Source of the DNA: Lingula anatina | Lineage: Eukaryota > Animalia > Brachiopoda | Length of the DNA stretch: 64,000 bases | Direction: 5' to 3' | Assembly: GCA_051362555.1 (NCBI GenBank) | Contig: CM120640.1 | Coordinates: 24,290,225 to 24,354,224, forward strand | Shown: positions 1 to 64,000 of the stretch, piece after piece | How the letters are laid out: each line of letters opens with the position of its first letter | How positions within the stretch are numbered: the first letter of the stretch is position 1 | Made by a program: the position numbers and the translations under genes | Notes under the pieces: model-generated | What the model saw: only the letters and a program-made list of their open reading frames with translations | Told to the model about the DNA's origin: nothing | The model's database searches: none

Positions 1-330
1 AATAAGTCAAGGTCACGGTTGATCTACGGAGGTCCCCTGGAGACAAGAGGTCATGTAGGTTTTCACTTCCCGTAGCCTGTGAGAACCGGCACAAAGAGTG
101 GGTGTTTACAAAAAAGCATCTTAAAATAGATTTTATTTAACCTTGAAAGCAAAAGGCACTACTGAATTTGAGATACATCAGCATTATATAACAAATAAAA
201 ATCTCTTTTCCTTTATTTCTTTTTTCTTTTGAATTATAATAAAAAAAATCTCTGGGGTAGAAATCCAAACAGAATTCAATTTCATTAAACTGACTGATGT
301 ACAAAATACCAAGTTAATTAAAAAACTTAC

Positions 331-3300
331 AGCATCTGCTTCCAGGAGCCGTGACTCATTTTGTGAGATGAGATTGGCAAGATTAAGGAAGGCGTTCAAG
401 TGGTTGGGGGCTATGCGAGCAGTGTAACTCTGGCCTAAAACAACAACAGGATCGCAATACAGAACATGTTAAGTGGAACATGGAAAGTTTTATAAACAAC
501 CATTATCGCAAAACATGATAGTATGCAAAAGTCTAGACTCCATATTATGTAATTTCAACAGCTTCTTGTCTGAGGGGGTTAAAATGACATTATGCAACAA
601 TAAATGCATTATCAAAGACCCCTAAAACACTTTCAAATAAATATTTCAGTTTGCATTGGTCAAAAGTGACTTTTCAGAATAAACAAACAGAGTATAAAAT
701 GTTGCAGACACCCCCTGACAACGTGTATCACATGCAGCCACAAAAAACAAGCCTTTATTTATAGTATTCTTATATTTCTTTGTACATTTTAAGCTAATCA
801 TTATCCCCCCCCCCCAAAAAAAAAAAAAAAAACATACCAGCTTTAGGTGAAGGCATAAGTCTAAGAGCTCTTCTGAAAGCTGCTTCTGCTTCGTCTAATC
901 TCTTTAAAGTATTATATGTTCTTCCTACGTTGATGTGTGCACCCATGTCATCTGGCTGAACACTGGAACATAATATTAATGGAGCACTTGACTGGTACTT
1001 TGAAACGGATAAAATAGACATGGACAAAATCAAAAATGTGTCATAACTACATAATAAACTGGTCTGGGTAATATTTCAATGAGATCAAAATTAAACTGTG
1101 AGATGAGAAGGGCATTGTTTTAACTTAAAGACTAAGGGGTTAATTTGTCAACCCTTTGGAATATCTTTTATGTAGATAGCGTATCAAAATTATACAAAGT
1201 TGTATAATTTGTCCAAATTTGGGGAAATATTTACCTTGCTGCCTTCAAAAAGTAACCGAGTGCATCTTCATACTTCTCTTCTGCTTCCAATGCATGGCCT
1301 ACATTATTGTACAGTTTGGCATTATTTTGGTTTACCCTCAATGCTGCTTTAAATAGAGTATATTCAGATTCCCTGAAAGACCAAACATATAGACACTCTG
1401 TACCATTTAGTTTACTGTCAAGCACTGAACAAATACTATTCAAATTCAAACCAAACTGTATCTAAATCAGTCCACATTTTTTTCTGTAACAGAGAGGGGC
1501 GAATTTGAACTTTGATAATAATCCCAAATTAAAATGCTGTCTTACCAGTCATTATTCCTGATATATGTTCTCAAGCCATGTGTCACCAACAGCATGGCCA
1601 TAGCTGCCCAGAGTAAGCTCTTCACATTGCTGAAATGGAGCCATTCAACTTATCAACAATCCAGTATGGAACAACAATACAACCTTTAATTAAATGTCAT
1701 TAACTGATAATTATCAAATTTTTTACATGACTTTACATAACTTTTTATTGGGGACATGGTTAGAAAAACCATCCAACTGTTTACATGTGTCACACCAATT
1801 TTACAAGCTATCTATCTAAAATATAGTTAGCCTAATACACAGTTTAAAAATACCTACACTTTTGTCAATATAATGTCAAATCCTAAGGCTGTCAGCATGC
1901 AAAAGCCCATGCTTGGAGCGTAGAGTATTCTCTCAGCAACAACAAATCCCACAGGGAAAAACAAGTTGGAGGCAGGAATAAATGGGAGCACCAAAAAGGC
2001 AAGACTCTGAAAGTGACAAATTTCAATTAAATAATTTATGGTCTGCGACAAAAATGTTACCGTTGTCATCTACTGCACTACAGAGGCTTTAAGTATGCAT
2101 ATTATTCATTGTTTTAACAATTACTAGACATAATTTACTTAATATTCTTTCTTTTGTGGATAATAATTTTCAGTTGAATGTAAAACTCAAAGCCTGAAAA
2201 TTACAGCAGACTAGGTTTATAAACTGCAAGAAGTTTTGACTCTCAATTAGGCATGACGTGGAATCATGAGACCATTTCACATCAAGTGATATACTTCAAC
2301 AATAGAGCTGTATCAGAATGTTTTGAAAAATAATATAGATTGGCTATTATGCAAGCGAGTCTCCTAAAAGGAACTCCAATGCTCAATACAAATATCAGAA
2401 TTAATTTTGAACATTGCATATCTCTGGATCTCTCAAAGCGTACAAGCACAGCTGTATCCCTAAAGAACACCTCTGGGTGTGATAAAGACTTTGGTATGAT
2501 TGTGCTGATTGTGCTAGATGAGATGAAGCTGAGTATATCTCAGCTGAACACATCCAATACAAGCAACTCCTAACATATTGAGAAGCTCTAGCATGGGAGT
2601 CACCAAGAAAATATTCTTACCATGATCACAGCTCTAGCTCTTGGTCCATTCTCTGTCAAAGCATATTGCACAAGCTTTCCAAGAGATATAAAAAATGCTG
2701 CCGTGGCTAAGTTCCTGATGTCCAGCAGAGACTTGATCAATGGAATGGTGCCCATTGTCCAGTCACAGCACAGGTAGGATGGACAGAGGAGGAGCCAGGT
2801 GTTGACCGGCAGGAGGTAGCTGAAGGTGAGCTGTCTGTCTGGAGTGGAGGCAACTGAGGCAGGGTTATCAAACCTGTGGGATAGAGAGGGAGGTTAATAT
2901 TGGTTTTAAAAAACAGAAAAAATATGAGAAAATGCAAAACAAAAAATTTTTTGAACTTATTTCTAACCATGAATTTATATTCAGCTTATCATCCAATAAC
3001 TTACATCAATCAACAGTTAAATGTACACTTTATACATAGCTAGTGGACTGCTTCAGCAGAGTACATGACACTGTAAAGAAGTTTTCAAGTTGTTTTGTCC
3101 AATGACATACTAGTGTAATTTATTGTGAAACAACACTGCTTATTGGATACCAAGAGAAGACAAGATGCAACAGCATAAAATGCAGATAATGCTGTTGCAA
3201 CAAAAGGTAGTGTACATTGAAAATGACTTCAAATATATATATCAATATTCAACAAATTATCACATAAGATATGATTAAAACTTTCTTTGAAATATGATTT

Positions 3301-6300
3301 AAAATTTAATGTTTTGTCATACTGCCGATACTTAAAAAAAGATAATTTCCCATACGTACCTTGTAAAAACAGGCAGCTGTGCCCCCATGACTTTGATCCT
3401 GGCAATGAGTAAAAAGAGAGTGCCGCCCACTAGAAAGCAGGCTCTTAATGTGGCTGCTCTGAGCCAGGGAGGAAAGACAGGCTTGCCATGGAGAATAGAG
3501 GAGAGGATATACAAAATCTGGGACAAGGTCATCTGAAACGTGAACAATATAGATAAGTTGAAAGCAAGTAATTACCAATGTACACCCTACCCAAAAAAAT
3601 GGATTGCTATCCGGTAACATAATATTACACATTCTAAAATATTAAAATTTTTACAAACATATGCCAAAGACAAAAATCATCATTATTTCTCATTTTTTAA
3701 ATACAATTAAACACATTCCATGATATTAAAAGAGAAGCAAAGCTATTTCAGGGAAAATCCATTTTATTATATTATTTTCCAATTTATAAATTGGAACAAC
3801 AGCCTCACTATGGGTATTTTCTGGTGTCTACTCACTCTTTGAGCAATAAAGACCTCATAAACACAGCAAACTCCTATCACAGTGATGCCTTGTTCCTTGC
3901 ACAACATTGCCACGGCTACAAACATCAATGTCAAGTAAAGCTTGCTCCAAACTGAAAAATAAATTTAAATTAAAAAACAACCAAGTGTATCAAATTGATA
4001 AAAATTGCGTTTCAGTTTTCTATTTCACACAAATTGCAAAATACTCAGTGCATTGACTAATCTAAGACTATAAAACCGATTTAACCGATATAAAACAGAT
4101 AAGAAAGGGGTACATCTTCTGGATAACTACTACTGTACTTGCACTTTGCACAGTTCTATTCCAATGGTATTACTGGGCCTACTTACCTGTGATGCTTTTC
4201 CTGCCAGTACACTTGGTATAAGTAAGGAATGCAGCAAGGTAGAAGATAGATGACAGGGTCTCTGCCCGACCCACCACACCAGTGACCTGGGTACAGGAAT
4301 CGATTTCATATTAATACCCTTTTTCTTTCTATTCTCTATAATATATTGTTGTCCTCTACAATAATTTCGAAATATTCAATATTCAAGATGAATTTACAAA
4401 AAAAAAAAAAAAAAATTACCATTCAATACTAGTAAACTGTAAGCTCACAAATTTCAGTCATATGTGCTTTTTCTACTATCTGAAAACTGGAAAACTCAAG
4501 GAGTATTATTTGACTAACACACCTTTGATATATTCACTCTTAATATCACTTGTTCTCAATTTTCATAAAAATACAGCTTGTAACAAAACAAAGATATTTT
4601 AGTAACCAAGTGAAATTTCACTCACCGCCTCTGTGTGGACTGGATGGACTGCAAACATCATGGCCGCCACAAAGCTCATCTTCTCACTCAGGAACAGCAT
4701 ACACATTCTAAAGTGATATTTCAAAAATACTTTTAACTTGTGTGTCTGAACAAAATTTAATGAAGGTTTACGTTTTATTTCCACAGCTCTTCATGCCTTC
4801 AAAGATGTTCTCTGACAAGTAATATTGCGTTTGGTGTGAAGAGGCAAGATGTGGTAGAGAATTTGCTATATAAAGTGATTCTTCATATTAAATTGTACTG
4901 AGTCTTTTTAGGATGTCAGAAACTTACTCAAAAGGAGATATTTAAGCAGCCATGTGTCATTAGAGTGACTTGTGTAAAAACAGCTTAAGAAATGTGCTTT
5001 AGGATCGTTAAAATATAGTGCCAATTTTTTTCTGGTATTCTGTTTTGAGATTTGTAGGAAAATGAACTAAAAAATTTTTAGAATAAAACAAAAAAATTAT
5101 GGATAAGGCCCCCCAACCACCACCACAAATAAAAAAAAATAAAGAAAATTTTTCAAGTTATTATCACTCACTTATTCTTCAGCTTAAAAATAACTTATCT
5201 CTTCTGAAAGCTTATTGCTTACTTGGGTCCAAATGTTAATAAAATGGCTTAATCCCAAAATATGTTAGATGACCCCAATCACATTAAAACATCAAAGTGA
5301 TCAATGCAGTTTTCCATTACCTCATGAACATAATACAGACTATCCCATGTAGAAGTACATTGACAAGATGGTAGCTCATGGGTTCCAAACCACTAATCAA
5401 ATAGTTCAGTCTGAAGGTGAGAACACATAGAGGCCGATAGGACTTATGACTCTGCTCCTGAAAGAATAAAAAAAATGTTTTTCACCCATTACTTAAAGTT
5501 CTAATAGCTTTTTATCTCTCAATATATGAGTTTGTTTATTCACATGATAGCATTTCAAATAACATCAGGGGGATTATCAAAATAGTCCTATAAATTGGCC
5601 ACGCTGATATCAAATACAAGAAAAAAGTGCTTCTGTGTTGAATATCCAAGTCAGTTTACATCTTAATATATCTATTTACAGCATGATAAATGTCCTGTGC
5701 ATACTAAATTTTATCCCCACCCACCCATTTTTTGCCATTCCTCAAAACACTGTTCATATTGAAGCTTTATATACCTTCCATTATCAAAATAAGTAAAAAT
5801 TACAAAAAAAAAAAAAAAATCCATAAAAATGCACAAAATCTAATTTGAACTCCTTCATCAAATTATTTTCTCAAAATGATGCACTACAAAATTTTTTTTA
5901 AAAGACCACGACTCCAGTTTAAAGGGACCACCTTCATGGGTGGATGTTTTCCATTTAGTTTTCAACAGAAAACTGTAATTTTAAGCCCAAAGAGTAATTC
6001 CTAATGCCAGACAGAGAACTCCACTCCATTGTGAAAGTGGTAATCAGATTTGAGCAACTGAATTAAGTCAATGCCCTGTGGCTAGGAAGTGATCAGTGGC
6101 AGCTGTGGCACAAGGCAGCTTGGATTCAGCACAAGTCACAAAATCTCAATATGTACGCTTAAACAAGGGCCACATGCTGCAAGTGGCAACTTTTGGGATA
6201 CTTTTCCAGTGTATATTATTCAGTGAACAACTTACTTTCTTAAATTCTACAGCTTAGAGTTCCTAAACTGTGACATACAAGCAGATTTTCTCAGCTTAGA

Positions 6301-6800
6301 ACTCTAGTAACAATCTATCAAAATGGCTTAAAAATGATTCTCAGAAAAAATAATGATTTCATCAAAAAACTTAAAAATAACTAAGACTATTTCAGTTTAT
6401 TCACAAGATGCCTGTGAAAAAGTTGAAAAAAATCTTAACAATAAGAATTTGTGAAAGATATGACTCAGGTATCAAAATCATTTTGTATACAACAATGGAA
6501 GAACAACTAGCACAAGAATAAAAAAAAACAAGAATGACAAGAGCAATTTAGAACTTCAAACTGTCATAGTGTCATATCACAGTATTGGTTTTTTACTCCA
6601 GTATTTCAACTTGCCTTGTGCATTGGAGTCCCCCAGAAGTCATTCCAAAAAAGACTGCTTATGGGGGTCTCAGGTCGCAGGTCTTTATTGTCCTTGATAG
6701 CAGAGACGTCATCAAACACAAAGCCACATCCTAGAGAGTTATAGTAGCACACCAGCACAGAGGCAAACACTATGGCAGAGTACACCATAAACCTCCCCAT
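331..6800 (-). CDS. TMTC3: TMTC3-like protein O-mannosyltransferase (transmembrane and TPR repeat protein); 3' end lies off-window
   Basis: Phase-compatible exons: 6800-6615, 5457-5321, 4707-4626, 4286-4187, 3951-3836, 3532-3360, 2873-2621, 2006-1858, 1629-1546, 1372-1235, 962-838, 434-331. They give TMTC motifs [81 protein letters not shown], then TPRs ([13 protein letters not shown]; [18 protein letters not shown] is TMTC3-like). Confidence 0.93.
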
Positions 6801-9800
6801 CTTGTGCTACAACCTGAAAATGAGAAAAGATTAGCATGAATTTACAATCCAGCCCAGCATTAGCCTATTTTTCCCCCCATGTAATAGATAGCTCACCTGG
6901 TGTAAACTAAGTTGAAGATAAAATATAAACTTTGGTTACAGCAGGGTTTTCCAATTTTCTCTGCAAACAAATACCTGTTTATCTTTTGTCAACAGTTTAA
7001 TTTTTCCCCCCTTAAATCAGATTACCAAATCAAGAATAAACCAAATCCCCATTTCTAAAAGAAATATTATCAGTTTCTGATCAGATTATGCAGGGGTAAA
7101 AAAATAACCAATTTAACAGCTTTGTAACTTGAGATGTTGCATTTCAATAGAAATTTTTGTGTACTGTTTGGCAGTTTCAATACCAACAGCTCCCAGCTCA
7201 TAAAATCCTGACCTTCACTGCCAGTACTTATTTTCTAATAGAAATGACTCAGACAGTGGACACAGCAATAATATTCCCACTATATTCCCATCAAACCGTA
7301 TTCCCATAAGCTACTGTCTGCCTCATGTTATTGCTCTAGGCTGCATGACAAACCTTATCAAAATGGATACAGAAAGGAAGCCATAGCGATATAAAAATGC
7401 ACCTACAAGATAAAAGTCAGACAGTCCTTATGGTCCACAGATTATTCTTACGAGAGAGACCAGCACGCGGCTTAACCTTCCCCTTTCCAGTAGGATGAGC
7501 CTAGACATTACTCAATCTATATCAGAGATTCAATCTTACCAATACAGACAGTGCTCTATTCTCTCTGCCTTAAAAGCAGACCTACCATATGCACACTCAA
7601 TTTGATTTGGTCCGTCTCCTTCCTACCTGTGGGCCTGGGACAGATAACCCCCTCAGCTACTGGCAGCAAAAGTATTTTAAGGCAGATAACGCAGGATACA
7701 CAGGGCATTACCAAACATCCCACTAGGATGAGTGAGACTGGATGAGAACTAATACTTGTTTTCTTACGGTGCCATTATTTCGCCATAGATGTCACATAAA
7801 ATCAGCTCCAGTATCTAACAAATCCAGACTGGTGGCATTAAGTGAAAGCTTGTTTGAGTCTGCAGTCTTCAGTTTCTGATAATTCAATTGTCATCACGTC
7901 ACTATAAATTCTGACAACCAAGCACAGTCTGATTAAAAAGACATTTAGTTAATGTCTATGGTAACAAAACACAACCACTAAAGGGGCCTGCACTAGTTAA
8001 TCAGCCACAGACTACTCAAATGTAGTGAAAAGTAAACTTCATGATATCAGTCACATAGCCAAGGCAGTTTTATTAACTTTTAAAGCTGCCACCTGAATAA
8101 AAAAAAATACATAACACCCAGCTACATTTGAGTGTGGCTGAAATACAAATGAGTGGTTGTAGTAATGCCACTAAAGTATGCCATTACCTGTTTTATTATT
8201 CCTGTATCTCTCTACATTATCAGTCACGGTGCTGATTTGAGAAGATTTATGACTTACACTTATATGTATGTCAATGGGCAAAAATGTGTTACAGGTGTCT
8301 TCTTTTCTTGTTCATATCATATATTTTATTTCACTTTTCTTTAGAAATAAAGCTATTTTGCATAAAGGTCTGTCTGCCTACAGAAATTGTCACACTGCAG
8401 GTGGAACATTACCATTTTCTTAAGCTTAATTAAATTCTTAATGGGAGACAGTTGCTACACAGATGATGAGAATGAGCTGCGAAAAAACCAACCTTTTCAA
8501 GAATAAAATCCATAATGTTAACACTTATTTTTAAAAAACCATCAGACCTGATAAATACTACCAAATACAATTAAGTTGAGGCAAGCCTTTATTTACCTGG
8601 ATAATACAACCAAACATGACCAAATATTTACATCAATTTTTAAAAAAATGTAAAAATACATAGACTATTTGTTTCCTTTGTTATATATGTTTGCACCTTT
8701 TATTTCTCAGTAGTTAAAAAAGAACAAATCAAAAAAACACCAATAAAGACTTATCACATATCAGGGAAAAATAGGGCATTGGATATGACCAAAACACCGT
8801 TTTGAAGACCTTTCAACAAATGAGGGACTTATCAGCAGAGTAAATGACATATATTTAGTATTAGCATTTTCACATCTACAATGTGGTTCCCCATGACCTT
8901 GCAGTGTCAATATTGACTCTCCCATTCTTCATTGATTCATAAAAATACTAATGCTAATACCCACCAGTAAGAACTGAATGTAAGATGCTTATTGTAAATA
9001 TGTAAGTCCTCTCAAAAGAGTGTTAGTGAATTTCTGACTTGAATAAAATTCAGATGAAATTTTGTTTAACAGTTTTCAATTACCTCAAGCCTGGGTTCAA
9101 CTTCTAAATATTGATATCAAGTTTTAAGGTACTCTATAGAGGATTTTCCTAGGGGAAAGGGGTAATTTTTTCCTACTCACAATTCATTGCTTGACCTGTC
9201 TCTGCACTAAGATTCCATGCTTTATTCTGTTTTTAATTAAATGAATAAATTCTAAATGACTGGTCAGTTAAGTCCTGTACATTTCAGAAAGAATTTAAAA
9301 CTAATTACTCTACTAAAAGACATCAAAAAATGAGCTAACATCTTCCAATTTACATACCAATGGTCCTGGCAGAGCTACCAGACATAAACCAAGTATTAAA
9401 GGCTCACTTATATCCAGACCTTTATTAGATTTTAATAAAATATATTTTTAAAACTGATATGGCAGTCTTGTTCTATTTATTGGCTGTATCAAAAATTGAT
9501 AACAGAAATTATTTTGGTCACACAGTCATTCATTACTATTTAGTAAATAATCACAGTCTTAAAAAGTTCTGTTCCACCTCACAATATATATGTCAGATAA
9601 TACATATTGACATTTAGCAAAAATACAACTACTCGCCAGGCAGCTTCATTCTTAAACTGGCAGTGCCTAGATCTTCTGATATTGCTTAAGATAAAACTGC
9701 TAAGGTCTGACATGTAATGGTAACCTGGAGAGATCTGACCTAAGTGGATATATACCTGTGATGGTCAGAGTTGAAATTCAACCCAGCTTCATTAACTGGG

Positions 9801-11374
9801 ATTTATAAAGGTCAATTCCTAGACAGACTGAACAAATGGAGCACTATCATCACTATGAGTGCTTTTCTGAAGCTAAATTTATTCTTTATGTATGGCAAGT
9901 AACTTGGGGAGACTTTGGAAGAAATTTGATAATGACAGAATCTATATTTCACCTGACCATTATATAAAAAAAATAAATTAGGAAAAATCATTTTTTATTA
10001 CTAGCTAAATCAGTAGTTTTATTTCACCCTACCAGTAAGGAACCAGTCTATTCTGTTTGGTGTCCCATCTGCCAGTGAACACTGGAATACTTAGTTAAAT
10101 CATATTCTGTGCTCAGCAATTAAAAAGGTAAGAAACTGTCACCACACAGTTATAAGATTGCAGAGTTTTAGGTATACCACAATTAGAATGATGAAGTAAC
10201 TTATACTCCATTTCAATTCAATGTTTTTTTTTTTTTTTTTGGTCTAACACCAAAGGTAAGTTCATGCTTATCAACTACGAATTTTAACTAAATCAATATT
10301 ATTAAAACGGAAGGTTCTTACAAGGGGGGGGCTCATTCAGATTGACTGGACTTCCTAGCAGATGGTGAAATGCACACTTCATGCACTGTTGTGACGCAGT
10401 GAAGAAAATAAAGAATTTTCAGCTGGTAATTAAATTCACCAGGATGCATTGTCTTTGGCTGTGCCAAGGAATATTGGTGGAATTCCAACTTACCTTTTCC
10501 CTTACAAGACATAGTATTACATGTTATTACTCCACACCTGGGCTGCTTGCCAGCCAGTCAGGTTGTGTTGCTGCTCATGATGTCATGCCCTGCCTCTTAT
10601 AAGACAAGTGATGAGCATTTTTAACTATAGATCTTCTATTCATCATCACCCTAACAGAAAATCTAGGAAAAGGTCCATCTAGCTACTTGGAGAAGTTTAA
10701 TTTCCCTAACAAAGAATACAGTGAAAGACTTCTATATGGTGCACGGCAGTGACTTTGGTTTGTGAGCAGAGAGACTACTTTGAAAGACTTGATGAAACCC
10801 TTGAGACAAGGGACGGGGGGGGGGGCTTGATTTATTCAGATTTTCAGCTGTAACTGTGACTGATGTTCAATTTGAAGTCCACAATATCTTGTGTCTCTAG
10901 ACAGAGAATAAACATTGAATTGTCTTCACCTAACTACAAATAAGATACACACACATTAATCCAATCTCAAATCTGTACAGAAAGCGACAGTGCAACGGTG
11001 CTTGAAGCAAAAAAAAAAAAAAAGAGGAACATGGATTTCTTTCATCCAGATTTATAGCCATTTTCATTCTCACTACAATCCAATGCTTAAACATAGTATG
11101 GTGTTGATTTTAGGTGATATTCTTTATATTTTTTCCGCACTGATAGTCATTTTAGTGTACAAACGCATGACTGGAGGATCCACTACAAATGATTAACCTT
11201 ACCCCAGACTGGGCGACAACGCCAAACATACACATCATTCAGTGGCAACCTTAGTTGCAGGCAATCGAGTAGATCAACATTTCTAAATAATAATCAAATA
11301 TGAAAAATACCAAATGCATTATTATCACTGAACATATATGCCATAAAAAGCATTTATATTACGTCTCCACTTAC

Positions 11375-11435
11375 CTAACAAGGTGAATATCGCTAATCAT
11401 TATGAACCGGTCCATCATGCACCCCGCCATGTTGG
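11375..11435 (-). promoter_or_regulatory. Probable TMTC3 non-coding first exon and core promoter
   Basis: On the minus strand a YY1-like CCAACATGGCG is followed by a strong donor G|GTAAGT at 11374. An acceptor lies 13 nt upstream of the TMTC3 ATG (exon starts 6813). CpG is locally enriched. Confidence 0.55.
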
Positions 11436-11762
11436 AATGCCCTGAATGTTTTTCTTGTCTTCAAAACAAAAGAGGCTAGGTCAACAGGTGCACAACGTTA
11501 TGAGAAGGTTCCCGCAAAAATGTATCCATGGATTTTATTCTTTTGCGATTTTTTTACAACTTTTTATTATTTACTGTACCAAAAACATCATACAGGTTAG
11601 AATGATAGGAAAAGTTTTTAGCGAAACTTTAATTTGAATAGATACGAAACGCTACGGTGGCCCACAGGAGTTAAACAGTGATAGAGCTATTACTTTCACT
11701 CCTACCACAATCAATGTATAAAGTGCTGTGCATGACGGTGGGGTGAAAGTGAGCAAGTGTAT

Positions 11763-12165
11763 CTTCAAGTTCTTGGCCACAAGGTACCTACAACAGCCTA
11801 TTTAATAGTACTATTTAACATCTGCCAAGCCAAGCGAAGTAGGCCTAAATGAACTTTTTGTGCCCCGCCTTTTAATAGAATCCTGGCTTCACTAGTATAT
11901 ATTTTTTCTTGTGTTGTTTGTTATTTATTTTTCTGCTTTGGAAAAAAGTCAGTTATTGGCATGACTTCTGGTGAACAGAAAAAATAAAATATGTCGTTAA
12001 TTAACATCGTCAATAACCATAAATACACAGGCAGTGAGTCCAATATTGAAGCCAAGCCAATTTCCCTATCCCAGTGCCCTTCCTACCATGTCTGTTTTCC
12101 TTGATACGGTAGGGCATGTAGGCCTAATAGGCTGTTGTAGGTACCTTGCGACCAGGAACTTGAAG
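11763..12165. mobile_element. MITE-like element with 40-bp terminal inverted repeats
   Basis: 11763-11802 (cttcaagttcttggccacaaggtacctacaacagcctatt) matches the reverse complement of 12126-12165 at 37/40 positions. The interior is non-coding and no clear TSD is visible. Confidence 0.7.
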
Positions 12166-13407
12166 TCAACATTCTATTTCCTGTAAGTAAAAAAATAATT
12201 TTCAAGTAGAAAAATATGACAAAGTTTTAAGGGCCAAATATCAGTACGTTGATTAGCCCTACCATGCAAGTTACTTCGCAAATTGTCACACGAATCTTGG
12301 ACGAATAAAGTGAAAAACGAATACAAATCACAATCGATACGATTAAAACGGTACCGCTGTACTGTACAAAATGTGATTAAAAAGGCTGATAATTACATCA
12401 CCTTTTATCATATGAATTTAAAGTTAATAAGAGTTTTGTCTTTTTTTTCTTTTAATTAGTGAAATTCAAGGAATGCATATAACTGTTCACTAGACTAAGT
12501 GTACAAAATGGGGAGTTTGTCTTCATACTTTTTAGTTAAAAACCCGATAGAGAGATGTTCTGTGGGATAACTATCAAAAATCATTGAAGCCACATAAGGA
12601 ATTTTTCACATAAGAAAAATTATATCCCATATTTTTTTAAGTGAACTGTTAATGTGCTTAAGTCAATTGTTTTAAAATAGGTCTAAGTAGAATTGCAGTA
12701 TGATTTCGACATTCGACAGTTTTTCAAGATATTGATAAATATCAAATTGATGGATGACCAATAATTTAGTTGATTCACAATTCCCATAAGTAAAGGGAGC
12801 GATTTTTTCTCTAAAAAGTTTTTATTGATAACTATTATCCCTAATTTAAATTCAACAATAACCAATTAGAGGATAACTGTGAATTCTGTCCACCGAAACG
12901 AAGTAAAAAAAAGTGTCTGGTGACAGATTTAAGAAAAGGATGAATGAAATTGATATGAGGTAAATAACTGAATTAACGTGGTAATTAGCATTTTTTGTAC
13001 CTTTACATTTTGAAGTTTCAATAAGTGTCTTACTATATGCAGTTTATGAACTGTTTGAATAATGCATTTGCTCGTGTTAAATTGGAGGACTACTTTGTAT
13101 CTAAGTCTGAATTCAGATCCACGTAGATCTGAGAAGGCGAGACTTTTCATCCATGTCAGGTTTCAGCTGTTTACCGACTGGATCTACGTCATCTAACATA
13201 CATCCACCTATAGGTAGTGTGACCCAGTAGAGATACCACTCCCGGCACCTCAAGAATACGCTACAAGGTCAAACCTTCTTAAACGCTGCACCTTGCGTTA
13301 CATCACAAATTCCGGTTTTACTAGAAGTAGAAGCGTCTCTGAATACAGCGTTCTCACAGACGTTTACGTTACAACTCTAGTATATTCAACGTTCTGGACG
13401 TCTGACA

Positions 13408-15976
13408 ATGCCAGCAATCGAAGACGAGTCCGAGAAGCAACTGGCCGGTGTAAATACGCCAAAGGAAAGTTCGAACTCAATGCCGCAACCAAGACCTATC
13501 TCAGCGTACTTGATATTTCACACCATACTCATTGCGCTGGCTAGGTTAGGCATGGTGAGTACATGTTTTACTTACTCTTCACTCGATTTACTATGGAATG
13601 AATAGAGTCTCATTAAAGCAAATCTTAACTTGCCGCTTTGTCAGTTTCAGAAACGTAGCGAATTTATCCTAATCTCCTACAGGGTGTACATAGTTAAACG
13701 GACATGTAAGGTCAACGTAATTAAGCGCAACTATATGTGGTTCTAAGAAACCCGGATAATTTATTACAAGGATAAATATATATGTGTTCATTTCATATGA
13801 TTTTTAGACTTAAATGCAAGATGTTCATGTATCAATATCAAAGCGTAAGCTGTATTCTTATCTAATGTTTTCGTTGTTCGTGTTGCATTACATTGCCAGT
13901 AACATCCCTTAGCTCCTAAATTTATCAGTGTCAATTGCACTATCTCTTGTGCTCTGTGCTTACCTCGTAAGAAAGATAAAGGATCGCAATGTTTTGTTTA
14001 CTTGGATACTGTCATTTATTATTTTCGTTATCATTGACAGCGACGTGTTATTATTGACGGACGTGTGGCAGGTTACTGTTTGTTGCTATTCTAAGAAAAT
14101 GTAATGTAAAAAATCCTCGTTTCACGGGTTTATGACTCGCTTTTCATAGCGCAACCCCAGCATCAGGCCTACCCAACTACCGGGATCATTCAGTGCCGAT
14201 TCTGGTAGTTGGGTAGGCCTGCATGAGCATCTTTTTTTTTTGATTAATCTTTAGTCTACCAGTTTTTACCAAAATTTCTCGATTATAACAGCATATTTCA
14301 TTAAACTTTAAGATTTTCAGTTATAAGTTGTCAGCCAGCACTTTTTAGAATGGATTCTTATGATCAAATCAATCTTTAATTTAATCTTTAATTTAAATGT
14401 CACGTTCATAGAAAACATCATGGATTTAGCAGAATTTTATATTCTAGGGAGCGTATCTAGAAATTGCAGGTCCTTCACTACCTGTTATGAGATCGCGGAT
14501 TGGCACCAACTATGAAGGGATCTCCCAAGGGCTGATAGCTCGCAGTGTGGGGTACTTCATGGGCGCCATAGTTGGTGGGTTTATGAAGGATTACTTTTAC
14601 CGAAGTAATGACCTGCTTCTAGGAGTCGCCCTGCTTGTAGCCGCCATTGCCACAATTGTGGCTCCATGGAGCCGGTGGATATGGCTGTTTGGGATTATGC
14701 TTCATCTGCAAGGATGGTCGGAGGGAATTCTGGATACAGGTATACTCTTTGCAAATGTATAGCATGAATGAAGTAACTGTAAAAGAAACCCCTTGCGATG
14801 ATAAGGTCATGCGCACTGTATATTTTCCACCTTAAATGACGGATCCCATGAAGGCTTTTAAAACTCTGTCTCTATTCTCTTCCAGCCGGTGACGCTCTCG
14901 TATTAGCAATGTGGGGTGAAAAGGCGCCGGCACCAGTGCATTCTCTTCACTTGGCTTTTGGGATCGGAGCCTTGCTAGCTCCACAGATCGCCGCGCCGTT
15001 TCTTGGCCCTAACATTCCCAAGGACTCGGCAGGAAATGACAGCGGCAATGCAACCAGCTTACCAGCAATGCTAAATTCTACAACAAATGTGACTGTGGTC
15101 TATGATCCTTGGATTGATTCAACTATACAGTGGGCGTGGCTTATAATAGGCATCTTCGTTTTTATTGTGGGGGTGGTATTTGTGGCCCTCCATCTGATTG
15201 GTCCACCAAAGGGATACCAGGTAAAGAAACCAGACCAAGTTATATGGAAAGTTGTACATCCACGCGCGTGCACCAAAGGAAAAGCTACCTGGATTTTCTC
15301 CTCTGGCTTGCTCGTATTTTTATTCATGTTTTACATCATTATAGTAGGTGGAGAGAGGGTGTACAGTAAATATCTGTTCACCTTTGCCACGGAGGGCGTA
15401 GTTCCAAGTTTCTCAAATCAAGACGCGGCTTTTCTAGTCAGTGTGTTCTGGTTGTGTTTCACAGCTGGTCGTTTTACTGCTATGCTGACTGCCATAGTCT
15501 GTCCGCCATGGATCATGCTGTTAGTTGAGGCAGGGTTTAATATAGCAGTGGCAATCTTCCTCAATGTGTTTAGTCACACAGAACCACTGGCACTATGGGT
15601 GCTCTCAGGTGCGCTCGGATTCTTTTTATCGCCAGTGTTTCCAACGGGTGTGGCTTGGGCATCGAAGTACCTAATTCTTACTGGAATGGCCATGACAATG
15701 ATGTACATAGGTGCAGCTACCGGTGGATTTATATTTCAGTACTTGACTGGAGCACTGTTCGATATCTATGGTCCAGGGTGCATGATGGGCATCATCCTTG
15801 CCTATGCCATATTGATTTCCAGTGTCATTGTCGCGATGCAGGTGTATTCGGCTTGTCTTGGCAAGGCTGCCACTGAATTCACCGGGGAACAGCCTGAAGA
15901 ACATCCTCATTCACCTAGTGGAAATCATCCCTCGGTTAAATATGAAGTTCCACAGAATTTACAAGAAACACACTAG
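13408..15976 (+). CDS. MFS transporter, MFSD4 / sodium-dependent glucose transporter 1 (NAGLT1)-like, ~509 aa
   Basis: Exons 13408-13554, 14448-14739 and 14886-15976 join in frame with GT-AG introns. Many TM helices; family-like motifs GPSLP, RSVGYFMGAIVGG, GILDTAGDALVLAMWG, LHLAFGIGALLAPQIAAPFL, FWLCFTAGR, SPVFPTGVAW. Confidence 0.88.
14164..14221 (+). repeat. 58-nt hairpin (24-bp stem, 10-nt loop) in intron 1 of the MFS gene
   Basis: caggcctacccaactacc-gggatc / gattct-ggtagttgggtaggcctg: 18 perfect pairs plus 6 more, two of which are G-U on the + strand. Confidence 0.85.
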
Positions 15977-17007
15977 AATTGACATTTGATGAAACTACTT
16001 TGTATCGTGTGCCTCGTAGAAAACTGGCGGTCAACACGCTATTTAGATAGAATAGATTATGGTAGGGAAAAATACTAGTTTTTATTCGGATCAGAACGGC
16101 TTTATTTTTGATATGAAAAAAAAAAAGAATACCCATTTTTTGTATCTAATATATATCTAGTATTTCGAATCTTATCTATCAGGATAGGAAATGAAATTCT
16201 GAAATGATGAAAGCGCTAAAAAAGATGTAATAATATACAGGAACCTGGATTATACCGAGTTGAATGTTTTATATTTATTGTATCTTTTATAGGTCGAATG
16301 AAATAAATGATGATGCTAATAATCAAAGCATTCAAGTATATTGAAACAATTCATTCATTGTATCAATGTGTAATTGTAAGTTAAATTTTACACATTTTTA
16401 AATAAATATTATACATTTTAATTCATTTACAGTATTGTAATAAAAAATGTCATCTATTGTATATTTGCCTAACTAAGCTGTGATAAAAATGTATCCTTGT
16501 TCCCTCCTTGGCAAAATCCTGGACAGACAGTGGACGGTCGAAAAAAGTATTGTCCAAGAAACTACAGAACACTGGTTCCTGTATTGCGTATTTATAATTA
16601 TAATAATAAAAATAAATTTGTTACAATTGTCAGAGTGCAGTTAAAATATCTGTATTATTTTTAGCAAGAGTGAAAGTTTCGATCAAGTATGAAATCGTTT
16701 TTTCCTTCAAACATAAACTGTCACCTTTGTGCCGATGTATTTTTCTCGTACACAGCATTTTCATCTACAAGTCGTAGTAATTAAATAATCACCAACATCT
16801 GGTAATGAAAATAAATGAACTTTCCAGACAGCTGTAGATGATATTACTACCCAACATGTAGGCTACATATGTAAATTAACCATACCAGAGATTCTTCAGA
16901 ACTGAAAACAAGCTGTTGCCATACATAAAATACCTTGATCTACACAGCTTAACAGCAATTTCCAACTCCAGCTCTTGCAAAGACACGTCTCTCGTAAGCT
17001 TTAAGAC

Positions 17008-18036
17008 ATGTTTTGGATTTTATTCATCGCACACATTGGTTTTGTATTCTCTCAATGTGATCCGCGTTCCTGTACTCTACCTAGATGTCATTGCGCGGGG
17101 TACAACTCCCCGGGAGGTTTACAAACCCGTGATACGCCACAGATGGTGGTTCTTTCCTTTGATGATGCAGTGAACGATCACAATGTCGATTTTTACCGCC
17201 GCTTGTTCACGGCAAAACGACGGAACCCAAATGGCTGTCCAATCACTGGAACTTTCTATGTCTCTGACGAAGGCCGTACGGATTACAGTTATGTTCAAAG
17301 ATTGTATCAGAAAGGGCATTCTATCGCTACTCACAGCGAAACCCATCGTTACCCGGCGAGCTGGTGGGAAAAGGCCTCCTTAAGGAAATTGGCAATAGAA
17401 CTGGAAGGGCATAGAAGGAGTATGGCAAAACTTGCAAAGATACCTTACGAACATTTAATCGGAGCGAGAGTCCCGTTTCTTCAACAGTCGGGCGACAAAC
17501 TTTACACCGTTTTAGAATATTACGATTTTACGTTTGATTCCTCATTCTTAACAGGACCAACCAACAGGGATGAATTCCTGCACTATCTTCCAGTGTGGCC
17601 TTTCACGTTAGACTACCCCCCAGATCCCAGCTTCCATCCTTTCCTGTGTGATCTCCCTCCATGTCCAACCAAAAGCTATCCAGGTTTGTGGGAGGTTCCA
17701 GTCATACGGATGCTCGGACACACGGACATGTGCGCCATGGCGGACAGTTGTGAGATGAAGGATGAAATCGACACCGTGGAATACCTCAACATGAACTTCA
17801 AACGCCACTACGAAGGCAACCGCGCGCCCTTCATCCTTTCAATGCACGCAACATGGTTCACCAGATCTTCATTCACTTTTAACGCGGTTGAACGGTTTTT
17901 GGACAAACTTTTGGAACTCCCAGACGTCTGGGTAGTCAGCGTGGAGCAGGTGCTAGAGTGGATGCAGAGACCGACGCCTTTAAGTAAAATGAAAGACTTT
18001 GAGCCTTGGCTAGCCACACGTTGGTGTAAAAAGTAA
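17008..18036 (+). CDS. Secreted polysaccharide/chitin deacetylase-like protein (CE4, NodB homology), copy A, 342 aa, intronless
   Basis: Hydrophobic signal peptide; C-x4-CTLPRCHC N-terminus. CE4 motifs SFDDAV, HSETH, RVPF, DSS, SMHATWF, plus WPFTLD, GLWEVP and NFKRHYEGNRAPF typical of animal chitin deacetylase catalytic domains. Confidence 0.93.
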   Translation: MFWILFIAHIGFVFSQCDPRSCTLPRCHCAGYNSPGGLQTRDTPQMVVLSFDDAVNDHNVDFYRRLFTAKRRNPNGCPITGTFYVSDEGRTDYSYVQRLYQKGHSIATHSETHRYPASWWEKASLRKLAIELEGHRRSMAKLAKIPYEHLIGARVPFLQQSGDKLYTVLEYYDFTFDSSFLTGPTNRDEFLHYLPVWPFTLDYPPDPSFHPFLCDLPPCPTKSYPGLWEVPVIRMLGHTDMCAMADSCEMKDEIDTVEYLNMNFKRHYEGNRAPFILSMHATWFTRSSFTFNAVERFLDKLLELPDVWVVSVEQVLEWMQRPTPLSKMKDFEPWLATRWCKK

Positions 18037-19423
18037 AAAAGCTTTGATCTCAATGAGTACACAAAAAACCTTTGTATCAGATTGATTTTCGTTTTCCATT
18101 AGAGATCTTATATATATAATTCTATGATTATATGCGATGAAAATATTTCACAAAGTAAGTTGAGCTCTTTGTAATGGCCTCAATATTAATAATTTTTTTT
18201 GTTTTTATCCTGTATTACTTAACAGAAAATGATTTTAAAAAATATATATATATGCCTTGCCTATTATCTGTATTATTAAAACAAGTATCGTTTATTTTGT
18301 TAATAAATACCGAAAGATTAATGACCGTGTTTGTCATTATAAGCATGAAATGTGAATGTCTAAAGGCTGTAGTTATTTGTTTTAAGATATTTTCCCAGTG
18401 AAAGATTAAAAGATTGATCAACAAAACGCGTTATTGCATGTATAGTCTTAAATTTGATTATATAAACGCCAAATATGTTATTTGAGGGAAAGTATCCAAA
18501 AACAGAACATATTCCGAGTGAAATGGCTATTTACAAAAAATATCTTTGCCATGGCATTTTTACTGTTGCGTTTTAAAAATTGATTAAACGTGCTCACATT
18601 TGGAATATACGATCCACTTGAATACATTTTCAAAAGTGTGCAAATAGTACAATCACTTATAACTATTTACAAAGGCACATGTATCGAAAGCACTTATGAA
18701 CATTTACAAGGTACATGTATCGGATGCATACATGCAATTCCATAAAAAATTGACTTTATGGCTGTACGCTGCCCTTTGCACTAAATAATGGATCTTTCAT
18801 ATTGCAACATTGTATTGGTGACTTTCTTTCGTCGTAAAGAAAATCTTTTATTCGAAAATTTCCAAAGAAGTATACTTTACAGCAAGTGATAAACTGTCGC
18901 TAGTCCCAATATGACAACAAGGTATTTAAGTATTTTTATATTGTCATTTGGTCCAAATTTCGGTACACATTCAGTATTAGAATTGCAGATAATTTTATAA
19001 CACTTACTTTTAAAAAGCTGCAACGTAAGCAGGTGTTGCGTGGTAGAAGGCCGCTACTACATTTTTATAAATTTGGGTGGGGTAGAAGCAAGAATATAAA
19101 GCTTATGGTAGGCGCGGCGGACCGGGTCATTCGTAAAAAAACCCGAATTTCCCTTTATAGACTACGCTTTGAAAAAAAGTAGAAGTCCATCTGTTGACTT
19201 AATTCTGCATACTTGTTTGGTTACAGCATAGGCTGCCATCTGTACTTGGGACCTTGGTAACGCCCTCAGGCTGGCAGACCGACAGTGCAGGCCATATGTC
19301 ACGTCATTATTTCCTACGCCAGGTGTTCATACCAAGGAAGATATTCAAGACACTGAATATATATAATCCACCTTATCTCAAGTCACATATTTTTTCAAAC
19401 ATTTGTTTGGCCCATTACAGACA

Positions 19424-20500
19424 ATGTCTCTTTCAGAAGAGACTATATTTCGATTCCTACTGGTGACATCTATTCTGTCTGTTGGTGTTAGTTTCTACCA
19501 TTGTAGTCCCGACAACTGTAAGCTCCCAGAGTGTCAATGTCTGAGTTACGACCCTCCAAATGGACTAAATATTGCAGAGACTCCACAGTTCGTTCTGCTC
19601 AGCTTTGACGACGCAGTCACGCAGAACAATTTTAAGTTTTTCGCAGAAATATTTTCCGATGGACTTAAAAATCCGAACGACTGTCTGATCAGCGCAACTT
19701 TTTATGTTTCGGATGAACTGAACACAAATTATAAACTTGTAGAAACACTCTTTCAAGACGGTAATACCATAAGCAGCCATAGTTCAACACATAGGTTCCC
19801 ACAGAGTTGGTGGATCACAGCCTCGGAAACCCAACTGGCGGCAGAATTCGATGGCCAGAGAAGAGTGCTGGCACTACGAGGTCATATCCCTTACCAAAAA
19901 ATTATGGGGATGAGGATCCCGTTCCTTCAGCAGGGCGGGAACACCCCATACCGTATGGCGCAATCGTATCGATTTAAATATGACTCTTCATTTGTGACTG
20001 GACCGAATAATCACAGGGGATTTCTCAACTACAGGCCACCCTGGCCGTTCACACTCAATCACCAGCCGGGTCGGTCAGTGTTCCCATTCATATGTGACAT
20101 AGGACCGTGCCCCACGGAGTCTTTTCCTGGGCTCTGGGAAATTCCCCTTGTTCGCATGCTGGGTCCTAACGGACAAACCTGCGCGATGGCAGATGGCTGT
20201 AAAACAACCAGTGCGACAGAAACTTACGACTTTTTAATGAACAATTTTCAAAGACATTACAATGGAAATCGCGCGCCGTTTGGTATAAATCTGCATGCGA
20301 CATGGTTCGAACGCAACCCTCATGCCCTCCCAGCTTTAAGGCGGTTTCTACGTGAGATGTCCACTCACAAAGACGTGTGGGTTGTAGGAGCAGAGATGTT
20401 GATAGATTGGGCGAGAAATCCCATTCCAAACCGCGCCCTTTCGACTCACGTCCCATGGAAATACGCAAGAGGATGCCGTAGGGAATGCGACTGCAAATAA
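19424..20500 (+). CDS. Secreted polysaccharide/chitin deacetylase-like protein (CE4), copy B, 358 aa, intronless
   Basis: First true ATG is at 19424 (the ORF track starts at TTG 19403). Signal-like N-terminus; motifs SFDDAV, HSSTH, RIPF, YDSS, NLHATWF. Collinear paralogue of copy A. Confidence 0.93.
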   Translation: MSLSEETIFRFLLVTSILSVGVSFYHCSPDNCKLPECQCLSYDPPNGLNIAETPQFVLLSFDDAVTQNNFKFFAEIFSDGLKNPNDCLISATFYVSDELNTNYKLVETLFQDGNTISSHSSTHRFPQSWWITASETQLAAEFDGQRRVLALRGHIPYQKIMGMRIPFLQQGGNTPYRMAQSYRFKYDSSFVTGPNNHRGFLNYRPPWPFTLNHQPGRSVFPFICDIGPCPTESFPGLWEIPLVRMLGPNGQTCAMADGCKTTSATETYDFLMNNFQRHYNGNRAPFGINLHATWFERNPHALPALRRFLREMSTHKDVWVVGAEMLIDWARNPIPNRALSTHVPWKYARGCRRECDCK

Positions 20501-21654
20501 AAAAATTCCACGGCGACAAGTAATTTGGTTGTTCAAGACTTACTTTTCACGACTTGATGAAAATTTATCTCCTTTAAAACACTTGCAATATACGTTTCAA
20601 ATATGTATCTATTCAATTGGAAAAGAAACATTTGCGCCTCTGCAGGATAGGGCGATTTCCTAGGAATATTAGTATCAATAAATTTATAACTTGCATTGTC
20701 ACTATCGCAATTTATTAACTGAAAGTTTTTGGAACAATAACTCTATTGTGTGAGGATCGATTGGTAAATTCCAAATTCAAGAGTTTGGACTAAAAGTGGC
20801 ATTCTACGCTTTTGTTATGCTGGGTTCGACAGTTTTAAGGCCAAGCTTTTACAGTAAGAACAACTCATCCAAATCGTATATATTGCACATTGCCTTACAT
20901 TACAATGATAACCATAAGCATTGCAGATCTGCATAATTTATTTTATTAAAAATAACATTTCATATAAAATTAGGGCGATCTTGCATGTTCATTACGTCTT
21001 CTATACTCGTGTACTAATATGTTAAATGAGCACATTGTAAAACGAATATTAAACATTTGTATATAATAGGTTTCTTGGATATGTTCAAAGATATAAAAAT
21101 ATCTTGAGTTTCAAAATAAAAAACCTCCTCATCCAATAAAGGTTAATTACAGGAATTACAACACTAAATAACCATCATTGTTGATAAAAATATGGTATAG
21201 TAAATATGTGATCAAACTACCGTTTATAAACTAAGCATTATTCTGTAGATGGTGTGCAAAAAGCAGATTATATTCTTTAACCCTCCAGGTTTCTATATGG
21301 AATCTTTTATCTAAAACCTATATGTTATTAACATTATTTTGTGATAAAATATGACACAATGTAAAAATGCCTGGATCAAAACTATCCCTGAAATAACTAA
21401 AACAACAAAAAATTCAGGAAGCCTTATTCTGAACACAGTAAAAATGGACTAATAAGCATCCTCATGATGAAACAAAGTTACACCCTGAGTGGCAATTCAA
21501 ATAATATACTTTTTCATGTATAGCACAGTTTTCTTCAGAGCAATCAATCATTTACATGTCTTTTGCTCACCCCTTTTGGCAAGTTGAAATATTTGGTACA
21601 CTTTTTGCTGAAATTCTCATTTTTACATTTTACTTCTTTAATATCGCATTCACA

Positions 21655-21925
21655 AGTTGAGACATGGCTTTACAAATCCTGGAACTCAATATGGCGGACA
21701 TACATGAAAGAAAAACTGCCTAATCTTTTGATAGTCTCTCCGCCTCTCACAAGCCTCCCCATGCGTCGTCCCTGCGGGGGGTACAGTCATTAAATCTCGG
21801 CTCAATTGGGATGACACATGGGGAGGCGTGTGAGAGGTGGAGAGACTATTAAAAGATTACGCAGTTTTTCTTTCATGTACGTCCACCATATTTAGTTCCA
21901 GGATTTGTAAAGCCATGGCTCAACT
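21655..21925. repeat. Long inverted repeat (118-bp arms, 35-nt spacer), fold-back or MITE-like
   Basis: 21655-21772 versus the reverse complement of 21808-21925: 108/118 identical by hand with no gaps. Weaker similarity continues outward (atcgcatt / aatgcgat). Confidence 0.9.
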
Positions 21926-21976
21926 CGTTGTTAATGCGATCTAAGTAGAGTGCAAACGTTGGGTGAAATTCTTTTC

Positions 21977-23601
21977 TCATTGCCTGCGATTGGGCTTTTG
22001 ATTCTTGGGTATGTTGCACTGTTTGAAATAATTGTCTCTAAAGTTTTGGTTTTCATTTTTAACATCTTCAATAGACTGGCGAGTTTCATAATCTGAAAAA
22101 TGTTGAAAATTCCATTCTAATTGCTTAATGTGAGAAACTTGGCCTACAAAGTTCCAAGGCAATTGCGAGTTGTAATCTACATTTTTAGCAAAGTTCCAAT
22201 TAACCCCTGATGTCTCATAATCAGTCTGCTGTGAAAACCCCCAATTTAATGTGGATAATGATGGCACCTGTGGCAAGAATCTCCAGTTAACTTGACTTTC
22301 CTGAGAGAGCTGATGGACAAAGTTCCAGTTCACATTCCCTCTGGGTGACGTCTGCTGAGTAAAGTTCCATCTAACATTTCCATCTTTTATTTGCTTCTGG
22401 AACCCCCAGTCAATGGAGGATTGCTGAGGTACTTGCTGAGAAAAGCACCAGTTAACACTTCCATTCTCAGGCACTTGTTTCTGAAACCCCCACCTTACAG
22501 TTGTTGTTTCTGGGGTCTGCTGGTTGAAATTCCAATTTATTTTTGTCTCGGAAAGTGGAAGTTGTTTTGGAAAACCACTGTGATATCGTCGAAGAAGTTT
22601 TAGTTGATTTCTGAAAGCCCAATTTACAGTGCTAGAATTAGGGCACTGTTCCAAAAAAGACCAGTTTAATGGAGGTAGAGGAAGCTGTTTGGAAAATCCC
22701 CAATTTACAGATCCAGTTTTTGATGTTTGTTGGGCGAAATTCCACCTCAGGGAACTTATATCTGGCAACCGTTGGTCAAAATTCCAGGGAACAGTACTGG
22801 CTTCATGGGATTGTTTGGTGAAATTCCAGGAAACGTCTGGCAGCTGACCTGTGGCCTATCAATATATAAAGATTTAGTTAGAAATTTTCATTCAATATTA
22901 AAAGATTTAGTTAGAAATTTTCATTCAATATTAAAAGATTTAGTTAGAAATTTTCATTCAATATTAAAAGATAAAAGGAAATATGAACATTACTCACTGT
23001 ACTTATTAAGACAAAATAAAAAAAGTAAATTAAAATATGATCCTTATTATAAGTTACATAGACTCTATAGATTTGAAGTTCTTATGTCAGTATCTTGGGA
23101 GATAAACTAATACTTTACCAGCAAACATTTCACTGACTGTAGGAAGATGGAATATTAGCCAGTAGCGCATCAATTTAATTCCCAACATTCTGACAAAAAA
23201 ACTTCCACAATTCTATTGCAATTCCATGCTTGATGGTTCAACAATATACAGAATATAGATTCTACACTGAAAATATGATTGGTGAGCTGTAAGAATTTAG
23301 ACTAGATTGATTCATTCAATTCCTAGCTAAAATGAAATATAAAACTGAAAGTGATTCAACTGAAATGAAGACATTAAAGTATACACTACATTTTGTTGAT
23401 CTAGATCAAAATAAATGACAAAAAAGCTTACAATCAAAGCTTATTTACAACCTGTTCAAAATTCCAGCTGACAGGTGAAGACAACAATGTATCAATGGTA
23501 ATGTCCTCTAGGTCTGCATGCCCTTCATGTAAGTCTGCCACTGAATCAATTTCGTCATCATATGAGAATTCCTGTAGCTCTATTTGATGCATGTCTTTCA
23601 T
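21977..23601 (-). CDS. Uncharacterised ~342-aa protein: acidic N-terminus plus ~19 tandem 13-15-aa [VLI]-x-W-x-F-x-x-Q repeats
   Basis: Exon 23601-23452 (or -23449) reads MKDMHQ...PVSWNFEQ. It joins in phase 0 to exon 22855-21977 (ATGQLPDVSWNFTKQ...NRRQ*), and the 23452 junction keeps the 14-residue W-to-W spacing. The 879-nt open frame in AT-rich DNA has periodicity that is clear in protein but not in DNA. The N-terminal structure is uncertain. Confidence 0.75.
22868..22972. repeat. 33-bp tandem repeat, three exact copies plus a partial
   Basis: aaagatttagttagaaattttcattcaatatta at 22868, 22901 and 22934. It explains the KDLVRNFHSIL repeat in spurious ORF 22727..23110. Confidence 0.95.
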
Positions 23602-24212
23602 AAGGTGAGACCTCCCCAATCCAGGGTTATCTACAAACTGTACTTTTTAAACTTGGGTAAAGAACTGAAAAGGGAAAAATTGGAAATTTTTGAGCAATAC
23701 AAACTTTAAGCTGTGCATGTTATTCCTATAATACCCCAATCCTTGGACAAATCATTTGTATTCTTTGGCCAAGCCCCATCTAATTGCAATTGATGCAATA
23801 CTCTGTGCTACCATTTTATATCAGCATTTAAAATAAAATAGATAACAATGAAATAGGACACAGCCTCTCAGCCAACACTTCAATAAAATAGTCTTTTAAT
23901 TATTAAGTATATTATTGGATATTAATTAAAATCAATTATAGTTATAAGCTTCTTCCTCAGTAACTTACTTCAATTTTCTTTTAACATAATATTGTTCACT
24001 GTACAACTTCAAGCTTCTGGTTGCAATTTTACTTTAAATAAACTATTATTATTATTATTATTATTATTATTCTTCTAAAAAAGTACAGGTACATACAGAT
24101 GGAAGTTGTAAGCATATATTCAAATGCAAAGAAAGGAAACACACTGTATATTTACGAATATGAAATATCACAACAATCAAGGTTTAAATGTCTGTTGGTT
24201 TACATGTCACTA

Positions 24213-24446
24213 AATGTAGTGAACCATTAATAGTACTGATAGTCTAAAATTGCATACATGTGATTTACATTTTTGTTTAATTGTTAAATTTATTCAGATG
24301 CATATAAGCATGATAGGTTGCATGTAGTGAACTACTGAGTATTAATAGTATACCGATAGTTAGATTTGCATCTTTGTTTAATTCAAATGTATTGACAATC
24401 ATGTTTTAATTTATTCAAATGTATAGAAGCATGGCATGTTGCATGT
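24213..24446. repeat. Degenerate two-copy tandem duplication (~110-125 bp)
   Basis: The series atgtagtgaac..attaatagta..gatagt..ttgcat..tttgtttaatt..aatttattca..aagcatg..gttgcatgt occurs twice in succession. Confidence 0.6.
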
Positions 24447-24509
24447 CAGTTATAGAAATTCATTTAAAATGTAAATTAAGTTTTTGTATAAAAGCAGTGA
24501 CCTAGCCAC

Positions 24510-24613
24510 AGAGAGGGGGAGGAGACACACAGAGAGACATATAGATAGAGACATACAGTAGATTAAGATAGATATAGATAGAGAGAGATGGAGAGAGAGA
24601 GAGAGAGCAGAGA
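24510..24613. repeat. GA/GATA-rich simple repeat
   Basis: Runs of gagaga and agat. Confidence 0.8.
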
Positions 24614-24930
24614 CCCGAATTTACAGTCAGCCAAATAAACCATGTAGCAGAATACTATACCTGCCTGTCTCAGGTGTTATGGGTGAAAAGCAAATCAAAG
24701 AACGTGAATATAACCATGCACAGGCTGGTTATTACATAATGTTACGGTCATTTGGATACCTTGCATCTTTATGTTTTACTTCTAGCTAAGGACAGGTAGC
24801 TGGGTTAATGCTATTGCAATGGTTAATGTTGAGTTGGGTTCCTATGGGCCAATACAAAATTTGACTTTGGGTAACTCCAAGCGCGGACAGCATATTATTA
24901 TTAAAAAGAAATATGAATACGTATCAGATC

Positions 24931-25078
24931 GGGGGCGTCTCGATAGTCCGAAGGTTCATTGGTCCGAAAAGTGGTTACGTTTTCATCGATTTTTTAATCA
25001 AGGGTTCATTGGTCCGAAGGTTATATAGTGAACATTCGGATCAATGAACCTTCGGACTCATCAGATCGATACGAGCCC
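24931..25078. mobile_element. Small non-autonomous DNA-transposon-like element with inverted termini and internal ggttcattggtccgaa units
   Basis: The left end agtccgaaggttcattggtccgaa matches the reverse complement of the right end ttcggatcaatgaaccttcggact at 23/24. The unit is repeated directly near 25003-25020. Confidence 0.65.
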
Positions 25079-25443
25079 ATACACAAGACTACCTGGTATG
25101 CTGCCACCGTACTGTAGCCTTATATAAATTTTTAAGTACTTACTGCAAAGCATGGAAGGGCAATAACTGAGGCAAATTGTATTTGTGACGTGCATTTTGC
25201 TCACAGGTACTCGTACAGTACACAGTACAATGTACAACTACAAGTGTCGCCAAGTGCACAAATTACATAATGCCATAAACAATCTACCGCAGGTCAGACG
25301 AAGTTGCTATGGCTTTACACTGAAGCAATGCTTAACCGCGAGTCCAGCTAGCTGACGCAGCATCCACTGAATTTGGCATCTCTTTGACTGTCACTTTAAA
25401 AACTGTCAAGACCCCAATGTCACCTTCGCAATATCATACTCAC

Positions 25444-25495
25444 GCAAGATGGTAGCGGATTGATTGCCAGCTTTACCCGGAAGTTTACGTCAGAA
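25444..25495 (-). promoter_or_regulatory. Probable promoter and first non-coding exon of the W-x-F repeat gene
   Basis: Minus-strand donor C|GTGAGT at 25443, ETS-type CCGGAAGT at 25477-25484, adjacent TTACGTCA, CpG-rich. A further candidate UTR exon ends at 24661 (CAG|GTATAG), and there is an acceptor at 23665. Confidence 0.45.
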
Positions 25496-26860
25496 GAAAT
25501 TGAGGTCAGCAAAACAAAAGCACCTGATGTATATTATGGCCCTCGCCAATCAGTCGTTTTCACACTTTTTACATAAAATTACTCAACCAAGCATAGAAAA
25601 AAAATCAACGTCTTTTATCGCGGTAATTTATTTGACCTGCCAAAACATACGAGCATCTATTCAAATACATGAAATATATTTGAGTTCTTATTTTGCGACC
25701 TTTATTCTTCCCAACCCTTAAAACAATGATAACGCTTCAACGACGCAGAAACCCAGAAATAATTGATTCAACTCTGACATGCACATTAACTAATAGCACA
25801 TGTTAAAACGAAAATAGTTTTTAGTTATAATAGTTATAGACCGTCACGTGTAAGGTCACTTGGGCCAAAACTGTGTGGCTTATGCTCATTCATTCAGTAG
25901 TCGGGGAATATGAAAGCGTAAAAAAATTGTTACTTTGTAACTTTAGAAACATAATATTTAGTGAATAAGCTGTCACTCTCTCATGCACGAGTGTGCAGTG
26001 CGTGCGCCTTTCTGTAATTTGCACGGCTTTGATAATCATTTCATGAGTAGAGGGAGGAGCATTAATTAGATCTACGTTAGATGTTTTTACGTTTATAGTT
26101 TACTACACTGTAGAATAATAACGCGTTTTTTCAAATGACAAATAAATAAATTTAATGCGAAATTATTCTGTTGAGGAATCGGACTACACACTCAAATAGC
26201 TACATGTACAACATCGATGCTGAGAGAGAGAGAGAGAGAGGTGAACTATATTAACGCATGCCGCATTATTTAAAATTTTTAATTTAAGTAACAAATGCAA
26301 CACTACCGGTATGTTTATCATGCTTCACTAAGACAGTGAACCGGCCGTACATAAAAGTAATAGAATTTTTTTTTTGAAAAAGCTGCCAGATAATTTTTTT
26401 CAAAATCTCGTAGTCGTATAGAACCCCCCATACGGTTAGCAAAACGGTCACTGTGTGAAAATACAATATTGTCTGTCAAAAACCCACAGGTGATTCATTT
26501 TGTGTCCTGGTTTCCTCTGTGGCTACTGTAGTCATTACACGTCTTCTAAAAAGTCAACCTCTCTTCTCTTGACCTCTGTTTGCATAAATTAATGCGCATG
26601 ACGTGGTTTTATATCCTCAAATGCATTAAGAATGCTGCTAAGTAAATGTTGGCGACCCCTCTTTAAAACTTACCCAAAAGACGTCAAAATTATACCATAT
26701 TAGCATTTAATGCTACTTACCCAAACATGCTTTCACCGAAACTGCACATGTGGGAAAGACGACGAAAAATAGTTCCCGGAAGTTAGTGCCACCTCTACCT
26801 GCCATATTGAATCCAGGAAGGTCTTTTTTGAAGTGTACGAGTAAATCGATAAAGGAGAAA

Positions 26861-29800
26861 ATGGCATCAAGGAGTGAAAGAGACAAGCAGAAAGCTCTCC
26901 AAGAGAGACATCAAGCGATTTTGTCTGGCCTGTTGAAAGATGACGACAACAAGTATTGTGTAGACTGTGATGCTAAAGGTGAGCCGGTAAAATTAGGGGG
27001 TGTTTTCAAGTGTTGTCTGTTGACAGATTAGTTTTATTACTCGGTTCAGTCAGTGCCAGTAATGTTGTGAATCTTATCTTGCCCTTTTTGTCAAATAAAA
27101 TTTTATCGGAGAAAGGCATGTCACATAATCAAAGTACAACCAAAATATCACTGTTTACATAAAGACAAAATTAAAAAAAAAAAAACTCTTCCTCAGGCTC
27201 TGTGTGTTGCTTTATGTCCAGTCATCATGAGGTTGACCTTAGGGTGCCTTATTTATAAATAAGTCTAAACTAATAATATATCTGCTATCTTCTTTCTTAC
27301 TAGCCTGGTTAGTCTGCACATTTAGTTTACATGTACTTATTTTTATTCTTCATATTTCAGGACCACGATGGGCCTCTTGGAATATAGGTGTATTTCTCTG
27401 CATTCGCTGTGCTGGAATCCATAGGAATTTAGGTGTTCACATTTCAAAAGTGAAATCAGTTAATTTAGACACATGGACACCAGAGCAAATTGCTGTGAGT
27501 ATATTAAAGTAAAATCCATGAAGATGTTTGGAGTTGTCTTTTGAGATAAAGAATTCAGTTATATTCGGTTATGTGTACAGGAAAATTAAGATGATAAAAT
27601 GTATACTCTTAACAGGTATTACAATTCTGTAAGTACTTGGCCATCTTTGTATTTTTAGTCAAATTAGTTTTGATAATATATTAACCTCAGATGATGCAGG
27701 AGATGGGGAATAGCAGAGGACGAGCTGTCTATGAAGCATATCTGCCTGATAATTTCAGAAGACCACAGACCGACTCGTATCCTTGCCTTGTGCTTATTAG
27801 AGTTTTGTAGTAAAATATATTTAAAATATGCAGTGTACTATTATTCATAGCTGGTTGTAAGTTCATGTCTGCCAATTCCAGAATAAATGTTTCATTATTC
27901 TAAATTATTTTGTACTGTAAATAGAAGCTTTTGTCTTATTTGAAAACTTTGTAGAAGCATTAGTCTATTTTTTTCTGTTTACATTTTGATTTTGTACTAC
28001 AGAACTTTGCTTTGAATTTCATTTACCTCAACTTTGAGACCATTGGAAATTCTGATAAGGCAAAAGTATGAACAGAAGAAATATATGGCTAAAGAATTTG
28101 TTCCCCCAGTTATTAAGATACCAGTAAGTTGTTGGGTGTATCATGCATGGACTTTTCAAAAAATGTTTAATGTTGTTCATATGTAAACGCATACTGGGGT
28201 AGTGCTAGCAGTTTTTTTCACGTAGCCAAATCACCACTTTTTTGTCAATTTCTTATCCAAATGGTTATAATTTGACCTTTTTGTTTAGCCAATTTAAGTC
28301 AGTTTTAGCATTCGGCTAAATTGGCAAGTGTTAGCGCTACCCCAGGCATATATTTGCTGCATGATCTTGCTGTGAATTATACATCATACTTTGAGTTGGA
28401 ATGCCATATGTTATGTTGTATAGAAATGTTTTTTGTGAAGTACTATCCCATTGGCACATATTTTTTGTTTTATATATATGTGTTTATTGTTCCCTAACTC
28501 ACTTTTACACAGTCCTTTAGAACATTTTATACGGGATAAGTATGAGAGGAAAAAATACATGGCCAAAGAATGGGTGCCCCCTCGGCCTGCATTTTCAGTT
28601 TCGGTAAGTGGTTTCTTTGAAAAGGCATATCTTTAAAACTAAGACTTCTTTAAAAAGGGCAGTGTGTTGTTTTTTAAAAAAATCACCAATTTTTCAGGTG
28701 CATGTGCATTTTTATTTTTTGTTTTTGATTTTATTTTGATTTTTGGCAGTGCTTTGTGTTTTCTTTTCTTTTTTTATTTGTTTAGAATATTGCTTTTCAA
28801 TAGCTACCTGTTGTTCACTGTTCAATGGATTTTTCTGTATTGATTGTTTTTTCTTTTTATGGTTTAACATGTGTATTAAATTTTTATTCAAGGTTTCTTG
28901 AAATCTTTTTTACTATCCAATGTCTAAAACATGGATTCAGACTTTTGATACAATGTCAAACAAATTATCGAAAATATTTCCAAATTTTTTTGTGTTATTT
29001 TTTGATAAAGCTTCACAAGAAGAATCACAATTCAATATTGATTTTCATTACTAGGATGTTTCAGGATTTGCATTAAGAGTATAATTAAGGTTTAAAAGCT
29101 ATCATTTTGGGAAGTTTTCTCAATTGTATTTTAAGTCATTCAATTAAGTGATTAATTCTATTTGTTTTCAGGCTGTTGAAGATGAGAACAAGAAGAAGAA
29201 AGAAAGGCCTAAACCTAAAGCAAATCCAGTGCAGTTAAATGCTGTAAGTATAAATGCATGCAAAATGTTTGTAATCTTTGTGGAATGATCATCTATTCAT
29301 ACTCTTAGAGTCAGTAAACTTGGTTGTTTTGCCCAAGAATATTTCATCACATTGAAATAAGCACTTTTTTATAGTTTCTCAAATATGTATTTCTCCATCT
29401 AAGAAGATATTGGGGTAAAATTAAGATGATCCCATGATACAAAATACTCTCCATTTATTTTTACTCTATCAAGTCAATTTTTATTTCAGACCGCAAGGCC
29501 AAATAGTAGTGCCAAACCTGCAGGTGCAGTGATGACAAATGGAGAGGTTTCTGCTGCCAAGCAAGAACCACCAAAGGCAAAACAAGCCTCTAATACTGAT
29601 GACTTATTAGGTTTAGGTAGGGCATCTTCATCTAATGTAACTCATAGTTTACTTTATTGAAGTCTTTTTGCTTCGAATTTTTTCTTGGCATGATGTTAGA
29701 AAAGAAGAGATGATGGACATTTGAATTATTTGTGTGACCCTTTTTTTCCCCAGATACACCTTCAGCTCCAGCATCATCCTCGAGTTCTGATCTCTTTGGT

Positions 29801-31840
29801 GATTTCTTGGGCGGTCCTCCATCACAGTCCCAGCCAACACAGCAACAGCAGCCACAGACAGAAGCACAACAGAATAATGATTTATTTGGAGACAGTTTAT
29901 TGAAAGACAATACAAATAATGTGGAAGAAAAATCCAAATCAACGAAAGAATCCATTTTAGCTTTGTATGGATCAGGTGCTCCACCCCCACAACAGCAGAT
30001 GTTTGGGGTGCCAGGTCAGAGTTGATTCTTCTTGTTAAATGAAAAAAAAAATTATTTTAGTTTATCAGCTGTAGGAATCTGCATCCTGGAGGAACATTCT
30101 TTGTGCAGTTTTGTATTTTTTTTGGTATTGTTTTGTTTGAATAAATTATTTTATTAAAAGCTAAATTCATGTGCAAAAACTATCAAACAAACAAGTATTG
30201 TTCTAACACATTTTTTGAAAACATTTTAGGTGGTGTTTACCATAGTATGCCACAACAGCCACAGGGTTATAACTATGGTCCTGGCATGCAGATGAATATG
30301 CCAGGAGGTGGCATGATGCCAGGACAGATGCCAACACAGATGCCAGCACAAATGCAAATGCCAGGCATGCAGCAAAACATGATGGCAATGCAGCAGGTAC
30401 GTATTGTATGTATGCAGGATATGCATACAAATAAGTTTTTATAATCAAGATGAAACTACATCATTGAGTGAAAAGTGGGATTAACAATTTTTTATTATTT
30501 TGCTTTAAATGTCCTGATTTTTGTTTTCAGCAGTTAGGATACTTGAAATATATGCAGGTAAGATCTAAGCTTACAGAAAGCACATGGGAAGCTTGTGTTG
30601 AATCTTTATGGTTTTTCTTTGATGGACCAGGGATTGTTATTTGTTGGTGAAAGTTTATCATGAAATGTAGTTTTGGTAAAAAATTTGTATTTGTAAAGAG
30701 GAATGCAGGATGGCTTGTGGAGGCTTAACACTTATTTTTCAAAAGACATGGAATGTTTTTTTTTTGCAATTCACAACATGGGCCTGGCATTTGCAATTTG
30801 CCTGCTTGCAGTAGTGTAGCATTTCCACAGGTTATCAGAGACATTTTTTATGATGAATTATAGTCTTAAGGTTAAAATGAATTCTTGGTTTTAAATTGGA
30901 ATGCTTTCTTTTGTAAATGGGATATTTAGGACCAAGGGCACTAATTATATGTTCATTTTTGGGCCTGCATAGAATGTGGAAAAAAGTATGCACCATGGTG
31001 AATGTTTCAGGTTTAATTTACAGTGGATGCCCTCCTTGTTGAATTTTAACCCAGGAAATGATTTGTTAGCCAACTTTGTGAAATTATACTACAATGAAAG
31101 CATGAGTTTTTTTCATTGCCTTTGTCTAGAAGGTCCCACAGTGGATTCATATGTACATGTTTGTATGTAAATTACCCATTGTAAAAAAAGGTACCAGAAC
31201 TTAATAAGTAAATCAAAGTTAATACATTTCACATTTGTTATTGTAGCAGTCAATGATGATGGGAGGCATGCAGGGTGGGATGCAAGGTGGAATGCAGCCC
31301 AATATGATGGCAGGTGGGAATATGATGATGGGACAAGGGCAAATGGGAGGTTACAATCCACAACAACAGCAGTATCATTTACAGCAGGTAGGCAGATTCA
31401 ACACAGTAGTAAATGTGTATTGTCAATAATATTAGGATTTTACATATTACATGACTGATCTTAATTGGTAGAACATTAAGTAAATGCTAATGCCAATTTG
31501 CTTTGACTAAGCAAGTTGGAACATGGGTAAATTGTACCATGTTTGATGAAGTGAAAATCAGCATTTTTTACTCTTTAAATTGTCAGGGATGCCCCAGTTT
31601 GTACATCTTTACCAAGAATTGACCTGTCTTTTAACATTCTGGTTTGGTTTGATTGTTTAATAAATATAGTCTACAATATTTGGTCTTACTTTGAAGGTTC
31701 AGCAGCAACTAGCGAATATGAACATGGGTCAGCCAGTAGCAGGAGCAGGCTTTCCACAACAGGGCCAGGTCATGGCTGGAGGGGGTGGCTGGGGAAACCC
31801 GGGCTCAGGGACAACTTTGGCAAATAATCTTTGGCAATGA
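26861..31840 (+). CDS. SMAP1: Stromal membrane-associated ArfGAP (SMAP1/SMAP2 family)
   Basis: Exons 26861-26978, 27361-27494, 27691-27776, [28039-28123 or 28513-28603], 29172-29243, 29490-29616, 29754-30014, 30230-30396, 31247-31387, 31697-31840. Features: ArfGAP zinc finger CVDC-x16-CIRC with WASWNIG and [17 protein letters not shown], clathrin box [18 protein letters not shown]-rich tail ending TLANNLWQ*. Likely co-orthologue of SMAP1 and SMAP2. Confidence 0.95.
28039..28123 (+). CDS. SMAP alternative exon 4a (85 nt)
   Basis: Encodes (S)[28 protein letters not shown], homologous to exon 4b with the same phases, and ends in GTAAGT. Confidence 0.8.
28194..28345. mobile_element. 152-bp MITE between SMAP exons 4a and 4b
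   Basis: TIRs ctggggtagtgctagca / tgttagcgctaccccag match at 15/17. A direct repeat GCATA flanks both sides (28189-28193 and 28346-28350). Confidence 0.75.
28513..28603 (+). CDS. SMAP alternative exon 4b (91 nt)
   Basis: Encodes (S)[30 protein letters not shown] with the canonical ArfGAP FIRDKYE motif, and ends in GTAAGT. Confidence 0.88.
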
Positions 31841-33014
31841 TAAGTGATGGTTTTAGGTTTTGCATATTATCATTAAGTTATATAAATTAATACAGGACCG
31901 GGGAAATAATTGAATTGGCTGGGAATGTTCAGATGGACCACATTAGGATGTAAATGAAAGGACTACATCAGTGCTCAAATGTGTTGCAAATACACCACCC
32001 ATGGTAGAAATCATATCACTGATTCTAGAAATCTTCTGAAGTGTGTTCTCTTGGGATTAACATAAATTAATCCTCAGACATAGAATTTTAAATGCCCATG
32101 CTATTGTCTTTGTACAGTTTTTAAGTATCAGTAAGATCTTGACTAATAAATTGTGAACTTCCCCTTTTTTATTGCAACTGTAGAAATTCTTGTACCAAAT
32201 GGACAAGACACCATTGATGTTGGTCAGGTTAAGTACATTATAGTTTTGCATTGTAATACATTGATAGCATTTAATGGTCATTGTCTCGGTGTGAGCAGTA
32301 TTATGTTTTTATTTCTCATTGTGGTGACTTATTAGAAGTGCATAAAGTGCATCGATTTTGCCAAGTAATTTGTTATTATAGATAAAAGATCAAGTTTCTG
32401 CCACCTCCAATTCTTTAACTCTCCTGTGATGTCAAATGGGTGAATTTGGGGTACATAATTTGGCATAAGATGCCTGAGTGATTAGCATTAGTTGACATTT
32501 GCTGAACTAGGGTGTTATCCTGTTTCCAAAACTTATTTCCGTAGCTGGGCTTCGGGCTAACTAGGTAGTGCAACATAATGATACAAATGTAACACATCTT
32601 AATTATTTGTGGGAACTTGAAGAAGTGGTTTTCATTCACACATCTAATTTTTTTATCAGAACGGAAAGAACTTCATTCTTGGAAATGCTTTATAATTTGA
32701 GGTTTAGCAAGCGATAACTATACTTTGTCCGTGTTGCATTCCATCAGTTTTAAACATGAAATAAGTCAAAGAATTATCATGTATATAATGAATAGCAGAA
32801 AAACTGAAATGTCCATTTCTTTATTCTGTAACAGTAGTTTGTTGTAAAATGAATTTTATTAATAGCGATTTGTATATCATAGGTACTGTACATTGTTATA
32901 TGTAAAATAAAATCCTTCCAATACTAGTTTTGGTTATCTTGGACTAATAAAAGTCAGATCCCACCTTCATAATTTTATTTTATAGATAAAATACTATCAT
33001 CCAAAAAATATAAA

Positions 33015-33045
<31 letters not shown>

Positions 33046-33541
33046 TAAAATAAAAGCACTTTGCAGCAAAATTTTAAAGTGAAAAATACAGGTCCAAGTT
33101 AAAAATTAAGAATATATCCAAGTAATATCTTGGAAAAGTAAATTTGATATTTCAATTTTTTTTATAATTAAGTTACTGCTGATAACCAAAGGAAAAAGAC
33201 ATCTGAATCCCATTAAAGCAACACCACGTCTTGATATTATCGACATGATTTCATTCTCCTAACAAATGATTTCATATTTTAATAACTTTTTAAAAAAAGT
33301 ATTTCAGATAATATATGCTTTTTGAAAAATTTGCAGCGTTTGACAAAAATATCAAAGGCCTTCAAAGTTTGTGTCTTTTGATAGAAAAACAGGCCCCATC
33401 TCTCCCTTGTCTTATTAGAGTTCCAAAAAGTGTACATTATAAAGCACCAGTTTGATGTTTTTTGACATGATATGAGGTGTGCAAGTTGTGTGATACATGT
33501 TTTTGAAAGTAAGGCCTTCAACTTCTGGAGCCATGCACTGG

Positions 33542-36500
33542 TTATACAATTTTTACCCCTTGTAGGTTGTTTTGTAAATTGATTAATTCTTTTTCTTGTC
33601 TAATCTGCTCAGCCTTGAATGCTACCTTGTTGGCCTTCTTTTCTGCCCTTCTTTCCTACAAAAGAAAAAAGGATTCTGTTTTAAGCAGCATTTGACATTA
33701 CTATTAACAACAGACAAAAACAGCAGTTAGACTTATACTCCTGTATCATACAGGCGGCTGTTTCAACAACTCAACATGCACAGATGGTAGTGGACCTTTT
33801 AAAAAATCTAGAAAATGCCAAGTGCCAAGGGCATGCAGATCTATATAGGAGGTTGGAGGCAGATATTCGATATGGGGGGAAGGGCAAAAAGGATAATTTT
33901 TAAAAAAATTAAAGCTTCTGAAATGCTGTTCATTAGGTTTCAGTGCCTCCCCCCCCCCCCCCCCCCCAATTTGGTGAAATGGTGGGCACTCTGGTTCTTC
34001 CTGTGACACGTATGGATTACAAGCTCTCATGTATAAATAATTTTCCATCAAATGATTTGCCACTACGGCTTCATCTTACTTTTCTTTGCTCTTTGACTGC
34101 CTTCTTCCTGGCTCTCTTTTCATCTGTGCTTTCATCTTTAGGCCTGTATGTACATGCGACATCTCCTTTATTTGCATGATCCATCTCTTTTTCTAATTGT
34201 TTTTTAGTCAAACCTTTTTGAGGTAAGATGCCTAGAGGAATACCAGTCTTCTTTGAAAATTTAATGTCTTTTTCCTAGAAAACAAAATAAAAGGATTTTG
34301 TAAAAAAGAAAATTCTATCATTGTTTAATGGGTTGCTTAATTATTGATTTCACACTAGTAATAAAACTTCTCCAGATAAAAAAATCAATATAACCGATTG
34401 TAAAATGACAACACTTACCTTTTTTGTAGGTTCTTCTATGGTTTTTGGATGGTTGTATAATGTAGAATATGTGGCTATAAAAGAAATAAAAATCCAATTA
34501 CTAAAGAAATAACTGTTAAACCTTCTTTACTCTTCTTTTTCTCTTGACAAATGCTTGAAATAAGAAATTGGGAATTCTCAAATACTTTTATATTGCAAGG
34601 GTGAAAGTTGTGAAAATTGAAAATCCATTTAGACCACATGAAAAAACAATCAAAATGAAGACTGCAAATCCTGTAATTGGGCATAATCCTGAAAACTTTC
34701 AACCATGACATTGCCAACCTGACCCGTGGACCAATGACTCAAGCACACTAAATAAGCCATTACTTGCATATATACCACAAGGCAAAATATAACTGTGTTC
34801 TTACATAAAATTGTCTCACAGTCCCATTTTTCATCTGGCTTCTCCATAACCATTTTAACTAAATCATCGTCACCATCATCTTCTTCTGAGTCTGTATCAA
34901 TCTCAACATTATCCTTCCCCTTTTCGATAACATCTTTTAATTTTCTAGAAAGAAAGTTATTCAGAAAAAAAGGTTAACTTTACATACAGATGTCCTAAAC
35001 ATTTTTTTAATTGTCTTACCCAGAAACATGCGTATTCAAAATACTGAAATAAACAACGAATAAAAATAAGATGAACATGCGATAATCAAATCAATAACAC
35101 TCATACTGGGTGCATCACTCACACTTGTGCCTGTTGCTTTTCAAATTCGTCCAATATATCATTCAGGACTTCACTTCCCTGTTGCAACCTGCCCTCAATA
35201 TCTTCATTGTCCAATGCCCCTATTTCATCATCACCATATGCTGTGTACAACTGAAACAAAGAAAAAATGCATATTAACAGATGATACACATTCAACCCAC
35301 TGACGGACTACTGCTTAAAAAATTGGTATAAAAAGCAATAATTTAGGTGAAGAATCAAAGTTATCTTTATTGGTAAAAGATCAACAACACATCCTAGCTC
35401 TTCACACATCTCAAGTCTCAAGTAGCCAATTTCATATGAAACAAAAGTCAAATTGTGTGTGCCATCAGAAACAAGCAGCTTTCAAATTTATGATTATTTT
35501 TCTGCCTTGTCTGTTCTCATACTCATATTCAACTGCAAACACTCCGTGACAGGTGTTCAGTGGACAAGCTAGTCACACAGTCTGTCCAGAGCCAAATATT
35601 GTATAAATCAGCCAAAATTCCCGAACTGTTTAGATTAGATAGAGGATAAAAACTAAGTAATTTGGCCATCTATTTTGCATCTGATTGGTTAGTCAACACT
35701 GACTGTAATCACCTTGCACACTGGTTGATAATGCTACTAATTGGTCCCTTGTGACAAAAATCTTGCCTACACATATACCTTAAGACTGCTCTAAGAGTCA
35801 TATGCTAAAATCATAAACTTGCGGGTAAAGAAACCCAAATAATCTACACTTCTAATGAAACAGGACAATATCTTTAATACCTGCTCAAATCTATCATCCA
35901 GCAAAGTCAGTCCTTCATTCCTCCTTATAACTGATGATGTCATAGAGTAATTTGTGAAATGAGATTTGGTTTCAAAATTTTCTAAACTTCCAACATCTGA
36001 CAACTGCTCATCTGAGCCTATGTCACTACCAGAATATTCTTCTTCATCATCATCATCACCTTTCCAATATCTGTAACGAAGTGAAATGTGAATAGCTTTA
36101 ACTTTTGTCTTCCATGCTTCAATCAGTATATAACATATCAACAGCTGAAAAATAAGGAAAGAGTAAAAACTTGACAGATCTTTAAATTTGTATTGGTTAT
36201 TTTCAAAATCAATTTGAAAGCACTTTCTTTCTTAAGCCTAAAAGAATGTTTGACATTAATTGGAAATTAAGACTGTGCAGAAAAATTTACCATTACTTTC
36301 ACTTCTTTGGTCTAAGTCATGGAAACCAAACCTACTGACAAAGGTTGTGATGAAAAAAAAAAAAAAGGAGCAAAACCCACTCACATGTCATCACTATCTG
36401 TTGCAGTATTGGCCTGTGTTACAAAGTCATCTTCAAGTATGTTGTCTGGGTTGTCAAAATCATAATCATCATCCAATGCTGCCAATATATCTGGATCCAA

Positions 36501-38582
36501 GTCTGGTCTGGGACCTGTGTTAATTTAGAAAAACTTTCAAATAAGTCAAATGCTTATTGTTTAATTTTTCCCAATCCAAAACTGATCATCTGCAGCTCTA
36601 TCTTATTTCAAGGAAAGGGCTCCCCCCCCCCCCCCCCCAACTTTGGTCTCACTTCTGTACTTTGAAGAGTGTATAAAAATTATAGGTGGATAAATCACAT
36701 TTGCAATTGTTTCAAAAGACCAATGGAGATATTCATGTAAAGCAAACCAACTGGTTATTTCATACCTATCACAGTTTCAGCTTTATTCAACATTCCAGTA
36801 TCAGTTTCAACTTCAGAAGCAAACACAGATGAAGGAAGCTGGATTTTAACCTGTAAATGAAGTCAAGTTAAAGCAATAATAACTCTTCGTTTCGGCCAAA
36901 AAATGAATTTTCCTGGAGTAAACAACAATTTTCCCATACTTACCAATGGTTAATGAATCCATTTTTACATTCAAAGTCAGTCCCTGGTTTTTTTCTAAAA
37001 AGTTTGGTTTTTTGTTAAAATCTCTTAAGAGATTTTAACAGAGTATAGACATCAATGGAGGTCACGTGGTCTAAAGACAAGTTCAAATATCAGAATAAAA
37101 GCTATAACTGCTGTTTTCTTGGTAAAACAGAATATATTATATTTCTATGAGTTATTCACAAGGTTTTTATTGTGAAATAAAGGTCTCATACGAAGAGTTA
37201 TTATCCCTTTAAGTAGCACAATCAACATTTTATCACATAACCGCCATGATTGTATAAAAGAAGGGTCAAAGCCATGAAAATATTATTCAAGTATTAGTCA
37301 ATAATTTTTAGTGACTCTGACGTCATATCTTGAACTCAATTGTATTTTACAATATACCTTTCTGTCATTTTCTTCGCCCTCATTAGCTTCTGTGCCATGG
37401 TAGTTTTGTTCAAAATCATCATCCATGCTGAGGTAAGGATTATATGGGCCCACAGCCTCCAATTCATATGCTTCATTTGCTTCCTTGAGATGTTGCATGT
37501 AATCATACCCATCATCAAAGAAAATTCCATATTTTTGTTGTTCCTCTTGTTTGTGCTGTGGAATAATATAAAAAAATTGGAAGTCTTTAATAACTCAAAA
37601 TTCTCATATAGCTCAATATCTAAGATTATTAAAATTAAATGCTGATATCTTCATTATCATTGAGAAAACTTAAAAAAAAACTTCAACAAAGAATGAAAAT
37701 TGATATACAGTAGATGTCACAACATCAACATAACAATGTTTGGATAGAATCAAAACAAATCACATCAAGTCACGTTGCTACTTAAACTATTGATCTTTAC
37801 ATCAACTATCAATATTTATCATAATTTATCTACCTTTTCATTAGCAGGCATCAACACCCTTTCTGGAGCATCTTCATCAGCTTGTAGGGGATCTTTTTGA
37901 CTTCTGTGAACCAGATGAAAGGTCACAGCATTCTTCTTATCAATAAAAGGCTTTTTCTTCTTACCAGGCTAAAAAACAAGTAGAAGGTTTGATTCTACTT
38001 ACGTAGTATTTGTGTGATAATTTGTTTACACTGTGTAAATAAATCAAGCCAAAACCCCTTTCTTCTATCTAAAATTCTGCATAAAATAACTTCAGTGAGA
38101 CCAAAGAAATGACAAAACACATGTTTTCTTCAGATTGAATGTTCCCTGTGTTCACATGTGTCCAGTGTTGTTTTCTATAATGTATTTCACTGTGTTGAGC
38201 TGTATTGCACATTTTACTTTTTAGAATTTAGGTATCCAAAAAGCCATTATAGATTAATTGGAAAAATGTATAATTTCCTTTTTTTGTATGGCAGCAGGAA
38301 ACCTGTATAATTTAGAGATGACAGAAATGGCCATTTACAATCTTGTTACCATGCATGTCCAAGTGTCACTCAACTATTGCTACTATACAAGTACTGGTAC
38401 AAATGTACCCAGTACTGTACTACTACGTAGTACTAGTACACGACTCACGAGTAGTAATTTGATGAAGACTTTGAGATGTAGTGAAAATCTGATCTCAGAT
38501 GTATCGTACTTTTAACATGAAGTCGTTGTCTGAAAAACAGTGGGATATCAGTAATAAAAAAATGAAACAAACAACTTACCAT
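33542..38582 (-). CDS. LTV1: LTV1 ribosome (40S) biogenesis factor
   Basis: Exons 38582-38580 (ATG only), 37968-37834, 37555-37358, 36850-36766, 36514-36385, 36070-35881, 35250-35123, 34944-34805, 34474-34419, 34274-34080, 33655-33542. Peptides MPGKKKKPFIDKKNAVTFHLVHRSQKDP, YGIFFDDGYDYMQHL, ETKSHFTNYSMTSSVIRRNEGLTLLDDRFE, WDCETILSTYSTLYNHP, ERRAEKKANKVAFK. Confidence 0.95.
36872..37208 (-). mobile_element. Kolobok/T2-type MITE, copy 1 (LTV1 intron 3)
   Basis: TTAA on both sides; termini ag(ca)ataataactcttcgt ... acgaagagttattatccct. It aligns in reverse orientation with the copies at 39459 and 42493. Confidence 0.8.
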
Positions 38583-39003
38583 TATGTTCTCACTTTACAC
38601 GTGCTAAATTTCTTTGGAACAGCAACAATCCTAACTTTGACCTTCACCTTCTAATAAACTCGTCATTTATTTACCGTTTACGTTAAGCAATTAACTTAGT
38701 GCATGCATTGTTTATATTGTTAATTATTTCATATTAAAAACAGCACAGTTTAGTTTAAATCTAAATAGTCGCATAACTTGATACAGAATAAAAAGCATTT
38801 TAAAATTGGTGTATCTATATATACGCAACTAAACTCACATAAGCTATAACTTAACTCTGTAGGATCTTTGCCACGGTTTGTCTGTCCCTAAGTGGTAAGC
38901 CAATGAGTTGAATTAACACTATGGACGGGGACCCTAACAGTCCTTTGATAACTCCAAAAGTTCAAATAACAAGAGACGACGGGAAGAACGTAAACAACAC
39001 ATT
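38583..39003. promoter_or_regulatory. Probable bidirectional promoter between LTV1 and SLC17A9
   Basis: About 420 bp, CpG-enriched, between the LTV1 ATG and a candidate SLC17A9 first exon ending ATGGAACAG|GTAAAA at 39012. Confidence 0.5.
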
Positions 39004-39458
39004 ATGGAACAGGTAAAAATTGGTTTTTATAACAATATTCTTTACCTAGAAATGGGTTAAGTAATCGTTTGACAATGTTAGTGATGTTACAGAAAGTTAC
39101 TGTAATATACAAATTACATACAAAATTACAAGCATTTACTGGTATGCTAGCTGTTACTTGTTAGTATAAAACTGATGACATCTCACAAGTCAACTTATGA
39201 CTCACGACATCTCGCCCAAGAAACTCGTTGAACCAGGCCACCATATTTTTTCTATTCAAACTATAAACTTTTTTTTACTACTTTACACAATACACTTATG
39301 TACTATAAATCAAAACAGATGAATGCACAGTAGCCAAGGGAAGAAAGGTAAGTTGGAATCAATTAAGAAGGGATAAAATGCACATAAAGTGGTAAATTCT
39401 TTGGGCAAGGACATTTACTTTAAAAAAAGGGGTTGATGATTAGAAAAAAATGAATTAA

Positions 39459-39817
39459 AGGGATAATAACTCTTCATATGAGATCTACCAGTATATTTCA
39501 CAATAAAAACATTGTAAACAACTCTTAGAATGATAGATACATAATATATTCTGTTTTACCACAAAAATGGCAGTTATAACTATTATTCTGATATCTGAGC
39601 TTGTCATTGGACCACATGACCTCTATAGATGGCTATACTCTGTAGTAACCTCTTAAGAGATTATTACAAAAAAAGCAAACTTTTTAGAAAAAAAAAAAAA
39701 ACAGGGACCAACTTTGAATATAGAAATGGATTCATTAACCATTGGTAAGTATGGGAAAATTGTTGTTTACTTCAGGAAAATTCATTTGCTGGCCAAAAAC
39801 GAACAGTTATTATCCCT
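39459..39817 (+). mobile_element. Kolobok/T2-type MITE, copy 2
   Basis: TTAA|agggataataactcttc ... gaacagttattatccct|TTAA, 359 bp, non-coding. A TTAA target with AGGRR termini is characteristic of T2/Kolobok elements. Confidence 0.85.
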
Positions 39818-41032
39818 TTAAGGGGCACAAAGTCCTCCTAAACAAAGAGCATACACTGTATGTCGTGAAGTCTCTCAGAGCATCATCCTTCTCAGATTGT
39901 CTTAAATATAAATTCTAGTTTGAAGTTATCATAATGGACCATATCAATTTTTTACCTTGACTGTAATGTGTGGTAATAATCAGCCCATTCATCAATATTA
40001 GTAAAATTGGAAAAAATTGGCTTGCACAGGCATAATTGTTTGTGACATATGGGTCCTGTATAGTAATGCAAAATTATAGTTAATGGATTTAGTGCAAATT
40101 ATAATAATGCATTGCCATTTAATGACAGGGCATGCTAAACACCAGTGATATCAATATTTGGTTGATAACCCCTGCTTCTCTGGTTATCTCCTGAAATTAT
40201 AAAAACACACAAAAAATGATTGCAAATATTGCAAATGACTATTATCATTTTAATCACTTTAGGTTGCAAAAACAGATGTTCCCTTTTGAGTTAATTTTTT
40301 TTGTATGTCTGTGTGGTGTGTGTGTGTGTGTCAAAAGGGGCTTCCTTTTTTATGAGAATATTTTAAGCTAAATATCAAATGTATTATCGAGAGAAGAACA
40401 TACACTTTCTGTTAAGATTCCTACTGCCTGTGAATGAAATATTAATGCGTTTTATACCATAATGAAAAAATAATTAAGCTGAGATATGTTTGGTGGCATA
40501 AGGGTATATCACTATCAAATCAACATGGCATGATATATAGAAATGCTGGATTCATTTTATTTTTAAATAGATTGACAGGTGTATTGAGCTTGTTAAAGGA
40601 TACCTTTCCCTGAAAAAGAAAGATTCAAAATAATTAGTTCTTTATCAAATTGTACTTATTTTCTTTTGGAGTTATGCAATAAATAAAGATTCAGAATATA
40701 TGTAGTAGTTTGTGTTATATCCATCTTTCTTTCTTTTATGTTACAAATGATAATATTTAATGACCCTGGCTCTTGGCGAACTCATATTGATAACAGTATG
40801 AATTTTGCCTAAGGTAAGATCACGCAGTTTATGACAGAGAGAGATTTATTTGGATTTTCACAACCAAATATCTCTTTTCATTCCTGGTTAGTTTGCTGTA
40901 AAGTGTGAGAAATTTCATAATGACTCACTCTTTGTTGATTTCCAGGTATGCCATTTTAATAGTAAGAGAACTGCATTTCATCAAACTCATCGTTGTAGTC
41001 AAAAATATGATTATTCTTTGTTACTTTTTCAG

Positions 41033-44000
41033 ACGGGAGAAGTACATATGGGTTTTAACCTTGTTCACAGGCTGTTCCGTGTTGTATACTGCCAGGACTG
41101 TGATGCCCCTATGTGTGGTTGCTATTTCAAAAGAACTCAAATGGGACAAAACACAATCAGTAGGTTTTTATGTACATGATTAACTTGTCAGGCTAGCTAC
41201 ATTTATTTCGTCTAAAATCCATATGCTTTACTTATCAGGTCAGTTGGAATGAAAAAAATGAAGGGCAGCTGTATTAACATGGCTTTATCTAGTACTGAAC
41301 ATGTTGGATAACCCAATAAAGGGGGAAGATTTGTAAGTTGATCATAATTTGACTCAAAATATGGATGTTCTAGAATATTTTAGAAAAAAGTGTGGAAGTA
41401 TTGGTTGAACAACAAATCCAGTATAGCTGTTGAATCAGCTGACCATACAACCTTCATTTGAGTGAATTATCCGATTGAGGAAATTCATTAATTCATGAAG
41501 AATTATACAACCTGAAAAAGTCAGGCAAAACATCCTGTATTTTATTATTAAGGGATCTATTATGTGGTTAATGAGGAATAAACATTGCTGTGTAATGAGA
41601 GCCGATGACATTACAGCAGTAAACTGTTGTGTCGATTTCAAACAGATCTCCCTCACCTGAACAGCTATCAAGACCATTTTAAAGCCTATTTAATCACAAT
41701 AATATATTCTACAATCTGGTGTCAGGAAATTTTCTTGAAAGGATTTTCAAAATTAATTTTCCTCACACTGTATCAGACTTGTACCATGAATAGGGCAACA
41801 GGTGGGCAGTAAGGGATAGAAGGCTTTCAAATATAAAATGATTGCATGGCAGCTGTAGGATGTCTGGGCATTTTGTTTTTGTCATTCATGCTTAAAATGT
41901 TTTCTGTTTTTAAAAATTTAAAAAGAATTTAAATTGTATATGTTGTTTACGTTCATATTTGACAGCTTACAATATTGTCTCCTTCCAGGGAATGGTGCTG
42001 TCCTGTTTCTTTTGGGGTTATACAATGACACAGGTACTTGGTGGTTACCTCAGTGACAGAATAGGGGGAGATATTGTTATCTCTTTTGCTGCATGTGGCT
42101 GGTCATTTATTACATTCATCACTCCTAAGTTAGCATATCTAAGTAGTGATAAAGCCACCACAGTCAATGTGATTGTACTGTCAAGAGTACTTCTTGGAGC
42201 ATGCCAAGGTAAAGTATATTTCTTTATATTATAATTCATGATCCAGGCTCTTAAATGGCAGAAATAAAAGCAAGAGTGTAGATACAGTACCTCACTTTTG
42301 TTAAACTATCAAAAGGAAATTTACTGCTGAACAACTTCATTAATTTTTATTTATTTTTGAACATTGTAATATAGAGTTGTTATCCCTTTAACTACTTTTT
42401 AGGCCACAGGCTGTATTCGAGGTGCAGAGCTGAATACAAGCACTTTCAAGTCTGCACCTTAAATACAGTCTGTGGCCTTAAAAAGTAGTTAAAGGGATAA
42501 CAACTCTTCATATGAGATCTAAATTTCACAATAAATACATTGTAAACAACTCATAGAAATACAATATATTCTATTTTATCACAAAAGCAGCCGTTATAGC
42601 AATTAATAAAAAAGCTGTGCTTGTTATCGGACCACATGACCTCCATAGATAGCTATACTCTGTAATAATCTCTTAAGAAATTATAATACAAAAAAAAAAA
42701 AAAAACTTCGGAAAAAAAAAACAGGAACTAACTTTGAATATAGAAATGGATTCATTAACCATTGATAGTTATGGGAAAATTGCCATTAACCTCAGGATAA
42801 TTCATTTTGTGGCCAAAATGAACAGTTGTTATCTTTTTAATATTGCCATTAGCCTTGGAAAGGATTTGAATTCCATCATTTTTATCTTTGAAAAGTACCT
42901 GAATTCGATCACTTGTCAATTTGTCAAAAAATACTTCATAATTTAGTGTTTTTACTAGAATAAGGAATATTCACAGAAGGGGACATAATTTGATTCATAT
43001 TTGGTTGTTTTCCATAATTTGTGTTTTATCATAAATTTGAAAAAATATGTTTATAATATAATAATATCCTTTTTGTATATACAATTTAAAATGACAGTAA
43101 ATTGCCCTCATTTGTGTTAAAAAGGTCCTTGACAAGTATTTGAGTACAGCTGAAAAAAAAACTTGAATTTGTGCTTGAATTTGTACGTATGTTGCTGTAC
43201 GAACCTTGCAATAGTTTTTATCAGCAATAATCATACAAGAAAATACCAGTATGACATTTTGTCTTCTGCTTGCTTAGACTTTTTCATGGAAGTACATAAG
43301 ACTTTGAAAACTATTCAGGTTGCTTTCCACAGATATCATGTTTGGTTGCATGATTGCTTTGTAAGATAAGTAAATGGAGGCTCAGCTGTGTTGCCATTGG
43401 TAACTTTGCAGTAAATGATGTAAAGGAAATTGAAAATAACTATCTCAGTTACATAATGTATATAGATTAGAAATATAATTGCTTTCTTGTCTTTTTCATT
43501 CATTTTATTTTGTTATTTTCAGAAGGTAGTATCAGAGAATATTTTGCATTTTTTTTCTACAGGCATTCTTATTATATTTGAGTTAATTATTAGATTCATG
43601 ACACAAAAATTTCAGGTTTCCACATGCCAAGTGTAACCAGCCTTTCAGCAGCACGGATTCCTGCTGAGGAAAGAAGTTTTCAGTATAGTTTCATTATAGC
43701 AGGGAAACATTTTGGGTGAGCAAGTGGGCCATATTAGCTCCCAGGAGGGTGGATGGGACCTTTTGCTGTTATTTGTTTTCCCTTTGTTTTTCATTTGATA
43801 AATGTAAACCTACAGCACTTGACATCCAACTGAGTGGAGGGTACTAGTAAGTGAAGTTGTGTCTGGTAGTTTGACTGTGTATAGAGTTAACCTGGACATG
43901 GTGATGAAGTGATGGCTCACACAATTCTTAAAATAACATTTACCGGTAGTTTAATTCTGCTGACAGTTCCCTTGTTCCCAGTTGGCCAACAAACTACTTG

Positions 44001-46729
44001 GATAATATTTTACCTTGTTCTAAAATGTGACTTCTGTTAACAAACGGCATACATGTACATATCTAGGCTACTTCTTCAAATAAATATATAATGATAGGTG
44101 CTGTTGAAACTTATCCGTGAAGCAGATTCTCTGACATCAACTACCATTTAGCTGAATTACTGCTTCCATTGAACTGTTTACTTTTTTTTCTTTGGACTGG
44201 TTAGCAAAAGAAAATACCAGGGTTGTTCATGCAGTATTAGATTTGACAATTGAATCAATGGATTGGACTCTGAAGATATTTTCACTTTTCTATGCAAATG
44301 AGATGAGTATTTATGGCCTCTGGAGGAGATAAGTAACCCCCGAAATGACAAGTTGTTTTTAAAAAGTCCAATCTTATAATCAAGTTGTCAGTCTGTACAA
44401 ATAAGCACCTGCATAGCTTTTGTACAATGTTTTGTATGGTGGATGATGGGGCATTGTTAAATGCTATTTAGTTGCATTTACAGTATAAGCATCTGTTGCT
44501 TTTATATAAGTTTTCCTATCTTTCTCTTTATAACTGAGCACAAATTGACCATGCTTGTGTTTTTAGGGCAAAGGTATTTTTGAGATATGATTCAATTTGG
44601 AGTGATTTGCAAAATAAAACTGAGATGCATTAGGGGCATACCAATGAATATTGATGCTTTGTTTCTTTTCTATCTGTTTCAGTGTCGTATCTCTCTTTTT
44701 ATCATATAATTCAGGTGATTCCCGTTAAAAAAATTTCACTTGAATTCAGGTGTGAAGATATATTTATTTTATGCACATTTCTGTCAATCATTTGGTTTTG
44801 GGATTATGCTTATTGTTCTTTTTTTTCTTTTTCTCTAGGGTTCCACTATCCAAGTGTAACTAGCATAGTTTCCAAAAAGATTTCTCAAAAAAATAGATCT
44901 TTAACTTACGCCTTTGTTGCTGCTGGGTCACATTGTGGGTAAGAAAAAAATTGTGTGTATTCATCATAAGTGACTTGATGTCATTTCAAACAATTTCAGG
45001 ATATGTTTTATCTTTTTTTATGGGTGTGGGGTTGTTTGGGGGGCATAACTGGAGGGAAAGATGATTGGTTGCGATGAATATCTCACATGCATCATGTCTA
45101 AGTTCTAAAATATTTAGATACTTGGATAAAAGTACCTTACAATTTGTATTGATGAGACTTAATTTCACCAGAGTGAAATCTGGTTTTAAGACTCGTGTTA
45201 ATTTTTATGAAATGCAAAAATGTTTTTAACAAAAGCTTTTTAGAAACTATAGATTTGATAATGAACATATTGGTAAAGAATTATGTGTGCTTTTTTATAA
45301 TTTAATTTCTAATATCCATCAACAACTGTTAAGTGCCCAAATTGGGCAAATGTTAATTTTTGAGACTAACAGCAACACCATATCATTAAAATATGAGAAG
45401 CAGTTATTCATAACCTTGTATGATGCAGGTGCAGAAAAAACAGTAGTTCAGTCCATGGTACTATATATTTAGTTCCATGTCTGTTTGTAAATGTATAAAT
45501 TTTCTCCCTATTTTAGCACCCTGCTATGTGGAAGTATAGGCTCATTATTATTGGAATATTATGGATGGGAGAGTACATTTTATGTGATAGGTAAGTGTTT
45601 AATTTACAAAATGATTACAGAATTCACTTGACTGATACATTTTCATGACTTGCATATATTTTTGCTATTTAAGTCAGCATCAGGTTGTAAAAAATGTTTT
45701 ACCTCATGTTGCAGTTGTTGTATAATACTTTTGTTAAGGATTCTGTAAGTGCGCAGAAATGGTTAACACAAGCTTTGTTTGCATGCATATTTTATTCTGT
45801 TCTTATTCATTTATTTATCCCTTTTCAGGAGTTGGAGGCTTCCTATGGATGCTATTTCTTCGATATTATCTTCTGGGTGGCAATAAACCCAAAAATCAAG
45901 TAGTTTCTTTAAAAAACAATATGGTACCAGATTCTTTTGTGCCTCAAAAGGAACATATACCAGTACCATGGATGTCACTGCTCTCAAGAGTTCCATTTTG
46001 GTAAGTAGTTGTCAATGTAAAATTAAATATAAATCCAGTCAAGTCCATGTGATATTCTTATGTGTAACTCTTGGTGTGCATGTGAATGTTAATATTGGTT
46101 GTGTCTTACATAAGCCTGTAAAAGACCATTTGCTTAATAATATTACTGGCAATGTTTTGAGGAATGTAGGATGGTGTGTTAATTCATCAGTATTTATTAA
46201 AAGGTTTTTGATTAAATGAATGATAACTTAATTAGGAAGGAATTTATCATTAAATCCCCTAATTAATTTCAAAACATTTAAATTTAAATACCTGAAGAAA
46301 GATTTTATTTATATGGAATTATATAAGACAGATATGTTTGTTTTTGTTTTAGGGCTTTAGTCGTTGCTCATTTTTGTGAGAACTATGCATTCTTCATTTT
46401 GTTGTCATGGCTACCGTCATATTTTCATGAAAACTTTCCCCAAGCCAAGGTATGAATTACACACATTGTTTTAATGTATGTTTATTCATTGTTTATATAT
46501 CTTATGTAATAATCATTTTAGGAGGTCATACCAGTATCTTATTCAAATATATTTTAGAACTTATTTTCCAAACTGTAAAAAAAATTATTTATGAAATAAA
46601 TAACATAAGCAGTGAAATACCAGGGGATACATATATTTATGTATGTATATAATAAAATAATGAAATAGAATTATGACTTCATACATTAGGTACTTTTTTA
46701 CCAAAAGGCTCATCAGAGGTATATCTACA

Positions 46730-46772
<43 letters not shown>

Positions 46773-48222
46773 ACCCTTCAGTTAAACAGCTTTTGGGTAA
46801 AATATACTTATTTGACTGAAAATAATTTTATAATTTTACTAAATTTCTGTTTTTATTCAAGGGCTGGGTATTCAATGTCTTGCCATGGCTGCTAACCATT
46901 TTTTCTGCTGTATCTAGTGGTTGGATAGCAGACAATCTAATTTCAAAGGGTAAGCCCATGGTGCATGGGACATTTATGTTCTAGTAATTGTTAAGGATGA
47001 ATATATTTGCATGAGCACAGCTATTGTGAGATATTTACGTCCAAACCCTGAGGGGAGCTCTTTATACTTTTAAATTGAACATTTCCAGCTTGCTTATAAC
47101 TGTGGAGCACTAATGAGGTTACAATTAAAACAAAAAATTAAACAGTTTATAGTAGACATCAAAATATTAGTAAAGATTTCAAAACATTAATTTCTTGTTT
47201 TTTTCCAGGTTACACAGTAACAGCTGTTCGCAAAGTTATGCAGAGTTTGTGTTTTCTGGGTACAGCACTTTTCCTGTTTCTTCTGTCCTTCATGCACACA
47301 TTCCACACTTCACTGTTCTGTGTGGCAGTGGGAGTCATGTGTTGTGGCTTTCATAACAGTGGTGTCCTAGTCAACGTACAGGATATAGCTCCACAATTTG
47401 CAGGATCTGTATTTGGTAAGTTGACCTTCTAGCGAGTGAAGAGTTTACTTTGTATTTTCACGTAGCAAAATTTTCAAAAATGGCTTTTATGTGAACTTCT
47501 TGAGAGACGTTAGTCATTTGCAGTCTAATTTAAACGCCTGCTCTCATGCAGTATTGGAATAAAAAAGTGGTCAGGTGCTGTTCTAGTAAATTATGTGTCT
47601 TAGATAGGTGAAGTACAACCTGAGAATACCAAAATTGGAGAAGTGACCAACTGCCAAAAATTAATTGTTCTGATTTTATGTTGATGTGATTTTTGTTCCC
47701 ATGGATCTCTTATTAATTGACACAGTGCAAAAAATTACTGCTTCTCTTTCCAGGATTAATGAATATGGCAGGTGCAATTCCAGGTAAACAGTGAAGATCA
47801 GTTTAAAAATATCTTTATTTAAAAATGATATGTGTGTGTGTGTGTATGTGTGTAGAGAGAGAGAATTTTACAAAGATAGCAGATGGTTTTCACGATAGAC
47901 AACTGCTATGATTGCATCACCCCTTATTTTTAGTTCATGCAGTAGCAGGTTTTCTTAAAACTGAGCATGTAATGAAGTGTTTTTTATCAGAGCATCTTTT
48001 TATTGTGAACAGTGACAAAATGCTGACCTGTAGAGTTGATTGCTTCATAAGTGATCATTTGTCTTTTTTCCTTCTTTTTCAGGTTTTATAGGTGTATATG
48101 TAGCTGGGCACATGTTGGAAGTGACCAAAAGTTGGACAGCAGTATTTAATCAAACTTCAATGGTATGCATATTTGGATGGGCTGTCTACGTCATCTTTGG
48201 AACAGGAAAAAAAATAATATGA
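41033..48222 (+). CDS. SLC17A9: SLC17A9 / vesicular nucleotide transporter (VNUT); N-terminal exon(s) unresolved
   Basis: Exons 41033-41159, 41989-42208, [43616-43715 or 44839-44938], 45517-45590, 45829-46000, 46353-46449, 46862-46949, 47209-47415, 47754-47783, 48083-48222. Motifs LYTARTVMPLC, GMVLSCFFWGYTMTQVLGGYLSDRIGG, LLSWLPSYFHENFPQAKGWVFNVLPW, FHNSGVLVNVQDIAPQFAGSVFGLMN. The start is either ATG 39004 via a small exon or an ATG near 40920. Confidence 0.92.
42373..42507. repeat. Inverted duplication (~60-bp arms) spanning the left end of MITE copy 3
   Basis: agagttgttatccctttaactactttttaggccacaggctgtattcgaggtgcaga pairs with tctgcaccttaaatacagtctgtggccttaaaaagtagttaaagggataacaactct. Confidence 0.85.
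42493..42836 (+). mobile_element. Kolobok/T2-type MITE, copy 3 (SLC17A9 intron)
   Basis: TTAA|agggataacaactcttcatatgagatct ... gaacagttgttatcttt|TTAA; collinear with copy 2. Confidence 0.82.
43616..43715 (+). CDS. SLC17A9 alternative exon A (100 nt)
   Basis: GFHMPSVTSLSAARIPAEERSFQYSFIIAGKHFG, bounded by TTTCAG and GTGAGC; same length and phases as exon B. Confidence 0.8.
44839..44938 (+). CDS. SLC17A9 alternative exon B (100 nt)
   Basis: GFHYPSVTSIVSKKISQKNRSLTYAFVAAGSHCG, with a strong polypyrimidine tract and a GTAAGA donor. Confidence 0.85.
46727..46770. repeat. (CA)n microsatellite
   Basis: acacacacatacacacac...; source of the spurious MCVCVCV ORF. Confidence 0.95.
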
Positions 48223-50592
48223 AGGCAGGTCATCACCACATTGTCCATAAGTGCCATTTCACATAGGGTTTAAGCCAACAATGTCACAATCTGGGCATTT
48301 TATTGGTAGGAGGGAATATTCTACTTTATGCCATTACATGCACATGGGATAAGTTGCTTTAGGTTCTTGTTTGCTTGATTTCATGAAATTCAATTTATTT
48401 TTTAAGAACTGTTTTTGCTTCTGTCTTCTTCTATTAATTTCATCATGTATTTTGTTTCGCAATCCATGAAATCCTGTTATACAGTGCATCAGAAGTAATA
48501 TTTTTTATTTAATTTTTAATATGATTATGATCTCAGGTAAAAGAAATACCCCCCCCCCCCTCCTCACTGAAAGAAGTTTGTTACATGTCATTGAAAGAAT
48601 TAATTTGGACCAAAGACCCTCATAAATGGAAGTTACAGATTTTATCATTATAATTGCATGAATATATATATATATATATATAGTAACATTTTCCTGTGTC
48701 TTTGTGTGTAACAACTGTAGTATTCCAAGCTAAATTTTTATCAATATAATAGATATGAACCTGTTAAACAGAAAACGCCCCATCTTTGGTTTAAAACCAG
48801 CATGTTTGTGTAATCAGGCACAGTTCATTCACAATTGTACTTGAGCAGTGATAAAAATGTATATACATATCCATTCTGCATGTAAGGGCTGTGATATATT
48901 GAAAGAGGGTCCCAAATCAAGAATTTGAAGACCAGATAAGGCAGCATTTATGCCAGATAGATGACTTCTGTAAGAAACATAGACAATTTAGTAGCGTTTT
49001 TTTTTTTTTTTTTTTTTTTTGTCTGGCCATATTCTGATCAACCATCTGCTTTTATTTATTAATTTTTTTGGGGTAATTGCTTGATAGGAAAGTATATTTA
49101 TTACAGTATAGAAATTATGTTGTGTTAAACAGAGTTGATATTGGCATTATTTTCATGTTGTAAATATTTTCTTTATTTTGAGTGACGAATGGAGGGATGG
49201 ACCTTTTGCAATTGCACAAATGTAACCTAGCCAATTATTTATTATGTTTCACATTAAGTTTATTTGTATATTTTTAAAGTTAAACTGTGAACATGGGGCA
49301 TTTTAATCTCCCAACAGTCTAATTCATTATGGGGTAATTATATTCACTTATTGACATTAAACAAATTCATTTGTAGCAAGCATTTCCATTGGCCTTATTA
49401 TATGCACATTCCAAAGTTAAGATTTATCTTTTTTTGGGAGGTTAAATATATTCATAGCTTTACATCAAGCACCATTCTTGAAAAGGGGCATTTATATGTA
49501 TAGACTTAGAAGTTAGATGTTAATTATGCTATAATATTTTGTGACTAGACTTTTGTGATGCTTAGAATAAAAGTAGAATTTTGGTGATTTTGCCTCAAAA
49601 TACATCCCTTTTGGATTTTGCACTACAGTGGTTTACATTATCAATAAATCTTGTGTAGTGCAGAATCGTCCATAATGATCTGCTTAATATGCCTTGCATA
49701 AAGATTAATTTGTTTTGTTTAGAGGAATAAAGTAAAAACAATTGTGGTTGTACATTATTTAAACATTTCAGTTAGGTGGTTTATATTTATATATATAATT
49801 TTTAATATATTTTGAAACGGCTGGTTTTGTGGTGCATTTCATTGAAAATTATATTAAGGTGTAAACTGCATAAAGTTACGAGGTGGTCGTTTTCTCAAAT
49901 TTGTTCACAGATCCACCAGATGTCAAAACCAGAGTTTTAGTTCAATTTCTATATGTGTAACCTGTATTGGCTATTTTATGAAAAAATACTTGCAGTTTCA
50001 CTGATTATAAATGTTTTCAATGATTGCTCTGTAAAAATGCTGGCCATTGTTTCTTATAGAAACTATGTAAAAATAAATATATTAAATAAAGATATGGTTT
50101 TTATTTTCATGAAAGAAATGGAACTAAAAATGAATCATTCAGTTTCACGTTAAGTCCAATTGCCAGTCATTCAATACCTTTTCACCACATCTCAGTTTTT
50201 GTTCTTTCACAAAAAATGTAACATGTCATAAGTCCTGATATGGACAAGCCTTAACCTGGCTTCATATCTCTCTACATTAATATATTACTGATGCCATTTA
50301 TGACTACCTCTAAAGTATGTTCTCCCACTTGAAGAAAAACTCCATGATCACTTAATTTTACTACCTCCGGACATAGGGCTGAACTGAGAGATTAACCCGT
50401 GCATACCTGGAGATCATTAGCAAACACTATTTTGGAGTGAGCAGATGTGTAAAAAGTTTTTCTCTCTGAATTATCAAGCAGTCATAGAAAACAACTTTAG
50501 ACAGATAAGCAGCCCAAAAAAATCGAAAACAACTCTGTGCTATGCAGGCAATTGGGAGGAGGAGATAATTATTGAGCACTCAGCATTCAAAG

Positions 50593-52274
50593 CTATTCTG
50601 TCACATTGACTGTCCAGTTATCAGTCACTACCCTTGTCAGTCCAGCCCCATAATAATCTATCACATAGTGGGAGCCATCTGATGGGCCCACCACCTGGGC
50701 AGCTATAAGGATGATGTCTATTAACTGTCCTATAAACATGAAGCCCAATGTGCAGAACTTGAGTAAACCTGGAAAGCCAAGAGAATCTTTGCTTTTAGTG
50801 ATTTGTTAACCAAATATTGAACAGGAAATGGATATTGACGAAAGATGGGATACACATTTTGAGATTTAGTGAATATTTCAGTGCGTAAAGGAAGTGTCAT
50901 AACAGCCTCCATACTTTTGTTAAATTACAACAGGCTGCAATCATATATTGTTTGCAGTATACTGCATGCATGATACTAGTGGTGCCTCCATAACTAAATG
51001 TTCAACTTCTCAAAAATACAAATTTACCTATGGCTGGATATCCAAGATAGAATCTATCAATCCCAAACATCCCAAGAAATATTGATAGAAGCAAAGAGAC
51101 TTCAAAGGAATATCCGTTCCTATAAAAATCCAAAGCAAAAAGCATTACATCATTCTTTTTTAATGAAGAACACCGATTTGAACTTAAATTCCATTATAAA
51201 TATTATTTAATTAGTATTTTGAAAATCTTGAAAGGTCAATGACAAAAAAGAAAATTAATCACAAAAATAATAATATCAAATGAAAAATTAAAATTAATAA
51301 CAAAGACTGCCCTTCCAACTAGAAGAGCACACATACTTACGTCCACTTACAAGGCACCTTCATTTTGAAGCCCACAGTAGAACCATTGTGTCTCATCACA
51401 GCATTGCTTGTACATGTCTCATCTATACAACCTTCACATTCAATATCTGGTGCTGGCATGCAACTGACTAGAATATAAAATGTAGAACAATTTAGCAATA
51501 ACAATAACTTCTGAGCCATTGGACTAGTGAAACTGAACAAATATAAATATTCTGGACCCATGAACCATTTTACCATTATATCAAATAAAGCAATACTTCA
51601 CTACTCTTACCATCTATTAACTGGTTTTCTTTGGTACAGCCTCTTGCTTGTTGGGTGTCTGGATCTATCTCAGGCTCTTTGCATTTATATCTGTGTTTCA
51701 TCAAAGAAAAATGTACTATTTTTATGTATTGAAATATGAATGTATTGATATCATATGTATAAATGCCAGACTCCTAGTACTAATAAAGCTAACATGTATT
51801 AATGAATTGCACATTTGCCTCTGACCCATAAAGGAAGATTAAATAATCTCTCTCGTGTATGTTTTGACTTATATCAGTCATTTTTTGTGACTTTTTTCTT
51901 TCTAAAACTTTACCATACACTCATATACACTTTATACACTTATTAGCACAAGGATCAGACTAACAGGAGGATGTTTCCCCAAGACTTGTGTTCCAATAGC
52001 ACAACGGTGCATATTTCATACATGCAGATAAGAGTGCTAGAGTGGGATTACGCAGACTATCAAGCCTCCTGTTAAATAATTACTCCAGGTATATCCTAGT
52101 TTGAGCCTCAGGTAAAACAAATTGTAAATTAATTTATTCTGGGTGTATTAGATTTATAATACATAAAGGATACTGTCCTTTCAGAAGATCTGAGCAGTGC
52201 TTTGTACATAAAGAACCAGGTAGTGCTAGAGTAACAAGCACATACCACCATAATACAGCCGAATGTGTATTCAT
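50593..52274 (-). CDS. TM2D1: TM2 domain-containing protein 1 (beta-amyloid binding protein-like), ~191 aa
   Basis: Exons 52274-52174, 51690-51611, 51467-51341, 51119-51028, 50768-50593 join in frame. They give a signal peptide, CSDLLKGQYKCKEPEID, VSCMPAPDIEC, and a TM2 domain NGYSFEVSLLLSIFLGMFGIDRFYLGYPAIGLLKFCTLG...AQVVGPSDGSHYVIDYYG. Confidence 0.95.
51691..52173 (-). other. U12-type GT-AG intron in TM2D1
   Basis: Minus-strand donor GTATCCTTT at 52173. A branch-like TTCTTTGAT lies about 10 nt before ACAG, with no polypyrimidine tract in between. Confidence 0.85.
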
Positions 52275-52399
52275 AGTGTGAATGTGATAGTCAAGAGTAC
52301 ATCCTCTCTTCTGAGTTGTCTTAACTCCAAAGTGGGCACAAATTAAGCATAAATCAAGTACATCACATGGGTGCCTGCAAGATTTTAAATCGCAATTTA

Positions 52400-52847
52400 T
52401 CGTCAGATCTACATTCTGAATAGAAACATCACAATCTGACGGTAGATCTAGCTCAAAACCAACTCCAATGCAGCGCAGCCTATTTTCAGAGGGTAAAAAT
52501 CTTTCTTCCTCGAGCCCTAGACTTCGTCCGTCTTTTCCCTAGACCGTTGCACAGCAAAATTTTCTTCCTCCGCATACATAAAAAAAGCAAGATATCACAC
52601 AACAAGAATAAACAACATCACTTCTGTTGTATTTGTGGACGTCAATCGTTATTCTGTTAAATGTGACTCCAACAATGCAACTACAACTTAGGTAAAACTC
52701 CAAGCGGATGCTGTGGAGCGATTTACCGGAAGTTCGACCATTAAAGTAGTCCAGATTGCTGCAGGTACGAGGACACTCGGAAAACTTTTTTAATTTCGAA
52801 GTTAAGCGGTGGTCAGACAGCCAGGCCGTTGAGCCAGAGAGGAACAG
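52400..52847. promoter_or_regulatory. CpG-rich bidirectional promoter for TM2D1 and PATJ, including a probable non-coding first exon of PATJ
   Basis: ETS-type CCGGAAGT at 52726-52733 (the same motif occurs at 25477 and 26776). Donor CAG|GTATGT after 52847; acceptor at 54846 ahead of the PATJ ATG. Confidence 0.6.
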
Positions 52848-54921
52848 GTATGTAAGAAAAGAACGTTAAATTCATAACTGCAGGTGTGATCCACAAATTA
52901 ACTAATGGTTTATTTTAGTACGAAATATGTGGCACTCTTGACCAAACTTTGGTGACAATGTATGGGAATGACTGTTTTAACCCCGCCCAACTGGAGACCA
53001 CATAGACCTGTAGGTGAAGTTTCAGATCAAATCTTTTAATTTTTTTAAATTAATGCGTGTTATGCATGTGCAAAGTAATTGAAGAGCTTTGACTGCTGAC
53101 TGAATCTTTCTTCCGTGTAAGGGCAGTAACCTGTTGCATGCTGTTGAATTATTTATTTTCTCAATTTATCGCCATTTCGTTTTTAACTGTAGTGTATTGT
53201 TTTGAAATCATGCCAGATTCTAAGCCCTGTAAATCACACTAATTTTTGGAAAATTATGAGATTAAGTAACTGTCATAGCATGTCTTAGATTAAATTACTT
53301 GAGTAAAGAAATCATTTGCAGATACTACATATATTTCCTCAAATTAAATATAGAATACACACCAGGGTATGCATATTTGTGGTAAGCCAATAGGTATTAA
53401 AGTCAATGCCTATCCATCCATTTGGATAACTATTCATATATGTGATTAAACAGAGGAAAATTTGTTTTGATTTTGATAGTAATCTGACATTTCTACAGTT
53501 TTTTTTTTCGTGAAATCATAATAAATGAGTATCTGTTTAGTAAGTAACATCCTTACTACTAGTTGGATATTCACAAGACTTGGAACTGAGGTTATGAAGC
53601 TTTTTGCAATTAATTCTTAACAAGCAAAAAATTTAAAACTTCTAGTATTCATGTCTTCAGTGCATTCTAGATCTTAAGAAAAATGTTTGTTGTTTCATTG
53701 AGAAAATATACAGTTTGAAGCAAATTGCAGTTCTACTATGCTGGTCGCCCAAAAGAAAAAGCAAACTTGATCAGCAATGCAGATCACTTAAATCATTTTG
53801 AAAAGGCTTTGTTGATAAAGGTTGATTATAAATCCCTATCATCATGGATTAGCAGAGCAGTTGTGAATATATGTTATTGATATTTATCTCTGCTTAAAAA
53901 AGAAATAGAAAACTGTTGTGTTCTATATATAGATGGAAGTCTGCTTGCAGCAACCACAATTTCAATCAGAAAAAAATCATATAAAATGTGACTTTTGGTA
54001 AAATTCCAAAGCAATTTCCTATGATGCAACTTACAGAAAATTAATTTTTACCATTGTATCTTACTGACTTACCCAGAATTTTTCAAGGAGGGAGGAAAGG
54101 AGAAGTTATGTGTCCCCTGTCATCCTTAAAACTCTTGTGGCTATGTATTTTATAAGTCCATATTCTTAGTGGAGAAGCCCATTGTATTCCTGGTAGTAGA
54201 CTGATAATATTTGGTGCAGGATTGCTTTGTAAGAATAAAGTTGAAACTGATTGCTAGCAAAATATGATTCTGGATGAGGAAACCTTCTCACTTGTGTAGA
54301 TCAATTTCTAGGTAAGGTCAGATACGTGCAAACATTAACCCCAGATTGTAAACAAGTGGTATTTAGTTTTAGCCATAGCATAAACAGGAGTATAAATTGC
54401 AGATGTTTAAATTCCACAGTTGGCTCTTTGATGTGAAATAAATTGGTATATTTGACAGTGAGAAATTTACCTATTTAAACAGAGAAAGAAAGAAATTAAA
54501 GTTGTGAAAGAATTTAATCAGTTTGACATTAAACTTCTGATTAAGACCACACTGATTCAGTGAATTAAATTTATTGCTGTAGATTGATTTTCTGTTTTTT
54601 TTTCTTTGTTATATTATAGTAATGATATATTCATGGTGCTCTGTTACAGTTTAGCCTTAGAAGCAAAAATTCAATAGCTGAATTGTCCAACTCTCATATG
54701 GAGGATGTTGCATGACTATCGAGTTGTTCATCTTTGTGGTATTGCTGTAATTAGCTGCTGACAAATCTATGTTTCATGACTTTTCTTCAGAACCCTTGTA
54801 CAGTATATTGGATATAGCATTATAAGCATTATTCAACTGTTTTCAGAGTTGCCATATCTGCTGACCTTGCCTAGACAATATATGAATGGGGTTATATACC
54901 AGGCTGTGTTAACCCAACAAG

Positions 54922-56655
54922 ATGGCTCTCCAAGCAGGTATGTTTGGTTGGACTTGTTATCAAGTATTCGTCAAAAGTAATGGTCTTGAGAAACTGTTGT
55001 ACCCTGCCTCATATTTAAACAATTTTTTACTAATATGTGTTTTAGCTAGTTAAATTATCATTAATAGCCAAATTTAAGTTTTGGTTCCAAACACTACTGC
55101 AGTTTCAATTGGCTTTTTTTTTCAGTTTGAACAATTCTAACAGCTAAAGATGTAAAAGTTTTAATTAGTATTAGGAATTGTGTTCAGGTGTATTTCTAAT
55201 ACTGTAGGAAGCAGTTATATAACAAACGTAGATTTATCCTAGTATCAGTTGATTAAAAAAATATTTGTCAATCTGAAGCATTTTGAGGGTCCTAAAAATT
55301 ATTCCTGCTGGGGATTTTTCCTGCAGTTTTGATGTGTGTACTTCCATTTTAACGTAGAAAATAACAAAAATTTGTAAGCTGAAAGTGCGTGCATTAGATT
55401 TTCTTTTTCTTTCTCAGTAAGCATTATGTTGGAAATCTCTCAATGCCTCATTTTAAACAGGTTTCCATTATTCTGTCAATTTACACTTTGACAAGAACAA
55501 TTCTAATAGTTTTTCCTTTTCTTGCAGACACTCAGCATGCTTTAGAGCTTTTGCTCCAGATTCAGGAGCAAATAAAAGACACCGGAGACCCTTCCCTAGA
55601 AGATGAGATAGCCTCTATCATTTGTATGCTAGACTCTCCAGTGTTCAGTCGTCTTCTCTCCATACAGACCTCTCTACAAGAGTTGAAACAAGTTCATGAC
55701 ACTCAGGGGTTGAGCGAAGAAGACTTTAACTTTTCTCCATCTGGAGACTTAGTTATCAGACCAGAGGTGGCAGAGAAGTAAGTTGGTCATGTGTTTATTA
55801 TAATGGTAGCATATATACATAAAACTCGCCATTTTAACTTCAACCTGCAGTGCTAGTATGAATAATAGTTCTGAGAATATCACAGCAATATGCCCATGAT
55901 ACTAGTTTAAGTACCTTCTGACAGACAGTTGTTAAAAAGTGATTATGTTAAGAAAGTTGTCACTTCTATCATATTGTTAATGTATTTGAAAATTGGTTAA
56001 TGGACTTGTTAAAAGAAGTCTATATTTTAGTTGAAAATTTCAGGCATTCTTAAAGAACGAAGGGTAACCTTACCTCCAAAGAAATATTGGTATCATTTTA
56101 TAGTGATGAAATGTTTTTTGTTAGAGCTTTTTAAGTGACATAATATGGGATGATCTGCCAGTCTGCATTGCATTGGATACTCAACAAATCTCATGTATTG
56201 AGAAATTGATCCTGGGAATTCAGAGCAGCATGCAGACATAAATGGCTGTCAATCTTACAGATGCTCCAAGGAATATGCTCTATCACACATGCAGGGTCGG
56301 GCCTCTCACTCTGTATTTTTAATGTAAATGAAAATATAATGGCTGATTGATATAAATCCGATTTTTGTGCCACTTATTTCTTTTTAAGGTATGAGAATCA
56401 AGCGACTCTGCCACTGAACCGAAATGCTAGGCAAGAAGGTACTCCACCCCAAGAGCACCCAGCCCGACCGCTTACAGAAGAGGATTTCAGGGAGGCCATA
56501 GAAACTGCAGCACAAGGCAGACAGGTCATATATGTCCAGCTGACCAAAGAGGAGGGGAAGAGTCTTGGGTTCAGCGTGGTTGGCTTGAAAAGTGAAAATA
56601 GAGGAGAACTTGGGATTTTTGTTAAAGAGATCCAGCCAGGTGGAATAGCTGCTCA
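54922..56655 (+). CDS. PATJ: PATJ/MPDZ multi-PDZ scaffold, 5' part (L27 domain and start of PDZ1); continues off-window
   Basis: Exons 54922-54937, 55528-55777, 56389-56655. L27 region MALQADTQHALELL...LDSPVFSRLLSIQTSLQELK; PDZ1 SLGFSVVGLKSENRGELGIFVKEIQPGGIAA. No next exon was found in the remaining ~7.3 kb. Confidence 0.9.
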
Positions 56656-59600
56656 GTAAGTATAGGAATTGTTTAGTTTAGTTTTATTTGGAATGTTATG
56701 ATGAGTGTATTTCATGTAGCAATATATACAGTAATATGTAAAATGGTAGATAATTCAGCAATTAAAAGATTCTTGTCCTGTGCATCATTGACTAGATATT
56801 TACAAATACTAAGTTCATCTTGCAATACACTAAGTGATCAGAATGAGATGTATTTCTATGTTTATTTTCAACCAGTTAATTATCATTATCCTTTCCTTGT
56901 TTTTCTGCTTTGAATTTTATAGCTATCACTTATACCTGTCTTGACTATTTTTAGTATTTTTAAAACCTCATAAACCATGGTCCACCTCAAGTGAACTTTT
57001 AATACTGTTTCCTCGACCTTGGCAATCATGTGTAAACATTAAGACTTAATTTATCTGAAAGGATGCTGATTAACATTCTAAAATTAATTTTCTGTATTTA
57101 CACTAATCATAAAAAATCCCAAAGTGGCCATTTATTATATTGCTTTTAATTCTTGAGATATGTGGAGTCCTTATTTGAGTATAATGCCAGCAAATTGCTC
57201 CAGAGGGATTTTGTATTTACCTGAAATGTTTACTTATTTTGCTTTATCATGCCAATTTGTGTTCTAGTTGTTATTAAATTCATGGGTTACCAATCTCTTT
57301 AATTAGCTTTGCGTTGCACAATATGGGGCAAATTGCTTTGATTCTATGATTCCCAATTCCATTGTATGTAATACTGTTTTAAATATATGTGTTATGGTGT
57401 GTACGTAAAGCAATATTACTAGGCACAATTTTTGTTTCTTCAAAATAATTGGTTCATTCGTCCAATCTTTATTCAAACCTTCATGAGACGGTAAAAGTGT
57501 TATTTATCATGCTCAAGAGCAATTTTTTTCTAAACCTCTACCTTTTCCCCTTGTGCCACCCCTTCCCCCTAAACAAAATCATGGATCCACTAATGTCTCG
57601 GGGTAGATTCACATTGATGGCTCAATTATCAGAAGTGACATATAATTGTGAATGTTTACTTAATTGTAGCCCAGAAGTTTGCTTCTTTGGTAAAAAAAGA
57701 AAAAAAATGGAATGCTGAATTTTTGTGAGCTTGAAAATGTTCCTTCCAGGCATTGCATGGAATGACGTGTATAATTGAAGCAGAAGTGAATATCCACTTA
57801 AGCAAAATAAAATTTGTATGCATTGATGGTAATCTGTAAGAAAGAAGAAAAAGAAGTGAATTTGCTTGATTGTATATTTGAAGCAAAAGCAATATATAAT
57901 TTATATACATTTAGCTTGATAGCAATCTATAATGAATATAAAAAAATTGAATGGGGATGGAATATTTATAGGGCTTAAAATGACAGGTTATTTCCTTAAG
58001 TGTTATGGTGTGTGGGGTAATGGTTTGTCTCATGTTCTAGTCTTTATATGCTTGTTTCATGTTACAGTCTATAGGTGTCAGCACGTATCATCTCTTAGTC
58101 TTCACTTGATCTGCTTTGTGTTTGAAGTTAAAAGAGAATTTTTAAAAAATATTTTTGTGATGGAGAAGTTCCTGGTTAAAGGATAATCAGTTTAAAGGTT
58201 TGGTATCCTCAGCACTTGTTTGTGTGAACTCTGTGTAGGCCTGGTCCTTTGCAGTGCAGCGCATGAAGGATGTTCCATGTTTTTATTGATTTTCAGGATA
58301 TTATGTTGTTGGTGGGTTTTCTTTGCTTAATTCCCTTTACATTGGTTGTGTCAGTCCTCAGCTTGAGGGTATTGATTGCCTAGGTTGATTGTGTTTTCCC
58401 TGTGGTTGATGTTGCATTTCCATATTGATTGTGTTGTCTTGACATTAAATTGAAAGGTACTGAAATAAGATTTCTGGTATGAATCTGCAATTAGTTTAAT
58501 GTACTGGGTGCTGGAAAGGTGGTCATATTACTGCTGGGTGCAGTTTCTTTTTGTATAATGGGAAGCAAGCATCATTTCTTCAGTGCTAAACAAAATGAAT
58601 AAATAGCCTTCAACAAATTGTTTTGAAATGGACATAAGTGTCTTAGATGGAAAGCTGTAATTTGGATATAAGCCATGGTTGAATGTTAATTCCATGGATA
58701 AATTGTAATTGATAGTGTTTTAGGTAATTTGGGCTGTCATCATAGAAAGTGACAAAAGTAGTGTGGTAAAGCCCACATCCACATGGCAACCAACTTGGTG
58801 AATATCAATGGGACATGTTGCTTGGTTACCAAGTGCTTTTGTACAGCTTTTTTATTTGCTTTGTGTCAGCATCTTACTTTTATTTTTTGTTTGCTGGGAA
58901 TGTATCACTTTGTGTAATAGTATTGATTTCCATTGTTTGTAAAAGTTAGTGATGATGGGTTAGGACACATATGATCAATTATAAAATGGAAAGAGAAAAT
59001 ATAATTTCGGGAATAGGGAAAGTTTCCTTTAGGGCAAGTTTCCTTTTGCCATTGCTATCCCATTCTTTGCTTTTAAAATTGGAAAAACTGAAGCTCAGAC
59101 ATTTTGTCCTGTGAAACCTCTGACAGCAGGACTATATATCAAAACGAGTCCTTTATCTGTTGAAGCAAAGTGCACCATAAGTCAAGTGATCATGTCAATG
59201 AATTGGGTATCCAGAATGAGTTACATAACAATACATGCTATGTTGACAATGTAATACTAAGTGAATTGACATACGTATCTCTGCAATCGATACTTATCTA
59301 TTAACCTTACTCATCAATCAAGCTATCATTATAGACCTTTAATTGAGTCGATGCCACAACAGATACATCTATATGATATTGGATAAAAATATTTCTTATC
59401 GCAGTTGTGTTATATTTTTCTGGGAAGTCCGTAGCAACAAACTAGTATCAGCTCTGAAGCATGAACCGCAACTAATTGAAAAAAGAAACAGCTATTAGAT
59501 GTGACCATTTTGAATTATTAATGAATCATCCCAGTTGTGCTATATTTAATTATAGGCAGCCCTGACATTAAACATTAAGTAGCATCTAGTTTAAGCAGTA

Positions 59601-62600
59601 GAATTAATTTACCCTGTGCATAGTCTGATTAGCGGGCAGCATTGAAATTGCCTACTAGGATGAATGTCATGCATGTGAATTCTCCAGATCCATTACTATT
59701 GTACAGAGTTTGCTTCTTAAACAAATTCCGGTCCATCTGCATCAATAACTTGCCTGTCCTATTTGCTGTGAAAACAAAATAACTGGGAAGAGTTAATAAT
59801 ACATTGATCAATATAGGTCTTTTTGACCTCATCTATTTTGCAAGATTTTGTCACCCTTGTTCGTCTATTCCAAATCTGACTTGGAACTAGCGTGTGAGTG
59901 GCCTCTGGCTGCTGGGCTCCTTTAGGAACTCCCAGGTCTTGGTCTTGCTTCCTCTGATATCCTTAAGGGCTGTCCCCTGGATATGGATTTGATAAGTTGA
60001 CAAGGTAGATGAACTATTTACACATCAGACGTCATTTACATCTAGGCTCAATATCTTTCATCTACAACAGTCCAAGCATTATGGGAATTAAATGGTCTGC
60101 ATTGAGACAGTTGCCACTGCGGCTGTGTTGCAGTGCATGATAAGGGCTCTGTAGTGTTTGGTGAAATTTCCAGGAAGATTCCTCTCAGTTTTTGTGACCA
60201 TGTGACATTTTCTAAGGAGTCCTGATTCAGGAGACTAGACGGACTTCCTTGAAAATGAGCCAGAGAATGTAGTTTCATATGGATGAGTTATTGGTACAAC
60301 TCTCTACAGGATGATAATTGCAGATTGGTTGATAGGTAGAAAAGCCAACCAGATCGGTTGCCAAGCATGTGGATGTAATGTAATATTTACCTGGAATTTC
60401 TAGAAATACCAGAGTCCAGGCATCAAATAAGTCAAGCTCAAAAGATATAAACTCCACTGCTTGATGGAAGGCAGGGATATTTGATTACAGTCAGTGCACA
60501 TCTTGAGTGCTAAACCTTTCAACTTTACTGGGAATTAGAACACTGGCCAGCAGTCTATATTACTACATCAACTGTATAATATATTGGCCTGGTTTATTGA
60601 ATGCTTTCTAAATATATGGGTGAAACATTCAGGTTGGATTGTAAAATGTTGAACAGAACTATAGAAGGAAGGTGTTGATTGCAGGTAGTAGGTAAGTACA
60701 CAACCATGGAGGTTCTCCCTATTTGAGGTAGCTTTAACATCACCTTCCTCATGTTGTACTTTAAAGCATGGCTAATGCTTTGTATTGATTTTATATCTTT
60801 CATTGCTTTGAAATTCCCTATCATACCACTACAGCTGATGTGACTTAAATCTAAACAGCATTTTTTTTCGGCCATTACATTCTGGGTGTTGAAGCATACG
60901 GTCTTCTGGGTCAGCCTTGCCACATGTGTATTGCATTTTCACCTGAATGAAACACTGACAGACTGTAGATAATGCTACTATGATATGCTTTATTGTGTTT
61001 CCCTGAAATACTGGGTGTTTGGTTTCTGATAAATGGAACATTGGCATTATTTGTCTATTCAGCCATATTCCAGTCAGTGATGATGGGAAACATATAAATC
61101 AGAATGATTGCCTTGGATCCTGCACACAGGTAACTGTTGTGCAGGATGGAAAGGTGAAGCTGGCATGGGCTGTCCATTCATTTGATAATGTAGACCACAG
61201 CAATTGGGCCTCCTCCAAGTGATCATATAGAATGTTAATATCCCTTATGACTACAGGGTATTTATAATGAATATGGTAAGTCTCTGAAGTATTATTATGG
61301 TTAATTATTCCAAGAGAATATGTTTTATGCAATGATGTCTGGCACATACTATAAAAGCGGCATATTTCATAAGTGTGTAGTCTTGATGCTTGCACTTAAA
61401 TGTCTGTTAAGCGTTGATCTATTGCTTGATGGAAGTGGGCCCACATTTAACTATATTATCTTCATATTAGCATTCTAAATACCGTTTATTCTCTCTGGAG
61501 TTTTGATGGCCTCATTGACAATGAGGCAATAAAGAATTTAGCCTTTAAATTTTCATCTTAAATACAGCATGTTGAGTTTCACTTGTTATATTTCTCTAAC
61601 CAGGAAAACTTACTTTAGTAATTTTAAATTTACAGTATCAAAAGCTTTGTTTGAAAATGTAGATTTATTGCACAATAATGTTTTGCCATGTATATCACAT
61701 ACTCAGTGTCTAAAAGACAACCAGGATAAAAAGTGTCTGTTGTTTGCAGATTCTTGGCACTTTGTGTTATTATAAATCTGTGTGTCATTCGTTCAAATAC
61801 TTGTGGCAGCCTAATTCTGAGAAGTACATTTGGTCAAAAAAGCCAAATTTATATCTCCCATTTCGCTTTCAGAATAAAAAACCTGACCTTGTATGCTGCT
61901 AAAGTTTTGTTATATTAAAAACATCAAATCTTTTTAAGTGTTGATTTATTCAATTTCTTACCAAGAAATTGTGGTAATTCAGTTTTAAAATGAAACCTTA
62001 ATATAATTTGTATTATATCCCAATTTTTTCGTGATTTTTTCAGCATCATCATGACATATACTCCCCCCCCCCCACCCCCACTGGAGTCCCATATAAACAA
62101 ATCCTTTCTGTACATTTCTTTTTCCAGAAAAGTCCTACTGGGACCTACAGAGTTGAATATTAGTCAATTATAAGTCAACTAATTCATTATAGGGAGGACT
62201 TTCTTTATTTATTTGAAGAAACTCATCAATATTTAATGGATATGTATGGCAGTAACATTTTGTTATACTGAGCTCTAATCATTCAACAAAAAGAACAGGA
62301 ATAGACATACAGCAGTGAACCCTCTGTCCCAGATGATACTGTGTTTGTGACAAACAGGAACATTTAATTTCAGAAGACATAAATGTTAATTAAATTTGTG
62401 TCCAAGAATCAAAAGTGGAATCCTTTTAAAAAACTTTTTCAAGTCAATAATTCCTTAGTTGCATATAATACAGCTTTGCCCTGTTGAAATTCTTTAGTCA
62501 TTCAACAATGTTACAAGGAAAAAAACATAAGCAAGTCCAGTTCAGAATTGTTTTTGAAATTTGTGTGACATAACAACAGCTGTTTCTTGTTTAATGAGTT

Positions 62601-64000
62601 GCACGTCTAGTTGATATAAAAGGCTCAATTAAGATGGAATTAACAGGTAAGAGCTAGGTGTCAAGACACTTTTATTGGAATCAATGAAAAAGGTGAAAGA
62701 CCTAATTCTCTTAAAACACACGTTTTGACTTAATCAACTAATATTGGCAACAGTAATTATGGACAACTTGATCATTAATACCTCTGATCCTGCAGCTCCA
62801 TCTGGAATTGTTCATTTATCATCTTGCTCTTATGCATGCCCTATAAGTGGATGCCCTGGCCTTTTCTGAATGGAACAGAACATGACAATATTTGCTTCCA
62901 TGTACCAGAAACCCCCCATTTTTTTGTATTGGCTTTGGGGCTCGTCTCACTTGTGCTTGATGAGGAAAATAATTTAAAGATAAAATTCTATATTTTATAT
63001 ACAGATAAGGTATGTGGTACACTGTATTACTACCAAACCATATTTTCATTTTCAAATTTGCTGAGTGACTTTGTTGATAAGGCAGGTACATTTGAAAATC
63101 TGCATAATCATTTAATTTTTTACATAAGATTTTTTGGGTTATCTTTCGGTCTGTTTGCCCCCATAAGTTCGAATTTAAAACCATATATCTGTTGTATTTC
63201 AAAATTGCTGAGTGGCTTTAAAAAGACAGGTTCCTTTCAAAAATCAGTTTGATTATTTTTACAAAAGTTATTGTTAACTGGAATGTGCTGGTTTATATTA
63301 AAATTGACCACAGATAATGAATTATTTCTGTTAAGTGTCTGTATATTTTTTAGCTTTGCTGTCTAGTTAAATAAAAAACTTACATCAATTTTTTACCAGA
63401 GTTATAATGTCTTTAGAAATAATGAGCATTCCCCTGATGAAACTTTTGTATATTGTATATTGATTGTGCTCTGTTGTCCTTAAATCCACATTTTTTATGA
63501 CCCTCTCTCATCAGAATAGGATTTTAAAAGTGCCTGAATGATCCTGATTTAAATCTGCCATTTTCTACGGAAAATATTTGAAGAGATGTACAGTATAGTC
63601 AATGTGGGTTAAAAAGTTGGCACATGTATAGATTTGTAAAAGGTATATAAATACATATATTGGCCTTGAAATTAATGCCTTACGAGCTTAGTCACTAGTG
63701 CACATACTGTTTATGTTGCCAGTTGCCATCATTCGTTCAATCATTTTTTAAAATAAGAGTTTGTTTTGATATGGTGAGTTATGTATTAATGACCCATAGA
63801 ATGAAATGTAACAGTCTAATGAGGATGAAGTAAAACCTTTTCTTGACTGCATGTGTTTCAGTAGCATGAATCATAATTTCATTCTATGGCAATGCCCTTT
63901 CTGTTTTTTTTAAACCCATGGGCACAAAGTTGATTGTATGTTTGCATGATTGTACAGATTCATAATTATACAGAATTGTTGGAAAAAGGTCTCTTTTCTT

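Follow-up and report, generated by a model that had tools for sequence, protein, structure and literature searches.

A nineteen-unit W-x-F repeat protein of Lingula anatina and the unannotated, expressed animal family to which it belongs

Introduction

The Xin actin-binding repeat (XIRP1/2) has a W-x-F core consensus and a 16-residue period. Amyloids of the HET-s/CsgA kind hold conserved Asn/Gln ladder positions and keep Pro out of their strands. The repeat motif treated here may also resemble PP1 RVxF, LC8, delta-COP WxW and shuffled-AIM. Xin is reported from vertebrates only, with 26-28 units (PMC2478706). WXF is the described MO25/CAB39-binding motif of STRAD, MST3, MST4 and YSK1, and it stands there once, after the kinase domain (PMC3725419).

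The window is the whole stretch of Lingula anatina DNA that was analysed, 64 kb in length, and all coordinates are given within it. Its minus strand encodes, at 23601-21977, a protein that an initial annotation took for an orphan built of about 19 Trp/Phe units. The likeness to Xin lies in the tandem short intracellular repeat, but the Pfam Xin profile matches neither exon 3 (E≤1) nor 11 relatives (E≤0.01) and the period is 14 rather than 16, so membership is ruled out. The actin SFM motif, helical with P1/P4/P8/P9 anchors (PMC13364712), is ruled out as well. The 18 Lingula copies do contain the MO25-type tripeptide, and MO25 binding might be proposed by analogy; these copies, however, are evenly spaced and accompanied by no kinase domain. 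What emerges is real and new: a family of animal proteins, expressed and without annotation, whose repeat is undescribed and which takes its place among short beta-repeat proteins, a known kind.

Repeat array

Eighteen units fit [VLI]-x-W-x-F and one is degenerate (unit 8, Y-H-S-G-F, at 22585), giving 19 and upholding the annotated number; when the protein was shuffled 100,000 times, no shuffle held more than 4 copies of the motif, against 18 observed. All 18 Trp of the protein sit within the motif. Spacings are 13-15, as had been stated, except for a single gap of 29 that spans the degenerate unit, and Gln occupies +5 in 14/18 of the motif units. Units 2-19, a 14-residue [VIL]-x-W-x-F-x-x-Q-[LTV] repeat, lie at 22097-22855 (minus strand). 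GRAVY is -0.92. Across the 64-kb window the motif clusters at 21977-23601 alone.

As DNA the units are highly diverged (mean identity 46%, range 31-67%), their F and Q positions use mixed synonymous codons, and Tandem Repeats Finder reports no DNA array in the coding exons. Among the 40 variants listed of 106, 32 are coding, 17 of them silent and 15 replacements, which gives a pN/pS of ~0.23 on these listed variants; none of the 15 listed replacements falls at W, F(+2) or +5. The gene is thus shown to be under purifying selection, and the earlier view that protein-level selection lies behind the diverged DNA units is supported.

Gene structure and transcription

RNA reads were taken from 8 of 9 listed runs, the minus strand being the one read in stranded libraries. 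Both coding exons and the intron at 22856-23451 are seen in 8/8 runs, with 20, 11, 6 and 12 joint reads in four runs and 28, 16, 10 and 4 in the four others; the check on transcription that had been proposed therefore finds the gene expressed and spliced. The intron (minus strand, RNA joints) is of phase 0 and separates units 1 and 2, and the encoded protein has 50 + 292 = 342 residues. A minisatellite (33-bp x 3.5) lies inside the intron at 22859-22972. An 18-nt mini-exon candidate there was rejected, depth being nil at 22890-23309.

Upstream, a non-coding first exon lies at 26488-26620 (minus strand); its donor at 26488 is shown by a 23664/26488 joint (CT..AC, 4 reads, run X1) and its 5′ end is approximate. 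A few reads suggest alternative 5′ exons near 25150-25200 and 25444. Exon 2 (23452-23664, minus strand, by read depth and joints) holds 5′UTR, start codon, the acidic N-terminal region and unit 1. Upstream of the ATG at 23601 the frame is closed by a stop at 23649-23647, and downstream a second Met follows at 23592. Runs X7-X9 have loose ends by which the first ATG appears changed, as well as a 1-nt deletion at 23604, so Met4 may be the common start.

The basic C-terminal tail and stop codon occupy 21977-22018 (minus strand). The stop codon carries variants at 21978 and 21979 in runs X8 and X9, in which the frame runs on for ~11 codons. The 3′UTR is placed at 21000-21976 (minus strand, end approximate) from stranded depth that reaches ~21000. 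It contains, at ~21640-21945, a palindromic MITE-like insertion of ~305 bp with inverted arms, which is polymorphic because a 21638/21942 joint in run X7 skips 303 nt there.

No hydrophobic stretch is present at the N-terminus or as a membrane segment (the top 9-residue hydropathy in the first 40 residues is 0.52); judged by hydropathy rather than a dedicated predictor, the main model has no signal peptide, in agreement with the first reading.

The animal family

A phmmer search over 1.84 billion representatives gave 155 matches, of which 150 were listed, and 11 of those listed are W-x-F relatives of the same design. The protein is therefore no orphan: it belongs to an animal family that has, in addition, a phage-type look-alike. 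The Lingula repeat protein itself is absent from the protein collections searched. One relative bears a name, a Lamellibrachia satsuma (tubeworm) protein classed as hypothetical, and the other ten are ENA, Logan or JGI records; one relative comes from a 1.3-kb contig without introns. Exactly 19 units are found in 9/9 full-length members (eight relatives and the Lingula protein), a count that omits three fragments and takes P0002 only beyond residue 1130. The 19 units cover 252-261 residues in these members at ~30% identity, which is also the level between brachiopod and annelid members, and a tree of the nine has two supported branches only.

Spacing in the family is exactly 14 in 126/169 cases and within 13-15 in 144/169. 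In 29/29 spacings other than 14 (up to 20) the +6 residue stays hydrophobic or small, which places the indels in the linker that follows +6. Hydrophobic residues make up a fraction of 0.88 at -2, 1.0 at 0, 1.0 at +2 and 0.67 at +6, against at most 0.34 elsewhere; -4 (0.13) and +4 (0.02) are both polar. The alternating beta-type pattern claimed earlier is supported. Over 181 units, Asn stands at -1 in 22% and at +1 in 28%, and Gln at +5 in 55%. Members differ in how many of their 19 units have Asn at -1, from 0 to 9, K/R/H/P being frequent there instead, and Q+N makes up 10-23% across members (22.7% in the Lingula protein). Pro reaches 12-27% at -3, -1, +3 and +7 (12% at -1, 16% at +3) and 5.6-8.3% of repeat residues across members.

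The ends of the array are marked. A further hydrophobic-plus-polar signature sets units 2 and 19 apart in 16/18 cases, against 4/153 elsewhere (the pattern was picked by eye), and units 1-2 resemble units 18-19. An internal unit lacks W or is out of register in 6/9 members, the spacing being kept despite W loss. No odd/even dichotomy or two-unit periodicity was seen in the animal members.

Directly before unit 1, at 23473-23508 (minus strand), lies a conserved acidic N-cap, [ED]-I-x-I-D-x-L-[LI]-x-x-P, present in 9/9 full-length members; the 28 residues preceding unit 1 carry a net charge of -5 to -10. After unit 19, at 22019-22072 (minus strand), comes a conserved C-cap helix of the form E-x-x-x-F-[KR]-x-x-Y, in which E, F and Y are nearly invariant and I-V-N-F-Y follow one another in a heptad-like pattern. 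It is common to 8/9 full-length members, P0002 stopping inside it. A basic tail, with 5-8 K/R against 0-3 D/E, follows in 9/10 members that have a tail.

Database and literature searches

Searches of Pfam, NCBIfam and PDB by sequence profile returned no significant family for the Lingula protein or its relatives, which bears out the initial annotation's statement that the repeat belongs to no described family; LRR_10 (E 0.21) and Flo11 (E 0.34) were dismissed as weak matches. A word-indexed search with exon 3 found no member in 160 candidates, and with the family alignment as query it recovered, from 1486 candidates, three previously found members alone. A metagenome scan with exon 3 had no match among 60 stretches. 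Viral scans with the tubeworm protein and the phage-type protein P0015 gave no match either. In the literature covered, with most subscription journals outside its scope, no description was found by tubeworm accession or WxF-repeat terms. At the level of titles and abstract, papers on KVP40 gp15, a 14-residue fibre repeat and Schizotequatrovirus structure do not describe the repeat.

Phage-type repeats

At least 133 of the 150 listed matches (out of 155) are phage-type proteins that string together 8 units or more; in them a strict 14-residue Trp repeat occurs in 8-48 copies, often behind N-terminal LamG or beta-helix domains. PHROG 6079, a 'tail protein', is matched (~18-220, E 3e-5) by the Lingula protein and by 8/14 others tested. 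In Vibrio phages KVP40 and F86 the Trp repeat forms a C-terminal extension of gp15. These extensions lie outside the part that aligns to T4 gp15 and comprise ~20 Trp repeats in F86 (L001 3431-4945) and ~13 in KVP40 (L002 3299-4651). Four phage-type loci were retrieved, and in 3/3 annotated ones the gene stands amid terminase, portal or head-tail genes. A conserved gene of ~168 residues (PHROG 13135, unknown function) directly follows the Trp-repeat gene in 3/4 loci (L005 9288-9794, L006 3766-4272, L007 9740-10240), two of which come from near-identical phages; its product might cap or anchor the fibre. In phage-type proteins among P0011-P0151 a spacer of 16-19 residues recurs, most commonly every 4-6 units (59/96 intervals), and this longer spacer is possibly a regular kink in the fibre.

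Animal and phage repeats share the period of 14, an aliphatic residue at -2, W at 0, hydrophobic residues at +2 and +6, frequent N at +1 and frequent S at -7. When the units are compared register by register, agreement is highest in that of W (0.49), all others reaching at most 0.26. With W left out, the columns correlate at r = 0.27, for which the permutation p is 0.008 (0.03 if parity is kept, 0.02 on reversal), and hhalign gives the two profiles a probability of 96.8%, a value inflated by periodicity. The differences are equally plain. F at +2 is found in 98% of animal units but in 13/2611 phage-type units, where +2 is aliphatic; Q at +5 and frequent Pro are confined to the animal family, phage-type repeats being almost without Pro; the unit number is fixed at 19 in animals and varies from 8 to 48 in phage-type proteins; and the animal caps are absent from 137/137 phage-type proteins. 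For the two repeats common ancestry is plausible; convergence may also account for the likeness.

Structure prediction and covariation

No solved structure was found for the animal repeat, the phage repeat or the gp15 extensions. AlphaFold was run on exon 3, hence without the N-cap: from the single sequence it gave a meander with one strand per unit at pLDDT 38.6, and with 11 sequences short strands at pLDDT 42.8. A C-terminal helix (exon 3 residues 262-279) appears in both models and is the one part to reach pLDDT ~70, when the alignment is used. Searched against known structures, the low-confidence meander aligns to the barrels of PapC (Z 11.2, rmsd 2.8, 139 aligned), Mdm10 (Z 10.2, rmsd 6.6, 188) and Tom40 (Z 9.6, rmsd 5.4, 163), and dozens of unrelated barrels tie at Z 8-11, as any up-down meander would match. 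Foldseek of the same poor model against viral models returned nothing at E≤0.001, an uninformative result. For one phage-type protein the Atlas has a model (pLDDT 0.47), which is similar to those of other repeat proteins (TM 0.58-0.74).

Over ~2,300 phage-type units, coupling is seen between residues i and i+2 (in volume, r is -0.32 for -4/-2; in charge, it is -0.39 for -3/-1), and no covariation was found for an antiparallel or other inter-unit register. The i,i+2 signal supports beta-strands and lends no support to an antiparallel meander.

Discussion

The reading we put foremost, with confidence somewhat short of an even chance, is a rod of beta-repeats inside the cell, capped, constant in length and probably oligomeric. 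Each unit would form a single beta-strand that turns its V, W, F and +6 residues towards a buried core, with insertions accommodated in the loop following +6; the topology might be that of a parallel solenoid, a prism or an intertwined rope. The C-terminal helix would likely register two or three chains, as in phage fibres, and self-association would probably run through this helix and the V/W/F face. Stacked at 0.48 nm per unit, such a rod would measure ~9 nm and offer acidic and basic ends to partners, so that in cytosol or nucleus it might act as a spacer or scaffold between whatever these two ends bind. Support comes from the invariant 19, the regular spacing, the hydrophobic pattern, the caps, the end-unit signature, the confinement of indels to linkers, the low pN/pS, the likeness to phage virion genes, the i,i+2 covariation of phage-type units and the Atlas model; the fixed count and conserved caps together favour a folded unit over an array of motifs. 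Against the rod, Pro at -3, -1, +3 and +7 is unusual for fully hydrogen-bonded sheets, an internal unit is short of W or register in 6/9 members, GRAVY is negative, covariation gives no register between units, and the two AlphaFold runs are of low confidence and mutually inconsistent as predictions (meander versus short strands). Repeats that have diverged cease to recombine, and this by itself can also produce a fixed count.

Some of these same observations suit an extended chain that runs along a periodic partner and joins each unit to one subunit by beta-strand addition, the main competitor, though a rather unlikely one. Tubulin monomers and phage tail rings repeat at roughly 4 nm. Fourteen extended residues span ~4.6-4.9 nm, near such a lattice, and 19 units would then make a ruler of ~80 nm (the fully extended chain is computed at up to ~88 nm). 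Neither AlphaFold model folds with confidence on its own, Pro is found at alternate positions only, as in an edge strand, the spacing survives loss of W, the basic tail is conserved, and a similar repeat is joined, in KVP40 and F86, to gp15, the protein that caps the tail as a hexameric terminator (PMC12929629). An alpha/beta tubulin lattice might, however, impose the two-unit periodicity that is absent here, one named animal protein among 155 matches (150 listed) is unlike the record of conserved microtubule proteins, and the N-terminal LamG or beta-helix domains of many phage-type proteins suit free fibres. A protein that is disordered and acts as a multivalent scaffold or in condensates, its W-x-F words being docking motifs or stickers in the manner of the MO25-binding WXF motif, would account for 18 such words in polar linkers and for expression in all eight runs. 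We consider it improbable: an array of motifs needs neither an exact period of 14, 19 copies, a conserved +5/+6 nor special end units, and the kinases described carry a single motif each (PMC3725419). Still a little less probable is a closed antiparallel barrel or curled sheet of 19 strands, aromatic-lined and VDAC/Tom40-shaped, that binds lipid or another hydrophobic ligand. Mitochondrial barrels have 19 strands (PMC7586230), the same number as the invariant unit count, units 1-2 resemble 18-19, each of the 19 elements is of ~14 residues, and the meander model aligns to PapC, Mdm10 and Tom40. That alignment is a weak fold match from a model at pLDDT 38.6. No sequence match to VDAC, Tom40 or Mdm10 exists, no porin Pfam profile matches exon 3 or the 11 relatives, polar -4 and +4 leave the repeat short of lipid-facing hydrophobic positions, the units follow one identical pattern in every position of the array with no odd/even dichotomy, the C-terminus is helical and basic, and phage-type units show counts of 8-48 without antiparallel covariation.

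Both named carriers, one a brachiopod and the other an annelid, build chitin bristles. Following the lead of the initial annotation, the protein could be a functional amyloid, or a secreted chitin-binding structural protein working with neighbouring chitin deacetylases, and its Q+N content of 22.7%, the two adjoining chitin-deacetylase-like genes and the bristles of the carriers speak for this; Lingula chaetae are mentioned in PMC4595640. The nearer of these genes (19424-20500, plus strand; context only) matches Pfam Polysacc_deac_1 and PDB chitin deacetylases, and its product is 99% identical to Lingula anatina LOC112042631. Its depth is ~0-1x in four runs (tissues unknown) in which the repeat gene reaches 5-35x, and the first exon of the repeat gene faces an ArfGAP gene instead, so the proposed link to chitin deacetylases was not borne out. 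The hallmarks of a secreted chitin-binding protein, a signal peptide and co-expression with chitin-modifying genes, were not found by hydropathy and in those four runs. Nor did the proposed Asn/Gln ladders survive: the 181 animal units show neither a ladder of the HET-s/CsgA type nor exclusion of Pro, with N at -1 in as few as none of 19 units, Q+N as low as 10% and Pro at four positions of the repeat. Because Asn ladders are unconserved and the deacetylase is nearly unread, the amyloid and chitin-binding readings are weak, and we regard them as very improbable.

Counts so fixed usually indicate a ruler, a ring or a match to a lattice. An early lophotrochozoan may have captured and domesticated a phage virion-fibre repeat, which then gained introns, end caps and the W-x-F core and was frozen at 19 because the protein either measures length, like a molecular ruler, or closes into a ring or barrel of 19 members; we hold this history to be doubtful. 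If true, a phage-derived structural protein would reside in animal cytoplasm, its fold unsolved in both hosts. One structure would inform the animal and phage groups together, showing whether the animal borrowed a phage fibre. The comparison also exposes a common, structurally unsolved 14-residue Trp repeat of phage head and neck genes, KVP40 gp15 included.

Surrounding sequence

An ArfGAP gene of the SMAP type on the plus strand (ATG ~26861) is arranged head-to-head with the non-coding first exon and was identified by an ArfGap Pfam match on its next exon. The first-exon donor is <400 bp from the ArfGAP start codon, and 26488-26861 is a probable bidirectional promoter common to both genes. 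The genes at 17005-18036 and 19424-20500 are tandem, single-exon, catalytic-domain-only chitin-deacetylase-like genes with hydrophobic N-termini. In the first intron, a short interspersed repeat at 24930-25060 collects many reads on both strands from elsewhere in the transcriptome, and the MITE-like element at 21640-21945 likewise draws many repeat-derived reads. Runs X7-X9 are ~5% divergent from the window sequence, and all three differ from it around the first ATG; they may represent a distinct population or a cryptic species under one label.

What the first reader, a model, noticed from the sequence alone, without database searches (positions are those of the whole stretch)
27777..29171. 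SMAP duplicated exons 4a/4b made mutually exclusive by U12/U2 spliceosome incompatibility
Seen: exon 3 ends at a U12 donor (GTATCCTT). Two homologous exons follow, each preceded by a U12-like branch site (TACCTCAAC, 7/9 match to TTCCTTAAC; TTCCCTAAC, 8/9) and each followed by a U2 donor (GTAAGT). The segment between them is therefore a U2-donor/U12-acceptor hybrid. Skipping both would pair a U12 donor with a U2 acceptor, and including both frameshifts. Known: this architecture is described for vertebrate JNK genes and is considered rare; I know of no report for SMAP. The isoforms differ in the last ArfGAP helix (LIRQKYEQ versus FIRDKYER). Caveat: the 4a branch-to-AG distance is short (~8 nt) and its acceptor is GAG.
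Basis: partly seen in the sequence, partly recalled or inferred. Interest (0 to 1): 0.85.

Follow-up and report, generated by a model that had tools for sequence, protein, structure and literature searches.

The report
Minor-intron-locked twin exons in brachiopod SMAP
A lamp-shell gene for a membrane-traffic regulator (SMAP) carries two intact, diverged copies of one exon; RNA reads show either copy joined to the next exon and none joining the two, likely because a rare minor-type intron feeds both copies, which makes this a new case of a known but uncommon splicing switch.

Summary
Real, and expressed. Exon 3 of a SMAP ArfGAP gene (its 4b form matches a protein labelled Lingula anatina) ends at a U12 donor also listed for human SMAP1/2. 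Two homologous exons follow (4a 85 nt, 4b 91 nt), each with a U12-like branch site and a U2 donor. In 8 RNA runs, 4b-to-exon-5 has 260 reads, 4a-to-exon-5 14 (5 runs); no 4a-4b or skip-both joint is listed. The exon-3-to-4a joint was never listed (3-read threshold), but five reads begin exactly at 28039. Synonymous divergence 0.75 against nonsynonymous 0.15 argues against a dead copy. Correction: JNK and TMEM87 have the opposite polarity; the like-for-like precedent appears to be human MAPK14. In this polarity the barrier is softer, because U12-type 3' ends are sometimes used by the major spliceosome, and both wrong products carry premature stops, so decay is not excluded. Likely mechanism: one U12 donor chooses between a weak (4a) and a strong (4b) U12 acceptor, with decay as backup. 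No SMAP case turned up in my literature searches. This scan noted the same kind of layout before in other genes and genomes (p38, ZDHHC14, RPB5, PLCbeta4). New member of a known kind.

The parts
26861..26978 (+). SMAP coding exon 1 (ATG to U2 donor)
   Evidence: matches P0015; read loose ends before 27359 are exon-1 sequence
27361..27494 (+). exon 2, ArfGAP core
   Evidence: joint 27494^27691 in all 4 runs; 100% identical to P0015
27691..27776 (+). exon 3, ends in phase 2 inside the Ser codon of QTDS
27777..27785 (+). U12-type 5' splice site GTATCCTTG, preceded by TC (not AG)
   Evidence: sequence; used in reads; same position listed as a minor intron in human and mouse SMAP1/SMAP2; U12 donor also in L078, L079
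27798..27812 (+). 5' arm of a predicted 15-bp stem (pairs with 27995-28009) that would bring the U12 donor near the 4a acceptor; lead only
   Evidence: -17.6 kcal/mol, 1 of 40 shuffles as strong, best of 6 region pairs tested; no covariation data
27995..28009 (+). 3' arm of the same predicted stem
28018..28032 (+). 4a U12-like branch region: TACCTCAAC (28024-28032, A's at -9/-8, has the CC) overlapping TTCATTTAC (28018-28026, A at -14, lacks the CC)
   Evidence: which A branches is untested
28036..28038 (+). 4a acceptor GAG
   Evidence: coverage starts exactly at 28039 in 3 reads of X7 and 2 of X8 with none upstream (arithmetic)
28039..28123 (+). exon 4a, 85 nt, minor form
   Evidence: joint 28123^29172: 14 reads in 5 of 8 runs
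28124..28512 (+). hybrid segment: U2 donor GTAAGT at 28124, U12-like 3' end; 389 nt
   Evidence: sequence; no joint across it listed in 8 runs
28144..28149 (+). TGCATG (Rbfox-type motif, recalled) 21 nt into the segment after 4a; further copies at 28358 and 28699; lead only
   Evidence: 3 found in 957 nt, 0.54 expected, P about 0.017, post hoc
28194..28345 (.). 152-bp MITE-like insertion, 20-bp terminal inverted repeats, flanked by a 5-bp direct repeat GCATA
   Evidence: (fold z -5.9); high read depth on both strands with many different flanks
28490..28498 (+). 4b U12-like branch site TTCCCTAAC (A's at -17/-16)
   Evidence: the same 9-mer occurs 6 times in the human/mouse minor-intron branch table of PMC6717393
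28513..28603 (+). exon 4b, 91 nt, default form; followed by U2 donor GTAAGT at 28604
   Evidence: joints into and out of it in all 8 runs; form present in P0015
29172..29243 (+). exon 5, U2-type acceptor without a U12-like branch site (best match 5/9)

Best explanation
Exons 4a and 4b are an intact tandem duplicate of the exon that lies behind the U12 intron of SMAP, each is spliced to exon 5 on its own, and they are likely kept apart mainly because the single U12 donor must pick one of two U12-type acceptors while the U2 donor of 4a is predicted to pass over the U12-type acceptor of 4b, with nonsense-mediated decay as a likely backup. Steps: (1, shown) the duplication copied the exon together with its branch site and its downstream GTAAGT donor. 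(2, shown in reads) 4b is the default; 4a is used in about 13% of exits to exon 5 in two studies and in none in a third. (3, inferred) the U12 donor cannot reach exon 5, whose acceptor has no U12 branch site, so at least one copy is included. (4, inferred) 4a is the weaker U12 acceptor (7/9 branch site, A only 8-9 nt from a GAG), so it needs help; a donor-proximal stem and Rbfox-type motifs are candidates. (5, inferred, the softest step) once 4a is chosen, its U2 donor goes to exon 5 because the 4b 3' end is a poor U2 site. (6, shown by frame, effect inferred) leaks either way carry premature stops. The product is two SMAP proteins that differ at 5 of 23 residues in and just after the last ArfGAP helix and in a short tail.
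For: U12 donor with a non-AG exon end, at the position of the listed minor intron of human and mouse SMAP1/2 (exon ends TCA and CCC fit QTDQ and QIDP). The donor is U12-type in 2 of the 7 fetched loci (of 80) that have an intron at this position. Both branch candidates carry the two C's and the C after the A's that PMC11347168 links to minor-spliceosome recruitment; 0 of 6 other acceptors scanned do. Reads: 4a to exon 5, 14 reads from 12 starts in 5 of 8 runs; 4b to exon 5, 260; exon 3 to 4b in all 8 runs. Depth arithmetic leaves no room for further spliced reads leaving 4a in X4, X5, X7 and almost none in X6, X8, so 14 of 14 go to exon 5 and 0 to the nearer 4b (upper 95% bound about 20%). Use of a GAG acceptor 8-9 nt from the branch A fits U12 better than U2 (2% of major against 27% of minor branch points lie within 15 nt of the 3' site, PMC9636908). 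pS 0.75 against pN 0.15, P = 9e-5. Steric block is excluded: 373 nt from 4a donor to 4b branch A against the under-50-nt rule.
Against: The joint 27776^28039 was not listed in any of 8 runs; what lies upstream of the five reads that start at 28039 was not shown. The 4a spacing is below the 11-13 nt optimum (PMC3584512), and its exact 9-mer occurs 0 times in the minor-intron branch table. The 4b 3' end is pyrimidine-rich (9 of 12, like the U2 acceptors of this gene), contains CTAAC and ends in CAG, so it could serve the major spliceosome; shared 3' ends are documented. All runs are steady-state RNA, so decay could hide 4a+4b products. Only 14 reads support 4a. No relative with both exons was found, so conservation of the pair is not shown.
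Confidence: 0.6

Rival explanations
1. Decay does the work: the major spliceosome joins 4a to 4b fairly often, because the 4b 3' end is dual-type, and the frameshifted product (stop at 28537) is removed by NMD. Exclusivity is then only apparent.
For: 85+91 nt is not a multiple of 3. Dual-type 3' sites exist. 4b has a usable pyrimidine tract and CAG. PolyA or steady-state libraries only.
Against: 0 of 14 spliced exits from 4a go to the nearer 4b; decay would have to be very efficient (inference; NMD strength in this animal is unknown). PMC10853781 calls dual-type 3' sites rare among authentic U12 sites.
Confidence: 0.2
2. RNA structure or a splicing factor sets the choice and the exclusivity, and intron class is incidental: a donor-proximal stem or Rbfox-type motifs switch on 4a and mask 4b.
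For: A 15-bp stem 27798-27812/27995-28009 (1 of 40 shuffles); three TGCATG motifs (P about 0.017, post hoc); 4a use differs between studies (0 of 168 against 14 of 106).
Against: No competing partner for 4b: donor-proximal region against the 4b upstream region, 6 of 40 shuffles as strong; intron 3 against the 4b region, 37 of 40; both downstream pairings are at chance (16 and 22 of 40). One hit in six tests is weak. No covariation data. These elements may tune the ratio without making the lock.
Confidence: 0.12
3. 4a is a fading duplicate that is spliced in only by leak and makes no useful protein.
For: Weak acceptor; absent from 168 reads of the two deepest runs; absent from the annotated protein (P0015) and from all 208 homologues with the motif; it changes F (206 of 208) to L and W (201 of 208) to F.
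Against: Open frame and both splice sites intact despite synonymous saturation (pS 0.75, pN 0.15; 11 of 19 differences at third positions). 11-17% use in two independent studies. The one 4a variant listed in reads (28102, X7, 3 of 3) is synonymous. The changes are conservative, and L at that position occurs in P0073.
Confidence: 0.08

Closest known systems
Human MAPK14 (p38 alpha) 80-nt mutually exclusive exon pair behind a U12 donor
   Same: Same polarity: a GT-AG U12 donor in front of two homologous exons whose length is not a multiple of 3. Basis: the pair is listed as annotated MXE, frame 1-0, peptides starting HIDQ/HINQ (PMC5740500 supplement), and the MAPK14 minor donor is ACC|GTATCCTTT (PMC6717393 supplement), which fits the Asp-His junction in phase 1. 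Joining the two tables is my inference.
   Different: Different gene and phylum; independent duplication. I did not see the MAPK14 branch sites for both exons, and found no paper stating that pair is locked by spliceosome class; it may be among the five clusters of an appendix I could not read.
Vertebrate JNK (MAPK8/9/10) exons 6a/6b
   Same: Tandem homologous exons, one hybrid U2/U12 segment between them, one default and one restricted isoform (PMC1874599).
   Different: Mirror image: JNK duplicated the exon upstream of the U12 intron, so its hybrid has a U12 5' site and a U2 3' end and the competition is between U2 acceptors. Here the competition is between two U12 acceptors and the hybrid has a U2 5' site.
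TMEM87A/B exons 11/11a
   Same: Mutually exclusive exons around a minor intron, no 11-11a reads, tissue-dependent (PMC6717393; PMC8329584).
   Different: JNK polarity; both exons 72 nt in mouse, so no frameshift backup.
Human and mouse SMAP1/SMAP2 minor intron
   Same: Same gene family, same intron position and phase, U12-type.
   Different: Single exon downstream: 'SMAP' has 0 hits in the human MXE table of PMC5740500 and Smap1/2 have 0 hits in the alternative-splicing table (file 6) of PMC6717393.

Membership tests
SMAP subfamily of ArfGAPs | N-terminal ArfGap domain closest to SMAP1/SMAP2 | tested here: met
   PF01412 at residues 20-131 of P0015; best solved structures are SMAP1 and SMAP2 chains, E 4e-62 and 6e-58
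U12-type (minor) intron, GT-AG subtype | 5' site RTATCCTT without AG at -2/-1 | tested here: met
   TC|GTATCCTTG, used in reads; criterion from PMC10853781
U12-type (minor) intron, GT-AG subtype | U12 branch site close to the 3' site, for 4b | tested here: met
   8/9, A at -17/-16; background 5 of 3591 AGs
U12-type (minor) intron, GT-AG subtype | U12 branch site at a workable distance, for 4a | tested here: inconclusive
   7/9 at -9/-8, or 7/9 without CC at -14; optimum 11-13 nt; papers on the minimum distance were not held
U12-type (minor) intron, GT-AG subtype | Splicing depends on U11/U12/U6atac | not testable with these tools
   needs knockdown or lariat mapping; the species is reported as rich in minor introns (PMC10639083)
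MXE by U2/U12 spliceosome incompatibility | Two homologous exons, each in frame alone | tested here: met
MXE by U2/U12 spliceosome incompatibility | Each exon found alone in mRNA | tested here: met
   4b by both joints; 4a by its 3' joint (14 reads) and a 5' coverage edge at 28039; the upstream joint itself was not listed
MXE by U2/U12 spliceosome incompatibility | No joint inclusion and no double skipping | tested here: met
   0 of 14 exits from 4a go to 4b (upper bound about 20%); no 27776^29172 joint listed in 8 runs, listing threshold 3 reads
MXE by U2/U12 spliceosome incompatibility | Intervening segment has ends of different class | tested here: met
   GTAAGT donor, TTCCCTAAC branch; by sequence only
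MXE by U2/U12 spliceosome incompatibility | Exclusivity persists without NMD | not testable with these tools
   steady-state RNA only
JNK/TMEM87-type interlocked introns | Hybrid has a U12 5' site and a U2 3' end | tested here: not met
   opposite polarity
MXE by steric interference | Donor-to-branch distance under 50 nt | tested here: not met
   373 nt (28124 to 28497); rule from PMC5740500
MXE by competing RNA pairings | One docking site with a selector at each exon | tested here: inconclusive
   one candidate stem for 4a, none for 4b; no comparative sequence
Dead duplicate (pseudo-exon) | Loss of frame, splice sites or coding constraint | tested here: not met
   pS 0.75, pN 0.15; spliced in 5 of 8 runs

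The most novel reading that the evidence does not exclude
A tissue-regulated switch made purely by competition between two U12 acceptors: the minor spliceosome uses a GAG acceptor only 8-9 nt from its branch A, below the reported optimum, when a donor-proximal RNA stem and Rbfox-type motifs favour it, and the U2-donor/U12-acceptor hybrid blocks double inclusion without any need for decay. It would show that duplicating the exon downstream of an old minor intron yields a ready-made, regulated either-or switch, here with two ArfGAP helices.
Probability: 0.25. Interest if true: 0.65.

Novelty: new member of a known kind. Interest (0 to 1): 0.46.

Why it matters
Exclusive splicing through U2/U12 incompatibility is rare in print (five of the human MXE clusters, 0.79%, in PMC5740500), and the worked examples (JNK, TMEM87) have the other polarity. 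This locus is a compact (1.4 kb), read-supported invertebrate case in which two U12 acceptors compete. It would allow a direct test of whether a U12-type 3' end alone bars the major spliceosome, and how close a U12 branch site may sit to its AG. It also shows that annotation misses such isoforms: the annotated protein holds only 4b. With the scan's other unchecked cases it suggests that exons next to minor introns are repeatedly duplicated into either-or pairs. The functional effect on SMAP is probably modest and is untested.

Tried and rejected
No whole genome is held for this window, so no species-specific U12 matrix or intronIC-type score could be built. The three other GTATCCTT matches in the window (16491+, 40603-, 52173-) do not look like exon ends in the frames I read, so they gave no in-species control for branch spacing. 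No RNA holder was listed by the index; raw-read runs with the same species label were laid instead. A protein search with the 4a frame gave 2 candidates, none scored (weak evidence). Isoform sets of 10 clusters (molluscs and arthropods; 39 members read) show one exon-4 type per species among those that carry the motif; annotation can miss such forms, as it does here. Of 80 metagenome loci, 69 had one exon-4 match and none had two; many are transcripts or lack the intron. The AlphaFold model of the 4b form is poor (mean pLDDT 47.7); it puts a helix at residues 114-125, at pLDDT 40-50, which I treat as weak. Steric interference and JNK polarity were rejected (see membership test). Flanking introns of the two copies are barely alike (P about 0.06 each). 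Three primary papers on U12 branch spacing were not held. The appendix of PMC5740500 that names the five human clusters, and its table s003, could not be read; they may bear on whether this polarity is already listed. Earlier notes of this scan hold nothing on SMAP by words or by sequence.

Full report
WHAT THE LOCUS IS. The window holds a SMAP-family ArfGAP gene on the + strand from 26861. Exon 2 is 100% identical to P0015, a protein that its sources label stromal membrane-associated protein 1-like of Lingula anatina. P0015 carries the 4b form; it differs from the window by LA for FS in exon 4b, the same allele that reads show at 28594-28595. The ArfGap domain spans residues 20-131, so exon 4 encodes its last 17 residues and a short tail. 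The best solved structures are SMAP1 and SMAP2.

OBSERVATION. Exon 3 ends TC|GTATCCTTG at 27776/27777. Exon 4a (28039-28123, 85 nt) follows TACCTCAAC and GAG. Exon 4b (28513-28603, 91 nt) follows TTCCCTAAC and CAG. Both end at GTAAGT. Either exon alone keeps the frame through exon 6; both give a stop at 28537, neither a stop at 29236. Branch-like matches of this quality 8-21 nt before an AG are uncommon in the window (8/9 or better: 5 of 3591 plus-strand AGs; 7/9 or better: 38 of 3591), and 0 of 6 other acceptors of the gene reach 7/9; two of those six windows were set one base too far, which does not change the best match.

THE U12 INTRON IS OLD. Human and mouse SMAP1 and SMAP2 are listed as minor-intron genes with donors TCA|GTATCCTTT and CCC|GTATCTTTT (supplement rows of PMC6717393). 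These exon ends fit QTDQ and QIDP, which align with QTDS here; the match of position is my inference from that. Among 80 metagenome loci (best 80 of 165 relatives), 7 have an intron at this position: 2 with a U12 donor (L078, L079) and 5 with a U2-type donor. L078 has a U12-like branch 13-14 nt before its AG and a single exon 4. One mollusc isoform (P0217) reads TDSYPC, the translation of the same donor.

RNA EVIDENCE. Eight of 9 listed runs, from 3 coded studies, were laid; 6-30% of each was read. Exon 3 to 4b is seen in all 8, partly split by an allele near the exon end. 4b to exon 5: X1 86, X3 82, X4 15, X5 6, X6 14, X7 17, X8 24, X9 16 (260). 4a to exon 5: 0, 0, 3, 2, 2, 3, 4, 0 (14 reads, 12 starts). 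No 4a-4b joint and no exon-3-to-5 joint is listed; the tool lists a joint only from 3 reads in a run. Bin depths tighten this. In X4, X5 and X7 the depth over the last 14 nt of 4a equals 14 nt times the number of 4a-to-5 reads (one extra base in X7), and X6 and X8 leave little room, so 14 of 14 spliced exits go to exon 5 (upper 95% bound for 4a-4b about 20%). The exon-3-to-4a joint was not listed in any run. What supports it: in X7 the bin 28029-28109 holds 71 and 142 nt, exactly one and two passes from 28039; in X8 the bin 28039-28092 is exactly 2.00 and the bin before it 0; X9 has one 24-nt piece inside 28039-28092 that is best read as the short side of a joint from upstream. The upstream partner itself was not displayed. 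X9 also has three unspliced reads across 27985-28470. 4a use is 0 of 168 in study P1, 7 of 42 in P2 and 7 of 64 in P3 (P about 1e-6 on reads; at sample level 0 of 2 against 5 of 6). X4 shows window-type alleles in exons 3, 4a and 4b and still uses 4a, so tissue or stage is more likely than genotype, but labels are hidden.

4a IS NOT DEAD. Over 23 aligned codons pS is 0.75 (saturated) and pN 0.15 (P = 9e-5); flanking introns are barely alike. The one listed 4a variant is synonymous. Against: 4a has L where 206 of 208 homologues have F and F where 201 of 208 have W (208 of 247 fetched proteins carry the motif), so it is the derived copy. No 4a-type protein was found, no fetched locus has two copies, and isoform sets from 10 clusters show one exon-4 type. 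No other named brachiopod or phoronid was among the listed hits, and the annotation misses 4a even here, so the age and spread of the pair are open.

HOW IT LIKELY WORKS. One U12 donor faces two U12-type acceptors. Both branch candidates have the two C's and the following C that PMC11347168 links to minor-spliceosome use (passages). 4b is the better site and the default. 4a is weak: 7/9, A's at -9/-8 against an optimum of 11-13 nt (PMC3584512, passages), GAG, and its 9-mer is absent from the minor-intron table in which the 4b 9-mer occurs 6 times; an overlapping site at -14 may be the one used. Skipping both would need the U12 donor to join exon 5, which has no U12 branch site; I rate that barrier strong. 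Including both would need the U2 donor of 4a to use the 4b 3' end; that barrier is softer. U2 donors do reach U12-type 3' ends in WDFY1 mutants (PMC1874599, parts 2-3 of 5 read), CENATAC and MAPK12 (PMC8329584, section 7 read), and DRAM2, PFDN5, KANSL2 (PMC10853781, abstract and section 16, which calls such sites rare). The 4b tract is 9 of 12 pyrimidines. Since both wrong products have premature stops, decay may hide leaks. That 0 of 14 exits take the nearer acceptor still favours a block at the splicing step (inference). Steric interference is excluded. A 15-bp stem near the donor and the 4a acceptor (1 of 40 shuffles, best of 6 tests) and three TGCATG motifs (the Rbfox label is recalled) are leads for what turns 4a on, not findings.

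COMPARISON WITH WHAT IS KNOWN. The mechanism class is established and uncommon: PMC6071210 (passages) names it, and PMC5740500 (passages) counts five human clusters. So this polarity very probably exists in a human gene; I saw no paper that says so (searches; passages of PMC8883539). No SMAP case appeared in the listings, nor among 'SMAP' look-ups in PMC5740500 (text and 10 supplements), PMC8034651, PMC10639083, PMC2831892 and PMC9741552 (passage searches). The library lacks most subscription journals, and the appendix naming the five human clusters could not be read. PMC9636908 was seen as passages. The scan's own unchecked notes report similar layouts in arthropod p38 and RPB5, octopus ZDHHC14 and PLCbeta4, and an annelid gene, none in SMAP.

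VERDICT. The feature is real, both exons are used and no joint inclusion is seen. The lock by spliceosome class is the most likely cause (0.6) but is not separated from decay. It is a new gene and phylum for a known, rare switch, in the less studied polarity. Interest 0.46.

Noticed in passing
window 28194-28345: MITE-like element (152 bp, 20-bp inverted ends, 5-bp flanking repeat GCATA, strong hairpin) inside the hybrid segment; its family is abundant in RNA reads on both strands. One copy in the window. Superfamily not determined.
   Followed up: partly
window 27777-27935 and 27985-28470: Low-level unspliced reads start at the U12 donor in X7 and X9, and three X9 reads run unspliced through exon 4a; the two U2 introns upstream and downstream (27495-27690, 29244-29489) show none. 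Fits slower minor-intron removal; counts are tiny.
   Followed up: no
runs X7-X9 against window exons 2-5: Study P3 shows many near-fixed exonic differences from the window (e.g. 27384, 27756, 28534, 28594-28595, 29183), so it may be a distinct population under the same species label; it still uses exon 4a.
   Followed up: no
L042, L046, L051, L053 (donor GTATGT) and L065 (donor GTAACA) at the exon 3/4 position: Apparent U12-to-U2 conversions of the SMAP minor intron in other animals; several other genomic loci lack the intron.
   Followed up: partly
proteins P0154, P0161, P0172, P0177, P0178, P0182, P0186, P0191, P0192, P0211, P0217: 11 homologues have 1-3 extra residues exactly at the exon 3/4 junction, suggesting shifted or alternative splice sites around this minor intron in molluscs and a priapulid; P0217 reads through the donor.
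   Followed up: partly
P0073 (Darwinula stevensoni): Only one of 208 homologues with L in place of the conserved F (LEMLIR), resembling 4a (LEILIR); could be convergence or a hint of an alternative exon in that ostracod.
   Followed up: no
P0015: The annotated protein stops at residue 299, apparently by reading through the donor near window 30017, whereas the window holds further Q/G/M-rich exons to about 31840; the annotation looks truncated.
   Followed up: no
L055-L058, upstream of the exon-4-like match: CCTTGAC or similar words lie about 20 nt before an acceptor in these more distant ArfGAP loci; possible U12 branch sites, not checked.
   Followed up: no
window about 50590-51700, minus strand: Exons of what looks by eye like a TM2-domain membrane-protein gene (label recalled, no search run).
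   Followed up: no
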